From positions 576,001 to 640,000 of the forward strand of contig JBPOGI010000002.1 in NCBI GenBank assembly GCA_051251855.1: a DNA stretch of 64,000 nucleotides. Direction: 5' to 3'. This stretch comes from Roseibacillus sp. (GTDB lineage: Bacteria > Verrucomicrobiota > Verrucomicrobiia > Verrucomicrobiales > Akkermansiaceae). Positions within the stretch are counted from its first letter, which is position 1. Each line of letters begins with the position of its first letter. The notes below the pieces were generated by a model. It had not been told where the DNA came from. It searched no databases and worked only from the letters and a program-made list of their open reading frames with translations. Position numbers and translations under genes: made by a program. Below are positions 1 to 64,000 of the stretch, piece after piece.

Positions 1-275
1 AGGGGTCAGCTATCGCTTGCTCGCAGGTTCCCTTGAGCCCAGAGAGGCGCTCGAATTCTTGGTCATTCCTTTTTTTCCGCTCGTAGCCTTCGTTTTTGCC
101 CGCTTACTCCAAAAAATCGCTCCGGCGACCTAGAAAAGAGTAGGATAGGTCTGTTGGTTTTCCTCGAAAACCGGCAGTTTCGCATTGCAAGGAGAGGGGA
201 AATAGGCTTTTCTCCCGCCTCCCCGCATAAAAGGGCAATTTGGTAATTCAGCTAAATTGAAGCGTTAGACTCAAC

Positions 276-578
276 ATGAGCGAAGAAGTAAAAGACAACA
301 AGGCAACGGCCAAAGCAAAGGTTTTGGCAGAGAAGGTGGATGTAACTCCTTATAAGCAGCACGAAAACGACACCGGAAGCGCTGACTTTCAGGTCGCCGT
401 CCTCACTGGAAGAATCCGTGAGCTGACCGAGCACCTCAAAACAAACAAGAAGGATCACTCCTCACGTCGTGGTCTCCTTAAGATGGTCGCCAAGCGCCGT
501 AAGTTGCTTGATTACCTCCGGACCAAGTCCGAGGACCGCTACCAAGCCTGCCTTAAAGGCCTGTCCTTGCGCCGATAA
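276..578 (+). CDS. rpsO: 30S ribosomal protein S15
   Basis: [19 protein letters not shown] and [23 protein letters not shown] are S15 signatures; lies directly upstream of pnp. Confidence 0.97.
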
Positions 579-588
579 ACACTCTCAG

Positions 589-622
589 AACGGCTCCGAT
601 TCATTCAATCGGGGCCGTTTTT
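589..622 (+). terminator. Intrinsic terminator-like hairpin after rpsO
   Basis: AACGGCTCCGATT-cattc-AATCGGGGCCGTT followed by a short T run. A second hairpin, GGCGAGCT-cttc-AGCTCGCC, lies at 640-659. Confidence 0.65.
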
Positions 623-683
623 CTTGGCACCAAGTCATGGGCGAGCTCTTCAGCTCGCCTCTTTGATTTCGGAGGCCTCCTGA

Positions 684-2897
684 ATGACGAACGAAAACAA
701 GAAGATGAACATAGAAAAAATAGAAATTCCGGTGGGAGAAAATCCCATGGTTATTGAAACCGGAAAACTGGCCAAATTGGCTGATGGCGCGGTCACCGTG
801 CAATGTGGCGAGACCGTGATTTTGGTCACCGCCGTTTCCCAAACCAAAGTGCGTTCCGGCCAGACCTGGTTCCCGCTTTCCGTGGAATATAAAGAGAAGG
901 CATCAGCCGCTGGACAATTCCCCGGTGGTTACTTCAAGCGTGAAGGCCGCCCTACCGAGAAAGAGATTCTCACCTGTCGCATGACGGACCGTCCTTTGCG
1001 TCCGCTTTTCCCCAAGGGTTATCTCTACGACACCCAAATCGTTGCGCTTTTGCTCTCTGCTGATGGCATCAACGACGCCGACGTGCTCAGCATGAACGGT
1101 GCTTCTGCGGCACTCAGTCTTTCCGACATTCCTTTCGCCGGTCCTATTGGTGCGGTGCGTGTCGGTCGCGTGAATGGCGAATTCGTCATCAACCCAACCC
1201 ACGAGACTCGTGAGAACAGCGATCTCGACTTGGTCTACGTGGGTAACAAGACCGACGTCATCATGATTGAAGGTGCAGCCAACGAGATTCCTGAAGATGC
1301 CTTCAAGGCCGCTCTTCGTTTTGCTCAAGAAGCAGTCACTAAGATCGTTACTGCCATTGAGGAGCTCACTGCCAAGTGCGGAAAAGCTAAGCGTGAATTT
1401 GATGTTTGCGTAGCGAAAGAGGATCTTCTCGAAATTGGATACCGCGTTGCCGGTGACCGTATTGAGGACGCTATCTACGCTGCCTCTAAGGTGGAGCGTG
1501 GTAAGAAAGTGGGCGCCCTTCGTGACGAAGTTGAAGCGGCTATCAAGGCTGAGCACCCAGCGGTAACTGAGTTCGAAATCGAGCAAGTCTTTGAATACAT
1601 TCAGAAGAAAGCCTTCCGTATTTCTATCATGGAAAAAGGATTGCGTGCTGACGGCCGCAAGCCTGAGGACCTTCGCCAGCTCTTTGGTGAAGTCGGTAGC
1701 CTGCCACAGGTTCACGGTTCTGCTATCTTTGCTCGTGGTGAGACCATGGCAATGGGAATCGCGACTTTGGCTCCTGGTGATGAGCGTCAGTACCTGGACA
1801 ACTACGCTGGTGGCGAAAGCGAAAAGCGTTTTATCCTTCACTACAATTTCCCTCCTTTCTCGGTAGGTGAGACTGGCCGCATGGGTGGACTTAACCGTCG
1901 TGAAATCGGTCACGGTGCGCTCGCTGAGCGTTCCATCGTGCCCGTTCTTCCTGACGAGGACGATTTCCCCTACGCGATGCGCGTGAGTTCTGAGGTCATG
2001 GAATCTAACGGTTCCACCTCGATGGCGACTGTTTGTGCAGGAGTCATGAGTCTTCTCGACGCGGGTGTCCCACTTAAGCGAGCGGTTGCTGGTATCTCTG
2101 TGGGTCTTGTGACCGAGACCACCGAAGACGGCGCCATCCAAAAGTATAAGACTCTTCTCGACATCATCGGAAGTGAGGACTTCTACGGTGATATGGACTT
2201 CAAACTTTGCGGCAGCGAAGACGGAATCACCGGCTATCAGCTTGATCTCAAGCTTCCTGGTCTTCCATTGAGCATTCTTGAAGAAGCCATCGACCAAGCC
2301 ATCGGCGGTCGCGGACTTGTTCTTGCCAAGATGGCTGAGTCTATCTCCAAGCCCGGCGAACTCGCCGAAACTGCGCCTCGTATCGAGTCCGTTAAGATTG
2401 ACCCCGATCGCATCGGCGAACTCATTGGACCTGGCGGAAAGAATATTAAGGGCATCCAAGCCGAGTCTGGTGCTGACCTCAGTATCGAGGATGACGGCAC
2501 CGTCCGTATCTACGCAAGCAAGGGCGAAAGCCTTCAGCGCGCGAAGGATATGATCGAGCGTATGTTCAAGGAAGTCGAAGTGGGTGAAATCTACGAAGGT
2601 CGTATCGTTTCTACCAAGGACTTCGGAGCATTCATGGAAGTGCTGCCCGGTAAGGACGGCCTTATTCACATCTCCGAGCTCGCTGAGAAGCGTGTCGATA
2701 AGACTGAAGACGTCTGCAAAGTCGGAGACACTGTCACTGCAAAGTGCATCGGTATCGACGACAAGCGTCGCCTCAAGATGTCCATCAAGGCTGCCATTCG
2801 TGATGGCAAAGGTGGAGCGCCTAAACAGGACGCACCGAAGCAGTCTCAGAGTCAGGGTGATGTGCCCGACAACGAAGAGACCTTCACTCTTGGCTAA
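684..2897 (+). CDS. pnp: Polyribonucleotide nucleotidyltransferase (PNPase)
   Basis: Two RNase PH domains (FKREGRP, RREIGHGALAERS, SNGSTSMA, GDMDFK), then KH (IGPGGKNIK) and S1 domains. Confidence 0.98.
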   Translation: MTNENKKMNIEKIEIPVGENPMVIETGKLAKLADGAVTVQCGETVILVTAVSQTKVRSGQTWFPLSVEYKEKASAAGQFPGGYFKREGRPTEKEILTCRMTDRPLRPLFPKGYLYDTQIVALLLSADGINDADVLSMNGASAALSLSDIPFAGPIGAVRVGRVNGEFVINPTHETRENSDLDLVYVGNKTDVIMIEGAANEIPEDAFKAALRFAQEAVTKIVTAIEELTAKCGKAKREFDVCVAKEDLLEIGYRVAGDRIEDAIYAASKVERGKKVGALRDEVEAAIKAEHPAVTEFEIEQVFEYIQKKAFRISIMEKGLRADGRKPEDLRQLFGEVGSLPQVHGSAIFARGETMAMGIATLAPGDERQYLDNYAGGESEKRFILHYNFPPFSVGETGRMGGLNRREIGHGALAERSIVPVLPDEDDFPYAMRVSSEVMESNGSTSMATVCAGVMSLLDAGVPLKRAVAGISVGLVTETTEDGAIQKYKTLLDIIGSEDFYGDMDFKLCGSEDGITGYQLDLKLPGLPLSILEEAIDQAIGGRGLVLAKMAESISKPGELAETAPRIESVKIDPDRIGELIGPGGKNIKGIQAESGADLSIEDDGTVRIYASKGESLQRAKDMIERMFKEVEVGEIYEGRIVSTKDFGAFMEVLPGKDGLIHISELAEKRVDKTEDVCKVGDTVTAKCIGIDDKRRLKMSIKAAIRDGKGGAPKQDAPKQSQSQGDVPDNEETFTLG

Positions 2898-2920
2898 AGC
2901 CTGACGCTGGTAATTTTTGA

Positions 2921-2955
2921 AAGGCGGTTCCTCGAAAGGGGAGCCGCCTTTTTTT
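2921..2955 (+). terminator. Intrinsic terminator after pnp
   Basis: AAGGCGGTTCCTC-gaaa-GGGGAGCCGCCTT followed by a T tract. Confidence 0.85.
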
Positions 2956-2971
2956 GCTCCGTTTTCGCTAT

Positions 2972-3053
2972 CGTAGCTGAGTTGGTGACAACTCGGGCGG
3001 TAAGGAACTGGAAGGAAGCCAACCCAGCCCGCTTTGTCACCAAAGCGGCTACG
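2972..3053. repeat. Inverted pair of 27-nt GTAG-type REP-like palindromes (REPIN-like)
   Basis: 2972-2998 reads CGTAGCTGAGTTGGTGACAACTCGGGC; the reverse complement of 3027-3053 reads CGTAGCCGCTTTGGTGACAAAGCGGGC. Each is GTAG plus an 8-bp hairpin with a GTGA loop. Confidence 0.75.
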
Positions 3054-3070
3054 TAGAAGGTCTTAAAGTT

Positions 3071-3098
3071 GTCAGGGACAGGAATGTCCCTGCTCCAT
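3071..3098. repeat. REP-like palindrome, family 2, copy 1
   Basis: GTCAGGGACAGGAATGTCCCTGCTCCAT, identical to 23075-23102. Confidence 0.8.
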
Positions 3099-3120
3099 TG
3101 GGTGACTTACCTTTGCGTCG

Positions 3121-3708
3121 ATGGCTGACGAGAAGTGGACGAAGGAAAAAGTGGGGGGGGAGGAGTTTCGGCTTCTCAATTTGGATCATTCTTCAGTGGA
3201 GAAGCGAGTGCTGGCTGAGATGGAGGCTGGGATTGACGTTTATTATGATCGACGTTGGGGTGCGACCGCGGTTTTGACGGACTGGTTGGGAGCGCATCGT
3301 GAGGTGTTTGAGAACAAGAAGGTGCTCGCTCTTGGAGTGGGCGTTGGGGAGGAGTCTCTTCTTTTAGGCAAGTTTGCAGAGCACATTTGGTTAAATGATT
3401 TGGCTCCAGTTTCGCTGGAGCTTTGCGCTGAGCAAATGGAGGAGAATGGTCTCCCCGACTTCACTTTGTTAGTGGGGCGATACGAACAGTTAGATTTACC
3501 TCAGGTCGATTTGGTTGTGGGTGGATTCCTCATCTACAATGACGAGACTTGTGCGGCGATGGAGGCCTTTTTGAAGGAGTATCAGGGGCAGGTGATTTTG
3601 GTGAACGAGCGCTTGGCTCCGTTTCCTGAATTTCTCAAGCGGCACAAACATGAGATCATCTTTGATGATGACAGTGGTGCGGTCGGGGTGCTGCTGACGT
3701 GTTCTTGA
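3121..3708 (+). CDS. Class I SAM-dependent methyltransferase (lysine methyltransferase/METTL21-like)
   Basis: W-G-A followed by FENKKVLALGVGVG (motif I variant), acidic residue after beta2 (LND), and VDLVVGGFLIY. Confidence 0.7.
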   Translation: MADEKWTKEKVGGEEFRLLNLDHSSVEKRVLAEMEAGIDVYYDRRWGATAVLTDWLGAHREVFENKKVLALGVGVGEESLLLGKFAEHIWLNDLAPVSLELCAEQMEENGLPDFTLLVGRYEQLDLPQVDLVVGGFLIYNDETCAAMEAFLKEYQGQVILVNERLAPFPEFLKRHKHEIIFDDDSGAVGVLLTCS

Positions 3709-3723
3709 AGCCTCTGTTGCTTT

Positions 3724-3888
3724 CTAGTGCACTGTTTCAAAAATAACGCTGCGTTTCAGCTGGTTCTTTTTCAGAATAACTGCGTTGCAAAAAACTGTGG
3801 AATATTCATTCAACAAGCAATTTGCGCCTCGTTCTCCAGAAAAATTCCTGCGCCGAAACGCAACCTTATTTTCAAAACGATGCACTAG
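3724..3888. mobile_element. MITE-like non-coding palindromic element (165 bp)
   Basis: Imperfect terminal inverted repeats: CTAGTGCACTGTTTCAAAAATAACGCTGCGTTTC versus reverse complement CTAGTGCATCGTTTTGAAAATAAGGTTGCGTTTC. Bounded by CTAG, visibly AT-richer than flanks, between convergent genes. Confidence 0.7.
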
Positions 3889-3890
3889 TC

Positions 3891-4814
3891 CTAATCGTCG
3901 GGGTTTCCCTTTAGGTGGCGGTCGAAGAAGGCGACCATTGTAGGAGTGTGGTCAAAGCTCTTGGTCTTCAGCGGCCATGCGTGGTTTGCGCCTTTGATGA
4001 GCTTGAGGGTGGATTCAGCCCCTACCTCTCGAAGTGCTTCGTGGAGCTCCTTGGACTGGTCGCGATCGACCGTGGTGTCAGTAGTGCCGTGAAAGGTCAG
4101 TGTGGGTGGGGAGTCTTCGTTGACATAAGTGACGGGCGAGGCGTTGCGCCATTTGAGGGGGGCTTCTTCGCGGCTTTGGGAGAAGAGACGGTGCCCCTTA
4201 AGTTCCTCGGTAGGAGTGCCATCTTCGGTGGTGACCTTGCGAGTGAGGAGGTCGGAAATACCATACATGTTTATGCAGGCGTTGACGTGATCGGAGATGC
4301 CTGGATAGAGGTCGTTGGAGCTGAGCTTGGGATGATTGGGCGTGTAGGCCACCATCATGGCGAGATGGCCTCCGGCTGAGCCGCCAATGACGCCGATGTG
4401 TTCTGGGTCGATGTTAAGTTTCTCAGCGTTCACGCGTAGCCAGCGGACGGCGTTTTTACAGTCGTGGAGGTTGTTGGGCCAGCGGCGGTCTTTGCGGGTT
4501 TCGTAGTTAATGCTGATGCAAACGTAACCTGCCTGAGCGAGGGTGGTGCCAGTGACGAACTCGCGTTCGCGGTTCTTGTCCCCTTTGACCCACCCGCCGC
4601 CGTGAATGATCACAACGGCGGGGGAGGGAAGGTCTTCCTGACGGGGTTGGGGAAGGTAGAGATCTAGTTTTTCCTTACGGCCTGCTGCGAGGAAGTCGAG
4701 GTCGCGTTGAATGGTGACTCCTTCTGGCGCTTCGAGCGGGGCTTCCTTCGCGAAGGAGTGATTGAGAAAGGAAAGATAGATGACTGCGATGCGTATTTTT
4801 TGGAACGAGTTCAT
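3891..4814 (-). CDS. Secreted alpha/beta hydrolase (esterase, BD-FAE/HSL-like)
   Basis: Signal peptide, HGGGW oxyanion motif, GGSAGG nucleophile elbow, HGTTD, GANH. Confidence 0.88.
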   Translation of the reverse strand: MNSFQKIRIAVIYLSFLNHSFAKEAPLEAPEGVTIQRDLDFLAAGRKEKLDLYLPQPRQEDLPSPAVVIIHGGGWVKGDKNREREFVTGTTLAQAGYVCISINYETRKDRRWPNNLHDCKNAVRWLRVNAEKLNIDPEHIGVIGGSAGGHLAMMVAYTPNHPKLSSNDLYPGISDHVNACINMYGISDLLTRKVTTEDGTPTEELKGHRLFSQSREEAPLKWRNASPVTYVNEDSPPTLTFHGTTDTTVDRDQSKELHEALREVGAESTLKLIKGANHAWPLKTKSFDHTPTMVAFFDRHLKGNPDD

Positions 4815-6250
4815 TCGGCTTCTGGAGGGGTTTCGGTTTGGTCGAAGTGGAGAGCGATTCCGTAGCTCCGCTCGTTAATTTTCTTCATTGCTTTGAGCAA
4901 AGGTTGGTAGGGCTCGTAGTGGCTGGTGACGATGCCTTTGTTGGCGTCGAGATTAGAGGGGTCGGCACCCTTTTGAGCAGGGTCGTTGTCTGAGTAACGA
5001 AACCAGTGCCAGCCTACGCAGACTTTCGATTCGAGCAGCCCAAGGGTGAAGTTTTGATAGAAAGCGCCGCGGTCTTCTTGAGTTTTGACGAGCCAACCTG
5101 CTCCGCTGGTGTTGGCCATGCCGCTGTCTTCGGCCTTGGCATACCACTCGGTGATGAGAATGGGTTTCTTGGCCGCTTGGGACCAGTTGCGCATGCGGTT
5201 TTGTTCGGGAGTCCAGCGATGGTAGTAGTTCACGCTGATGATGTCGAGGTGACGGCCAGCTGCTTCGAAGAGGGAGGGGAGTCGCAGGGCTGAACCGTGG
5301 AAGCGGGAACCTAGGACGAGGTGGTTGGGGTCGTGTTTGCGAATGGCTGTGCTGACGATGGAGAAATAGGTGTCGGCGGCATGGCCGACAAAGGCGAGGC
5401 GGTCTTCATCGTGCCATTTTTTAGCGAGGGCATTGGTTCCCTTTCTTTCTTCTAACCAAGCTTTTGCTGCGAGGTAGCCGTGGTCGTTCTTAGGGAGGGT
5501 GAGATAGCGGTCGAGCATCTGGATGTTCCAAGGAAGCTCATTGTCGGTGAAGTGGCCGAGCAGCCAAGGGTCATCTTTAAGGTCGGCGAGTTGTTCGGCG
5601 TGTTGGTCGCAGAAGGTAGCAAAGTCGGGGTCGAAGATGAAGGGGCAGTCATTGGGGTAGCCTCGGTGACCAGACTTCTGGTAAGTGCCGCCTCGTTTTT
5701 TCCCGTAGGAGGACATGAAGTTCCAGAGTTTGGTGTAGGCGAGGCCGACTTGGGAAGGTTTGAGTGTTTCGTCGTCGCTCCAAGGGCCGATGGCGTTGAA
5801 GTGATGAGACTTGAGAAGGTCGGCAGTTCCTTTGGCCCAGCCTTCGATGTTGCCGAATTTCTTTTGCAAGGCAGCGGCGGCAGCTTTGGTGCGTGTTTCC
5901 TTAATCGAGGTGACTCCACGATGCAGGTAGGGGTGACCTTGGGGGTCAGCCAGCCACCAGCGGTTATTGCGAAAGGTCGCGCGAAAGAATCCTGTCGGCT
6001 TGGGTTTGTTGGTTGGGAATCCTCCGAATTCGGTCAGATTTTTGTCGGGTTCAATTGATGGGAGGGCCGAAAGAGTGCGGGTGGACATTTTTTTCCAGTC
6101 TTTGCCCGGGCCGCGGGAGACTTCGGTGAAATCTAGCGCTTGGTCTGCGGCGTGAGCTGTGACTAGAAGGTTCCCCAGCAAGGGAAGGAGGGCGAGGAGG
6201 GTTCTCCTTTTGGTAGGTGTCCCGAATTTGTTTGGAAGCAGTGACGGCAT
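4811..6250 (-). CDS. Secreted glycoside hydrolase, GH50 (beta-agarase)-like
   Basis: TGFFR..RWWLADPQG, DDPWLLGHFTDNELPW, HDPNHLVLGSRF, KPILITEW, VGWHWFRY. Start moved to the ATG at 6250, which precedes a signal peptide; the longer ORF-track start overlaps the PBP gene. Substrate uncertain. Confidence 0.75.
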   Translation of the reverse strand: MPSLLPNKFGTPTKRRTLLALLPLLGNLLVTAHAADQALDFTEVSRGPGKDWKKMSTRTLSALPSIEPDKNLTEFGGFPTNKPKPTGFFRATFRNNRWWLADPQGHPYLHRGVTSIKETRTKAAAAALQKKFGNIEGWAKGTADLLKSHHFNAIGPWSDDETLKPSQVGLAYTKLWNFMSSYGKKRGGTYQKSGHRGYPNDCPFIFDPDFATFCDQHAEQLADLKDDPWLLGHFTDNELPWNIQMLDRYLTLPKNDHGYLAAKAWLEERKGTNALAKKWHDEDRLAFVGHAADTYFSIVSTAIRKHDPNHLVLGSRFHGSALRLPSLFEAAGRHLDIISVNYYHRWTPEQNRMRNWSQAAKKPILITEWYAKAEDSGMANTSGAGWLVKTQEDRGAFYQNFTLGLLESKVCVGWHWFRYSDNDPAQKGADPSNLDANKGIVTSHYEPYQPLLKAMKKINERSYGIALHFDQTETPPEAE

Positions 6251-6260
6251 CCCTCTATTT

Positions 6261-8582
6261 CTACTCGATAGGAAGAGCCCTGAGAGGTTCGTTGGAATCG
6301 GGAACAGGGAGTGCGCGTTGGGGGCGAACAAGGACGGGTTGTTCGGTTTGAGGGGCTTGGAGAGCGCGGAGAGGGTGGATGGTGCAGTAGTCGTTGGCGG
6401 CAGGAAGTAGGGCGTCGGGGACGAGGTCTTGGTAGCCAGTTCCGGCAGCCTCACAACCTGGGGTGACTCGTTTGGCAGAGTGTCGGCAGAGGCGTGCGCG
6501 TGAGTATTTGAGCTGAGGATCGAGGCTGCCGGCGGGATAGCGGGCAGAGCCGTCCACATCGCGGAGGGAGGCGGCTTTTCGAAAAATGTTGGCCCAAATA
6601 GGAAGGGCCAGGGTGCCGCCATAGCCTCCATCGATGATGGTTCTGGGGGTGTCGAGTCCGACCCAAACACAGGCCGTGAGGGAACTCGTGTAGCCCGCAT
6701 ACCAAGCGTCTTGATAATTCTTAGTGGTACCAGTTTTTCCAGCGGCAGGATAAGAATATCCATGCGAGCTGCGGAGGGAGCGGGCGGTGCCGGAGGAGGT
6801 GACTTCGCGCAGGAGGTTGTTGACGAGACCAGCGGTTTCGCGTCGCGACACAATGGCTTTGAGAGGGCTGGATTCGTAGAGCACTTTGCCGTCGGTATTC
6901 TCAATTTTATCGATGAGGTAGGGGACGACGCGATTCCCTTGATTGGGAAAGGTGGTGTAGGCGGTGGCCAGCTGCCAAGGGGAAGCGGGGGAGTTGCCCA
7001 GGTAGAGTGAGGGGTTCTTGTTGTGCTCCTTGAGAAGCCCGGCAGCCTTGGCGGTGTCGATGACGTTGTCCATGCCTGCGAAGTTACCTACGCGCACTGT
7101 AGAGGCGTTGTGAGAGAGGACAAGTCCGTCCCCCGTGCGGAGGTTTTGGTAGTATTTGCCGCTGGAGTTAGCGGGCCAACCAGCAGCAGCCCCGGGGATT
7201 TCGCCGGCGCGGAGAGGGGTGTCGGCAACCCAAGTTTCGGGCAGCATCCCTTTCTCGTAAGCAGAGAGATAGACGAAGGGTTTGAAGAGTGAGCCTGCTG
7301 AGCGACTGGACCATTGGGCGCGGTTGTAGGAAGACTCGGAGACGTCACGTCCGCCGATGATGGTGCGGACCGCTCCGGTCTTGGTGTCGAGCATGACGAC
7401 CGCAGCTTGGAGGTAGTCGGGGTCGCCAACGGGATTTCGCTGCCAATTGGCGCGGGTGGGGTGGGCGTATCCTTGGCGGGACTCGATGCTTCGCAGTTGA
7501 TTTTCAACGGCGGTTTCAGCGATGTCTTGTAGGATGGTGTCGAGGGTGGTGGTGACGACAAGTCCGCCCTGTTTGATGTTTTTGCGAGCTAGAATGTTGT
7601 TAAGCTCGTTTCGAATAATGTTGAGGGACCAGCCGCTTTTGACCTTTGAGGTGGTCTTAATTTGAAGAGGTTCTTTCTTGGCTTTTTCGGCCTCTTCTTT
7701 GGAGAGGAATTTCTCACGTACCATGGAGTCGAGAGTGGTGTCGCGCTCGCGCTTGGCGCGCTCGGGGTAGCGATGGGGAGTAAAGGCGTTGGGGCCTCGA
7801 ATAATGCCGGCGAGCATGGCGGACTCGGAAAGGGTGAGGTTGAGGGCGGGCTTTCCGAAGTAGTTTTGTGAGGCGGCCTCGATACCACGGTAGGAGTGGC
7901 CCCAGAAGATGCGGTTGACGTAGGCTTCGAGAATTTCGTCTTTGGAGTATTTGGCCTCGATGCGGAAGGTGACCGCGATTTCGAGAAACTTGCGGTCGAG
8001 CTCAACCAGCGCGCCGGGAGCCTTGGCCTTGATGAGAGCCGGATTTTGGAGGTTGAAGGTGTTGCGCGCGAGCTGCATCGTGAGGGTGGAGCTGCCTTGG
8101 GCGAGGCTGCGGCGCTTGACGTTTTGGACAATGGAGCGAGCGATTCCCATGGGATCGACTCCCAAATGGCGGCGAAAGCGGCTGTCCTCGCGAGCGAGAA
8201 GCGCGTCTTCAAAAGAAGGCGCGATTTGGGATAGGGGGACGATTGTGCGATTCTCGCCATGCAGGCGGGCGATTTCCTTGCCGGTGCGATCAAGGACTGT
8301 GGTGCGTTCGGGCATTTTGCGCACTTCGCCTAAGTTATAGGGGAGGGCACGCGCACCATAGAAAAGGGCCATGCCGAGAAAGATGAAGAAGCCGGCGGCA
8401 GCGCCAAAGGCGACGAGTTTGGCCGGCTTTCGAAAGAGAGCGGGCCAGCCTGCCACGATACGGGCGACCAAGTGATAAGGCCAAAAGAGAAGCCAGCTAA
8501 AGAACCCAACCTTGCGTGCTTTTTTCTGCTTCTTGGAGGCCTTCTTGGCTGGCTTGCGCCGATTTTGTTTCTTCTTCGCCAT
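6261..8582 (-). CDS. Class A penicillin-binding protein (PBP1A family, transglycosylase + transpeptidase)
   Basis: N-terminal TM; EDSRF..H.G, GSSTLTMQLARN, RKFLEI; SLFK (SxxK), SHN (SxN), KTGT. Confidence 0.93.
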   Translation of the reverse strand: MAKKKQNRRKPAKKASKKQKKARKVGFFSWLLFWPYHLVARIVAGWPALFRKPAKLVAFGAAAGFFIFLGMALFYGARALPYNLGEVRKMPERTTVLDRTGKEIARLHGENRTIVPLSQIAPSFEDALLAREDSRFRRHLGVDPMGIARSIVQNVKRRSLAQGSSTLTMQLARNTFNLQNPALIKAKAPGALVELDRKFLEIAVTFRIEAKYSKDEILEAYVNRIFWGHSYRGIEAASQNYFGKPALNLTLSESAMLAGIIRGPNAFTPHRYPERAKRERDTTLDSMVREKFLSKEEAEKAKKEPLQIKTTSKVKSGWSLNIIRNELNNILARKNIKQGGLVVTTTLDTILQDIAETAVENQLRSIESRQGYAHPTRANWQRNPVGDPDYLQAAVVMLDTKTGAVRTIIGGRDVSESSYNRAQWSSRSAGSLFKPFVYLSAYEKGMLPETWVADTPLRAGEIPGAAAGWPANSSGKYYQNLRTGDGLVLSHNASTVRVGNFAGMDNVIDTAKAAGLLKEHNKNPSLYLGNSPASPWQLATAYTTFPNQGNRVVPYLIDKIENTDGKVLYESSPLKAIVSRRETAGLVNNLLREVTSSGTARSLRSSHGYSYPAAGKTGTTKNYQDAWYAGYTSSLTACVWVGLDTPRTIIDGGYGGTLALPIWANIFRKAASLRDVDGSARYPAGSLDPQLKYSRARLCRHSAKRVTPGCEAAGTGYQDLVPDALLPAANDYCTIHPLRALQAPQTEQPVLVRPQRALPVPDSNEPLRALPIE

Positions 8583-8714
8583 GGGGCTGCGTTGAGAAGC
8601 GAGGCTAGCGCTGGGTTTTGGTTTGGGGAGAGGGGATCGGGTCAGTTTCTACTGAGCTTCGAGAGCGCAGTGTCTATGCGAGAAAGTCTTCTCGTCGCGG
8701 TTGACCATGAAAGC

Positions 8715-8822
8715 CTAAACCCAGCCAATCAAGTCGGCCATGCGATAGAGAGAGTAGATGAAGGTCAAAATCAAAAGGACGACGAAGATTTTGATGCTGA
8801 ATTCAATTTGTGGACGGGTCAC
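8715..8822 (-). CDS. Small single-pass membrane protein (35 aa), below the ORF-track cutoff
   Basis: GTG start; translation MTRPQIEFSIKIFVVLLILTFIYSLYRMADLIGWV; one clear hydrophobic helix; fills an otherwise empty intergenic gap. Confidence 0.55.
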   Translation of the reverse strand: MTRPQIEFSIKIFVVLLILTFIYSLYRMADLIGWV

Positions 8823-8931
8823 GGAGCGAGGATGTAAGCGAGCTGAGGAGCAGAATCAAGGCGCAAGAATGACCTTTCGAATTGAGAGGGAAACTTTGAC
8901 CCTTTTTTTTAGGCAAGAGCTTGTTTAGACT

Positions 8932-10488
8932 ATGAGTATGGCGGCAAACGCGATGGAGCGCCTAGATTTGGCGCTAGAAGCTTCAAACGAAGGTATTTGG
9001 GACTGGGATTTCGGGACCGGTACTTTGGATTTTACCGATAGAGTGGGGGAGTTTTTTGAATGCGCCCCCGAGAAAATCCCTAATTTCTTTGAGAATGAGG
9101 AGTTTGTGCACGAAGAGGACCGAATAGAGTTCTTTGAAGCGATTGCTTCGGTGCGGGCAGGTAAGAGTGAGATTCTAGCGGCGGAGCCCCGCTTGCGGTC
9201 TGGGGAGAAACATGATTGGAAATGGTTTCGGGTCCGGGGAGTGCCTGTGATGTATGAAGGGGAGCTTACTGGATTGGCGGGATCGCTGATTGATATTTCG
9301 CTGCGGAAGCGAGCGGAACAGGAACTTCTGGAAGAGCGGCATCTGACCCAGACCTTGGTGGAGAACGTTCCGCTTCAGATTTACTTTAAAGACAAGAAAT
9401 CGCGCTTCACGATGGTGAACACGCCGATGGCACGGTGGACCGGTTTTGAAAAACCACTCGAATTGATTGGTAAGACCGATGCCGATCTCTTTGGAGATGA
9501 GCATTCGCAAAAGGCTTTGCAGGATGAATTGAATATTCTGGAAACGGGAAAAGCTCTAGAGGCGGTGGTCGAGAAGGAGACCTGGTCGGGACGGGGGGAT
9601 ACTTGGGTGCTGACTACCAAGATGCCCTATCGTAATCGGCGTGGGGAGCTGATGGGAACTTTCGGAGTTTCTAGCGATGTAACAGAGCTGGTGCGTATTC
9701 AACGGTCTCTTGCGGAGATGGCGGCACAGCTCAAGGAGAGGAACGAGGCTTATGAAGAGGAGATGTCTTTGGCTCGCGAGATTCAACAAGGATTGTTGCC
9801 GAGCGATTACCCTGCCTTCGAGGATGCGCAGTTTGGTCACCGGTATTTACCAATTTCGGGTCTCGCTGGTGATTTCTTTGATGTCGTGGAGTTGGGAGAA
9901 GATCAAGTGGGGCTTTTGATTTGCGATGTCATGGGGCATGGCGTCCGTTCAGCCTTAGTAGCTAGTTTGCTCCGAGGTCTGGTCTCACAATCGATGGGTG
10001 TCGCTCATCAACCAGATGAGTTTTTGAGTTCTTTGAACGCAGGATTGGTGAGCTTTTTAAAAAAGGCGGGAGTGACGATGTTTGCGACCGCGTTCTACGT
10101 CGTCGTGGACCGTAAGGTTGGGAAGATTCGCTATGCGAGCGCGGGCCACCCTGCGGGGATCATGAGCAATGGCGACGGCGCGAGTCTACTCCCCTTGGGC
10201 GGGCGGGGCAAAGGGCCGGGGCTGGGGCTACTTCCTGAGGCTTCTTACGGTGTGGAATCAGTCCCTCTACAGGGAGTAAAGACCTTACTGCTCTTTACCG
10301 ATGGAATTTATGAAGTGGAGAATTCGGACGGAGAAGCCTTCCTTCAGAATCGTCTCGTTCAGACGGTAGGTCGTGCGCATGGTGCGGACCTTGAGAAACA
10401 ACTGGATGCCATTCTTTACGAGGTGAAAGGTTTCACCGAAGGGGGTGGCTTTGACGATGATGTTTGCCTTTTGGGAATGAGTCTTTGA
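8932..10488 (+). CDS. PAS-PAS / SpoIIE (PP2C, RsbU-like) protein phosphatase
   Basis: ASNEGIWDWD PAS, second PAS (IYFKD...GKTD), coiled coil, then GDFFD, DVMGHG, FTDG, DDVCLL. Start may be the ATG at 8938. Confidence 0.92.
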   Translation: MSMAANAMERLDLALEASNEGIWDWDFGTGTLDFTDRVGEFFECAPEKIPNFFENEEFVHEEDRIEFFEAIASVRAGKSEILAAEPRLRSGEKHDWKWFRVRGVPVMYEGELTGLAGSLIDISLRKRAEQELLEERHLTQTLVENVPLQIYFKDKKSRFTMVNTPMARWTGFEKPLELIGKTDADLFGDEHSQKALQDELNILETGKALEAVVEKETWSGRGDTWVLTTKMPYRNRRGELMGTFGVSSDVTELVRIQRSLAEMAAQLKERNEAYEEEMSLAREIQQGLLPSDYPAFEDAQFGHRYLPISGLAGDFFDVVELGEDQVGLLICDVMGHGVRSALVASLLRGLVSQSMGVAHQPDEFLSSLNAGLVSFLKKAGVTMFATAFYVVVDRKVGKIRYASAGHPAGIMSNGDGASLLPLGGRGKGPGLGLLPEASYGVESVPLQGVKTLLLFTDGIYEVENSDGEAFLQNRLVQTVGRAHGADLEKQLDAILYEVKGFTEGGGFDDDVCLLGMSL

Positions 10489-10518
10489 GGTCTGAATCCT
10501 CCTCTAAGCGCGTTGATG

Positions 10519-11712
10519 TTAGAGAGTGTGGCCCATCTTCTCTTTCTTGGTGTCGAGGTAGGCTTGGTTATCAGGATTGGAAGGGAGTTTGAGAGGGACT
10601 TGCTCAACGATCTCGAGTCCGTAGCCTTCTAGGCCGACTACCTTCTTGGGGTTGTTCGTGAGGAGCCGGATTTTGCTGACACCGACATCGGCGAGAATCT
10701 GCGCGCCCATGCCGTAGTCACGCAGGTCTGCGGCGAAGCCCAGTTTTTCATTGGCTTGCACGGTGTCGAGGCCCTGCTCTTGGAGCTTGTATGCGTGAAT
10801 TTTGGCGGGGAGTCCAATGCCGCGACCTTCTTGACGAAGATAGAGTAGCACACCGCCTTGTTCGGATATTTGCTTCATCGCAGTGTGCAGCTGGCCGCCG
10901 CAATCACAGCGACGGGAACCAAAAACGTCGCCGGTGAGGCATTCGGAATGAACTCGGACTAAAGTCGGTTTCTCGGGGTCGATGTCGCCTCGGACGAGAG
11001 CGAGGTGGTGGCTCTGGTCGAGAAGAATGCGATAGAGGTGGCACGTGAAGTCGCCGTAGTCGGTCGGTAGCTTAATGACTTCCTCGCACTCGACGAGTTT
11101 TTCGAAGTGACGTCGATACTCAATGAGCTGTGCGATGGTGCAGGCTTTCAGCCCATGCTTCTCTTGGTAGGAGCCGAGTTCTCCTACGCGGGCCATCTCG
11201 CCATCGTCACCCATGATTTCGCAGATGACACCGGCTTCGGGAAGGCCAGCGAGGCGGGCCAGGTCGATAGCGGCTTCGGTGTGGCCTGCCCGGCGTAGGG
11301 TGCCTCCGGGCATGGCTTGGAGAGGAAAGATATGGCCAGGTTGTACCAGTGAATCTGGCGTCGCGGCAGGGTCGGTAAGGAGCTGGATGGTGCGCGCTCG
11401 GTCACCAGCAGAGATTCCGGTGGTAATGCCGGTAGTAGCATCGACTGAAACGGTGAAAGCGGTTTTCTGATTTTCGCGATTGCGCGGCGTCATCGGAGGT
11501 AGATTGAGGGCGGTGGCACGCTCGGCGGTAATGGGGGCACAGATAAGGCCTCTTCCATGGGTTGCCATGAAGTTGATCATCTCGGGCGTGGCGAGAGAAG
11601 CGGCCCCGATGAGGTCGGCTTCGTTTTCGCGCTCGGGATCGTCTGCAACGATCACGATTTTGCCGGCGGCAATGTCGGCGATGATTTCAGGAATGGGATG
11701 GAAAGTGAGCAT
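10519..11712 (-). CDS. ribBA: Bifunctional DHBP synthase / GTP cyclohydrolase II
   Basis: DDPERENEADL, RAGHTEA, RVHSECLTGDVFGSRRCDCG, QEGRGIG, LLTNNPKK. Confidence 0.97.
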   Translation of the reverse strand: MLTFHPIPEIIADIAAGKIVIVADDPERENEADLIGAASLATPEMINFMATHGRGLICAPITAERATALNLPPMTPRNRENQKTAFTVSVDATTGITTGISAGDRARTIQLLTDPAATPDSLVQPGHIFPLQAMPGGTLRRAGHTEAAIDLARLAGLPEAGVICEIMGDDGEMARVGELGSYQEKHGLKACTIAQLIEYRRHFEKLVECEEVIKLPTDYGDFTCHLYRILLDQSHHLALVRGDIDPEKPTLVRVHSECLTGDVFGSRRCDCGGQLHTAMKQISEQGGVLLYLRQEGRGIGLPAKIHAYKLQEQGLDTVQANEKLGFAADLRDYGMGAQILADVGVSKIRLLTNNPKKVVGLEGYGLEIVEQVPLKLPSNPDNQAYLDTKKEKMGHTL

Positions 11713-11849
11713 GTCGTTCGGTCGGGGAGGGCACCATAAATGTTCTGGGTAAGTTAGCGAATGTTTTTGTAAAATGCAGAGACTCTCAAACCAAAGGCGA
11801 TTTGGCTTGCCGCTGCCACCCCTCAGGCGATACCTCTACTCCTGTCATC

Positions 11850-11931
11850 GCCGAGATGGTGGAATTGGTAGACACGCCTGGTTTAGGTTCAGGTGCCGCA
11901 AGGTGTGCAGGTTCGAGTCCTGTTCTCGGTA
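11850..11931 (+). tRNA. tRNA-Leu, anticodon TAG
   Basis: Acceptor stem GCCGAGA/TCTCGGT; D arm TGGTGGAATTGGTAGACAC; anticodon arm CCTGG-TTTAGGT-TCAGG; long variable arm; T loop GGTTCGAGTCC; CCA not encoded. Confidence 0.95.
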
Positions 11932-11960
11932 TTTTCATTTTTAAACAACCCCCAACTACT

Positions 11961-12158
11961 ATGGAAGAACTCAAACAAAAGCTGTCGGAAGCCCTCAACC
12001 TCGATGAAGATATGGCCCAAAAAGGTGTCGATACCGTTCTCGAATTCCTCAAGGGCAAGCTCCCTGAAAATCTTCACGGATTTCTCGACAATCTTGACGG
12101 AGATGGAGCTGCTGATTCAGCTTTAGACGCCGTGAAGGGTCTTTTTGGAGGTAAGTAG
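11961..12158 (+). CDS. Small acidic helical conserved hypothetical protein (65 aa)
   Basis: MEELKQKLSEALNLDEDMAQKGVDTVLEFLKGKLP...VKGLFGGK. The ORF-track start at 11802 overlaps the tRNA and was trimmed. Confidence 0.8.
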   Translation: MEELKQKLSEALNLDEDMAQKGVDTVLEFLKGKLPENLHGFLDNLDGDGAADSALDAVKGLFGGK

Positions 12159-12244
12159 CCTCTCGTTTCGGATGACCGAAGTTTCTTCGGGTATTCCTTG
12201 GTTTACGTTTGGACCGTTTGGGTTCAAAAAGCTAAAATTCCAGC

Positions 12245-12829
12245 ATGAAAATCGTTCACTTGTTGACGTTCTGTGCCAGCTTCGCGCTGATTGCGTGCTC
12301 GGGCTCAGGGGGGAGTAAGGCGATTTACCATCCGGATGTGGGGCCTTTTGATGAGAACGGCGACTATGTGGTGGCTCTGGCGGATGCTCCGGTGAGGAAG
12401 AATATTTTTTCCCGTAGTAAGAAGCCAAAGGCTGCGCCGAAACCAAAAAAGGTGGAGGCTCCAAAACCTGCTCCTGTTCAAAGAGTTGCTCAGGTTGCTC
12501 CACCGACTCCTGCGCCGCGACCAGTGGCGCCAGTCCGCTCAGCACCCCCTCGAACGGTGGTAATCGCCCAGTCGCCTAGGCCTCAGACGACTCAAGCTGT
12601 GCCCGTTGTTCGTGCGCAACCCAAGCCAGTGGCGGCACCAGCCCCCGCGCCGAAGCCAGTGGTGATGAAGCCGAAGAAAAAGGCTCCTGTGCGCCATCTG
12701 GTGAGGAAGTCAGATACGCTCTATGGGCTCAGTCGGAAATACGGAGTTTCGGTGGGGTCGATTCAGCGTGCAAACAGCATCAAGGGGTCGACGATCGTGA
12801 CCGGGAAGACGCTGTTGATTCCTCGCTAG
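12245..12829 (+). CDS. LysM-domain lipoprotein
   Basis: Lipobox LIAC, Pro/Ala/Lys-rich linker, C-terminal LysM (HLVRKSDTLYGLSRKYGVSVGSIQRAN). Confidence 0.9.
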   Translation: MKIVHLLTFCASFALIACSGSGGSKAIYHPDVGPFDENGDYVVALADAPVRKNIFSRSKKPKAAPKPKKVEAPKPAPVQRVAQVAPPTPAPRPVAPVRSAPPRTVVIAQSPRPQTTQAVPVVRAQPKPVAAPAPAPKPVVMKPKKKAPVRHLVRKSDTLYGLSRKYGVSVGSIQRANSIKGSTIVTGKTLLIPR

Positions 12830-13017
12830 GATAGCATTTCCTGGGAGTCGGAGACGATATCCTCAGCAAAAGAGGGTGAAGTCTGTTGTGTCGTTTCTTC
12901 GTTTCCAACGAAAGGTCAATTTGATGAGGTTGAGGGTATTGAAATTTGCGGTTGCATACTGACCGGCCAACTATTTTCGAACTATTGGATATCAACCGCT
13001 GGGACTGATCACTTCAG

Positions 13018-14607
13018 CTATTTACCCCATCGCTTGCGGGTTGAGTAGACAACAAGGCCGATGGCGACGAGGGGGAGTAGGCTCGCGAGTGAGGGAGTGA
13101 GTCCCAGTCCGATGGGTAGGTAGCCGAACAAAACGGCGCATCCAGATGCGAGGAGGGCATAGGGAAGTTGGGTGGCAACATGGCGCGTAGTGGTGATGTC
13201 GCAGGCGAGGGCGCTCACTATCGTGGTGTCGCTGAAGGGGCTGGCGTGGTCGCCGAATACGGCCCCTCCAAATACGGCTGCGATGATGGCCGGCAAAAGG
13301 GGCGCGACCGTGGCAGGGTCCAGGGAATGCTCACCTGTCATGGAAAGGAAGGTTCCAAGGGCGAGAGGCATGAGGAGAGCCATCGTTCCCCAAGAGGTGC
13401 CTGTGGAAAAGGCGATGAGGCAGCCAAGAATGAAGGTGGCGCCGGGGAGGTAGCTCACTTGAAAGCGGTCGCCGAGGAGGCTGGCGAGATAGTCGCCAGT
13501 TTTGAGCTCTGAGAGCGTGGAGCCGAGGGTCCAAGCCATTACTAAAACAACTAAGGCGGGAAGGAGGGAGCGCACTCCTGAGGGAATGGCGGAGAGGGCT
13601 TCTTTCTTTTTCTGGGGAAAGAAGGCGAGGGCACCGAGAATCGAAAGCGCTCCAGCTAGCAAGAGGGCGTAGGGGCCAAGGCTGGTTGCAAAGGCATTCT
13701 GAATGTCGCCGAGGGAGGTTGGAAACCACTTGCCGCCACCCAATACCCAGAACGATAAGGGGACTGAGAGAACCAGGACTGCGATGGGGCCAATCGCGGA
13801 GCGGAGAATGTTGGATTGATTGTCTCCGGTTGAGAAAGTGGGGGGCTTCGGAGTGACTTGGGCTTTGGCACGGTCCATGGGAGGAGGGTTCCAGTTCCAT
13901 CGGGCGGCAAGAAAGACGAGGAGAAGAGAGCCGAGGCAATAGAAGTTGGTCGGAATCGATTGCAGAAAGTAGAGATAGGCAGGCTCGGTGAAGGGGGTGC
14001 CTTCGAGCTCGCTCGCGATGAGAGTGAGCTGAAAGACTGACCAAGTGGAGAGAAAGGCCACGCAAGCGACGGCGGACGAGGTGGTGTCCACGAGGTAGGC
14101 AAGTTTTTCGCGTGAGAGCCCGGCTTGATCTGCAAGGGAGCGCCCCACTCTTCCCAGCATAAGGGCGTTGGCGAGGCCATCGAAAAAGCAAACCAGTCCG
14201 AGGCCCACGATGGAAACTTGTAGCCGTGATGATGAATCGGATTCGGTTTTGGACCATCTTTGAAGAAGACCCGCTAAGGCGCCAGAGCGCTCGACTATGG
14301 CCGCAAAGGCTGCGAGCAGAAGGGTGAAAATAAGGGCTGACCAATGCCAAGTACTGGTGAGCGCGGGCCAAAGGTGCTCGGTGAGGAGTCGGATGGGGGA
14401 GGTGATTGGCGAGCTCGCATCGATGAGGAGGACGCCAGCGAGGCTCCCTGCCAAGAGACTGAGCCCAGCTCGTCCAGTGAGGGCAAGGAGTGCCAGCGCA
14501 ATCAGGGGAGGGAGGATGGGTTGAGGACGTTCGGTAAAAAATAGAATCACCAAGATTGCTACCAGAATGAGGGAAAAGAAGAGGAGAGACCCTTTGGACA
14601 GCTTCAT
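13018..14607 (-). CDS. Na+/H+ antiporter NhaC-family transporter
   Basis: Polytopic membrane protein with SREKLAYLVDTTS, FSTGTSWGT, GAVFGDHASPFSDTTIVS, HVATQLPYAL. Confidence 0.9.
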   Translation of the reverse strand: MKLSKGSLLFFSLILVAILVILFFTERPQPILPPLIALALLALTGRAGLSLLAGSLAGVLLIDASSPITSPIRLLTEHLWPALTSTWHWSALIFTLLLAAFAAIVERSGALAGLLQRWSKTESDSSSRLQVSIVGLGLVCFFDGLANALMLGRVGRSLADQAGLSREKLAYLVDTTSSAVACVAFLSTWSVFQLTLIASELEGTPFTEPAYLYFLQSIPTNFYCLGSLLLVFLAARWNWNPPPMDRAKAQVTPKPPTFSTGDNQSNILRSAIGPIAVLVLSVPLSFWVLGGGKWFPTSLGDIQNAFATSLGPYALLLAGALSILGALAFFPQKKKEALSAIPSGVRSLLPALVVLVMAWTLGSTLSELKTGDYLASLLGDRFQVSYLPGATFILGCLIAFSTGTSWGTMALLMPLALGTFLSMTGEHSLDPATVAPLLPAIIAAVFGGAVFGDHASPFSDTTIVSALACDITTTRHVATQLPYALLASGCAVLFGYLPIGLGLTPSLASLLPLVAIGLVVYSTRKRWGK

Positions 14608-14754
14608 CGCGCGATATCTTCGTTTTTGAGGGCGCAGGAGGCAAGAGTGAGGTGAAAAACTCTCGTTTTCTCTCTGTTTTGCTGAAAAAGTTCAAGAAAG
14701 AGCCGATTTTGTGATAATTGTGACTTTTTTTCCGGTAGGAAAGGGTTGCGGAGG

Positions 14755-14770
14755 TGGCACAATTGTTGCA
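14755..14770 (+). promoter_or_regulatory. Sigma54 (-24/-12) promoter
   Basis: TGGCACAATTGTTGCA matches the TGGCAC-N5-TTGCW consensus; 13 nt before the ATG at 14784. Confidence 0.7.
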
Positions 14771-14783
14771 TTTGACCCTTGTC

Positions 14784-15443
14784 ATGATCGACCCGACCCC
14801 CGCCAAAAGCGCAAACGAGCCGACCGGAGCAAGTCTCATTCTTCCCTCTACCGCGAACGTCACACCCCGCCGACGTTTTCTCGCGACTGCTGGTATCGTT
14901 ACCGGTAGCCTCGCAATGAGTGTTCAGAACTCCAACGCGTTTTTCTTTTTCGGGGGCAGCAAGGCAGACTTTAATACTGATGACTTACCTCAGGAATGGG
15001 TTCAGCAGCAGGGTAAAGAGTTACAAGGTTACGCCCGTCATATCGCCAAGCACCGTTTGGAGAAACTGACAGTTCAACAGGTTATCAAGGCCCACGCCCG
15101 CCAGAAGGGGACGGTTTGGAACAATATTCCGCCTCGTTCGATGTGGGACAGCATGATTCCTACTCTCCAAGCTGCAGACAAAGTCGCAGTTGCGCTCGGC
15201 TCCGATCTTAAGGAGGTGACTTCAGCTTATCGTTGTCCCGCCTACAATGCCCGTTGTCCTGGTGCCAAGCCACGTTCTTACCATCAGCAAAATGTGGCGT
15301 TGGACTTGATGTTCAATACCTCCCAGTCTCGGGTCGCTCGTGTTGCCCGCGAATTGAGAAATAACGGTCTCTTTAAAGGTGGAGTGGGACGCTACAGTCT
15401 CTTCACCCACATCGACACCCGCGGATATAACGCGGATTGGTAG
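14784..15443 (+). CDS. Peptidase M15A (D-Ala-D-Ala carboxypeptidase/YcbK-like) with Tat signal
   Basis: RRRFL Tat motif; SAYRCPAYN, SYH....ALD, GGVGRY..FTHIDTRG. Confidence 0.85.
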   Translation: MIDPTPAKSANEPTGASLILPSTANVTPRRRFLATAGIVTGSLAMSVQNSNAFFFFGGSKADFNTDDLPQEWVQQQGKELQGYARHIAKHRLEKLTVQQVIKAHARQKGTVWNNIPPRSMWDSMIPTLQAADKVAVALGSDLKEVTSAYRCPAYNARCPGAKPRSYHQQNVALDLMFNTSQSRVARVARELRNNGLFKGGVGRYSLFTHIDTRGYNADW

Positions 15444-15494
15444 TGCAAAGCTTGCAAGATTGATTTCCTCCGGTCTTTTTCGCAAAGTTGACCG

Positions 15495-15965
15495 ATGCAG
15501 GTCAAGAAGAGGCAAAAGAAGGTGTTCTTGTTTGGCTCGGGTGCCTTTTTGTTGCTTGTCATCATTTTTGTCCTAGCGACTGATTCGGACCCTGCAAGGA
15601 GGGTGATGAGAGAACAAGGAGTGCCGGTTCCAAAAAGTGCATCGAAAATCGTATGCGGTGGGGATGCTGCTGCCTGGAAACGAGTTTTTGGTTTTCCCGA
15701 TTGTGGTGCTATTGCCACCTTAGAGATGCCAGCTTCAGACCTTAGTGGCTTGCTGAGTGCATTGACGGTTCTCAAAACTTCGGCGGGAGTGGGTGATACC
15801 GTGGTTCCGGTGAATCCACAGTATGCCGTTGCCGCTTCATGGGCAGCGACTTCCCCGGATACTTCCTATCATTGTAGTTCCCCCAAAGGGGATTTTCTGA
15901 CGGTGAGGATGTGGAGCATTTCGGCCACCCAAGTGGGTGTTCTTCTGTATACGGACTGGAATTGA
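15495..15965 (+). CDS. Hypothetical membrane-anchored protein
   Basis: 156-aa ORF with N-terminal hydrophobic helix; upstream TTGATT-N17-CAAAGT; no family recognised. Confidence 0.6.
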   Translation: MQVKKRQKKVFLFGSGAFLLLVIIFVLATDSDPARRVMREQGVPVPKSASKIVCGGDAAAWKRVFGFPDCGAIATLEMPASDLSGLLSALTVLKTSAGVGDTVVPVNPQYAVAASWAATSPDTSYHCSSPKGDFLTVRMWSISATQVGVLLYTDWN

Positions 15966-16073
15966 GATGGGGCCAGCGATTGCAGGCGGCTGAAAACGAG
16001 AGGGATGGGTGGAAGGTCCAAGGACGATTGTGTTTGGCTTTTCGGATGGGGTTCTTATCAATGGGTGTAGCGC

Positions 16074-16457
16074 GTGAGTGGCAGCTTGATGACGGTGGAA
16101 GACTTTATAAAGCGATATGAGAAGGCTCTTGCGACGCAGAAATGGGAGAACGTCTCACCCTTGATTCACGAGAAGTGTGTGGTCACGTTTTCCAATGGAA
16201 ACCGGTATTATGGTAAGGAACAGATCGAGCAGGCTTTCCAAAAAAACTTTGACCTTATTAAGGGCGAGAGTTTTTCGATTTCAGAATTGAGCCAGGGGGT
16301 GAGCACTGAGCACTTTGCGGTCTGCACCTACAGTTATGAGTGGTCTGGAGAAATTGCGGGAGAGATGATTTCGGGGACTGGACTTGGTACTTCGGTGTTG
16401 ATGCGAGTTGATTCTGGTTGGCAGTTCGTTTCGGAGCACTTGGGCTCGAAGGGATGA
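16074..16457 (+). CDS. NTF2-like (SnoaL/DUF4440) protein
   Basis: Size and pattern: F..RYE.AL...W, GKEQI...F, GTSVL....GWQFVSEHL. Confidence 0.8.
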   Translation: MSGSLMTVEDFIKRYEKALATQKWENVSPLIHEKCVVTFSNGNRYYGKEQIEQAFQKNFDLIKGESFSISELSQGVSTEHFAVCTYSYEWSGEIAGEMISGTGLGTSVLMRVDSGWQFVSEHLGSKG

Positions 16458-16544
16458 TGAGAAAGGGCTGTTGATTGTGATGCGACCGTGGGTTGCTTTG
16501 AGCGGGGAACTGTGAAGAATGTGGGAGTTCTGACGAACTGAATT

Positions 16545-17174
16545 ATGAAATCCTTACCAAGATTCCTTGCCGGGGCTGCTTTGGCGGCTAGTGCCTTATT
16601 TCTCGCTTCCTGCGGTAATACAACTCCCACCTCTAACACACCTGGGTCTTCCTTTTCTTTTACTCCCAAGGTGACTCAGCCCACAAACCGTTCTGCGGTT
16701 CGGGTTGCAATTAGCACGAGCGCTAATCGTCTTTACGTTGTTGAAGGTGATAAAGTTCTCATGGTGACTCCTGCCGGAATTGGTAAATCTTCCTCTCCGA
16801 CTCCAAAAGGAACGCATCGTATTACCTCCAAGACCAAGAATCGTCGTCGTCAAGGTCAACCTGGTCGCGGTTACCCGATGACTTATTGGATGTCCTTCTA
16901 CAGCCCTGCGTATGGAATGCACTGGGGCTTCGTTAAGCCTTACCCTTGCACAGCCGGTTGTGTTCGCCTGCCTTTGAAATCTGCCAAGGCGGTATTTGAT
17001 ATGGTTCAGGTTGGAACCAAAGTGAATGTGGCGACCAGCCAGCCTTGGGATTCTACTCTTGGGAAGTCTGTCCCTAACGTGGACGATACTCCTCTTCCCA
17101 ATCCTCCCAATTCTTATATGCAAAGTCAGAAGGTCTTTGATGATGCCGAGCAGGGCAAGATGTGGACCTTCTAA
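16545..17174 (+). CDS. L,D-transpeptidase (YkuD family) lipoprotein
   Basis: Lipobox LASC; PTPKG; YGMHWG......TAGCVRL carries the catalytic His and Cys. Confidence 0.9.
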   Translation: MKSLPRFLAGAALAASALFLASCGNTTPTSNTPGSSFSFTPKVTQPTNRSAVRVAISTSANRLYVVEGDKVLMVTPAGIGKSSSPTPKGTHRITSKTKNRRRQGQPGRGYPMTYWMSFYSPAYGMHWGFVKPYPCTAGCVRLPLKSAKAVFDMVQVGTKVNVATSQPWDSTLGKSVPNVDDTPLPNPPNSYMQSQKVFDDAEQGKMWTF

Positions 17175-17200
17175 GGTTCTCGTTGCAAACCACTTCAATC

Positions 17201-17230
17201 AAAAGGCGGGCCGAATGGTCCGTCTTTTTT
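17201..17230 (+). terminator. Intrinsic terminator
   Basis: AAAAGGCGGGCC-gaat-GGTCCGTCTTTTTT. Confidence 0.8.
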
Positions 17231-17290
17231 GTGTCCAGCCAACTGGATTGGCGGTCGTGTTTTCGGTTTTCTCATTTAGTATCCACCTCA

Positions 17291-18544
17291 ATGTTGCAGA
17301 AGCAGAAATCGTCGAAGACGAGCGTAAGTGAGCGACGCAATGGTCGATTCCTGATCTTGACTCAAATCATCAGCAAGCTGGGGGATATCTTAAGTAACCC
17401 AAAGACGGTGTTGACTTGGTTGATGGGGGTGGTGGGAGCACCGCCGGTATTGACCTCGTTCTTGGTTCCGATTCGAGAGTCGGGATCGATGTTGCCGCAG
17501 TTGTTTATCTCAGGACTGGTTAAGCGGGTGCCACAGCGCAAGTGGGTGTTCGCTGCGGGAGGAGTGGGCCAGGCGATGAGCGTGATGGCGATGGGATTAT
17601 CGGCGCTTTTCTTGGAAGGAGTGCTGGCGGGTTGGGCTATTGTGTTGAGTTTGGTTGTTTTCTCGCTCGCACGTTGTCTGAGTTCAATTGCCTCCAAAGA
17701 AGTGTTAGGGAAGACGATTGCCAAGGGAAGGCGAGGTCGTATCTCAGGGATTGCCGGTTCGGTGTCGGGTTTGTTTGCGCTCAGTGGGGCTTTGTTTGTT
17801 CTGCTAGGTCTGGAAAGGGATGCGGGGAAGGCGGCTTACGGATGGTTTCTCGTGGGAGGCGCTGGACTCTTTCTCGTGGCGGCTTTTGTGATGACGCTTG
17901 TTCAGGAAGAGCGTTCCGAGGTGATAGAGGCCGATTTCGGAGGGGATCTTAAGAAACGGTTAGGATTGGTCTGGAGCGATCGTGTACTCCGCCATTTCGT
18001 GCTAGCGAGGACGTTTCTGTTAGGCTCTGCTTTGGCGTCTCCCTATTTGGTAGTTCTTTCGCAACAGCAGGGGTTCGACCTGCGTTCTTTAGCTGGATTC
18101 GTTCTGGCGGGAGGGCTCGCTTCGGCGGTGAGCTCAATTCTTTGGGGGAGGTTGAGTGATCGTTCGAGCCGCATAGCAATGATGATGGGAGGGGGGATTG
18201 CGGCGGGAGTCGGTTTGACGGGGGTCGTCATCGTGGGAGGAGCAGGAACTTTGGCTCGTGAGATTTGGATTTGGCCGCTGCTATTTTTCTTAATAAACTT
18301 GGGGTATGCGGGGGTAAGGATTGGCCGCAAAACCTATGTCGTGGATGTGAGCGGGGACGAAAACCGGATCGACTATGTGTCGGCGAGTAATACCTTGATC
18401 GCGCTGATGCTTCTTGCTCTGGGCGGAGTGGGGGCCGCTATTCAGTCAGTAGGAACAGTGTGGGCTTTGGCGTTCTTCTCGGTGTTGTCTTTACTGGGAA
18501 GCGTGCTGGCGTTGGGCCTAAAAAAGGTGAAGGCTGGGGAATAA
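17291..18544 (+). CDS. MFS transporter
   Basis: About 12 hydrophobic segments, LVPIRESGSMLPQL, WGRLSDRSSR. Start moved to the ATG at 17291, downstream of the terminator. Confidence 0.85.
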   Translation: MLQKQKSSKTSVSERRNGRFLILTQIISKLGDILSNPKTVLTWLMGVVGAPPVLTSFLVPIRESGSMLPQLFISGLVKRVPQRKWVFAAGGVGQAMSVMAMGLSALFLEGVLAGWAIVLSLVVFSLARCLSSIASKEVLGKTIAKGRRGRISGIAGSVSGLFALSGALFVLLGLERDAGKAAYGWFLVGGAGLFLVAAFVMTLVQEERSEVIEADFGGDLKKRLGLVWSDRVLRHFVLARTFLLGSALASPYLVVLSQQQGFDLRSLAGFVLAGGLASAVSSILWGRLSDRSSRIAMMMGGGIAAGVGLTGVVIVGGAGTLAREIWIWPLLFFLINLGYAGVRIGRKTYVVDVSGDENRIDYVSASNTLIALMLLALGGVGAAIQSVGTVWALAFFSVLSLLGSVLALGLKKVKAGE

Positions 18545-18577
18545 AAAAGCCCTTCGAGGTTTTCACCAAGAAGGGCT
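18543..18577 (-). terminator. Intrinsic terminator after pdhC
   Basis: AGCCCTTC ... GAAGGGCT stem with a T tract on the minus strand, between convergent genes. Confidence 0.7.
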
Positions 18578-18600
18578 GAGAGTGGGTTTCAAGGCTGGGC

Positions 18601-19884
18601 TTAGACCAGCATGAGGGCGGGGTTCTCGATAAGCTTCTTAATCTCAGCGAGGAACTGGGCGCCGACGGCTCCATCGACGACGCGGTGGTCGCAGGAGAGT
18701 CCGAGGTTGAGGCGAAGACCTGGCTTGATTTCGTCGCCAACGACTACGGGCTTCTTGACGATGTTGCCCACCGATAGGATAGCGGCTTGAGGAGGGTTCA
18801 CGATAGCATCAAAGGAATCGACCCCGTAGGCTCCAAGGTTGGAGATAGTGACGGTGCCACCATCGAACTCGTTGGGGCGAAGCTTACCCTCGCGGGAGCG
18901 AGCGGCGATTTCTTTGATCTCTCTGGAAATCTGAAGCAGGGACTTGGTCTCAGCATTTTTGACGACAGGAGTTACCAAGCCATCGTCGACGGCGACTGCG
19001 ACGGAGATTCCGACAGAAGCATATTGAATGATGTGGTCGCCGGCGAAAGAGGCGTTGACCTCAGGGACGGCAACGGAGGCATTGATGAGTGCCTTAACGA
19101 TGAAGTCGTTGATGGTGTATTTGTTGCCCGTGGTTTGCTCGGCCTGCTCGTTGATCTGCTTGCGCAAGTTCATGAGGGGGGCGGCATCGACTTCCACGTG
19201 GAGGTAGAAGTGAGGGATGGTCTGCTTGGAGGTGAGGAGGCGTTCCGCAATGATTTTGCGCATGCTGGAAAGCTCGATGCGCTGGTCTTCGCCGGACGCG
19301 ACAGGATTGATAGCCTGGCGGGCTGGGGCAGATTTGGCTGCAGGAGAGGCTGCCGCAGGCTTACTGGCGGCGGCTGATGAACCTGAGGAAGCTCCTTCGA
19401 CATCTTTCTTGGTGATGCGACCCCCGGGGCCTGAGCCGGTGACGGTGGCGAGGTCGACTCCGGATTCTTCCGCAATCTTGCGGGCGAGAGGAGAGACTCG
19501 TAAGCGGGAGCCGTCGGCAGATTGGACGGGAGCGGCAGCTGGTTTGGCAGCGCTTGCGGCTGGTGCGGGGGTGGCAGATGCGGCTTCTTGTTGAGCCGGC
19601 GCAGAAGCGGGCTTGCTCTCGGGGCTTGCGGCAGGGGCTTCTCCGCCCTCATCTCCGAGAATACCAATCACGGTTCCGACGGCAGCCTTTTCGCCTTCGC
19701 CGACGATGATTTTGGTCAAAATGCCTTCGTCGAACACTTCCATTGCCATGGTGGCTTTGTCGGTCTCGATTTCAGCAATTTCATCGCCGATTTCGACGGT
19801 GTCGCCTTCTTGCTTGAGCCAGCGGAGGATGGTGCCTTCCTCCATGGTGTCGGAGAGCTTGGGCATTTCGAGTTCTGAGGCCAT
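18601..19884 (-). CDS. pdhC: Pyruvate dehydrogenase E2, dihydrolipoamide acetyltransferase
   Basis: Lipoyl domain ETDKA, E3-binding domain (SPLARKIA...GSGPGGRI), catalytic DHRVVDG. Confidence 0.93.
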   Translation of the reverse strand: MASELEMPKLSDTMEEGTILRWLKQEGDTVEIGDEIAEIETDKATMAMEVFDEGILTKIIVGEGEKAAVGTVIGILGDEGGEAPAASPESKPASAPAQQEAASATPAPAASAAKPAAAPVQSADGSRLRVSPLARKIAEESGVDLATVTGSGPGGRITKKDVEGASSGSSAAASKPAAASPAAKSAPARQAINPVASGEDQRIELSSMRKIIAERLLTSKQTIPHFYLHVEVDAAPLMNLRKQINEQAEQTTGNKYTINDFIVKALINASVAVPEVNASFAGDHIIQYASVGISVAVAVDDGLVTPVVKNAETKSLLQISREIKEIAARSREGKLRPNEFDGGTVTISNLGAYGVDSFDAIVNPPQAAILSVGNIVKKPVVVGDEIKPGLRLNLGLSCDHRVVDGAVGAQFLAEIKKLIENPALMLV

Positions 19885-19982
19885 ATGTAAAGATGTGAGA
19901 GGTTGTGGTTAGGGTGCCTTGCGCGCAGCACCTGTAGCAGTGCTTTAGGGAAGAGTCCAGAATCCTGCGACGAGAATCCAGA

Positions 19983-20723
19983 CTAGAAATTGCGAAATTG
20001 GGCCATCGTGGCCTCAATTGCTGCTAAATGGGCGTTTACGCGGGTTTCGAGAGGGGCAGCATGGGTCGGGGTTTCGAAAGTGAGGGAGAGGGAGCAGCCT
20101 TTTTGGGAAAGAAAGAGCGCTTCGGGGTAGCCGCCTTCTTCGGTGGTGAATTCGGTGAGATCAGGCAGCTCTTCTTTGAAGAACCAGCCATCTCCCGTGC
20201 TTTCGCGGCCATCGATGAGGGGGCCAGGCTCGATAGGGAGGTGGGCGGAGACTTTTTCGAAAATGGCGGGGTGGATGGTGGGTCGGCCTGCGAGCTGGAT
20301 TTCGTAGAAATAGAATCCGGTGGCGTCGTAGTCTTCGTGGAGGGAAATGAAGAGGTCGGGGGTGGGTTGTTGCGCAAGCCAAGCGAGGTGTGCTTGGATT
20401 TCGGGGGAGCGGGGGTGGTGATAGTCGCGATTCAGGTCAAGGCCCTCCGCGTTTTCGCGAGTGCCCAGAGCAATGCCGGTGGGATTGAGGAGGGGGGTGA
20501 CCAACCAGTTGAAGTCGGATGAGGGGCTGTTCTCAAGAAATGCGAGGGCCGCGAGAGGGCCTGCGGGCTCGTCGCCGTGAATTCCAGAGGAGAGGAGAAC
20601 GGTGGGGCCGTTGGAGGGGCGGGTGTAAGCAGGGATCTCGGGAGTGATTTCCTGCGAGGAAAATCCCTGTTGAGCGGCGGTTGTGTTGAACCGGGAGAGA
20701 AGTTCTTTCGGGTCAAGAGGCAT
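19983..20723 (-). CDS. M14 family zinc carboxypeptidase (AstE/MpaA-like)
   Basis: GIHGDE, NPTG...TREN..G.DLNRD, SLHED, TFETP. Confidence 0.85.
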   Translation of the reverse strand: MPLDPKELLSRFNTTAAQQGFSSQEITPEIPAYTRPSNGPTVLLSSGIHGDEPAGPLAALAFLENSPSSDFNWLVTPLLNPTGIALGTRENAEGLDLNRDYHHPRSPEIQAHLAWLAQQPTPDLFISLHEDYDATGFYFYEIQLAGRPTIHPAIFEKVSAHLPIEPGPLIDGRESTGDGWFFKEELPDLTEFTTEEGGYPEALFLSQKGCSLSLTFETPTHAAPLETRVNAHLAAIEATMAQFRNF

Positions 20724-20760
20724 GGGGCGTGAGGTGGCGTCTGAGTGCCGTTCCTTTCTT

Positions 20761-21861
20761 TTACCAACTGAATTTGTGCACCATCGTGTGCAAGTAAGTT
20801 TCGCCGGGGTGGAGAATACAGTTTGGGGACTGAGGATTGTTCGGCCCGTCGGGGAAGGTTTCAGTTTCTAAGCAGAAAGCAGAGCGGCGTTGGTAAGGAA
20901 CGCCACCTTTGCCCGGAGTCACCCCATCAAGATAATTAGCGCCATAGAATTGAACTGCGGGCTGATTCGTCGAGAGCTCCAAAGAACGTCCGGTAACTGG
21001 GTCGGTCGCTTTCGCGGCGATGCGTAATCCTTCTCCGTTGATGACCCAGGCGTGATCGTAGCCATTTCCTTGGATGAGGGAGGGGTAGTCTTCTTCGACC
21101 CGAAGGCCCATCGCAGTCGGCGTTCGAAAGTCCATGGGAGTTCCGGCTACGGGCTTGCGTTCGCCGGTGGGAATCATCCCCTCATCGGTGGCGAGGTAGT
21201 TGTCAGCATTGAGAGTGAGGAGGTGGTCGCTAATGGGGGTGGTGGGGTCCCCCGAGAGGTTCCAGTAGCTGTGATGGATGATGTTGATGGGGGTTGCGCG
21301 GGTGGTGGTGGCTTCGGCTTTCCAAGTGAGTTCATTGGACTCGTTGAGGGTATAAGTCACGGTCACACTGAGGTCGCCAGGATAGCCTTCTTCGCCGTCT
21401 ACGGAGAGGTAAGTGAGTGCGACCCCGTTGGGGATGATTTTGCTTTTCCAAAGTTTGTGGCTGAATCCTTCGAGTCCGCCGTGCAAATGACAGGGGATTC
21501 CCGCGGGATCATTGTTGGTGGCGAGGTCGTATTTCATTCCCTCCAAAGTGAAGGAGCCCTTCGCAATGCGGTTGCCAAAGCGGCCGACGGTGGCTCCAAA
21601 GTAAGGGTCGTTGTCCTCCCAGCCCGCAAGATCGTCGAATCCGTGAGTGAGGTCTTTGACTTGGCCCTCGCGGTCGGGGACAAAAACGTTGGTGAGCAGG
21701 GCCCCGAATTCGGAGACTTTCGCGATGATACCGTTTTGATTGGTGAGGGTGAAAAGTCTCGCCTCGCGACCGTCTTTTAGTTTCCCAAAGGTCTCCGCTG
21801 TGACCTGACAGCCTGTGCCTTGAGAGGCGTCTTTGTCATTGGGAGCATCGGCGGTTAACAT
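20761..21861 (-). CDS. galM: Aldose 1-epimerase (galactose mutarotase)
   Basis: GATVGRFGNRI, HLHGG, EEGYPG, HSYWNL, GYDH, FCLETE..PD. Confidence 0.93.
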   Translation of the reverse strand: MLTADAPNDKDASQGTGCQVTAETFGKLKDGREARLFTLTNQNGIIAKVSEFGALLTNVFVPDREGQVKDLTHGFDDLAGWEDNDPYFGATVGRFGNRIAKGSFTLEGMKYDLATNNDPAGIPCHLHGGLEGFSHKLWKSKIIPNGVALTYLSVDGEEGYPGDLSVTVTYTLNESNELTWKAEATTTRATPINIIHHSYWNLSGDPTTPISDHLLTLNADNYLATDEGMIPTGERKPVAGTPMDFRTPTAMGLRVEEDYPSLIQGNGYDHAWVINGEGLRIAAKATDPVTGRSLELSTNQPAVQFYGANYLDGVTPGKGGVPYQRRSAFCLETETFPDGPNNPQSPNCILHPGETYLHTMVHKFSW

Positions 21862-21984
21862 ACTTGTGAGAATAGACCGGAGGCGTTTGAGGGCACAACC
21901 TCAGAATTTCTACCGGCTTGGGGGAGTCTCAGAAAAGGTGCGCTGAATTCTTGAACGGTAAGGCGAGGCGACTAGGTTTTCCGC

Positions 21985-23037
21985 ATGCCGATTGATGTCG
22001 AATTGCTAGCAAAGATTTGTGAGGTCCCCGGAGCACCAGGATTTGAGAAGCCGATTAGGGATCTTGTTTTGGAGGAGATTGAAGGGCTGGCCGATGAAGT
22101 GCGAGTGGACGCGATGGGGAATGTGGTGGCGCTGAAGAAAGGAGCTTCTGCTGACCAAAAGGCGATGGCGGCGGCGCACATGGACGAGATTGGTTTCATC
22201 GTGACCCATATTGATGAGAAGGGGTTCATTCGGTTCAATCCGCTGGGTGGATTCGATCCCAAGACGCTCTCAGCACAGAGGGTCATCGTCCACGGTCGGG
22301 AAGATGTGGTGGGTGTGATGGGCTCGAAGCCGATTCACATCATGTCACCAGAGGAGCGGAACAGGAATGTGAAGCTACAGGACTTTTTCATTGATACCGG
22401 GATGCCGAAATCTCAAGTGTCGAAGTTAGTGGAAGTGGGGGACTCGATCACCCGCGAACGCAAGTTGATTGAGATGGGAGAGTGTGTGAACGTGAAGTCG
22501 CTGGATAACAGGGTTTCGGTTTTTCTACTGATAGAGACTCTCAAGGTGTTGAAGGATAAGAAGCCGACGTATGATTTCTATGCCGTCTTTACGGTTCAGG
22601 AAGAGGTAGGGATTCGAGGAGCGAATGTTTCGGCGCTAGAGATTCAGCCTGATTTTGGTTTTGGGTTGGATACCACGATTGCTTACGACGTTCCTGGTTC
22701 AAAGCCGCAGGAGCGTTGCACTGAGTTAGGCAAGGGAGTGGGAATCAAGATTATGGATAGTTCCACCATCTGTGATCGGCGCATGGTGAGCTACCTGAAA
22801 GATTTGGCAGAGAAAGAAGAGATTACTTGGCAGCCTGAGATTTTGGCGGCGGGCGGAACGGATACGGCAGGTCTTCAAAGAATGAGTCCCGGAGGTTCGA
22901 TCGCAGGGGCAATTTCGATTCCGACGCGGCATATTCATCAAGTGATCGAGATGAGCCACAAGAAGGATATTCAAGGTGGAATTGACCTCTTGGCTGCAGC
23001 GGTTTGCAATCTCGATAGCTGGGATTGGACTCCATGA
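21985..23037 (+). CDS. M42 family aminopeptidase
   Basis: AAHMDEIG, KSLDNR, TVQEEVG.RGA, GGTD, PTRHIH. Confidence 0.93.
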   Translation: MPIDVELLAKICEVPGAPGFEKPIRDLVLEEIEGLADEVRVDAMGNVVALKKGASADQKAMAAAHMDEIGFIVTHIDEKGFIRFNPLGGFDPKTLSAQRVIVHGREDVVGVMGSKPIHIMSPEERNRNVKLQDFFIDTGMPKSQVSKLVEVGDSITRERKLIEMGECVNVKSLDNRVSVFLLIETLKVLKDKKPTYDFYAVFTVQEEVGIRGANVSALEIQPDFGFGLDTTIAYDVPGSKPQERCTELGKGVGIKIMDSSTICDRRMVSYLKDLAEKEEITWQPEILAAGGTDTAGLQRMSPGGSIAGAISIPTRHIHQVIEMSHKKDIQGGIDLLAAAVCNLDSWDWTP

Positions 23038-23041
23038 AAAG

Positions 23042-23102
23042 GGAGCGAGGACATTGCTGTCCTTGGGTAAAATAGTCAGGGACAGGAATGTCCCTGCTCC
23101 AT
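23042..23102. repeat. Inverted pair of family-2 REP-like palindromes
   Basis: Diverged copy GGAGCGAGGACATTGCTGTCCTTGG at 23042-23066 faces 23075-23102, which is identical to 3071-3098; located between convergent genes. Confidence 0.78.
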
Positions 23103-23106
23103 CTAC

Positions 23107-25815
23107 CTACAAAATCGGTTCTAATTTCTCTTCGAGCTTTCGAGCCGCCTCATCGGACAAGGGACGGTTGTTCTCGTCGAGGATGTAGAAGGCATCTAGT
23201 GCCACCCCCTTTTCGGTGCAGATACGGGCGTGGGTGATGGAGTGATTGGCGTCTTCGATGGTTCCAAGAATGTCGTGGAGGAGTGCCAGGCGGTCGATGG
23301 CTTGGACCTCGATGACGGTGTAGACGGGATCGATGTCGTTGCGCACCATGGCTCGGGTGGGAACGGTGAAATCGGTGATGGGCCCTTCGTCGAGGTAGTT
23401 CTTGGGCTTTTCGAGATACTTGGCGGGGTCGTAGCCTTCTTTGCTGGAGAGTTCGTAGAGAGTGGTGACGAAGGAGAGTTGATGAATCTTGTCGGAGACT
23501 GCTTCTTCGTCGGAGGTGGTGACGCGGAAAAGGTCGAGCACGGTGCCGTCTTCGCGAGTGTAGACGTCTGCGGAGAGAATGCTGATTTCATGAGCAGCCA
23601 AAGCGGCAGAGATTCGGCGCAGAAGGCCCGGGCTGTTTTCGGCGGCGATGATTAGTTCGCTGTAACCGTCTTTGGGATGCTCGATCCAGCGTACTGCGCA
23701 TTCGAAGTCGGAGTCGGGACGTCTCTTGCGACGTTCGCGGTATTGTCCGATGGCGCGCAGGTGGTGGCGAATGGAGCGGGCGGTTCGGAAGCGGAAGTAG
23801 CGCTTCGGCATTTGCTCAAAGTGACCGTCGATAAGGTCGGTATAGCGCTGGGTGAGGCGGGCGCCGACTTTTTCGCGAAGCTTCTCCAATTCTTTGCGGG
23901 CAGCCGCATCGTATTCGGCCTCTCCCTTGGTGAGGAAGGAGCGGGTGGCGCGGTAGAGTTGGAGCATGAGGGTTTCTTTCCAACTCGACCATGCTTCTTC
24001 GTTGGTGCCGTTCGCGTCGGCAAAGGTGAACAGTAGGAGTGAGTCCAAGTTGTGCTTGGTCTTCATCTGGGCCGCAAAGTCTCCGATGACTTCAGGGTCG
24101 GAAAGGTCCTTGCGAGTGGCGATGGAAAAGAGAGAAAGGTGCTGGTCGACGAGGAAAATAATGAGCTTGCGACGTTCTCCTTGGACAACGAGTCGGCGAC
24201 AGACTCGGTCGGTGAGAATGGCGGAGCCATCAATATGTTCTTCTACTCCCATCGCCCGGCCTGAGTCGTGCATGATGAGGGCGAGATACATGGCATAGGG
24301 ATCCTCGTGGTTGATGAGGAGGTCGCGGTAAATAGTTTGGGTCGGATCCTTGGAGTCGATGAGGGCGTCCATCTGGTCGATGCAGCGCAGAGTGTGTTCA
24401 TCGGCGGTATAGCGATGAAAGAACTCGTGCTGAACGAGGAACTCCATCTTTCCGAATTCGGGAAGAAAGAGTCCGAGAACTCCTACGCGATGCATCATGC
24501 GCAAGGGAGTTCCCACCTTTCCCTTTTGGCTTAGAATGAATTGGAAAGTGTCGCGGTTGGTCTTGGCGTTTCGGAAGGATTGGTCAATGAGGTGGCGGTG
24601 GGCCTTGATTAATTTTCGAAGGTCGGGAGAGGGAGAAAGGTCGAACTTTTGGCAGAGCCTGAACAGGGCCAGGAGGTTGGATGGCTCGTCGATGAAGACG
24701 GTGGGGGATTTGGAAAAGAGGCGTCCTTCTTGCGCGTAGAAGAAGTCGAAGGTGCGGTCAGGTTTGGTTTCGGTGGGCTTACCGAAAATATTTTTGGGGT
24801 GAATCTTTCCTTCCAGCTCCGCGATTTCGAAGATGGTTTCGGTGTGCTGCCGGATGCGTCGAGCATTGCGATAGTAGTCGCGCATGAGTGCTTCGATACG
24901 CTTGAGCAGATTGCGGCTGGGGTAGCCGAAAAAGTTGGCGACAGGACCTTGGCGGCGAAGAGTGAGAACATCGGCATTGGCTCCCTCACGATAGTGTAAG
25001 TCGTTGCGAACCCGGATGAGGAACTCGAAGCCCTCCTTCATTTCTTCGGCGGCATTTTTCGAAAGGATGCCTTTTTTTCGCAGTTCATCTAAATCGCGGG
25101 TTTGGAAGAGTGCGTCAGAGATCCAAAGTAGGTTGTGGTAGTCGCGGAGAGCTCCCGGGGATTCTTTGACGTTGGGTTCTTGGAGAAAGACGGTGTCGGA
25201 ATAAGAGTTGTAACGGTCGGCGAGGTCCTGGCGCCGGTCTTCGAGGAAAGCGTCGAGCTTCTTCTCAATGACTTCTTTCCGAAAGCGTGCTTGGAAGGAC
25301 TCGAAGAGTGCTTTGTCGCCGATCAGAAGGCGGGAGTCGAAGAGGGTGGTGCGCGTGTGAGAATCGTTTTGGCCTTCGAAGACACATTCCTTAATCGAAC
25401 GACAGGCCTGCCCCACTTTGAAGCCCAAGTCCCACAGCGGGTAGAGGACGGCGTCGATAAAGGCTTTCTCAGATTTCCCGAGTTTTGGCGCTGCTTTTGG
25501 CAGTAGAAAAAGGAGGTCGAGGTCGGAGCCTGGATTGAGATAGCCGCGGCCATAGCCACCGTTAGCCACGAGGGTGATCTTGTGCGAGGGGCCTTGCAGT
25601 TCTGCCATCTCGAAGAGGCGAGTCATGAGGTGGTCGATTTGTCCGGCTCGGCTGGCAGCGTTGTCGAGTCCGCTTTGTCCGCCTTCATGTTCTTCTTCGA
25701 GGACGCTATTGGAGCTCTTGAGGAACTCCTTGAGGGTGGTGAGACGTTCTTTAGGAGAAAGGTCAGCAAGCGCTTGCGCTTCGGGCAGGAAAGGGAGGGC
25801 GGAGGCAATCTTCAC
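23107..25815 (-). CDS. glnD: PII uridylyltransferase / uridylyl-removing enzyme
   Basis: GGYGRG.L.P.SDLDL, EPNVKESPGALRD, FHRYTADEHT, HD domain, two C-terminal ACT domains. Confidence 0.96.
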   Translation of the reverse strand: MKIASALPFLPEAQALADLSPKERLTTLKEFLKSSNSVLEEEHEGGQSGLDNAASRAGQIDHLMTRLFEMAELQGPSHKITLVANGGYGRGYLNPGSDLDLLFLLPKAAPKLGKSEKAFIDAVLYPLWDLGFKVGQACRSIKECVFEGQNDSHTRTTLFDSRLLIGDKALFESFQARFRKEVIEKKLDAFLEDRRQDLADRYNSYSDTVFLQEPNVKESPGALRDYHNLLWISDALFQTRDLDELRKKGILSKNAAEEMKEGFEFLIRVRNDLHYREGANADVLTLRRQGPVANFFGYPSRNLLKRIEALMRDYYRNARRIRQHTETIFEIAELEGKIHPKNIFGKPTETKPDRTFDFFYAQEGRLFSKSPTVFIDEPSNLLALFRLCQKFDLSPSPDLRKLIKAHRHLIDQSFRNAKTNRDTFQFILSQKGKVGTPLRMMHRVGVLGLFLPEFGKMEFLVQHEFFHRYTADEHTLRCIDQMDALIDSKDPTQTIYRDLLINHEDPYAMYLALIMHDSGRAMGVEEHIDGSAILTDRVCRRLVVQGERRKLIIFLVDQHLSLFSIATRKDLSDPEVIGDFAAQMKTKHNLDSLLLFTFADANGTNEEAWSSWKETLMLQLYRATRSFLTKGEAEYDAAARKELEKLREKVGARLTQRYTDLIDGHFEQMPKRYFRFRTARSIRHHLRAIGQYRERRKRRPDSDFECAVRWIEHPKDGYSELIIAAENSPGLLRRISAALAAHEISILSADVYTREDGTVLDLFRVTTSDEEAVSDKIHQLSFVTTLYELSSKEGYDPAKYLEKPKNYLDEGPITDFTVPTRAMVRNDIDPVYTVIEVQAIDRLALLHDILGTIEDANHSITHARICTEKGVALDAFYILDENNRPLSDEAARKLEEKLEPIL

Positions 25816-25835
25816 GGATGGATTTTGAGAGTCTG

Positions 25836-26525
25836 TTAGAAAGAAACGGCGAGCCAGATTCCGGCAAAGGCTTCGTCTGTGGCTTCGGAGTGTATCCCCA
25901 GCGAGTATCCGGCAAAAGGGGTGAGAGAGAGAAAGGAGTTTACGTTGTAGGTGAGGGAGAGTCGGCCATAGAAGTCGTTCATTCCACTACGTTCATAGTA
26001 GCTACTGACTGCGCTGATTCCGGACTCAGCCGAGAGGAAGAGGTCCTCGGTGAGGGGATGGGACCAACCGCCTTCGAGCGCGAAGTAAGCCCCTTCGGCC
26101 CCGAAGTCGTAGTGAGCCTTTGCTGCGAAGTCCCAGTCGTCATTGATGAACCATTGCGCTTTCGCTCCCAAGTCGATGCCGTCTTGGAAGAGGCTTTCGG
26201 AAAAGAGATGGTAGTCGAGAGAGGCGGTGAGGCTGAAGTCCTCGAAGTCACGCCGGAGGCTGATTCCGAAGGCGGTTTCGGCGAAGTCGTCACTGGACTC
26301 GGCGACATGCCAAGCGGCCAAACCAAGGAAGTAGTCTTCGCTGAGAGTAATTTCGGTCTCGGCCTGGGCTTCCAAAGTGGAATCGGCGAGCTGGAATCCT
26401 CTGTAGAGGTAGTTGGAGCGCAGTCCGGTGACCGTTTCGATGCCTAGGGTCAGATCTTCTTCGACCTCGGAAAAAACCGAGAGGGTTGCGATGAAAAAAA
26501 TGAAGCTAGCAGCGCGAATGGGCAC
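25836..26525 (-). CDS. Putative outer-membrane beta-barrel (TorF/Gcw_chp-like)
   Basis: Signal peptide, SNYLYRG near the N-terminus, alternating beta-strand pattern, C-terminal Phe. Start uncertain; the GTG at 26525 was chosen. Confidence 0.65.
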   Translation of the reverse strand: MPIRAASFIFFIATLSVFSEVEEDLTLGIETVTGLRSNYLYRGFQLADSTLEAQAETEITLSEDYFLGLAAWHVAESSDDFAETAFGISLRRDFEDFSLTASLDYHLFSESLFQDGIDLGAKAQWFINDDWDFAAKAHYDFGAEGAYFALEGGWSHPLTEDLFLSAESGISAVSSYYERSGMNDFYGRLSLTYNVNSFLSLTPFAGYSLGIHSEATDEAFAGIWLAVSF

Positions 26526-26758
26526 GGCGAAAGCATGGAAAGAATGGGGAGTCAGGTCAATGAAGGCTTCTGAAACAACTGTCCTCGTCGAAATGAGTGA
26601 TGATACGGGGTGAGTGTGTTGGGAGAATTTACTATTCAAGGTCCGATGTCTTATTGATTTCTAACAGAACCGAATTTCTCTTCGCGTGGAAAATTGTCAC
26701 GGCGTGCCATTGTGTCTAGTTAAACTGTGCCAAAATGTAGCGGTTTGAGAGGGTTTAA

Positions 26759-28834
<2,076 letters not shown>

Positions 28835-28843
28835 AACAAGTTT

Positions 28844-28881
28844 CCCGCTCTGGTTTCACGCGAAGCCAGAGCGGGCTTTTT
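28844..28881 (+). terminator. Terminator-like hairpin between dnaK and groES
   Basis: CCCGCTCTGGTTTC-acgc-GAAGCCAGAGCGGG followed by cTTTTT. Confidence 0.6.
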
Positions 28882-28912
28882 AAACCAAACAAACAACTAA
28901 GAAACTAAAAAC

Positions 28913-29206
28913 ATGGCTAGCATTAAACCGCTTGGAGCCCGAGTGCTTGTGAAGCGCTTGGAAGCTGATGAAGTGTCTGCAGGAGGAATCGTTCTTCCTG
29001 ACAGCGCAAAGGAAAAGCCCCAGGAGGCCGAGGTGGTCTCTCTCGGAACGGGTGGCAAAGACGACAACGGAAACGACATTACTTTCACCGTTAAGGTGGG
29101 GGATAAGGTGCTCATTTCCAAGTATGGCGGAACTGACGTGAAAGTGAACGGGGACGACCTCCTCATCCTTTCCGAGTCCGATATCCTCGGCGTTGTCGAA
29201 GACTAA
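28913..29206 (+). CDS. groES: Co-chaperonin GroES
   Basis: IKPLGARVLV, GGIVLPDSAKEKP, KYGGT. Confidence 0.98.
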   Translation: MASIKPLGARVLVKRLEADEVSAGGIVLPDSAKEKPQEAEVVSLGTGGKDDNGNDITFTVKVGDKVLISKYGGTDVKVNGDDLLILSESDILGVVED

Positions 29207-29237
29207 TTACTAACAATCTAGTAGAAGAATAAATTAT

Positions 29238-30863
29238 ATGTCAGGCAAACAATTAGAATTTGACGAAAAAGCACGCCAAGCACTCCTCCGCGGTGTGGAG
29301 AAGTTGGCTCGCGCAGTAAAAGCGACTCTTGGGCCCTCCGGTCGTAACGTGATTCTCGACAAGAAGTTCGGTTCTCCGACTGTCACCAAGGATGGTGTCT
29401 CAGTCGCTAAGGAAATCGAACTCGACGATCCTTACGAAAACATGGGCGCCCAGCTCATTAAAGAGGTCTCTTCCAAGACTTCCGACATCGCTGGTGACGG
29501 AACCACTACTGCAACTGTCCTTGCTGAAGCCATCTACCGTGAAGGCCTTCGCAACGTGACTGCAGGAGCGAATCCAATCAGCCTCCAGCGTGGTATTCAA
29601 AAGGCTGCCGAAGCTATCGTTGCTCAACTCGCTGAAATCTCGAAAGAGGTTTCCGACAGCAAGGAAATCGCTCAGGTGGCGACTGTTTCTGCAAACTGGG
29701 ACGCCGAGATTGGCAACATCATTGCGGAAGCAATGGACAAGGTTGGCAAAGACGGAACCATCACTGTGGAAGAAGCCAAAGGCATCGACACTACTCTCGA
29801 CGTTGTTGAGGGTATGCAGTTCGACAAGGGTTACCTTTCTCCTTACTTCGCGACTGATAACGAGACTATGGAGTGCAAGCTCGATAACGCTTATATCCTC
29901 ATCCACGAAAAGAAGATTTCTTCTTTGAAGGACATGCTTCCTCTTCTTGAGAAAGTGGCCAAGACGAGCCGCCCTCTCCTCATCATTGCTGAGGACGTGG
30001 AAGGTGAAGCACTTGCTACACTTGTAGTGAACAAGCTTCGTGGCACTCTTAACATTGCTGCTGTGAAGGCTCCAGGCTTCGGCGATCGTCGTAAGGCGAT
30101 GCTCGAAGACCTCGCCATCCTTACTGGTGGACGTTGTATCACCGAAGACCTTGGACTTAAACTTGAGAATCTCGAGTTGGACGACCTCGGCGAAGCGAAG
30201 AGCATTTCCATCACCAAGGAAGCGACTACAATTGTTGAAGGTAACGGAACGAGCGATGCCATCACTGGCCGTGTGAATCAAATCCGTAAGCAAATCGAAG
30301 ACACCTCTTCTGACTACGACCGCGAGAAGCTTCAAGAGCGTCTTGCTAAGTTGGCTGGTGGAGTTGCCGTCATCAATGTCGGTGCTGCTACCGAGACTGA
30401 GATGAAAGAGAAGAAGGCTCGCGTTGAGGATGCTCTTCACGCGACTCGCGCTGCTGTCGAAGAGGGTATCGTCCCCGGAGGTGGTACCGCTCTCATCCGT
30501 GCCCACAGCCAAATCGGCGACCTTGGTCTCAAGGGCGACGAGGCGACTGGTGCTGGAATCGTAGCGAAGGCTATCGAAGCCCCTCTCCGTCAGCTTTCTG
30601 CGAATGCAGGACTCGAAGGCGCGCTCATCGTTGAGCAAGTCAAAGGACGCAAAGGAAACGAAGGTTACAACGTCGCCACTGGCGAATACGAAGACCTCGT
30701 GAAAGCTGGTGTAGTTGACCCGACAAAGGTCACTCGCAGCGCCCTCCAGAACGCTTCTTCTATCTCAGGTCTGATGCTCACCACTGAGTGTCTCATCACT
30801 GATATTCCCGAGCCTGATGCTGCTGCTCCCGCTGGTCACGACCACGGTGGTATGGACTTCTAA
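29238..30863 (+). CDS. groEL: Chaperonin GroEL
   Basis: [42 protein letters not shown]. Confidence 0.98.
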
Positions 30864-30890
30864 GTTCGCGATTTCACAGAAATCATTTCA

Positions 30891-30918
30891 AAGCCGATCC
30901 GCAAGGGTCGGCTTTTTT
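30891..30918 (+). terminator. Intrinsic terminator after groEL
   Basis: AAGCCGATCC-gcaa-GGGTCGGCTTTTTT. Confidence 0.88.
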
Positions 30919-30966
30919 CGTGGAGCGCTAGGAGGCCTGGCGGGGTGCGACGAAGAATAGGAGGGG

Positions 30967-31569
30967 TCACACGGGAACAACACCGCAGTCGGTGGCGAGG
31001 AAGGTCATGGGGCGATCGTGGGCTTCGCTGGGAATGTGGTGCTGAAGTTGGCAGCTGTAGCCAACACCAATGGTGGGGGTCGTGGGGATTTCCTTGAGAA
31101 ATCGATCGTAGTATCCCTTGCCTTGGCCCAGACGATTTCCTTGGAGGTCGAAGGCGAGGGCTGGCACCAATATCAGATCAAGGTCCTCTGCCGTCACTGG
31201 GGGATGGACTTGAGGGTTGGGTTCTCGAATACCAAAGGCCCCATTTTTGAGGGTTGAAGGGTTAGTGACAAGATGGAATGCCATTTCTTCCTGACTCAGA
31301 ACGACAGGATAGAAAAACTGTCGGTCTGGGAGTAAGGTGTTTAGCAGGGAGAGGTTAGGTTCGTGAGGTAAGGCTGAAAAAGTGCCGATGCGACGGGCGT
31401 TGCTAAAATGACGAGTGAGATAGTCTGCGAGCTTGTGCATCAAAGTGGCGGTATGATTTCTTTGCTCCTCTACAGTGAGGCATTCCAAGCTCGAACGTGC
31501 AATTTTTCGGAGACTCATCTTGGAGTCAGATGGGGAATTTTTCACGTTGTCACTTGGCGGGGGGGGCAT
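30967..31569 (-). CDS. 5-formyltetrahydrofolate cyclo-ligase
   Basis: FGIREP, DLILVPALAFD..GNRLGQGKGYYDRFL, P.EAHD. Alternative start at 31518. Confidence 0.92.
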   Translation of the reverse strand: MPPPPSDNVKNSPSDSKMSLRKIARSSLECLTVEEQRNHTATLMHKLADYLTRHFSNARRIGTFSALPHEPNLSLLNTLLPDRQFFYPVVLSQEEMAFHLVTNPSTLKNGAFGIREPNPQVHPPVTAEDLDLILVPALAFDLQGNRLGQGKGYYDRFLKEIPTTPTIGVGYSCQLQHHIPSEAHDRPMTFLATDCGVVPV

Positions 31570-31588
31570 AGTGCTTCACTATATATTC

Positions 31589-32161
31589 ATGACTCGCGTT
31601 CTTCGGCAAGCCCTCTTCTTTGTATCGCTGGCATTATCGTGTTTGGCAGAACCGCTGCCCGATTCTGATGCATCAACGAAGTTGAATTATGAGACCTTAG
31701 AGGTTCAGAAAAGCCTCTTTGGAGACTTCTCGATGTTACTTCAAGAGCGTGATGATTACGCGACCACTTTGACTCGTTTTGCTCTGGAAAATGCACACAA
31801 CGCCCCCGGTGACAAAGAGAACATGAGTGGGGTTCGGAGGCTGATTGCGCTGGCGCTGCATCTTTCTCCGCGTAATCGAACCGCTGTGGTTTCCAACCAC
31901 CAGTTGGGGAAGGGGCTCTTGCCAGAGCAAAAGGAGGGGGATTACTCGCGAGCGGTCTTTGCACGTTTGTTGCTCACGCGGGGTCGACTTCTGAAAAAGC
32001 AAACGGCTAAGAATGATCAGTTTGTAGGACGGTGTTTTGTAGAGTTGGCTGCAGAGTTAGATGCTAGAAACGAAGAAGCGGTCTATGACTCTGAAATTCA
32101 AAAGCTTGACGAGGAAGATGTCGATTGGTCGGTATTTGTGACGTCAGCAAAAACGGAGTAA
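31589..32161 (+). CDS. Hypothetical secreted helical protein
   Basis: Signal peptide from the ATG at 31589; upstream TTGGCG-N17-CACTAT. Confidence 0.7.
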   Translation: MTRVLRQALFFVSLALSCLAEPLPDSDASTKLNYETLEVQKSLFGDFSMLLQERDDYATTLTRFALENAHNAPGDKENMSGVRRLIALALHLSPRNRTAVVSNHQLGKGLLPEQKEGDYSRAVFARLLLTRGRLLKKQTAKNDQFVGRCFVELAAELDARNEEAVYDSEIQKLDEEDVDWSVFVTSAKTE

Positions 32162-32207
32162 AGTATCGCTGCCCCGTTTCTAATCGATAGCACCGACGGA
32201 GTGCTTG

Positions 32208-32570
32208 TTAGGACCCGGTGATTCGGAGTCCTGACCAGACCGCGAGGACTCCTGGGATGACTGAAGCGAGAATGTTGAGGAGCCCGAGGGAGGCGTCACC
32301 ACTTCTCATGAGAGAGAGGCTGTCGTTGGCGAAGGTGGAAAATGTGGTGAATCCTCCAAGAAATCCGATGATGAGGAGGGGACCGAACCAGTCGGGGACT
32401 GTCTTGCTGGCATATCCAGCGGCCACTCCGATGAGGAAGCAGCCGATGAGGTTGCAAGTGAGGATGCCCCACGGAAATTTGATTCCCCAAAGGTCAGTGA
32501 TCGCTTTGGTGAGGGCAAAGCGAGAGACGGCTCCCAAGCCCCCTCCCAGAAAGACGAGGAGAAAGTTCAC
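32208..32570 (-). CDS. crcB: Fluoride efflux channel (Fluc)
   Basis: GGGLGAVSRF, FPWGILTCNLIGC, GFLGGFTTFSTF. Confidence 0.95.
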   Translation of the reverse strand: MNFLLVFLGGGLGAVSRFALTKAITDLWGIKFPWGILTCNLIGCFLIGVAAGYASKTVPDWFGPLLIIGFLGGFTTFSTFANDSLSLMRSGDASLGLLNILASVIPGVLAVWSGLRITGS

Positions 32571-33268
32571 GGCTGGGTTGGAGGTTGGGTTGCTGCTTGG
32601 AGAGCGGCGACTTTGACGAAGTCCTTGATTCCGGGAGCGCTTTCAGCGCCTGAGGCAATATCAAGGGCTGCAGGCTTGGCGATCGTTGCAGCTTCGGCAG
32701 CGTTCTCGGGTATGATCCCTCCTGCGAGTAGAACGGGTAGTGGCGAGAGTTGGATGAATTCAGCGGCTTGATTCCAATCGATGGTTTCGCCTGTGCCGCC
32801 ATAGACTCCCGGAGCATGAGCATCGAGGAGGAGGGCGAGGGTGCCTCCGCTCTTTTGGGAGAGAGCCTGATAGTGGCCGATGACGGCTGCGAGGTTGTCA
32901 TCGGGCTTCAAGGCTAAGGAGCGAATTACGGGGACGCCGCTTGTAAGAAATTCTGCCAACTCTTCATCATCTTCGTCGCCATGCAGTTGGATGGCATCGA
33001 GTGCTCCTTTGAATACGAGCTCGGGAGCGACTTGGCGTGCATTGTTGACGAAGACACCCACACGGACGATTTTGCCCGCAAGTCCGGGCAGAAAGGTGAG
33101 GGCGTCTTCGGCGGGGCAGTAACGTTTGGACTGAGGCCAGAAGTTGATGCCAAGGGCTGAAACCTTTAGTTGGGCCAATTTTTCGGCATCGCTGGGATTA
33201 GTGACACCACATATTTTGAGAGAAGGGTCTGCTGAGGAGAGAAATGACTGAAGTCCGTCCATGCGCAA
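32567..33268 (-). CDS. trpF: Phosphoribosylanthranilate isomerase
   Basis: KICGVT, SKRY, VGVFVN, QLHGDE, GGTG, LAGG, ASGAES. Start may be the ATG at 33262. Confidence 0.93.
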   Translation of the reverse strand: MRMDGLQSFLSSADPSLKICGVTNPSDAEKLAQLKVSALGINFWPQSKRYCPAEDALTFLPGLAGKIVRVGVFVNNARQVAPELVFKGALDAIQLHGDEDDEELAEFLTSGVPVIRSLALKPDDNLAAVIGHYQALSQKSGGTLALLLDAHAPGVYGGTGETIDWNQAAEFIQLSPLPVLLAGGIIPENAAEAATIAKPAALDIASGAESAPGIKDFVKVAALQAATQPPTQP

Positions 33269-33304
33269 AGAGTGAATCCGAAGAGCGGGGAGTCACTCCT
33301 TTTT

Positions 33305-33784
33305 TCAGCTCGCTTTAAGAAAGCGAAGGTAGTCTTTCTTGCCGATCTCTTTGGAGTCGTTTTCGGCAATGAGGACGAGGTCGTTCTCTAGCTTTGAAAA
33401 GCGGAGGACGAAGTGGTCGTTGGCGGCATTGATGTGGAGAGTAGCAGGAGCGCGTCCAACACCAGGCTTGGAGTGCCAAGCAATGGGGCCATCGATGTGG
33501 CGTCCACCAAGAATAAAATTGGCGTGGCCTCCACCCCAGGCTTCGAGATTGATTCCAGCACGTCGACCGGAGGTTCCTAGAGAACTGGAGACAAGGCCGG
33601 TGGAGCGGGGGCTTAGGGCCCATGAGCCTATAATTTCGTTTTTTGAAACAGAATTGAGGAGGACGATATTAAGCTCTGTGAACTGGTGTTGAGGGGAGGA
33701 ATCCGAGGGTTTGATCTCGTTAATGTATGGGTACACCATGTAGCCAGCGACAGCGCAGGGGGTGAAAAACATGAGGAACCGCAT
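33305..33784 (-). CDS. Hypothetical membrane-anchored/secreted protein
   Basis: 159-aa ORF with hydrophobic N-terminus filling the trpF-uvrA gap. Confidence 0.6.
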   Translation of the reverse strand: MRFLMFFTPCAVAGYMVYPYINEIKPSDSSPQHQFTELNIVLLNSVSKNEIIGSWALSPRSTGLVSSSLGTSGRRAGINLEAWGGGHANFILGGRHIDGPIAWHSKPGVGRAPATLHINAANDHFVLRFSKLENDLVLIAENDSKEIGKKDYLRFLKAS

Positions 33785-33926
33785 AGTGAAAAAGAAGTAG
33801 CTGGAGAACTTTTCGCTTATTTTGTCTATTAAGACAAGGAAATATTTTGACTAACTTGATATTTCTGATGAATCGCGGACTTTGAAAAGTCTTGTGAGGG
33901 GGGCGAAATGACCTCCAAATGGCGGG

Positions 33927-36776
33927 GTGGAGATGATTCGGATTCGGGGAGCACGACAGCATAACCTGCAGGGTGTAGACGTGGATTTGCCTCGCGGAAA
34001 GCTGGTAGTGATTACGGGGCCAAGTGGCAGCGGGAAGTCGAGTTTGGCCTTCCACACTCTCTATGCAGAGGGCCAAAGGCGTTACGTAGAGAGCCTTTCG
34101 GCCTATGCTAGGCAATTCTTGGACCAATTTGAGAAGCCGGATGTGGATTCGATCGAGGGGCTGAGTCCTGCCATTGCGATCGAGCAACGGGGAGGGCGGG
34201 GGAATCCGCGGTCCACCATCGCGACTGCGACGGAGATTCATGATTATCTACGGATTCTTTTTGCTGGGGCGGGTATTCCGCATGATCCGGAAACGGGAGT
34301 GCGTCTGGAAAAAATGACTGCGGCGGAGGTGGGGAGTCGTCTGATGGCTGAGCCTGAGGGGAGTAAGGTGATTCTATTAGCGCCCTTGCCGACAGCGGCG
34401 GGGGCGGATGCGGAGGGGTTAGCAGAGGATTTACGAAGGCAAGGGTTTGTCCGTTTGCGAATGAATGGGGAGATTCGAGAGCTGGACGATGGGGTGGCCG
34501 ATTGGCCTGCTCAGATAGAATCGCTAGAGGTGGTGGTGGATCGCTTTGTAGTGAAGCCGGGGGCGGAAAGTCGGCTCGCGGATTCGGTGGAGACGGCGTT
34601 ACAAATTTGTGGGCAGGAGACACGGGCGCTGGTGATGGCGAAGGGGGCAAAGGAGTGGGATGAGCGCTCGTTTTCGACCAGTTGGCGAAATCCAGAGAAC
34701 GGTTTTGAGCTCGGCGCTTTGTCGCCTCGGCGGTTTTCATTCAATTCACATGAGGGGGCGTGTCCGCTTTGCCACGGATTGGGAAGGGAACTGTTCTGTG
34801 ATCCTGACTTGGTGGTGCCGGATAAAAAAGTGAGCTTGGCAGAGGGTGCGGTGCGGATTTGGACCTCAGGCTCGGCGAAGCGCAAGGGGTGGAACCAGCT
34901 TCATATTGAGGCGTTGGCAAAGCACTATGGAGTCGATTTGGAGCTCCCTTTCGAGAAGTTACCTCAGACGTTTGTACAGGCGCTTTTTTATGGGACAGGC
35001 GAGGAGACGATTGCGGTGGTGTGGGAAAAGGATGGTGACACGCGCAACTTTGAGAAGCCATTTGAAGGTATCTGTCGGCAAGTGGTGAGGCTTTATCGTG
35101 ATACCGAGAGTGAAGGGGTGAAGCGAACGGTGGGTCGGTTCATGACTTGGCAAAAGTGCGGAGCGTGCCAAGGGGACCGCTTGCGGCCGGAGCTATTGGC
35201 GGTGAAGCTTTTTTCGAAAGAGGATGGTGGGGGGCTGGGAATTGCGGATTTTTGTCGGCTGGATATTAAGAGCGCGAGCGAGTGGTTGGAAGAGCTAGAG
35301 CTTTCTGAGGACCGTGAGCAGGCTCTCAAGTCAGTGGCGGTCGAGATTGCGAAGCGGTTGCGATTTCTTCGGGAAGTGGGGCTGGATTACCTCACGCTAG
35401 ACCGCACGAGTGGAACCTTGAGCGGAGGGGAGTCGCAAAGGATTCGGCTGGCGACGCAATTGGGTGCAGGGCTGGCTGGCGTGCTCTATGTGCTGGATGA
35501 ACCAAGCATCGGGTTGCATCCGAGGGATAACCAGCGGCTCATTGGCGCTCTCAAGCGACTGCGTGATCTGGGAAATACGGTGGTGGTGGTGGAGCATGAT
35601 GAGGAGATGATTCGGGAGGCTGATTGGGTGGTGGATGTGGGCCCGGAAGCAGGGGTGGGGGGTGGAAAGATTCTTTTTTCTGGGACGGTGCCAGCAATGC
35701 TCAAGTCCAAGGAGTCGGTGACGGGGACTTGGTTGCGGGAAGCGGTGGCTCCCGATACTTCGCGAGTAAAAGAGACTGCCGATGAGGTGCTTCGTATTGT
35801 GGGGGCTCGGGAGAACAATCTTCAGAACATTGATGTGGTCATTCCGCTACATCAGATGGTGGCGGTTACGGGGCCGAGTGGAAGCGGAAAGTCCACGCTG
35901 GTGAACACGATTCTAAAGCGCGCGCTGTCGCGGCAGTTTCATAATGCGACTGAGGTGCCTGGAGCGCACGAAGGCATTGAAGGCATGGACTTGTTAGGAA
36001 AGGTGGTTATCGTGGATCAGAGCGCCTTGGGGAAAAGCCCTCGCTCCAATCCGGCGACCTATACCGGGGTTTTTGATGAGATGCGTAAGCTCTTTGCGAA
36101 GCTGCCGGTGTCGAAGCAGCGGGGCTATCAAGCGGGGAGGTTTTCCTTCAACGTGAAAGGTGGGCGCTGCGAGAAGTGTCAGGGTGGCGGGGCGATTAAG
36201 ATTGATATGCACTTTCTAAGCGATGTCTGGGTGCCTTGCGAGTCGTGCCATGGACGTCGATACAACCGAGAGACTTTGGAAGTGACCTTTAAGGGGAAAT
36301 CGATTGCGGATTTGTTGGCGATGCAATGTGATGAGGCGCGGGTGTTCTTTGAAAATGTGCCCAAGATTCATCGCGTGATGGAGGCGCTGTGTGATGTGGG
36401 GTTGGGATATCTGCAGTTGGGGCAAGCTGCGAATACGCTTTCGGGAGGGGAAGCGCAGCGAGTGAAATTGGCGACGGAACTCGCAAAGCCGAAAGCGCCT
36501 CATACTTTGTTTCTGTTAGATGAGCCGACGACGGGATTGCACTTTCGAGATGTGGAAGTGCTGCTCGGTGTCTTGCGACGGCTGCGGGGGGAAGGGCATT
36601 CTCTGATTGTGATCGAGCATCACCTCGATGTCATTGCTGCCGCAGACCATGTGATTGATCTGGGCCCAAGCGGTGGAAGTGAGGGCGGCCAGTTGGTGGC
36701 GGTGGGATCGCCGGAGGAAGTCGCGAAGAACAAGGGGTCGGTAACGGGGGATTTTCTCGCGCAGCGGATTTTTTAG
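33927..36776 (+). CDS. uvrA: Excinuclease ABC subunit A
   Basis: Two ABC modules (GPSGSGKS twice, LSGGE twice, DEPS/DEPT), EGQRRYVESLS, zinc-finger CxxC pairs. Confidence 0.97.
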   Translation: MEMIRIRGARQHNLQGVDVDLPRGKLVVITGPSGSGKSSLAFHTLYAEGQRRYVESLSAYARQFLDQFEKPDVDSIEGLSPAIAIEQRGGRGNPRSTIATATEIHDYLRILFAGAGIPHDPETGVRLEKMTAAEVGSRLMAEPEGSKVILLAPLPTAAGADAEGLAEDLRRQGFVRLRMNGEIRELDDGVADWPAQIESLEVVVDRFVVKPGAESRLADSVETALQICGQETRALVMAKGAKEWDERSFSTSWRNPENGFELGALSPRRFSFNSHEGACPLCHGLGRELFCDPDLVVPDKKVSLAEGAVRIWTSGSAKRKGWNQLHIEALAKHYGVDLELPFEKLPQTFVQALFYGTGEETIAVVWEKDGDTRNFEKPFEGICRQVVRLYRDTESEGVKRTVGRFMTWQKCGACQGDRLRPELLAVKLFSKEDGGGLGIADFCRLDIKSASEWLEELELSEDREQALKSVAVEIAKRLRFLREVGLDYLTLDRTSGTLSGGESQRIRLATQLGAGLAGVLYVLDEPSIGLHPRDNQRLIGALKRLRDLGNTVVVVEHDEEMIREADWVVDVGPEAGVGGGKILFSGTVPAMLKSKESVTGTWLREAVAPDTSRVKETADEVLRIVGARENNLQNIDVVIPLHQMVAVTGPSGSGKSTLVNTILKRALSRQFHNATEVPGAHEGIEGMDLLGKVVIVDQSALGKSPRSNPATYTGVFDEMRKLFAKLPVSKQRGYQAGRFSFNVKGGRCEKCQGGGAIKIDMHFLSDVWVPCESCHGRRYNRETLEVTFKGKSIADLLAMQCDEARVFFENVPKIHRVMEALCDVGLGYLQLGQAANTLSGGEAQRVKLATELAKPKAPHTLFLLDEPTTGLHFRDVEVLLGVLRRLRGEGHSLIVIEHHLDVIAAADHVIDLGPSGGSEGGQLVAVGSPEEVAKNKGSVTGDFLAQRIF

Positions 36777-36822
36777 GTGGGGAACTCCTTGAGTTTTTCC
36801 TCTCCAATAGGTAAAAAATTGC

Positions 36823-37533
36823 GTGATTCGACTGATTTATTTTTTCTCTTTCTTGTCCTTTTTAGAGGCTGCACCAAGGGTCGAATTTGAGAGTGTGCAA
36901 GGCAATACTGAGGTGACCATCTCGGAAGATTTATCGTTCACTGTTTCTCGGCCTTTGGGGTTCCAGGATGATCTCGTCGACTTTGTCTTTGTGGACGCTT
37001 ATTCGAGTTCGCAAGGTTTTGGCTCCGATGATTGTCATGTGGCTGGATTTCAAGGGGCTCAACCTCAAATCCGCATCAACGATGTCCTTGCCAGTGGACT
37101 CGTCGTGCTTTTGAGATGCCCCGAGGTTGATGTGGCAGCTACCGACGCTAAGATTTCAATTCTTCTTCCATCAGATATTTCGTTGGAGCTTGATGATGTG
37201 GTGAGCCTCTCGGCGGGCACTTATACGACTAGCTCGGAGCCGGTAGGAGGGCTTCCGTTGCCTGCCACTCCAGACCGTGAGGTGGAAACGGCCTTCCTGG
37301 CGCTTGAGAACGATAGGGTCTCGGAGAATCTCTCTTTAGGAGGTGACGGTGTCGCTCCCATTTTTGTCTCGATTGAGTCTCTGGCGGCGCAACCTCATGT
37401 CTTGGAGGTCGAGTTTTCAGGAGTTTTGGAATCTTCTTCCGATCTGGAAGGCTGGACGGTTTTGGACCCGCAGCCTACTTCGCCTTTTCAGATAACGACG
37501 GAGGACCCCGCGAGGTTCTTCCGAGTGAGATGA
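36823..37533 (+). CDS. Hypothetical secreted acidic protein with shared C-terminal domain
   Basis: Signal peptide; ends ...LESSSDLEGWTVL...PARFFRVR. Confidence 0.7.
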   Translation: MIRLIYFFSFLSFLEAAPRVEFESVQGNTEVTISEDLSFTVSRPLGFQDDLVDFVFVDAYSSSQGFGSDDCHVAGFQGAQPQIRINDVLASGLVVLLRCPEVDVAATDAKISILLPSDISLELDDVVSLSAGTYTTSSEPVGGLPLPATPDREVETAFLALENDRVSENLSLGGDGVAPIFVSIESLAAQPHVLEVEFSGVLESSSDLEGWTVLDPQPTSPFQITTEDPARFFRVR

Positions 37534-37760
37534 GGTAGTCCCGAGTTGCTTCGGAAACGGGCAGGCCTACCCTCAACGATCAGCGATGAAAGGTTGCGGC
37601 TTGAAAAGACCACGCTCCTGAGCCTGCGGTCCCTGTTCTCGATAATTCTTTGAACACAGTGCATTCGTCTGAAGTCGACCTTCCTGCGAGTTTTCATGCT
37701 GCCAACTGTGACAGCCATTGAAATTGAACAAATAGGCTGAGGGGCTCAGCTTTCGGGGAG

Positions 37761-39818
37761 ATGTTACGGTCTTTAATGACGGTGTCGGGCTTTACCTTGG
37801 TAAGCCGACTATTGGGTTTCTTACGCGATATTATGATCGCTCGCTTTTTGGGCACTGGATTGGTGGCTGATGCCTTCTTTGCTGCTTTCCGTTTTCCCAA
37901 TCTCTTTCGGCGCATTTTTGGGGAGGGAGCGTTCAATGCTGCGTTTGTGCCCTTGTTTGGAAAGAAAGTCATCGATGACCGCGAGGAGGGGATACACTTT
38001 GCGAGCAAGGCCTTTTCAATGCTGTTGCTGGTGTTGGGTGTTTTTACGCTGGTAGCGATTCCATTGATGCCGCTTTTGATGAACTTGGTAGTGCCGGGCT
38101 TTAAGGCGCGGGATGTCGATCCGAGCTTTTTTGGTAAAAAAACGGAAATTGTTCTCAGTGAGAAGCCGCAGACGATTGAGGTGGGGACGAAGGGGGCGCG
38201 GGCGATGTATCTCGAGATGGCCAAGAAGGGGGAGGTGAAGATTCACGAGATTGTTTACGAGACCGAAAAGAAGACTTTCAAGAGTCTCTTCGGCTCGAAG
38301 GGCGAGACGACGCCGGTGGTTCTGAAGGGTCCGATTTCGGTGGGTGAGGCGGAAGGGAAAACCCGAGAAACTTTGCTGGGGCCTTGGACAGTGAGCATCC
38401 CTGAGGGACTCAAGGGGGATGCTGCGAAAGAGTTTCGCAAAGATGCCGACGAGAAGCTGGCGATAGCAAAGCGGGATAATTTTGTCCTGGAGGGTTTGGC
38501 TTGGGACGGAGAAGGTTTTCAGGGGAAAGAGGGGGCAGAGGTCTTTAAATTTGGGCGTCCTTCGGGTAAAGCTGGCAAGGGGTTTGGTTGGTTCTCGGTG
38601 AAAATGTCGGGGAAGGGGTCGGTGAAGATCTTTCGCAACGACCCAGGCACTTTTGACAAGACGGTTAAGCTGACGCGCATCATGTTCATCTACTTGTTGT
38701 GCATGGCTCTAGCGGCGCATCTCAGCGGGGTTCTGAATACCTTTAATATCTTCGGAATGCCGGCTGCGGCTCCGATTATTCTGAATTTGGTTTTTCTGAT
38801 TTCGCTCGGGTTTGTGGGTTGGAGAGGTTGGCTGCCAGGTGAGACCTTGGCATGGGGAGTGGCGATTGCAGGCTTCCTCCAGCTTGGGGCTCTGTGGTGG
38901 ACGTGTTGGAAGAAGGGGGCGCCGATCAAGGTCATCCGTCCCAAGATGGACCCTGAGATGAAGAAGCTTTTTTTGCTGATGGGTCCCGGAGTGGCAGCGG
39001 CGAGTGTGCAGCAGATTAACCTCTTGATTGGTGGCGTCATTGCTTCCTTCCAGCCAGGAGCGGTTTCCTTTCTATACTACTCGGATCGCGTCTATCAGTT
39101 GCCTCTCGGTATGATTGGTATTGCGCTGGGAGTGGTTCTGTTGCCGGAGGTGACGCGCCAGTTGCGTGGTGGGATGGAGCGACAAGCAGGCAAGACCATC
39201 ACCCGTGGTATCGAACTCGGAATGCTCCTCACCTTGCCCGCTGCTGTGGCGATGATGGTGGTGCCGACGGAGTTGATTGCGGGTCTCTTTCAGCGTGGTG
39301 AATTCGTGCGTGCTGATGCGATTCAAACGGGTAAGGCGCTCGCGGCCTTTGGAATTGGCTTACCCGGCTATGTCCTTATTAAAGTTCTTCAACCTGGTTA
39401 CTTCGCGAAAGGAGACACCAAGAATCCAATGCGAATGGCGATTATTATGGTGTCTGTGAACATTGTGGTGAGCCTTCTCCTCTTTCCTTGGCTTGGTCAC
39501 GTCGGTCTTGCAATTGCGACTTCGGTGGCGGCTTGGGTGAACGTCTTTATGCTTTGGAAAGGCCTGAATGGGTTCGTGACTATGAGTGAAGGCACGGTCT
39601 TCAAGTTGGGTCGCATGGTGTTGGCCAGTGTCCTGATGGGAGTGGTGCTCTTCTTCGCAGCGAAGGGGTTGGCTCCTTGGTTCGAGGCGGGTGCGTTTCA
39701 GCGAATCGTAGCAATGGTCATTCTGGTTGGGACAGGGGCTTCGGCCTTTGGAGCGCTGGCGATTTTCCTACGTGCGACCAGTGTGACTGATTTGAAGGCT
39801 GGATTTGGCCGTTCGTAA
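37761..39818 (+). CDS. murJ: Lipid II flippase MurJ with a large soluble insertion
   Basis: SRLLGFLRD, ADAFFAAFRFPNLFRRIFGEGA, YSDRVYQLPLG; 685 aa. Confidence 0.92.
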   Translation: MLRSLMTVSGFTLVSRLLGFLRDIMIARFLGTGLVADAFFAAFRFPNLFRRIFGEGAFNAAFVPLFGKKVIDDREEGIHFASKAFSMLLLVLGVFTLVAIPLMPLLMNLVVPGFKARDVDPSFFGKKTEIVLSEKPQTIEVGTKGARAMYLEMAKKGEVKIHEIVYETEKKTFKSLFGSKGETTPVVLKGPISVGEAEGKTRETLLGPWTVSIPEGLKGDAAKEFRKDADEKLAIAKRDNFVLEGLAWDGEGFQGKEGAEVFKFGRPSGKAGKGFGWFSVKMSGKGSVKIFRNDPGTFDKTVKLTRIMFIYLLCMALAAHLSGVLNTFNIFGMPAAAPIILNLVFLISLGFVGWRGWLPGETLAWGVAIAGFLQLGALWWTCWKKGAPIKVIRPKMDPEMKKLFLLMGPGVAAASVQQINLLIGGVIASFQPGAVSFLYYSDRVYQLPLGMIGIALGVVLLPEVTRQLRGGMERQAGKTITRGIELGMLLTLPAAVAMMVVPTELIAGLFQRGEFVRADAIQTGKALAAFGIGLPGYVLIKVLQPGYFAKGDTKNPMRMAIIMVSVNIVVSLLLFPWLGHVGLAIATSVAAWVNVFMLWKGLNGFVTMSEGTVFKLGRMVLASVLMGVVLFFAAKGLAPWFEAGAFQRIVAMVILVGTGASAFGALAIFLRATSVTDLKAGFGRS

Positions 39819-40024
39819 GCGAAGGCTTGAGTTAGGAAGGAAATTTTTGAGCTTTCCACACTCGGAGACTAGGGAGGAGGTATGTTTTTGGCAGGAAGAT
39901 CACTGAAATCATCCTTTAAGAATGGTTTCTTATGGTCGTTTTCCGCTTTTTGACCGCCTTAAGTCCTAAGGCGGTGTTGACGGTGGGGACCATGTTCGGT
40001 AAGTCGCGTGCGTTGGCGGACTAA

Positions 40025-41068
<1,044 letters not shown>

Positions 41069-41095
41069 GAGTTTCGAGTAGACAGATTTTTCAAG

Positions 41096-41126
41096 AACGG
41101 CGCGAGGTGACTCGCGTCGTTTTTTT
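41096..41126 (+). terminator. Intrinsic terminator after gap
   Basis: AACGGCGCGAG-gtga-CTCGCGTCGTTTTTTT. Confidence 0.88.
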
Positions 41127-41213
41127 GTGGGATTATGGCTCCTCAGGCCTTAGCTGGGTAAAGAATTTCATTTTTATCGAAATCTTTCACCCGCTTGCTA
41201 TGAACCAGGAGGA

Positions 41214-41927
41214 ATGACTTCTGAAGTGGAAGGGAACTTTCCACCTACCCGGTGGAGCTTGGTGTCGTCAAACGCTGATCAAGAGAATGAGGAGATCCTC
41301 TGTCAGCTGTATTGGCGGCCTATCTTCGTTCACCTCCGGCAGCGCGCTTGGTCACGGGAAGATGCCGAGGACCTTACCCAATCGTTTTTTCTCCGCCTGA
41401 CCTCTGATCACACATTTTTCAATGCGGATCAGAAAAAGGGCAAGTTGCGCACTTTTTTGCTGGGAGCACTCCAACGTCACTTGGCTGACCACTTGCGCTA
41501 TACCGGTCGGCAGAAACGCGGGGGCAATGCCGAACACCTTCCGCTGGCGATTTCAGATTCTGATTTTGAAGATGCCGAGCATCGCTATATCACCGCGGTT
41601 GATGATGGCGCCTCGCCCGAGGATGCCTTTGACCGAGTCTGGGCGAGGGACCTTCTGACCCGCACCCATCAACGAATCGCTAACGACTATGAGCGGGCGG
41701 GAAAGTTGTTGGAATATGAAACCCTGAAACCTGCGCTGACCGTGGAGGATTCCTTGGACACCGCAGCGGCGGGCAAGAGGCTTGGAATCAAGCAGTCCTC
41801 GGTCCGGGTCTTAGTGCATCGACTCCGGCAAAACTTCCGCGCCGCCCTCCGCGACGAGACCGCGCAAACTCTGAATTCAAGAGCCGATGTTGATAGCGAA
41901 CTCAGTCACTTGCGCGAGGTTTTCTGA
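41214..41927 (+). CDS. ECF-type RNA polymerase sigma-70 factor
   Basis: FPPTRWSLV N-terminus; sigma2 (LCQLYWRPI...DAEDLTQSFF...KGKLRTFL); QKRGG; sigma4 HTH (AGKRLGI..SSVRVLVHRLR). SD GGAGG upstream. Confidence 0.88.
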   Translation: MTSEVEGNFPPTRWSLVSSNADQENEEILCQLYWRPIFVHLRQRAWSREDAEDLTQSFFLRLTSDHTFFNADQKKGKLRTFLLGALQRHLADHLRYTGRQKRGGNAEHLPLAISDSDFEDAEHRYITAVDDGASPEDAFDRVWARDLLTRTHQRIANDYERAGKLLEYETLKPALTVEDSLDTAAAGKRLGIKQSSVRVLVHRLRQNFRAALRDETAQTLNSRADVDSELSHLREVF

Positions 41928-41933
41928 TTTTTT

Positions 41934-41962
41934 TGAAACGAATTCGGAAGGAAGGCGAAAGA
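41934..41962 (+). promoter_or_regulatory. Putative ECF promoter, copy 1 (upstream of the kinase)
   Basis: TGAAACG-N15-CGAAAGA, 19 nt before the kinase ATG. Confidence 0.6.
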
Positions 41963-41981
41963 CTAAGGAAAGAGAACTTGA

Positions 41982-43520
41982 ATGAGTGAACCCGAATCGA
42001 ACTGCCCCTCCTGCTCCTTGCCCATCCAGGGAGGAACAGCCGGAGGCCTTTGTCCTCGCTGCTCGCTCGACTCGGTCTTATTTCAGGAAGAAAGTGTAGT
42101 GAAGAGTCAGCCCGGAGTTCTGGAGATTGAGGGAATCGAACTGCAGGCCGAGATTGGGGAGGGAGGATTCGGGATTGTCTATCGAGCCAACCAGACGGGA
42201 ATCGTCCGCCGCAAAGTGGCCCTCAAAGTCCTCAAACCCGGGGTCGATACGCGCCAAGTTTTGCGCCGCTTCGAAGTCGAACGCCAAGCCCTCGCGCATC
42301 TGGAGCATCCGGGCATTGCGCGATTCTACGAAGCGGGACAAACCAAAGAAGGCTACCCGTATTTCACGATGGAATTGGTGGAAGGAGTTCCCATCAACGA
42401 AGTGCTTGGCGGGCAGCCCTTGACGGATGTTATGGGCCTGTTTCTTCAAGTCTGTGAAAGCGTGGCCCACGCGCACGACCAAGGAATTCTGCACCGCGAT
42501 TTGAAACCGGGGAACATCCTCGTCACTCCTGCCGGAGCGCCCAAGGTCATCGACTTCGGCCTCGCCAAAGCGCTCGACGCTGAACAAGCGCCCGGCATGA
42601 CTCTCTACACCGGAGGGGAAGCTTGGCTCGGAACCCCGGGATATGCTGCTCCTGAACAGCTGAATGCGAGCGAGATTCAGCTCGATGAAAGAGCCGACGT
42701 TTTTTCGCTCGGGGCGATCCTTTATCATCTCCTCACCGGCTTGAACCCTGGAGACGCACGTGAGATGGCGACGCTCCCTGATACTCTTCCGCCTCCGTCG
42801 GAGATTGCTCTTCAAAAAATCGATCCCGCTTTGGATGCGATTACCCTGCATGCTCTCTCGTCCAATCGGGAAGAGCGCTACTCTTCGGTGCGGGCTCTCA
42901 TGGCCGACCTTCGCCGTTATCGCAATGGTGATGCGCTCTCTATCAAAGCGCCAAAACGCCGCTCCTTCAAGGGGCTACTATTCTCAGGCGCTCTCATCCT
43001 TTCTCTTGTTGCTGGCTGGATAATTTATTCCAGCACAAATCGAAATACCAACGAACCAACTGAGGTCATCTCAATCGAAAGTGACTATCATGGTTTCACT
43101 TTTGAAGAGATTGGCTTCATCAAGCTTACCGATGAGGAAGAAAGCATCCCGCCCTTCGACGAGTCGCGGAACTTTACCTGGATTCGTTTTCAGAAGCCGG
43201 ATGGGGGAGAGTTCATCCTTTCTTACGACGGTCTCTACCGCTCAGCGACCGTGACTCAATTTTTCGTCGGGGGAAAGCGTCCGGATGAACCCAGAGTGAG
43301 AGTGATTCCCGTGGATTCAGAGGAGGACAAGAAGCTCGTCCAATTATACGAAGGGCTGATTGAGAACGCCATTGGCTTGGAACAAGCGGCTTATCTCGAA
43401 GCCACGCCTTGGAGCGAACTTCCCAAGGGCAAGGGTTCGGAACAACTCCGCATGTTCAAGATCCTCTATGGGGCGATTGAGCTCTTCAAAATTCATCGCA
43501 AAGATAACGACTGGGAGTAG
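41982..43520 (+). CDS. Membrane-anchored Hanks-type Ser/Thr protein kinase
   Basis: N-terminal CxxC-12-CxxC; GEGGFG, VALK, HRDLKPGN, DFG, APE; one TM helix; C-terminal domain of about 160 aa. Confidence 0.95.
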   Translation: MSEPESNCPSCSLPIQGGTAGGLCPRCSLDSVLFQEESVVKSQPGVLEIEGIELQAEIGEGGFGIVYRANQTGIVRRKVALKVLKPGVDTRQVLRRFEVERQALAHLEHPGIARFYEAGQTKEGYPYFTMELVEGVPINEVLGGQPLTDVMGLFLQVCESVAHAHDQGILHRDLKPGNILVTPAGAPKVIDFGLAKALDAEQAPGMTLYTGGEAWLGTPGYAAPEQLNASEIQLDERADVFSLGAILYHLLTGLNPGDAREMATLPDTLPPPSEIALQKIDPALDAITLHALSSNREERYSSVRALMADLRRYRNGDALSIKAPKRRSFKGLLFSGALILSLVAGWIIYSSTNRNTNEPTEVISIESDYHGFTFEEIGFIKLTDEEESIPPFDESRNFTWIRFQKPDGGEFILSYDGLYRSATVTQFFVGGKRPDEPRVRVIPVDSEEDKKLVQLYEGLIENAIGLEQAAYLEATPWSELPKGKGSEQLRMFKILYGAIELFKIHRKDNDWE

Positions 43521-43565
43521 AGGCCGCAGAAATAGAGCCATTCCACTGAAGTTGACCCCGTCCGT

Positions 43566-46184
43566 TCAAGGTCCGCTGATTTGTAGGCGATAGAAGCGGT
43601 GTCCTTCAGCCGGCGGTGCGCTTGTATCGAGGAAGGTGGCCGTTCCTCCAGCTGCGCGATAGCGAATCTGATTATCGTCCAAGTCCAGAAACTGCCACGG
43701 TGAGTCCAAGTGATCGGTGTATTCAATCTCGTAAGCGCGATTGGAAAGGTAATCAAAACTGAGGGTGGGAGACTGGTTAGGAGTCTCGAAGGAAAGCAAG
43801 GTCTCGCAGAGCCGCTCCATGGGATCCACCGGACTCAAGCCGAGCAAATACTCCCCGTCATTGCTTAAACCGTCGTGGTCGAAGTCTGCTGTCCTTGCGA
43901 GAACTTCTCCCGCAGTCGCCAGCGACCATTCTTCGTAAGTTTGATATCCCGCAAGCTCGTTAATCCAGGCGGTGATGAGAGCCACTCCGTCCTCGTCCAC
44001 GACATGACTCGAGATGGGTGGCATTTGCGAGGACCCACGGGTCGAGATGCGGGAGAGCAGCATCGAGTTTGTCGGCGACCCCGGAACAATGACGCGGCTC
44101 GCGGTATTGTCGCCATTGTCACCCAGCACACCATTGATGATTCCAGCCTCGGCCAGTGGAGTCTGTAGTCGGCCATCCCACGCAGCCAGTCCGGAACCAT
44201 CATGGCAATTCGCACAGTTTGCCTGCAGATAGGAACGGGCGCGAAATTCGACGCTGACATCGACCGCAGAAGTGGGAGCGAGAGCGGGGAGGGAACGATG
44301 GGAAGGGGGCGTGTTTTCAAAGTAACCCATCGTGTTCAAGGCCGACAATTGATTGTGATCCTCAGACCCAAAGAGTCTCGTCCGATTCAGTTGGGCACTA
44401 TCGAAACCCAAGGCCCAACCGCTGTCTGGAGTGTGACAACTGATGCAATTTGATCGTGAAGGGTAGTCCCACCTCTGCGTCACGGCCAGACCATCGATGA
44501 TTCGATTGAGGTCTTCGGTGGCTCCTTCTTCCGGCACCAGCACGGCATCGGTCTGACTTGGATTCCAGCGATAGGTCACGCCGTAAACATCCGTCTCTGT
44601 CTTTACCAAGAAGCGCGTCTCCAGTCGGCGGGCGGTAGCAGGGTCACCTTCGGTCAATTCAATGTCAAAGTGTTTGATCCAAACGCTGCCCGTCGGAAAG
44701 GTAAAGGGACCTTCGGAATCGTAGCCAATCTGATCCGCGACCTCAGGCACACTTAACCAACGGGATTTATCGGCCCCATCAGACCAAAAGGGGGCATTGA
44801 TTTGGTAGGGGAGAATGCCTGCTTCTGGAACCAAGGAAGCGAGATTCGAAAAGGCTCCAGTCGCGGAGAGGGTCGGAGGAAGCGAATCCGTCGGTTCCGA
44901 TAGGTTGCGAACGATCCGTTGAACCGAATCACCATAGGCTATCAGCACATCTCCGTTCCTTGGGTCTTCCCCAAAGGCCCGCGGGCCAAATCCGTAGGAG
45001 GTTGCGACCACCTCATAAGGCACAGGATTGGCGCCATTCGGGATAAGCCCTCGGATTTCCCCGTTACCCCAATCTGTGAAGAGATACGTGCCACTCAGCT
45101 CAGGCAAACGTGAACCCCGATAGACCACGCCACCAATCACCGATAGTCCAGCGTTTCGCCCATAGGCATTGATTGGTTCCACAAAGGCTACCCCCGCTGG
45201 CGGCGTCCCTACTCCAGCGCCCGTTCCCTCCCGAAAGGGCCAACCGTAGTTGCCACCTGCTGTGATTGAATTCACTTCCTCAAAGTCATTCTCCCCGACG
45301 TCGCCCAGGAAAATGGAGCCAGACCCGGAATCAATACTGAACCTCCATGGGTTCCGAAGACCGACCGCAAAGAACTCCGTTCGCAGATCGGCTGCGGCCA
45401 CCGAGAGGCCGTTAAATTCCGTCGCTCCCACGAAAGGGTTGTCACTCGGAACCCAATAGCTGCCAACAACGCTGGGATGGGGGTTGGGAGCGAGACTCCC
45501 TGGCAGGCCATCGACATCGATCCTCATCACCGCAGAGTAGAAATCCCGATCGATTTTCTGCGCGTTCCTGCGATCCCCACCATCTCCCAGCGACACATAG
45601 AGGAACCCATCCCCGCCGAATTCCAAATCTCCCCCATTGTGATTGCGCCCCCACTCATCGCCCGGCTGTCGGATCAGGACGCTCTCACTCGTGGCATCTC
45701 CCAAGTCCGCATCAGAAGCGTCGACCGTGAACCTCGCGAGGACGTCATCATGGACGATGAGCGGGCTGGGATTGCCCTGCGTATAGAAAACGTAGAAGTA
45801 TCCGTTCGTCGCATAGTTCGGATGAAAGGCCATCCCGAGCAAACCTTCCTCACCCGTCCCGCTTTCCACGCGGTCGGTCAGATCCAGAAATTCCTCCGGG
45901 ACAGGGTTTGCGAGATCCGGAATGACGAAAATTCTGCCTCCTTGATCGACAACAAAAAGGCGGTCATCATTCGGCGGCGAAACCAGATCTACCGGAGACC
46001 CCACAGACCCCAGTTGGGCATCTTCCAATTGGTAAGGCTCCAAGCTCAATATCGCAGGTGGCATTTGAAGGGTGGTGTTCGCAACCCGTTCTGGAATCTG
46101 CCCCCTTACCAGCGCACCGCCCAGAATCGAGAGGCTCAACAAACAAAGCACCTTGGTCATCGTTGAAAAATTATCAGTTATCAT
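43566..46184 (-). CDS. Secreted glucose/sorbosone (PQQ-dependent sugar) dehydrogenase-like protein with two c-type heme motifs
   Basis: [23 protein letters not shown]...GDGG, GLRNPWR, GDVG, GGNYGWP; CISCH and CANCH; DxDxDG plus C-terminal domain. Confidence 0.85.
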
Positions 46185-46224
46185 AGCTCTGTAGGGTCCG
46201 TACGAGAGACTGTCCTCACTTCAA

Positions 46225-46253
46225 TCTCTCGATAAACGTTCCCAAACGTTTCA
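46225..46253 (-). promoter_or_regulatory. Putative ECF promoter, copy 2
   Basis: Minus strand TGAAACG-N15-CGAGAGA, upstream of the dehydrogenase-like gene. Confidence 0.65.
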
Positions 46254-46426
46254 GTCAAAATAGATTTTTTTGACCGCAAAACGAGCGAAAATAAAGTTCC
46301 TTAGAAATTGAGTTTCGTAAGTTTCGCGGTCAACTTGTCAAAGCATTCACGGAGAACAGGGAGAAGGTTTTAGCATTTTCCTTAGCTTGATTTCCCAGCA
46401 CGAAGAACCGTTGCTGTCCGATGAGA

Positions 46427-49400
46427 CTACTCCACGTTCAGGAGGTAAAAGGCGGCATCATCGAGGACGGGGAATTGAAATTCGATTTCGCCGGAGCTGT
46501 TGATGGTGGTTTCAGGGTCCGTGAAAGGGAAGGGGAGAAAGGTGCTGAGGTCAGTGGCTTTTTCAATCCCGATGGTCAGGGTAGCGGTGCCGCCTGTGAC
46601 TTGGAGCATTGGGGTGCCGACGTGGATGGCCTGGACTGCTGACTCGGTATAGAGCCCAGCAGTAGACGCGTTGGTCAGTAGGTCGTTCACTCTGTTAGGT
46701 TGTGCCGTTTCCCAATCAAAGCCGAAGCCTCGCAAGGAGTACTCGGCCCAGTCGTTCATGCCATCGCCATCGCCGTCTGTGGAGTGCGAGAGCCCTAGTC
46801 CGGAGATGTTGAAGGTGAATATCGGATCGCTGGAATCATTGGAGGTAATCAGAACGGAAGCGTTGCGCAGGGCAGTGCTAGGGCCAGAAGGGGTGAATGT
46901 AATGGTGAAATCAAGGCTCTGACTGGAAGTGAGATCGACTGTAGAGCTGATGACTGGCAGCGTCAGGCTAAACTCACCTAAGTTCGCTCCGCCTCGTGAA
47001 ATACTCTGAAGATCGAGATCAAGTTCGCCACCATTGACGAGGCGAAAGGTATAGGCCTCGCTGGTCCCCAGTTGCTGGCCATTGAACGATGCGGCGGCGC
47101 TGCTGTTGGTCAATTGAGTGCCAAAATGATCATACACGAGTAGTTCTCTTTGCCCAGAGATCGCAAATCTGTAGAGGTAGATGCTGCCGGCATCGGGGGC
47201 TTCATCGTTGTCACCGTATGCGCCGACAACGACGGAATCTCCTGAAATAGCGACAGAATGTCCGTAAAAGTCGAACGCCGCTGCATCGCCGGCGGTGAGC
47301 TTGGCTTCTTGGGACCATGAGGTTCCACTACGGGTGTAAAGATAGGCACTGCCAGAAGATGTGCCGCCATCATCGTCATTCAAGGCACCGACAACGACGG
47401 AATCCCCCGAAATGGAAACGGACTTTCCAAAGCCGTCATCGTTCGCCGGATCGCTCGCGGTCAGCTTGGCTTGTTGGGACCATGAAGAGCCACTGCGAGT
47501 GAAGACCCGGGCGCTACCTGTGGAAATACTTCCAATGAATTCCTCCTGTTCGACCCCGACGACAATGGAATCTTCTGAGATGGCGACAGAAGCTCCAAAC
47601 CAGGCATTCACCACAGGATCGTCTGAGGTGAGTTTATCTTGCTGTGACCATAGAGACCCACTACGCGTAAAGACATAGGCACTGCCAGAATTTGTCCGGA
47701 CATCATCATCTTGAAAAGCTCCGACGACGACGGAATCACCAGAAATGGCGACAGAAAATCCAAAGAAATCAGCTGCTGCAGCATCGTCCGCGGTGAGCTT
47801 GGATTCCTGGGACCATGAGGTGCCACTGCGTGTGAAGATATAGGCACTGCCAGATGAGCCTAAGCCGCAATTGTCGCTCCGGAAAGCTCCGATAACAACG
47901 GAATGGCCTGAAATAGAGACAGAACGTCCAAAGAAATCAGCGCTCGCAGCATCGTCAGCGGTCAGCTTGGCTTGCTGGGCCCATGAAGACCCACTGCGGG
48001 TGAAGACGTAGGCACTGCCAGAAGATGAGCCGCCATCGTCGTCGCCGTCCGCCCCGACGACGACAGAATCGCCTGAAATGGCGACCGATTCTCCAAATGA
48101 ATCACTTGCCGCAGCATCATTTGCCCTCAGTTTGGCTTGCAGGAACCATAAATTGCCGCTGCGTGTGAATACATAGGCACTGCCTGAGGAAATGCCGCCA
48201 TCGTCATCCAGTTTGACACCGACGACAACGGAATCGCCTGAAATAGCAACAGAATCTCCAAAGCGGTCCAACTCTGCAGCTTCGTTCGCGGTCAGCTTGT
48301 CTTGCTGGGACCACGAAGTGCCACTGCGGGTGAAGACGTAGGCACTGCCAGAAGATGAGCCATCATCGTCGTCTAGATGAGCACCGGCGACGACAGAATC
48401 GCCGGAAATGGCGACTGTTTTTCCAAAGTTGTCATTAGCCGCAGCATCGCTAGCAGTCAGCTTGTCTTGCTGAGACCATGAAGAGCCACTGCGGGTGAAG
48501 ATGTAGACCCCGCCAGAACTTAGACCAGCGTGGGAGTCACCGTTGGCACCGACGGCGATGGAATCGTCAGAAATAGCGACAGATTCTCCAAAGAAAGCAA
48601 GCGCTGTGGCATCGCCAGCGTTCAGCTTGGCTTGTTGGGACCATAAAGAGCCACTGCGGGTGAAGACATAAGCGCTGCCGGAAGCTGAGCCGGCATCGTC
48701 ATCACTGTAGGCACCGACGACGATGGTATCGCCTGAAATAGCGACAGAATCTCCGAAGTTATCACTGGCCGCGGCATCGCCAGCGGTGAGCTTGTCTTGT
48801 TGGGACCAAGAAGAACCACTGCGGTTGAAAACGTAGGCACTGCCGTAATCGGTGCCGATGTTGTCGTCAAGATTAGCGCCGACAACAGCGGAATCGCCGG
48901 AAATGGCGACGGAAATTCCAAAGTTATCACCAGCCGCAGCATCACTCGCGGTGAGCTTGGCTTGCTGAGCCCACGAAGAGCCACTGCGGTTGAAAACGTA
49001 AGCACTGCCAGAAAAGGACCCGTTGTCATCGTTCAGACGAGCACCGACGATAACGGAATCGCCAGAAATGGCGACCGAGTATCCGAAGTTGTCTTCAGAA
49101 GCGGCATCACCAGCCGTGAGCTTTTCTTGCAAGGACCATAAAGAGCCAACGCGGGTGAATAGGTAGGCACTGCCGGAATTTAGTCCGCCATCGTCGTCCC
49201 GATAAGCGCCGACGGCGACAGAATCCCCTGAAATGGCGACCGAGAATCCAAACCTGTCCTCCCTCGCAGCATCGTCAGCGGTCAGTTTGGCTTGCAGGGA
49301 CCAGGAAGAACCAAAGCGTGTAAAGATATAGGCACTGCCGGAGGCAGAGCCGCCATCGTCATCTCGTTCGGCACCGACGACGACGGTGTCTCCTGAAATA

Positions 49401-50401
49401 GCGACCGAGGTTCCAAATCTATCACTGGACGAGGCATCGTTCGCGGAAAGTTCGGCTTCTTCATTGACGATCAAAGGATCAACGGTCACGGGGTAGACGG
49501 CTTGGGCATCATTATAGGCAAGTAAAAAACCGGTCTCGATTGGTTCCATCGTGGCCGGGAGTTCCTGGCCTTGGGCATCCACGACGAGGAGTTTGGAATA
49601 GCTGAGCACGGTTCTCTTACCTTCGTTAAAGTTGAGTTGGTAACTGCCATCCTCAGCGGTATGGGCAGCCGCTGTGAGACCGTAGAGAGCGACTTCGATC
49701 ACAACCTCTTCGGTTGGATTTAGATGTGCGGGGCGTTGGGCAACGGTGTAGCCATGCTCCATCGCGACGACGCCATTATGATACCACTCGGTCAGTTCGG
49801 GGCTATGTCGATATTCGACCCTCGTGCTGGAGGTTTCATTTTTTTCAGGAGAAGCACTAAGTGGAATGTTGTTTCCAGCGAAGGAAAGCACGTTCATCTG
49901 CGCGGTCCAAGAGGTGGAGGCCTTCTCGGCATCTTCCTCAGTATAGGTCCGATCTGAGGAAACAAACTGTATCCCTTGAGGCCCAAATCTTGTGGTGAGA
50001 TTCTGCTTAGGGTGCAGGGCATAGAAATCGAAACCGAGGTTTTCCTCACGTTGGCTCCACGACTCAGGGATGGGTCGGATCTCACGACGCGCCTCCGAGA
50101 ATGCAGCCCAGAGGGACTTTTGCTCCGATTGAGAAAGCTCCTCGATCTCCTCTTGGGATTTGTTTGTCTTGTTAAGATAAGCAGGCGAGGAGTTAGTAAC
50201 GAGGTGGCGATTATTTTGACTAACTTCAGGTTGGGAGGGAGATGTAGTGGGAGTCAAAGATGGTGAAGATGTATCTGATGCAGCCCTATCAGTTTGGAAA
50301 TCCTCTTTGGTTTTCAGTTCTTTGGAGTCATCACTAGGCTTATATAAAAAGGCAGCTCCGATGAGAGCGATGACGGGCAGGAAATAACGGATATTTTTCA
50401 T
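46427..50401 (-). CDS. Large secreted FG-GAP-repeat (integrin-alpha-like beta-propeller) protein
   Basis: Hydrophobic N-terminus; domain ending YPVTVDP; 14 repeats of about 55 aa (KLTA.DAA..D.FG.SVAISGD.VVVGA..DDD.G..SGSAYVF.RSG..W.QQ); Ig-like domain; DGDGDG plus C-terminal domain. Confidence 0.9.
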   Translation of the reverse strand: MKNIRYFLPVIALIGAAFLYKPSDDSKELKTKEDFQTDRAASDTSSPSLTPTTSPSQPEVSQNNRHLVTNSSPAYLNKTNKSQEEIEELSQSEQKSLWAAFSEARREIRPIPESWSQREENLGFDFYALHPKQNLTTRFGPQGIQFVSSDRTYTEEDAEKASTSWTAQMNVLSFAGNNIPLSASPEKNETSSTRVEYRHSPELTEWYHNGVVAMEHGYTVAQRPAHLNPTEEVVIEVALYGLTAAAHTAEDGSYQLNFNEGKRTVLSYSKLLVVDAQGQELPATMEPIETGFLLAYNDAQAVYPVTVDPLIVNEEAELSANDASSSDRFGTSVAISGDTVVVGAERDDDGGSASGSAYIFTRFGSSWSLQAKLTADDAAREDRFGFSVAISGDSVAVGAYRDDDGGLNSGSAYLFTRVGSLWSLQEKLTAGDAASEDNFGYSVAISGDSVIVGARLNDDNGSFSGSAYVFNRSGSSWAQQAKLTASDAAAGDNFGISVAISGDSAVVGANLDDNIGTDYGSAYVFNRSGSSWSQQDKLTAGDAAASDNFGDSVAISGDTIVVGAYSDDDAGSASGSAYVFTRSGSLWSQQAKLNAGDATALAFFGESVAISDDSIAVGANGDSHAGLSSGGVYIFTRSGSSWSQQDKLTASDAAANDNFGKTVAISGDSVVAGAHLDDDDGSSSGSAYVFTRSGTSWSQQDKLTANEAAELDRFGDSVAISGDSVVVGVKLDDDGGISSGSAYVFTRSGNLWFLQAKLRANDAAASDSFGESVAISGDSVVVGADGDDDGGSSSGSAYVFTRSGSSWAQQAKLTADDAASADFFGRSVSISGHSVVIGAFRSDNCGLGSSGSAYIFTRSGTSWSQESKLTADDAAAADFFGFSVAISGDSVVVGAFQDDDVRTNSGSAYVFTRSGSLWSQQDKLTSDDPVVNAWFGASVAISEDSIVVGVEQEEFIGSISTGSARVFTRSGSSWSQQAKLTASDPANDDGFGKSVSISGDSVVVGALNDDDGGTSSGSAYLYTRSGTSWSQEAKLTAGDAAAFDFYGHSVAISGDSVVVGAYGDNDEAPDAGSIYLYRFAISGQRELLVYDHFGTQLTNSSAAASFNGQQLGTSEAYTFRLVNGGELDLDLQSISRGGANLGEFSLTLPVISSTVDLTSSQSLDFTITFTPSGPSTALRNASVLITSNDSSDPIFTFNISGLGLSHSTDGDGDGMNDWAEYSLRGFGFDWETAQPNRVNDLLTNASTAGLYTESAVQAIHVGTPMLQVTGGTATLTIGIEKATDLSTFLPFPFTDPETTINSSGEIEFQFPVLDDAAFYLLNVE
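47160..49460 (-). repeat. Intragenic tandem repeat, 14 units of about 165 bp
   Basis: GAGCCACTGCGGGTGAAGA and GAAATGGCGAC-like blocks recur with a ~165-nt period; boundaries approximate. Confidence 0.9.
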
Positions 50402-50529
50402 GTAAGTAAGACGTGAGTTTTTGAAAATTTGAGAGTCCCTATGCTATAGACCAAAAAACGGCTACGCGACGGAAAAATCTCCCTTCGGCACATCTTTCGG
50501 AACTGCAACGGAGACCGTTCTCATCTCAA

Positions 50530-50558
50530 TCTCTCGACAAACATCCCGAAACGTTTCA
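50530..50558 (-). promoter_or_regulatory. Putative ECF promoter, copy 3
   Basis: Minus strand TGAAACG-N15-CGAGAGA, upstream of the FG-GAP gene, inside a ~70-bp block similar to 46203-46272. Confidence 0.65.
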
Positions 50559-50747
50559 GGCAAAATGAATCTTTTTTTGCAGGAGAAATCTGAGAACCAC
50601 CAATTGGGCTGCGTTCGGCGCATAGATTGCGTATCGTGGAGGGGGGAGGAATCTCGACCGGTTTTTTGTGAGTATTGAGATCATGCCGATAGCTTTTGCT
50701 GAGATTGGGAAGAAAGGTTCCAGTCGATCAGAAAGTATGATGAGCCT

Positions 50748-52571
50748 ATGGGATTCCTGTTCTCTTTTTTCCTTATCGGTTCTTCTCTTTTAATGAGCAA
50801 AGATACCTTTGTTCCCATTCAAATGGATGAGGAGGTTCCCTCAAATGTGCCTGACCTTTGGAAGGGTTATGACCCGACGGTGGAGCCGTTGGATGTGGAG
50901 GTGGTGACTACTTTTGAAGAGGACGGGATTATCTGCAAATATGTTATCTATACGGTGGCTACGGTGAAGGGCGTTCCTTCGCGCATTGCTGCCTATTATA
51001 CTTATCCAAAAGGTGGGGAGAAGCTTCCGGCCTTTGTTTGGGCACATGGGGGAGGGCAGAAGGCGGATCGGTCTCGTGGTCTCTACTTTGCCAAGATGGG
51101 CTATGCTACTATCGATATCAATTGGAATGGGCGCGAGTTGGAACCGGGAATTGAGAAGAATACGGATTGGGGAATGGTCGACCCCTCGCAGGGAAAGCCA
51201 TTCTATGCGAAGGCTCCCCGCGAGAAGCGAAATCATGGAATGACTCCTGACGATTACAACATCGACCCGATGGTGAGTCCTCGGAATAAGTCTTGGTTCT
51301 TGCTTGCGGTAGCTGGGCGGCGGGCGATCACGTTTTTGGAACAGCAGCCGGAAGTGGATGCTGATAAGATTGGGTTCACTGGGTTTTCGATGGGAGGAAA
51401 TATTACGGCCTTTGTCGCGATTGATAGTCGGCTCAAGACGGTGGTGCCAGTAGTGGGTGGCACGGGTTTTCACTATGAAGAGATTCCCGGATATCCTCGA
51501 AAGAATCGAACTCGGCCGAATGGTGTTCTCGAAGATGCGACGATTGTGCCGCAGGTCTATTGGCCGCACGTCAAGATTCCAGTCTTGTTCATGAGTGGGA
51601 CGAACGACTTTCATGGGCGTATTGATTTCATGCAAAAGTGCGTGGATTTACTTCCACATGATGAGTGGAGCTTGTCACAGACGATGCACAATAATCACAA
51701 CCCAGGGAACCGGTCGTGGCTGGCGGTGGAGTATTGGTTCGACCAATATCTAAAAGGGCAAACTGCTCTCGTTCCAAAGACTCCCCAATCTGAACTCACT
51801 CAGAACTCGGAAACGGAGTGGACTTTTACTGTGACCCCGGACGCTGCGGAAAAGGTCAAGTCAGTGACTGTTTTTTACAGTTGGGATAGTGCGGTTTCCA
51901 ATCGCTACCACAAGCCGCTGATTCCAACTCAAGAGGGTGAGACCTGGTCGGCAACGATTCCCGCTCGAGCAGACTTGCCTCTCACGGTGTTTGCCAATGT
52001 TCACTATCAGACCCGTGATGGGGAATCAGAGGAGTCATTCACGGGGGTGGCCGATTGCTTTTCGGTGACCTCCCGATTTTATCGACAGATTCCTGAGAAT
52101 GTTCTTGAAGAAATCTATCAAGAGGAGGCCTCCAATCGAACTTTCGAACCGGTCTTTGCAGAGTTTCCGAAGGATAACGCAATGTGGGGAATTAGTAATC
52201 GCGACTTGAGCCTGCAGACCTATAAGTTCAATGACTTTGAGCTGAAGTTTCCTAAGGAAAGGAAGCTCAAGTTTGCGGTGGATCCGCAAGGAGGGAAAGT
52301 GGAACTCAAAGTCTACTTTAGCTCGCAGAAATATCGTGATGGCGAACGCAATGAGGGCAGCCGGATTACGATTAAGAAACGATTGACCGAACCGGGAGAT
52401 CTCGTGATCGCGTTGGAAGATTTGGTCTCAGCTGAGGGGGATCGCATCACCTCTTGGCATAATGTGGCCACGATGAAGGTTGTTCTGAGCGACTTTGGAG
52501 GTGGGGGCCCGATCGACCTGCTTGATTCTAAGGCGGAGCATTTGAAGAGGATTGAATGGGTTGATGAATAG
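50748..52571 (+). CDS. Alpha/beta hydrolase (dienelactone hydrolase / acetylxylan esterase-like) with C-terminal extension
   Basis: HGGGQ, QPEVDADKIG, GFSMGG nucleophile motif, GTNDFH, HNH. Confidence 0.8.
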   Translation: MGFLFSFFLIGSSLLMSKDTFVPIQMDEEVPSNVPDLWKGYDPTVEPLDVEVVTTFEEDGIICKYVIYTVATVKGVPSRIAAYYTYPKGGEKLPAFVWAHGGGQKADRSRGLYFAKMGYATIDINWNGRELEPGIEKNTDWGMVDPSQGKPFYAKAPREKRNHGMTPDDYNIDPMVSPRNKSWFLLAVAGRRAITFLEQQPEVDADKIGFTGFSMGGNITAFVAIDSRLKTVVPVVGGTGFHYEEIPGYPRKNRTRPNGVLEDATIVPQVYWPHVKIPVLFMSGTNDFHGRIDFMQKCVDLLPHDEWSLSQTMHNNHNPGNRSWLAVEYWFDQYLKGQTALVPKTPQSELTQNSETEWTFTVTPDAAEKVKSVTVFYSWDSAVSNRYHKPLIPTQEGETWSATIPARADLPLTVFANVHYQTRDGESEESFTGVADCFSVTSRFYRQIPENVLEEIYQEEASNRTFEPVFAEFPKDNAMWGISNRDLSLQTYKFNDFELKFPKERKLKFAVDPQGGKVELKVYFSSQKYRDGERNEGSRITIKKRLTEPGDLVIALEDLVSAEGDRITSWHNVATMKVVLSDFGGGGPIDLLDSKAEHLKRIEWVDE

Positions 52572-52591
52572 GGAGCCTCAGGCTTCCTATT
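52567..52591. terminator. Hairpin between convergent genes
   Basis: AATAGGGAGCC-tca-GGCTTCCTATT. Confidence 0.5.
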
Positions 52592-52610
52592 TCGAGAGAT
52601 ACTCTCAACG

Positions 52611-55493
52611 TTAGTTCTTGGGAGGGACGGTGACTTTGAGTGCTTTGAGAACCAGTTGGGAGAGTAAGCGATTGCCTTTCTCGTTCATGTGAACTTTGTC
52701 TCTGGTGAAGATGCCCTCGGTGGCCTGTTGAGGATTCTGATTTTTGAGTTGGTTGAGGAATGATTTCCGCAGGTCGAGGAGTTGGGAATTGGTTTCGCGG
52801 GCGACTTTCCGGCTGATGTCGGCGTATTGGTCGAGCATTTCATCGTCAGGGTTTGAACCATCGGATTTCTCGCCGATGACGGTGGGGGTGCAGAGGATGA
52901 CGCGAGCCCCAGCCTTGTTGATTTGGGCGATCATGTCTTTGAGGCCGTTTTCGAAATTTTTCGGAGTGGTTCCCTTTCTTCCGCGGGCCACGACCTTGGG
53001 ATGAGTCCAATGCCAGACGTCGTTGATGCCGATATAGATGAAGACGATGGTGGGTTTTTTCTGGAGAACGTCTTTGTCGAGGCGTCGCTGACAGTCCGGA
53101 ACTTTATGCCCACCGACGCCGGCTCCGATGAGTTCGATATTGAGGTCGGGGTGAGCTTTGGCAATGGCTTGGGAAGAGATAGCGATATAGCCACCTTCGC
53201 GGGGACCCTCGGCGGTGATGGAGTCTCCGAGGAAGATGATTCGATCGTTTTTTTGCAGTGTCCCTTTGTTAGGGTTGAATGTCTGATTGCTAATTCGCTT
53301 GTCGGCGCCGGTGGTTTTTCTGTTGTTGTTAGTTTCGAAGTTGTTGCGGAAGGAGTCGAGGGATTGGTCGTAGTCGATGTCGGGAACGATCCAGAGGTTA
53401 CGGAAGGAAACACCGGTGCCTTTATGGTCTTGGATCATGAGGGGACGTTTGCCGTGTTTTTGATAAGGCTTCCCAACTTCACCATAGGTCCAGGCGTCGT
53501 TGTGAATGAGGATGCCGTTGTGATACATGGTGACCCGGAGGGGTTCTTTGAGACTGCCATCGTCGTGAAACTCGGGGGCCTTGTAGAGGATGTCGTAGGA
53601 CTGCCATTCGCCGGGTTTCCGACAGGCATTGGCTTGGGGGGGATGTTGACCGTAGATTGAGCCGCAGTGGCCATCGGCAAAGGTGGGGTTTTGGTAGCTG
53701 TTGACGACTTGAAGTTCGTAGCCGGACTGGAGGAAGACGCCGGTGTTGCCGTAGAGTTGTCCGGTCCACTGGGGGTCGTTAGAGGGGTCGAACCGGAATT
53801 CCAGATGAAGACGAGCGGAGCCGTAGGATTGTTTGGTGGCGTTGTTTCCCTTGCTGCGCGGCACTACGCCATCGTCATCGAATTTCCAGTTGGGGTTGGT
53901 CCATTGGGAGGCATCAAGGAGGGTGGCATTGGCGGGCATGGGGACGGCGCAATCTTTTTCCGGAAGAGGAGTGACCACGGGTGGGAGGGGGCGGGTCTTG
54001 TCGTTGCGAACCCAACCGGAGCCGACGAGCTGAATAGCGTGAGCTTTCTTTTCGCGCGCCTCTTTCGCGGGGAGAAGTTTGTTGGCGGTGTAGTAGATGG
54101 TGTCAAAATCGAGGGGCTGGGAGTCACCGTTTTGTTGCTCGGGGAATTGGATGGCATAGACTTTTCCGGCAGTGAGTGGGACGTCAAAGGTGACGGTCTT
54201 CCCATCCTCCGAGAGTTGGTAGTTGGTGACGGGGATTTCTTTTTCATCCACCATGGGGGAGCCGTAGGTGCTGTAGTAGTGGTAGTGATAATTCCTGACC
54301 TTGGGGGTGACTTCCTGCCCGAGCGGTTGGGTGAAAGTGACGGAGAATCCGGTCTTGGTGAGCTGGGTGGAGTGGATCGCAAAGGGGGTAGTTTTGCCAT
54401 CCCACTCCGCATACTGGAGGGCGGTGCGCTTACCACCGGCGCTGAACCAACCGCGCCCGACTTGAGCGGACCAGAGGCGGCCTTGTTGGTCGAACGAGAG
54501 TTTTACGCCGCCGGAACTGGTGCCGCGAAGGAAGTCGACGCACCAGCCTTGCAGGTCGCCATCTACTTTTTGAAGGCCGCAGCGGAAGTAGTTCGATTGG
54601 CGCTGGTCGGTGAGGAAGATTTGATTTTGAAAGGGGCCGAATTTTCCTCCGGTGGTATCCCAAACGGGGCTGCCGGGTGAGTTGGCAATGGCTTCGCGAG
54701 GGAACCAGATGGCGGGAGGGGTGCGGAGCTTGTCGAAGTCGGCTGCTTTCAGGGAAAGGACTCTTTCTTTCGTGAAATCAGGGCGCGCTGGAAGGGAGGC
54801 AGGGTGTCCGTAGAAGTTGCCCTCGCGGACGTGGAAGAGACAGCAGTCGGCCACCCAATCACCTTGGTTGTCGGTGATGAAAAGTTGGTCGTCGGGGCTC
54901 ATGCCGATGCCACAGGGGGACCGGAATCCAGAGGCGAAGGGTTGGAAGTGGCCACGGCGATCGGAGCGGTAGACCCAGCCGCGCCAAGGGGCGGTGTAGG
55001 CCATGTTACCTCCGCCTTTCCCTTTTTCTTTACCATCGGGAACGATGAAGTCGCCACGGGCCGCGAGGTTGAGAGAGGCATACTTGCGCCCGAGCGAATC
55101 GACGACGGGACCATAGTGATACTCATGGTATTCCCCGGAGATTCCGAAGGCATCAGTGATGCATTCGTAGCGATCGCAGATGCCGTCCTTGTTGCTGTCA
55201 ATGAGGCGGGTGAGTTCGGGTTTCTGCGCGACGTAGTAGGCTTCTTCTTTGGGGTCAAAGTAGATGCCGTTGGGTTCCATGAGGTTCTCCGCGAACTTGC
55301 TCCAGGTCTTGTTTTGATATTCCCAGACTTCGCCTTCCCAAGAGACGACGGCGAGGGTGCCATCAGGCTTGTGGCAAAGGCCAAGCACGGTGACGGCTCC
55401 TTTGGGAAGGGGAACGGTGGTGAGTTGATAGCCTGCGGGAATTTGGGCGGTGAGGACGCTCGCGAGAGCGAAGAACAGAAAAAGGAATTTCAT
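52611..55493 (-). CDS. Secreted multidomain protein: beta-propeller + DUF1080 (3-keto-glycoside hydrolase-like) + SGNH/GDSL esterase
   Basis: Propeller (YHEYHYG, SGFRSPCG, TDNQGDW); DUF1080 (LHLEF, GNTGVFLQ..YELQV, GSIYG, PGEWQSYDI, IQDH...VSFRNLW); SGNH (FLGDSIT, GIND, DKVH). Confidence 0.82.
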   Translation of the reverse strand: MKFLFLFFALASVLTAQIPAGYQLTTVPLPKGAVTVLGLCHKPDGTLAVVSWEGEVWEYQNKTWSKFAENLMEPNGIYFDPKEEAYYVAQKPELTRLIDSNKDGICDRYECITDAFGISGEYHEYHYGPVVDSLGRKYASLNLAARGDFIVPDGKEKGKGGGNMAYTAPWRGWVYRSDRRGHFQPFASGFRSPCGIGMSPDDQLFITDNQGDWVADCCLFHVREGNFYGHPASLPARPDFTKERVLSLKAADFDKLRTPPAIWFPREAIANSPGSPVWDTTGGKFGPFQNQIFLTDQRQSNYFRCGLQKVDGDLQGWCVDFLRGTSSGGVKLSFDQQGRLWSAQVGRGWFSAGGKRTALQYAEWDGKTTPFAIHSTQLTKTGFSVTFTQPLGQEVTPKVRNYHYHYYSTYGSPMVDEKEIPVTNYQLSEDGKTVTFDVPLTAGKVYAIQFPEQQNGDSQPLDFDTIYYTANKLLPAKEAREKKAHAIQLVGSGWVRNDKTRPLPPVVTPLPEKDCAVPMPANATLLDASQWTNPNWKFDDDGVVPRSKGNNATKQSYGSARLHLEFRFDPSNDPQWTGQLYGNTGVFLQSGYELQVVNSYQNPTFADGHCGSIYGQHPPQANACRKPGEWQSYDILYKAPEFHDDGSLKEPLRVTMYHNGILIHNDAWTYGEVGKPYQKHGKRPLMIQDHKGTGVSFRNLWIVPDIDYDQSLDSFRNNFETNNNRKTTGADKRISNQTFNPNKGTLQKNDRIIFLGDSITAEGPREGGYIAISSQAIAKAHPDLNIELIGAGVGGHKVPDCQRRLDKDVLQKKPTIVFIYIGINDVWHWTHPKVVARGRKGTTPKNFENGLKDMIAQINKAGARVILCTPTVIGEKSDGSNPDDEMLDQYADISRKVARETNSQLLDLRKSFLNQLKNQNPQQATEGIFTRDKVHMNEKGNRLLSQLVLKALKVTVPPKN

Positions 55494-55505
55494 GGAGAGA
55501 GAAGA

Positions 55506-56612
55506 TTAGTTGGCGGAAATGGTGAAGGCAGATTCGCCATCAGGTGCGATGGTGACGGTCATCGGCTTGCCATCGACGAGGGAGTGAATGAGGGCGGATT
55601 TCCCCTTGGATTCGTAGGCGATGAACTGGGTGTTCGGGGACTTGAAAAGGGGGCGGGCACTTGCGGGGATTTCGGTGCCATTGATTTCGGAAGGCTTTTG
55701 GCTGCGATCCGGAAGGGAAGGGGTTTGGTTGATCTCGGCAGAGTGCCAGGCATTGAGGACGGAGCCGTCGACCGGGTTGTAGGCGACAATGACTTTGTTC
55801 GGCAGCAGGCAAAGAAGAGCGCGTGGAGGTAGTTCTCTGATCCACTTGCGGACGATCTTGGCTTCGGGGCCTGCGGCGATCACTTTAGGGATGTTTCCTT
55901 GCAGGCTTCGTCCGGTGAGGGGGAAACTGATTCCTCCGGGTCCATTCAAGGTGGCGTGGAATCGGTAAGAGTGACTCTTCGGCTCATTGTGAAGAATTTC
56001 GAAGGAATAGACGCCGGGATCGAGATCGAGGGTTTGGTTGAGCTCCTGATCTTTGGCGTCCGAGTAGTGAACTTCCTTCCCCTCAAAATAGACCGCGGTG
56101 CGGCCGAGACGGCGGATGCTAAAGTGATAGGAACCGGCTTTGCGGATGTGGACCTTGGCCGTGACTCGAATGACTCCGATGGCATTTCGCTTCATATAAA
56201 TCCAGTTTTCCGGAAGGTGAGTCTGGGAAGTGGATTCGACGGTTGTGAAGAGCTCTGGGGCGAGGCGTTTTCCAGCGAAAAATTTAGGAGGGTAGATGGA
56301 GCGCACCATTTCACGAACTCCTTCCTGCTTCGAGAGCAGGAAATCACGTAGCGACAGGCGGTCAGCTTCGGGGAAGACGTCCTTGTATCCGATCATTTCC
56401 GACCCTTCGACGCCATGGTTGATGACGTCAAGAATGGCCTCTGGCGACGAGCCATGATGCCAGTAAGCGTCTGTGAGTGAGGGGCCAATGCCTCCTTCAA
56501 GATGGGGGCCGTGGCAGGTGAAACAAAGCTGGTTGTAGATGACCTCTCCCCGAGCGGGATCGGCCTGGGTCAGGCTTGTTGAGAGAAGGAGTGGGGCGAG
56601 GAGCCATTTCAT
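55506..56612 (-). CDS. Secreted c-type cytochrome with PA14-like beta-sandwich
   Basis: Signal peptide; CFTCHG..LEGGIGPSLTD..W.HG; distal Met (SEM); downstream GSYHF...LDPGVYSFEILH. Start set at 56612. Confidence 0.75.
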   Translation of the reverse strand: MKWLLAPLLLSTSLTQADPARGEVIYNQLCFTCHGPHLEGGIGPSLTDAYWHHGSSPEAILDVINHGVEGSEMIGYKDVFPEADRLSLRDFLLSKQEGVREMVRSIYPPKFFAGKRLAPELFTTVESTSQTHLPENWIYMKRNAIGVIRVTAKVHIRKAGSYHFSIRRLGRTAVYFEGKEVHYSDAKDQELNQTLDLDPGVYSFEILHNEPKSHSYRFHATLNGPGGISFPLTGRSLQGNIPKVIAAGPEAKIVRKWIRELPPRALLCLLPNKVIVAYNPVDGSVLNAWHSAEINQTPSLPDRSQKPSEINGTEIPASARPLFKSPNTQFIAYESKGKSALIHSLVDGKPMTVTIAPDGESAFTISAN

Positions 56613-56690
56613 GAGAATAACTCTACGCAGGGAGGTCGGTAAGAATATCTTCATTTTAGGGGAGAGATGAGGGCTGAGCTGATTTAGCCG

Positions 56691-59405
56691 CTAAATCTGG
56701 TTGGAGAGGACGTTTGTTAGGAAGTTTTCTTTGCGAACTTCCCATTCGGCGAGGCTGAGTGGAAGGAGGCTGAGTCCGGCTCGTTTGAGGAGGAGGGTCT
56801 TCTCGATAGAGACGACGTTACCGAGGCTGTCGGGAGTTCCGACAAGGTCGATGCCCAGCAGCCTCTCTTCTTTCTTGAAGAGGAGATCGACTTGCATTCC
56901 GGCGACTTCGATTTCGGATTCGATCAGGTTCCAGCCAGCGGATTCGAAGCGAGGAAGGAGGTCGTTGGGGAGGTGGGGAGGTTGGGTTCTCTTTCTTGTT
57001 CTTTTCTCGTCGGTGGCATGGAGGAGGTAGGCGCAAAGGAGAGAGTCGACCGGAAGCTCACCTGCGGTGAGGGAAGTGAAGAGTTGAATCTGGTGGCGGG
57101 CTCGAGTGATGGAGACGTTGAAGACATCGGGCCGCTCTAAAAAACGACGGGCGGCGGAGGGGCTTTGAGCATCGATGGCAAGAGAGATGAACATGGTGTC
57201 GCGTTCCGCGCCTTGGAAGGAATGGGCGGTGCCGGCGATGAGGTGGTGGTCATGCAGAAGACGTTGCTGTTGGGTGGGGGTGAGCTCTTCTTGCAGTCGC
57301 TTTTGGAAGGAGTCGACTTGAGCGCGGAAGGGAGAAAGAAAACCGACCGAGAGGGGGCTCTGCCCGTCACATTGGACGAGGAGATTGCGAAGGCTTTCCA
57401 AGACCGCGGTGATTTCCAATTCGTTTATGCCTTCCTTGTCTCGAGTGCCGGAAATGTGGTTGGTGATGAGGGCGGGTTCGCTTCTTGTTTGGCTAAGAGT
57501 TTCCACTTCGCGCATGCAGTGGAGATTGCCGTGGTAGAAGTGTTGGTTAGAAAAGGAGATGAGCTGGGGAAGAGAGCGAAAGTGTTCGTCGAGAAAGGTG
57601 AGGGCCGGGGAGCCGGAGGTGATTGATATGGCTCGGTCGAGAAAAGAGACTTTACGAAAGTCGTATTGTTCGCGAGTGGTCGCGGAGAGGGCATGTTTTT
57701 GACCCAAGTTATCGAGTCGATCTTTGGAGAGGAAGGAGAGGTGGCGAAGTTGTTGGGGGTCACCGGTGATGAAGGCACGGTTGCCGCGATAGAGAATGGG
57801 GAGGGCGGAGGCGAGGTCGCATTGGGTGGCTTCGTCGATGATCACGACGTCAAAGACCGCAGGCTTGAGAGGGAGCACGCGATGAATATCGTCCGTGGTG
57901 GTGACCCAGATGGGGAGGTAGTTGACGAGCGCTCGGAGGTCGAGGTCGAGAAGTTCGCGCTCTTGTGAGGCGGGGATTCGTCTGCCAATGGCTTCGCGAT
58001 AGCGCTTGAGAGTGTCGCGCGAGTGGAGGTTTTTGAGATGTTTGTGCAGGTGCTGCTGATGGGTCTGAGCATTGAAGGCGTCGAGGAGCTTCAGGCGATT
58101 GCCCTGCGTCGCGATGATGTCGGTGACGAGTTTTGAGAGAAGGGGGGCGTTTTTGAGGGATTGGTGGTGATTCCAGCGGCGGACTTTTTGCCAAAGTCCA
58201 GTGGGAGGGATTTGGAAAAGGGAAGCTGCTTTGAATTCCTTTGAGAGGCGTTTTGAGAGCTTGTGGCGAAGACGGGCGAGTTCCTTGTTGGGGCCACGAA
58301 GACTGATTTTGGGCAAGCCTGGTGGAGCTGTTTGGGTTGGGTTGGTGGCAAGGAGTTGGTCGAGGAGGCTTTTGAGTTTTCGGAGATGCTTTTTGCGGCC
58401 GGCTCGAATGACGAGTTGGCTGCGTGGAATGAACTCGGAGATTTTCGACTCGATGACGGCAGCGGCTTCTTCAGAGCGGCAGGCGATGAGGACGGAGTGT
58501 CCGCGTGCGACTTGGTCCAAGGCGGTGGCGGAGATGGTGAAGGATTTTCCAGTGCCGGGAGGGCCGTGACAGACGGTGAGGGGTTGGGAGTTGGCCGACT
58601 TGAGCAGTTGGCGTTGAGCGGGACTGAGAAAGGCGGGGGCAAAGTCTTCCTCTGAGACGGGTTTGGAGTCGGGAGCTTCTAAGATGGGTTGACCCAAGAG
58701 GGCGCGCATCGCTGGGGGGAATTTTTCTACCGGTTGGGTGAGGAGTTCTTCGAGTTCGTGAAGAAGACCTGCCACGTTCTTGGACTTCTCTGCTAAGATG
58801 ATGGCTGAGGCTGGGAGGAGAGCGGGGCCCTTTTTCGCCTGACTGGAGGAGATGTCGGTGGAGCTAAGAAGTTGGGGAAAGGCATCAAAAGGAGAGAGGT
58901 CGAGCCCAGGAATGTGCTGGGCTAGGTCTTTGGCGATGAGGCCGGGGGTTGCGAGGTTGAGTTCGCCGGTAGGAATGAGAGAGAGGATCTCGTTTTCAAA
59001 AGAAGGAGGGAGATCGAAGAGATTGCTTAGAGCTGGATTGAGGCTTACTCGGGTGTAATCGATGCGAAGCTCGGGCTCTTTTTCATTCCCCTCAATTTCG
59101 ATGGGGTAGAGCAAGACGGGGGTGTGGATGGCCTTGTCTTGGTAGCGCGAGGCGATGACGATGGTGCTGTAAAAAAGCTCGGTGTCGCGCTGGAGGAGTC
59201 CTGCGGTGGTGGCGAGGACGGAGAGGTCGGATGGGGGAAGGTCGATAGATCCAAACTCGCTAAAGAGAGCTTTTTCTTCCCCTTTGATGATGCGGCGGGT
59301 GCGGATTTTGGAGGCGAAAAGAGAGGGGATACCAGAGCGAGCGCGTTCCTCGGCGAGGCAATCGCGAAGGTAGGCGAGAAGAGCTTTGGGGTCGGGTGCG
59401 TCGAT
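56691..59405 (-). CDS. Superfamily 1 (DNA2/NAM7/Upf1-like) helicase with degenerate C-terminal nuclease-like domain; start anomalous
   Basis: HGPPGTGKS, DEATQ, GDPQQL, LDEHFRS, SPFRAQ, FQGAERD, FNVSITRAR. The frame stays open about 97 codons upstream of the TTG at 59114, to an ATC at 59405. Confidence 0.85.
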   Translation of the reverse strand: MDAPDPKALLAYLRDCLAEERARSGIPSLFASKIRTRRIIKGEEKALFSEFGSIDLPPSDLSVLATTAGLLQRDTELFYSTIVIASRYQDKAIHTPVLLYPIEIEGNEKEPELRIDYTRVSLNPALSNLFDLPPSFENEILSLIPTGELNLATPGLIAKDLAQHIPGLDLSPFDAFPQLLSSTDISSSQAKKGPALLPASAIILAEKSKNVAGLLHELEELLTQPVEKFPPAMRALLGQPILEAPDSKPVSEEDFAPAFLSPAQRQLLKSANSQPLTVCHGPPGTGKSFTISATALDQVARGHSVLIACRSEEAAAVIESKISEFIPRSQLVIRAGRKKHLRKLKSLLDQLLATNPTQTAPPGLPKISLRGPNKELARLRHKLSKRLSKEFKAASLFQIPPTGLWQKVRRWNHHQSLKNAPLLSKLVTDIIATQGNRLKLLDAFNAQTHQQHLHKHLKNLHSRDTLKRYREAIGRRIPASQERELLDLDLRALVNYLPIWVTTTDDIHRVLPLKPAVFDVVIIDEATQCDLASALPILYRGNRAFITGDPQQLRHLSFLSKDRLDNLGQKHALSATTREQYDFRKVSFLDRAISITSGSPALTFLDEHFRSLPQLISFSNQHFYHGNLHCMREVETLSQTRSEPALITNHISGTRDKEGINELEITAVLESLRNLLVQCDGQSPLSVGFLSPFRAQVDSFQKRLQEELTPTQQQRLLHDHHLIAGTAHSFQGAERDTMFISLAIDAQSPSAARRFLERPDVFNVSITRARHQIQLFTSLTAGELPVDSLLCAYLLHATDEKRTRKRTQPPHLPNDLLPRFESAGWNLIESEIEVAGMQVDLLFKKEERLLGIDLVGTPDSLGNVVSIEKTLLLKRAGLSLLPLSLAEWEVRKENFLTNVLSNQI

Positions 59406-59452
59406 GGGTGCCTTTTAGCTTTTGGGAGGGATTCGGGAAATGAGGAAATCGT

Positions 59453-60094
59453 TCATTTCTCCCCTGTAGCGATCTGGCGGAAGGTGAGGTTGACCCTGGG
59501 GGTGGTGACCTTCTTTGTTTTTGGGATTTGATGGTGCCAGTGAGTCTGGGTTGCGCCGGCCATGATGAGGAGGCTGCCGTGTTCGAGGAAGACGGAGGCT
59601 TTTTCGCGGCTTTGTTTGTGACGGAAGTCAAAGCGGCGTTCGGCTCCGAAGCTGACGGAGGCGATGTTGGCGTCGGGGTTCAGTTCTTTTTCGTCGTCGC
59701 TGTGCCATCCCATTCCTTGGTCGCCATCGGCATAGAGATTGAGGAGGCAGGAGTTGTAGCGGGAGCCTGAAGCTTCTTCGACGGCGTTCTTGATGGTGAG
59801 CAAGTCTGGAGTCCAGATTTTGGCGGTGTGGGTGTTGCCGGAATAGCGGTAGTCGAAGTCGCGGTCGCCATACCAAGCCATCTGGCGGGCGGTGATGATG
59901 CGCTTGCCAAATATCACGGTTTCGTCGTGTTGCCAAGGGATGCTGGTGAGGAGGGTTTGAAGGTGGGAGTCGGCGGCTTCTATGGGGAAAATGACTCCGT
60001 GATAGGTGGTTTCGCCGTCTTTGGGGAGGACTGGGTACGGTGGAGTGTTCTCAGGGGAGTCGAGGTCGAGTTGGAATTGGTCTGAATTGCTCAT
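59453..60094 (-). CDS. alkB: AlkB-family 2OG-Fe(II) dioxygenase (ALKBH2/3-like)
   Basis: NSCLLNLY, MGWHSDDE, IASVSFGAERRF, HQIPK, RVNLTFR. Start set at the ATG at 60094. Confidence 0.92.
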   Translation of the reverse strand: MSNSDQFQLDLDSPENTPPYPVLPKDGETTYHGVIFPIEAADSHLQTLLTSIPWQHDETVIFGKRIITARQMAWYGDRDFDYRYSGNTHTAKIWTPDLLTIKNAVEEASGSRYNSCLLNLYADGDQGMGWHSDDEKELNPDANIASVSFGAERRFDFRHKQSREKASVFLEHGSLLIMAGATQTHWHHQIPKTKKVTTPRVNLTFRQIATGEK

Positions 60095-60147
60095 TGGTTC
60101 GTGGCAGCAGGGCCGGTCAAAGACCGGCGCTCCCAGTGGTCGGTTCT

Positions 60148-60810
60148 CTACTCGTCTTGGTAGATGGTAGGGTCTGTTAGTTGCGCGAGGGCGAAGGCTT
60201 CTTTGCGTTCGACGCAGGTTCCGCATTTTCCGCAGTGGGTTTCGCCGCCTTTGTAACAGGACCAGGTGTGGGTGTAGTCGACGGCGAGTTCGGCGCCGCG
60301 TTGGGCGATGTCTTCTTTGCGGATATCGACAAAAGGGCGGAGGACGGTGACGTCGGCGTAGGTGCCTGCGGAAATGGCTTGCGACATGGGAGCGAGGAAG
60401 TCTTCGCGGCAATCGGGGTAGATGGCGTGGTCTCCGGAATGCGCGGCAATGACGAGTCCTTCGGCACCGACGCTTTCGGCAAAGCCGGCCGCGACAGAGA
60501 GGAGGATGCCGTTGCGGAAGGGGACGACGGTGCTTTTCATATTTTCTTCTTCGTAGTGGCCTTCGGGGATGTCGCCACCGGATTTGAGAAGGTCGCTTTG
60601 GAAGAGGTCATCCATGAAGGTGAGGTCGGCGCGCTGGAAGGGAACGCCTGCTTTCTCGGCCTGCCATTGGGCCATGGGGAGTTCCTTGGCGTTGTGCTTG
60701 GAGGCGTAGTCGATGCCGAGGCAGGCGACCACTTCGTGGCCTTCGGCGAGAGTGTGCCAGAGAGCGACGGTGGAATCCATGCCTCCAGAGAGAAGGATGA
60801 TTGTTTTCAT
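60148..60810 (-). CDS. queC: 7-cyano-7-deazaguanine synthase
   Basis: LSGGMDS, VPFRNGILLS, YPDCR, TWSCY.....HCGKCGTCVER. Confidence 0.96.
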   Translation of the reverse strand: MKTIILLSGGMDSTVALWHTLAEGHEVVACLGIDYASKHNAKELPMAQWQAEKAGVPFQRADLTFMDDLFQSDLLKSGGDIPEGHYEEENMKSTVVPFRNGILLSVAAGFAESVGAEGLVIAAHSGDHAIYPDCREDFLAPMSQAISAGTYADVTVLRPFVDIRKEDIAQRGAELAVDYTHTWSCYKGGETHCGKCGTCVERKEAFALAQLTDPTIYQDE

Positions 60811-60853
60811 GGGCCTAATTTGCGGCTCTGAGGGGCGTTTGCAAGTGTGGGTT

Positions 60854-62287
60854 TTATTCCACGACTGCTTCGAGGCGGAGGAAGCCTTTGTTGGGAGTAT
60901 GGGGGATTTGAGCGCGGAAAAGGCCGTCGCTTTCGATGGGTGGGAGAGGGAGGGCTTGGAAAGGAGTGGAGAGGTCGGTGGTGGTCATGGGGAGAAGGGT
61001 GACGTGGGTTGAGCTGGGGAGTCGCTGGGGGTAGGCGAGGGTGAGGTGGGGTTGGCCGTTGTGCGGCTCGGTGGAGCAGCGGACTTTGTGGGAGTCTTTA
61101 AGGAGAGGATTGAGTCCGAGAGCGAATTCTAGGGCGGCGGGGAATCCATCTTGGTCGCTATCGTCTTGTTCGGAAAGGGAGGGGAGAGTGTAGCTGCTAG
61201 CCCACGTGGGGAAGTCCATGTCGACTTGGGAAGAAGTTCTTCCGAGAAGGTTCGTGAGAATTTCGGTCGCGGTAAGGGCTGGGATGCCGGCGTCGTAGTG
61301 TTCGTTGAAGGCGCAGACGATCTCATTGGCGATGAGGGCTTGGCCGGAGGTGTTGGGGTGAAAGTTGGTGGAGTAGGGACCATTGAGCCAGACGAAGTCG
61401 AGGTCTCCGGTGGTGGAACCGATGTTGCTGAAAGGAATTCCGTAGACCGAGAGTGGGTCATTTGAAAGCATGGGTAAGGTGGCGGAAAAGATGTCGGCGT
61501 ATCCTACATTTCGTGAGCGGGCGAGTTGGGCGAGTTCACTCATGAGCAGGCGAAGAAAGTTGGTGGCGCGGGTGGTCTTGACGGGGTCGGTGGGGCGTTC
61601 GCTTTTCACCATGGGGGTGATGCCGACATGAGGGACATTGACGAGAACAATAGGGAGGTTGGGGTTGAGCTCGAGAACGCGGTCGAGGATGACGGTGGCG
61701 TCGTCGAGGTAGTCGGCGATGAAGGTGCCGGGGTCGCCGCCATCGTAGACGGTGCCGTAAATGGAATCGATGTCGTTGCCGCCGATAAAGAAGACGAGGC
61801 GGCCGGTGGAGTTGGTGATTTGGGTCTCGAGGTCTTCGATGGCGAAGTCGACGCTAGTGAGGGAGAAGAGAACGCTGAGGGGCCCGAAGTCGGGGCTCTC
61901 GGCGAGGAGCTCGAGGAAGCCGGCTTCGCTGGTCATGAATCGGCGTAGTTGATCGATTTTGAGACCGGGGATGGCCCAGTTCTTTTTTTGTCGGAGGTAG
62001 AGGTCGTAGTCGAAGAGGCCGAGGGGGATTTGGATGGATTGACGTTCTCCAAGGTCGAAGTGGTTGCTGCGCTCTTGGTCGAGGATTTCGGCCCAGTTTT
62101 TGACCTCGTTGGGGTCCATGCCGTCGCCGTAGGTGGGGCCGAAAGGGATGCTGAGCTCGAAGCCGAAGGAAGCTTCGTAGGCAAAGGTGAGGGAGTCGCC
62201 GAGGGTGATGAGTTCGGTGCCACCGAGAGGCTGGGCGGCAAGAACAAGAGACAGGGCGAGGGACTTCACTTCAGAGAAGGTAGGCAT
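60854..62287 (-). CDS. Secreted SGNH/GDSL hydrolase with shared C-terminal domain
   Basis: TLGDSLT, GGND, FHPN; DSDQDG...EFALGLNP; ends GFLRLEAVVE. Confidence 0.8.
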   Translation of the reverse strand: MPTFSEVKSLALSLVLAAQPLGGTELITLGDSLTFAYEASFGFELSIPFGPTYGDGMDPNEVKNWAEILDQERSNHFDLGERQSIQIPLGLFDYDLYLRQKKNWAIPGLKIDQLRRFMTSEAGFLELLAESPDFGPLSVLFSLTSVDFAIEDLETQITNSTGRLVFFIGGNDIDSIYGTVYDGGDPGTFIADYLDDATVILDRVLELNPNLPIVLVNVPHVGITPMVKSERPTDPVKTTRATNFLRLLMSELAQLARSRNVGYADIFSATLPMLSNDPLSVYGIPFSNIGSTTGDLDFVWLNGPYSTNFHPNTSGQALIANEIVCAFNEHYDAGIPALTATEILTNLLGRTSSQVDMDFPTWASSYTLPSLSEQDDSDQDGFPAALEFALGLNPLLKDSHKVRCSTEPHNGQPHLTLAYPQRLPSSTHVTLLPMTTTDLSTPFQALPLPPIESDGLFRAQIPHTPNKGFLRLEAVVE

Positions 62288-62377
62288 TGTCCCGTTATGA
62301 AGCAAGGGATGGGTTGTCCCCGTCAAAGGGAGCGCAGCTATGAGCCCGTTTCTAAGCGAGTGAAAAGCGGGCCGCGC

Positions 62378-63397
62378 TTATTTTTTGAGGTGCTTCTTCA
62401 TGACCTCTTTGGGGGTGCGGTCTGCAAAAAAGATGCCCCAGTGCTTTTCGGCTCCCCAAGGACTACCGGGGTCGCCCTTCCAGCTTTCGTCGAAGGCTTC
62501 GAAGAAGAAGGTGGTGATGTTCATCTCTTTGGCCCAGCGCTCGAGGTTGCCGTAGTAGAGAGTTTGCTTTTTCTCGCTGGCGCGTTCACCGAATTCGGTG
62601 GCGATGGTGGCCCAACCTGCTTCGGTGATGACGAGCTCGCTGTCGGGAAGGGCGGCACGCACTTTTTCCATGTTGGCAATGCTGTAGTCCATCGCTTGGT
62701 GGATGTCCTTGCCTTCCCAGACGGGGTAGATGTGCACGGAAACAAAGTCCAGTTCCTTGGCGAGTGCTTGGCCGTGCTGAGCCCACCATTCGTAGTTGTC
62801 GGCGACGGTCACGGGCTGCTTGATGGCGGCCTTGACCTCTTTGACGTAGGTGATGATTTGCTCGACCGGAACCATGTGGTCATTCCAGTCCACGAGGGCT
62901 TCGTTGCCGACAGCCACGGCGACGACTTGGTTAGGGTATCGCTTGGCCAGACTGATGGCGCGCTCGATTTCTTGTTGGTTCTTGACCTTGTTCTCGGCGA
63001 GTTTGGTCTCGGGGTAGGGCTCTTTTTGCCAAGGGCAATTGGGGTTGTTAACCTCGGCGTCGAGCCAAGCACCTAGTAAGACAGTGAGGCCGAGTTTGTG
63101 CTCGCGGATGAGGCGGAGAACGGCTTCGGAGTTCGTTTGGGAATCGTAGAGGCGAATGAGTTTGAAGCCACATTGCTCGGCGAGGATTTTGAGGTCTTCG
63201 AGGATTTCTTCGTCGCTGGGGTTGATGGCACCTTGCCCACGATCTGGATGTTGCCCGTCGCGAAAGCCGGAATAGCAGATGGCCCAATGTTGTCCGGTAA
63301 GGAGAGCATCGCTCTTTTGGCGAAGTTCCTTCTTTTCCTGCGAAAAAGCGGGGAAGATGATTGCGAGTGAGAGAAGAAAGGTGAAGAGAGCTTTCAT
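62378..63397 (-). CDS. Glycoside hydrolase family 17 (beta-1,3-glucanase/glucanosyltransferase-like)
   Basis: AICYSGFR, IRLYD, VAVGNEAL, ITEAGW, FFFEAFDESWK, EKHWGIF; signal peptide from 63397. Confidence 0.88.
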   Translation of the reverse strand: MKALFTFLLSLAIIFPAFSQEKKELRQKSDALLTGQHWAICYSGFRDGQHPDRGQGAINPSDEEILEDLKILAEQCGFKLIRLYDSQTNSEAVLRLIREHKLGLTVLLGAWLDAEVNNPNCPWQKEPYPETKLAENKVKNQQEIERAISLAKRYPNQVVAVAVGNEALVDWNDHMVPVEQIITYVKEVKAAIKQPVTVADNYEWWAQHGQALAKELDFVSVHIYPVWEGKDIHQAMDYSIANMEKVRAALPDSELVITEAGWATIATEFGERASEKKQTLYYGNLERWAKEMNITTFFFEAFDESWKGDPGSPWGAEKHWGIFFADRTPKEVMKKHLKK

Positions 63398-63445
63398 ACT
63401 CAATAGGAAAATCAAAAATGCAATTTCATGCAATTTTATTCGACG

Positions 63446-64000
63446 CTATCTTTTGGTGGCGAAGGGAAAGCGTGGAATCTCGGAGAGGTCGGCTTTGACT
63501 TGCACGGCATCAAAGGGCTGTTGCTTGAGGAGTTGGGCGGTGGGTTCGCCTTGGTTGTGGCCGACTTCCATTGCGACGAGGCCGCCGGGATTGAGGTAGG
63601 AGCCGACCTCGGAGACGAACTTTTTCACTAAGTCCATGCCGTCGGGGCCCGAAAAGAGGGCCAAGTCGGGGTCGTGCGCGAGCTCGGGGGCGAGACTTTC
63701 GCGGTCGCGCTCGGGGACGTAGGGGAGGTTGGCGACGATGAGGTCGAAAGTGCCTTCGATGGCTGAGAAGAGATCGCTCGCGATGAGGGTGGTCTTGATT
63801 TCAAGGGTGTCGGAGTTTTCTTGCGCAAGGGCGAGAGCTTCGGGGGAAACGTCGGTGAGAACCACTTCGCTGATGTCTTCGAGCTCTGCGGCGAGAGACA
63901 GGCCGATGACACCAGAACCTGTTCCGACATCAAGGATGCGAGTAGGTCGGTTGAGGCGGTCTTTTTCTTGGAGAATGAGGCTGACGAGCTCTTCGGTCTC
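63446..64000 (-). CDS. prmC: Release factor glutamine methyltransferase (5'-truncated by the window edge)
   Basis: ETEELV, ILDVGTGSG, ANLPY, DP..ALFSG.DG, EVG..Q. Confidence 0.92.
   Translation of the reverse strand, partial: ETEELVSLILQEKDRLNRPTRILDVGTGSGVIGLSLAAELEDISEVVLTDVSPEALALAQENSDTLEIKTTLIASDLFSAIEGTFDLIVANLPYVPERDRESLAPELAHDPDLALFSGPDGMDLVKKFVSEVGSYLNPGGLVAMEVGHNQGEPTAQLLKQQPFDAVQVKADLSEIPRFPFATKR

What the first reader, a model, noticed from the sequence alone, without database searches (positions are those of the whole stretch)
41214..50580. Candidate kinase-controlled ECF regulon readable from sequence: ECF sigma + Ser/Thr kinase + two secreted targets sharing one promoter motif
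Seen: the motif TGAAACG-N15-CGA(A/G)AGA occurs three times with identical spacing, always in sense orientation upstream of a gene. Copies are at 41934-41962 (+, kinase), 46225-46253 (-, heme/dehydrogenase-like protein) and 50530-50558 (-, FG-GAP protein). No anti-sigma gene is adjacent, and I did not see the motif before the sigma gene itself. Established: ECF -35 elements typically contain AAC, and some ECF groups pair with Hanks kinases instead of anti-sigmas. Inference: this sigma transcribes its own kinase (feedback) and two large surface proteins in response to a signal sensed by the kinase's C-terminal domain. I do not know of a described system with this promoter and these outputs.
Basis: partly seen in the sequence, partly recalled or inferred. 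Interest (0 to 1): 0.85.

Follow-up and report, generated by a model that had tools for sequence, protein, structure and literature searches.

The report
Kinase-tethered sigma and its private promoter
A two-part DNA motif sits in front of a membrane kinase gene and two likely exported-protein genes beside a sigma factor and travels with that sigma in other Verrucomicrobia, so it is likely the sigma's promoter; a structure model predicts that the kinase grips the sigma with a small zinc domain, which would make it a sensor and an anti-sigma factor in one protein.

Summary
Observation confirmed: TGAAACG-N15-CGARAGA occurs exactly three times in the 4.96-Mb genome, all here, each upstream of a gene. 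The two cargo copies are one duplicated 66-bp block (82% identical), so the window holds two independent sites, not three. Comparative evidence is strong: the same boxes and spacing precede different exported-protein genes beside related sigmas; of 401 family genomes only the two with the closest sigmas (100%, 89%) hold three or more copies; start codons cluster 35-36 nt after the -35 box. The regulon is local and looks horizontally acquired. The sigma keeps its DAED motif, so EcfP-type phospho-activation is not expected. A complex model (score 0.72, best control 0.34; mark reached by 116 of 157 solved and 2 of 215 mismatched pairs) docks the kinase's N-terminal 4-Cys zinc ribbon on sigma region 4 and its C-terminal helix. 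Best reading: the kinase is a membrane tether/anti-sigma that releases the sigma on signal, and sigma-driven kinase transcription is negative feedback. No start site, binding or phosphorylation was measured. The scan has noted kinase-linked ECF promoters on other DNA before. Resembles ECF62; membership untestable here. New variant of a known kind.

The parts
41085..41135 (+). Terminator-like hairpin plus U-run after the GAPDH gene; left boundary of the block
   Evidence: -23.8 kcal/mol, z -5.85, 0 of 200 shuffles as good
41155..41213 (.). Conserved upstream block of the sigma gene. In L001, L002 and L041 it also carries a divergent TGTAACC-N15-CGARAGA promoter for a cargo gene; here homology stops at 41160, where that -35 box begins, and box and gene are gone
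41214..41927 (+). ECF sigma factor, 237 aa: N-terminal FxTxW[ST] motif, intact DAED (50-53), sigma-2 and sigma-4, extra C-terminal helix 223-236; conserved Thr12, Ser15, Thr55, Thr219
41934..41962 (+). Predicted promoter of the kinase gene (TGAAACG-N15-CGAAAGA); predicted start about 41969
   Evidence: (0 and 1 mismatch in L001, L041)
41982..43520 (+). Hanks-type Ser/Thr kinase, 512 aa, catalytic motifs intact, one hydrophobic segment (residues about 331-349), C-terminal domain of no known family
42003..42083 (+). Kinase N-terminal 4-Cys zinc ribbon plus amphipathic helix (residues 8-34), predicted sigma-binding module
43044..43517 (+). Putative extracytoplasmic sensor domain (residues 355-512), found in only 7 database proteins, all kinases
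43566..46184 (-). Cargo 1: 872-aa glucose/sorbosone-dehydrogenase-like propeller plus di-heme c domain (CxxCH at 579, 656), hydrophobic N-terminus, C-terminal FYRL-type tail; likely exported
   Evidence: 81% ortholog in G304 with the same promoter
46225..46253 (-). Predicted promoter of cargo 1 (TGAAACG-N15-CGAGAGA), inside duplicated block 46206-46271; predicted start about 46218
46427..50401 (-). Cargo 2: 1324-aa protein with 14 FG-GAP_2 repeats and a weak choice-of-anchor D domain, hydrophobic N-terminus; likely exported
50530..50558 (-). Predicted promoter of cargo 2 (TGAAACG-N15-CGAGAGA), inside duplicated block 50511-50576; predicted start about 50523

Best explanation
The motif is likely the promoter read by the neighbouring ECF sigma, which would transcribe the kinase gene and the two likely exported-protein genes, while the membrane kinase is predicted to hold the sigma through its N-terminal zinc ribbon and would release it when its outer domain senses a signal. 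Steps: (1) shown: motif, gene layout, co-occurrence of motif and sigma clade across genomes; (2) inferred, about 0.9: TG(A/T)AAC is the -35 and CGA(A/G)AG the -10 element, start about 35 nt after the first base of the -35 box; (3) inferred, about 0.85: the regulon is local (kinase plus swappable cargo) on a horizontally moved block; (4) predicted, about 0.7: kinase residues 8-34 bind sigma region 4 and its C-terminal helix; (5) inferred, about 0.5: this binding is inhibitory, signal-driven phosphorylation (candidates Thr219, Thr12/Ser15, or the kinase itself) frees the sigma, and sigma-driven kinase synthesis is negative feedback. The signal is not known.
For: Only 3 exact copies in the genome, all here. 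The genes behind these sites differ: TSP3-repeat protein, subtilase, beta-helix, BNR-like, LamG proteins. Relaxed pattern in 401 family genomes: 3 or more copies only in G000 (3) and G304 (4; sigma 89%), 2 in G235 (sigma 86%), G142, G298. In G304 the cargo-1 ortholog keeps the motif and an unrelated gene in place of the FG-GAP gene has it too; 10 distant cargo-1 homologs have best 3-6 mismatches. Across 110 family sigmas the -35 hexamer lies within 106 nt after the stop in 27 on the sense strand, 5 antisense, 7.3 in shuffles (max 14 of 300); the distance to the next start codon peaks at 35-36 nt (9 of 78 loci). B. subtilis ECF promoters have the same form, TGAAAC with CGTA/CGAC (PMC5758882, passages). 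DAED kept: D50 in 80 of 110, D/E53 in 110 of 110, so core binding should not need phosphorylation there (PMC8999054, passages). Complex model: score 0.72, best of 3 controls 0.34; mark reached by 116 of 157 solved and 2 of 215 mismatched pairs (counts hold only roughly: own alignments, zinc riding along); runs agree in at least 83% of contacts, partner pLDDT at least 74; tightest contacts are kinase 20-32 with sigma 141-152, 172-175, 205-212, 230-234, and the interface also lists 195-203 of the recognition helix. No like complex found by sequence in the PDB. 31 of 38 kinases directly after family sigmas carry the ribbon, and the other 7 keep a hydrophobic helix there by eye; 6 of 6 family sigmas in G000 have a ribbon kinase, 1 of 9 other kinases has a differently spaced one.
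Against: Nothing was measured: no start site, binding or phosphorylation. The two cargo promoters are one duplication. 4 of 11 clade loci lack a site at 3 mismatches or fewer. The relaxed pattern was partly learned from G235 and G304, and its reversed control reached 3 copies in 1 of 401 genomes. One of the four G304 copies precedes only a 15-codon frame. The model cannot tell inhibition from docking for activation, and general sigma/anti-sigma complexes are solved, so some memory effect is possible. EcfK is also activated by phosphorylation of a linker Thr outside sigma-2.2 (PMC13147305, passages), so an intact DAED does not exclude phospho-activation. Kin are not independent, so the counts overstate.
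Confidence: 0.52

Rival explanations
1. Same promoter and targets, but the kinase is an activator: the zinc ribbon only docks the sigma so that it can be phosphorylated (Thr219, Thr12/Ser15, Thr55 or a linker residue), and kinase transcription is positive feedback. This is closest to the first reader's picture.
For: Catalytic motifs are intact. Ser/Thr is conserved at sigma 12 (108 of 110), 15 (107), 219 (108), 55 (88). Both tested pairs, EcfP-PknT and EcfK-PknS, are activating, and EcfK uses a site outside sigma-2.2. The review notes Ser/Thr near DAED in some other groups.
Against: DAED is intact. The modelled interface lists kinase residues 8-34 and C-lobe surface patches and covers part of the sigma's recognition helix; the catalytic and activation loops are not among the confident contacts (unnamed residues are uncertain).
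Confidence: 0.3
2. The motif is a promoter read by another ECF of the host (a paralog or a SigW-like sigma), and its link to this sigma is through shared history of the block.
For: The -35 element TG(A/T)AAC is shared by the family and by many ECF groups; G000 has 5 further family sigmas.
Against: Paralog loci in G000 have other -10 boxes (TGAAT, CTAAT/TAAAT, GTCAGG, TCGTGA); -10 classes group by sigma clade on the tree, by eye; no excess of sites elsewhere in the genome; the motif follows the sigma clade across genomes.
Confidence: 0.08
3. The motif is not a promoter but a by-product of local duplication, a recombination site or a repressor operator.
For: 66-bp duplication between two of the copies; the block looks mobile.
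Against: Boxes are kept while spacers diverge in non-homologous contexts; always in sense orientation; fixed 34-36 nt distance to start codons in many sites; not palindromic; no conserved RNA fold in the leaders.
Confidence: 0.05

Closest known systems
ECF62 (Casas-Pastor et al. 2021, PMC7826278, supplementary text)
   Same: ECF with a kinase at +1; kinase has one transmembrane helix and, in subgroups 1-3, an N-terminal zinc finger; no separate anti-sigma gene.
   Different: Described as 100% Planctomycetes, with promoter motifs 'not conserved' and no role given to the zinc finger; here a Verrucomicrobia lineage with a clear promoter lying after, not before, the sigma gene, and a non-WD40 outer domain.
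ECF43 sigma/kinase pairs EcfP-PknT (Vibrio parahaemolyticus) and EcfK-PknS (Xanthomonas citri)
   Same: Sigma gene followed by a membrane Hanks kinase; weak Sigma70_ECF (PF07638) match.
   Different: ECF43 lacks DAED and is switched on by phosphorylation there; predicted promoter GTC / CAG. This sigma keeps DAED, has an extra C-terminal helix and a TG(A/T)AAC / CGA(A/G)AG promoter.
Bacillus subtilis SigW/SigX/SigM promoters (PMC5758882)
   Same: -35 TGAAAC, -10 beginning CG, similar spacing; selectivity set by the -10 letters.
   Different: -10 is CGA(A/G)AG, not CGTA/CGTC/CGAC; those sigmas have separate anti-sigma genes and autoregulate the sigma gene.
Zinc-binding anti-sigma factors (RsiW, RsrA type; recalled, RsiW complexes seen) and PknB-RseA-SigE of M. 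tuberculosis (mentioned)
   Same: A small N-terminal zinc module tethers a sigma to a membrane protein; a kinase takes part in release.
   Different: Here the module is a CxxC-n-CxxC ribbon with no Pfam or PDB match at significance, fused to the kinase itself; binding is only predicted.

Membership tests
ECF sigma factors (group 4) | sigma-2 and sigma-4 only, about 200-240 aa | tested here: met
   PF07638 above cut-off, TIGR02937 E 3.3e-10; best fold matches are ECF sigmas
ECF43 | DAED replaced by Ser/Thr in sigma-2.2 | tested here: not met
   DAED at 50-53, conserved in the family; definition
ECF43 | Predicted promoter GTC (-35) / CAG (-10) | tested here: not met
ECF62 | Kinase at +1 with one transmembrane helix | tested here: met
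   (single hydrophobic peak, mean 2.0 at 331-349); definition
ECF62 | N-terminal zinc finger in the kinase (subgroups 1-3) | tested here: met
   C8, C11, C24, C27 conserved; whether it is the same kind of finger as in ECF62 was not testable
ECF62 | WD40 repeats in the kinase (subgroups 1-2) | tested here: not met
   No Pfam match in the outer domain; the kinase at L064 has WD40-type domains
ECF62 | Planctomycetes only | tested here: not met
   Closest relatives are titled Verrucomicrobiales / Akkermansiaceae
ECF62 / ECF59 / ECF61 / ECF217 | Match to the group HMM or placement among group members | not testable with these tools
   No group HMMs or reference sequences on hand
ECF59 | Predicted -35 with conserved TC | tested here: not met
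ECF promoters | AAC-containing -35, CG-type -10, fixed spacer | tested here: met
ECF promoters | Sigma-dependent transcription from a mapped start | not testable with these tools
   needs experiment
Anti-sigma factors | Direct binding to the cognate sigma | tested here: inconclusive
   Model supports, does not show (0.72 vs best control 0.34; 116 of 157 solved, 2 of 215 mismatched reach the mark)
Anti-sigma factors | Inhibition of sigma activity, relieved by signal | not testable with these tools
   needs experiment
Known zinc anti-sigma domain (zf-HC2/ASD) | Pfam match of the N-terminal domain | tested here: not met
   Only weak zinc-ribbon families at E 0.09 or worse

The most novel reading that the evidence does not exclude
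A large family of Verrucomicrobia sigma/kinase pairs uses an undescribed control mode: the receptor kinase is itself the anti-sigma, capping sigma region 4 and a family-specific C-terminal helix with a 4-Cys zinc ribbon, and releasing it by phosphorylation; each clade reads a private -10 box behind a shared TG(A/T)AAC -35 box placed after the sigma gene, which makes the pair a portable switch that recruits unrelated exported proteins.
Probability: 0.45. Interest if true: 0.75.

Novelty: new variant of a known kind. Interest (0 to 1): 0.52.

Why it matters
How kinase-paired ECF sigmas that keep DAED are controlled is named as open in a review (PMC8999054), and the classification paper found no conserved promoter for ECF62. 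This locus gives both a precise promoter (and a likely reason why it was missed: it lies after the sigma gene) and a concrete, testable binding model. An 80%-identical sigma is present in a cultured strain, Verrucomicrobiaceae bacterium 227, so the tests can be run. The promoter part alone is an ordinary ECF promoter and has been noted by this scan for other kinase-linked sigmas.

Tried and rejected
Genome-wide regulon: a weight matrix from 10 relative sites (picked with a pattern relaxed from the window's motif, so not blind) ranks the 3 window sites first, but sites of 14 bits or more number 77 at spacer 15 against 63-97 at spacers 13, 14, 16, 17: rejected. Structured RNA behind the promoters: leaders fold no better than shuffles (z 1.39, -0.94, -1.60, 0.13): rejected. 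Sigma-70-type promoter scan: 5 found, 5.4 expected, none before the sigma gene. Autoregulation of the sigma gene: no motif match upstream; family-wide upstream counts were weak (16 sense, 9 antisense of 110). Sensor domain: no Pfam family, no usable Atlas hit, model pLDDT 69, best Z 3.9; a blank shows neither novelty nor absence. No RNA holder was listed. Locus tags of strain 227 were not found in the searched supplements of PMC12872454; files 11 and 13-17 of 17 were not searched. Accession look-up of four relatives could not be made. N-termini of two kinases beside the other sigma type looked anti-sigma-like from memory but gave no such Pfam match. Literature: searches found no paper on this promoter or on a zinc-ribbon role; the library lacks most subscription papers (Jogler 2012 and Iyer 2020 were seen only as cited by others), and the supplement of PMC7826278 is cut, so its Table S2 may bear on this.
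Full report
Observation. The motif TGAAACG-N15-CGARAGA is at 41934-41962 (+), 46225-46253 (-) and 50530-50558 (-), with none in 100 shuffles. In the whole genome (4.96 Mb, 13 contigs) these are the only three copies at spacer 15; the ten other spacers tried give 0 or 1. The genes are an ECF-type sigma, a Hanks kinase, a dehydrogenase-like propeller with two CxxCH motifs and a 14-repeat FG-GAP protein. Export of the last two is inferred from hydrophobic N-termini and a C-terminal FY-x-L tail seen in the sequence; no signal-peptide predictor was run. The two minus-strand copies lie in a 66-bp block that is 82% identical: one duplicated promoter. The window alone therefore offers two independent sites.

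Host and relatives. The nearest sigmas come from records titled Verrucomicrobiales and Akkermansiaceae. A protein search gave 65 hits, 36 of them a clade at E 1.4e-53 or better, including two from the cultured strain 227 (80% and 48%). Of 401 family genomes 11 hold a match at E 1e-44 or better (at most 7 candidates scored per genome).

The motif follows the sigma, not the cargo. With at most 2 mismatches there were 11 hits at spacer 15 against 4-7 at spacers 13, 14, 16, 17; 7 of the 11 lie directly after the sigma gene or before a divergent neighbour. Allowing 3 mismatches, 7 of the 11 loci with sigmas of 44% identity or more have such a site, and 1 of 7 more distant loci. Of the four misses, L060 and L061 have weaker look-alikes found by eye, L062's sigma has an in-frame stop, and L058 shows nothing. 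The genes behind the sites are unrelated to the window's cargo: a TSP3-repeat protein, a subtilase, beta-helix proteins, BNR-like and LamG proteins. The pattern TGWAACS-N15-CGARAGA, partly learned from G235 and G304, matched 66 of 401 genomes; three or more copies occur only in G000 and G304 (sigma 89%), two in G235 (86%), G142 and G298; the reversed control reached three in one genome. In G304 the 81% ortholog of cargo 1 keeps the motif exactly, and the next gene upstream, unrelated to the FG-GAP gene, has it with its ATG 35 nt from the -35 box; 10 distant homologs of cargo 1 have at best 3-6 mismatches (for 2 of them the gene start lay beyond the fetched flank). A fourth G304 copy precedes only a 15-codon frame, and only 4 of 30 inspected matches from other genomes (30 of 74 listed) are intergenic and upstream of a gene.

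It behaves like a promoter. Over 110 distinct family sigmas (loci I fetched, not the whole family), a [TG]G[TA]AAC hexamer lies within 106 nt after the stop codon in 27 on the sense strand, 5 on the antisense strand and 7.3 in shuffles (max 14 of 300). In 78 loci with a downstream frame the distance from the hexamer to the ATG peaks at 35 (6) and 36 (3); two more paralog loci of G000 have a GTG at 35. This is what leaderless or nearly leaderless transcripts from a -35 box would give (inference) and predicts starts near 41969, 46218 and 50523. The form matches B. subtilis ECF promoters, TGAAAC with CGTA, CGTC or CGAC (PMC5758882, passages). The -10 box differs between clades, which group on the sigma tree by eye, and the paralog loci of G000 carry other -10 boxes, so cross-talk is likely small. 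A weight-matrix scan found no regulon outside the locus.

The block looks mobile. UvrA is 85% identical to G004 (same genus) and 64-66% to G304 and G235, while the sigma is 48% to G004 and 86-89% to those two. Three of three same-genus genomes inspected have other genes after GAPDH. GC skew is near zero over 40-50 kb against mostly 0.15-0.37 in the flanks. Homology to L001, L002 and L041 begins at 41160, exactly where those loci have the -35 box of a divergent cargo promoter; that arm is missing here.

How the kinase may act. Kinase-paired ECF groups are known: ECF43, 59-62, 217, 267, 283 (PMC7826278, passages and supplement part 15 plus searches). The tested ones, EcfP and EcfK (ECF43), lack DAED and are activated by phosphorylation; other groups keep DAED and their mechanism is called open (PMC8999054, passages); EcfK also uses a linker Thr (PMC13147305, passages). 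This sigma keeps DAED, as does its family. The kinase has intact catalytic motifs and an N-terminal CxxC-x12-CPxC ribbon, present in 31 of 38 kinases that directly follow family sigmas and in the partner of all 6 family sigmas of G000, one across a frameshift, but in only 1 of 9 other kinases, with other spacing. I had noted the anti-sigma idea and sent the complex job before seeing earlier findings. The model of kinase 1-320, zinc and sigma scored 0.72 with a best control of 0.34; the mark is reached by 116 of 157 solved and 2 of 215 mismatched pairs (rough here); the three runs agree in at least 83% of contacts and the sigma's pLDDT is at least 74. The most certain contacts join kinase 20-32 to sigma 141-152, 172-175, 205-212 and 230-234, that is region 4 and the family's extra C-terminal helix, whose Leu233 is invariant; residues 195-203 of the recognition helix are also listed. 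From my own knowledge of ECF structures, not tested here, this is the surface region 4 uses for core polymerase and -35 DNA, so binding would be inhibitory. No like complex was found by sequence. Thr219, Ser/Thr in 108 of 110, sits in the hinge before that last helix and is my first candidate for a release site. With only 54 nt between the genes and no terminator-like site called there, read-through would supply basal kinase, and the internal promoter would add kinase whenever sigma is free: negative feedback under the tether model, positive under the activator model. The model shows neither binding nor its sign, so I give 0.52 to the tether model and 0.3 to activation. The outer domain has no known family or fold and is replaced by WD40-type or other domains in relatives, so the signal cannot be named.

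Comparison and verdict. It works like an ECF/anti-sigma switch built from an ECF/kinase pair. It is not ECF43. It shares the kinase anatomy of ECF62 but not its described host range, and group HMMs were not available. My searches found no paper with this promoter or with a role for the ribbon. The scan's earlier, unchecked notes report the same kind of local promoter for other kinase-linked sigmas, one with an anti-sigma-like zinc domain in myxobacteria, and this stretch was read once before in another window. New variant of a known kind; interest 0.52.

Noticed in passing
G000:C10:104600-105400 (-): The kinase paired with the C10 family sigma is frameshifted at a run of C just after its zinc ribbon; assembly error or phase variation.
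   Followed up: partly
P0071: A 335-aa relative of the kinase has lost most of the catalytic domain but keeps zinc ribbon, membrane helix and outer domain (2 members, 5 contigs); would fit a tether that needs no catalysis, or a decaying gene.
   Followed up: no
L061:10558-10640: A clade sigma with changes in the recognition helix (His202 to Ser among them) has a changed -35 look-alike, TGTTTCG, at the usual place; one example of possible covariation.
   Followed up: partly
G000:C9:108345 (-) and G000:C13:17349 (+): Paralog loci carry TGTAAC boxes with other -10 boxes (GTCAGGA; TCGTGAA) exactly 35 nt before a GTG start, before the kinase and a large exported-type gene respectively.
   Followed up: partly
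G000:C1:817930 and G000:C7:238173: These two paralogs have the family -35 box both before the sigma and before the kinase, so autoregulation exists in other clades.
   Followed up: partly
window 36823-37533, 43566-46184, 46427-50401; cargo in L039, L042, L059, L063, L151: Many likely exported proteins end in a shared tail with an F-Y/F-x-L motif, often after DxDxDG repeats; no Pfam match in the pieces scanned; possibly a Verrucomicrobia sorting domain.
   Followed up: no
L059:3566, L151:4742, L186:5260: One BNR-like exported gene family carries the promoter in three genomes with its ATG at 35-36 nt; in G256 no sigma lies in the fetched stretch.
   Followed up: partly
L185:1656-1684 (G304:C221): Exact motif with an ATG at 34 nt but only a 15-codon frame, facing the end of trpS: orphan promoter or chance.
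   Followed up: partly
L062 (G095:C56:60364-61059): Clade sigma with an in-frame TGA; its kinase has altered DFG and APE motifs: likely a decaying pair.
   Followed up: no
G000:C11:2720 and G000:C8:258914: Kinases beside the other sigma type have a different helical N-terminus that recalls anti-sigma domains; no Pfam support.
   Followed up: partly
window 52611-56654: The long ORFs 52611-55493 and 55506-56654 read open on the minus strand; 50748-52571 is on the plus strand.
   Followed up: yes
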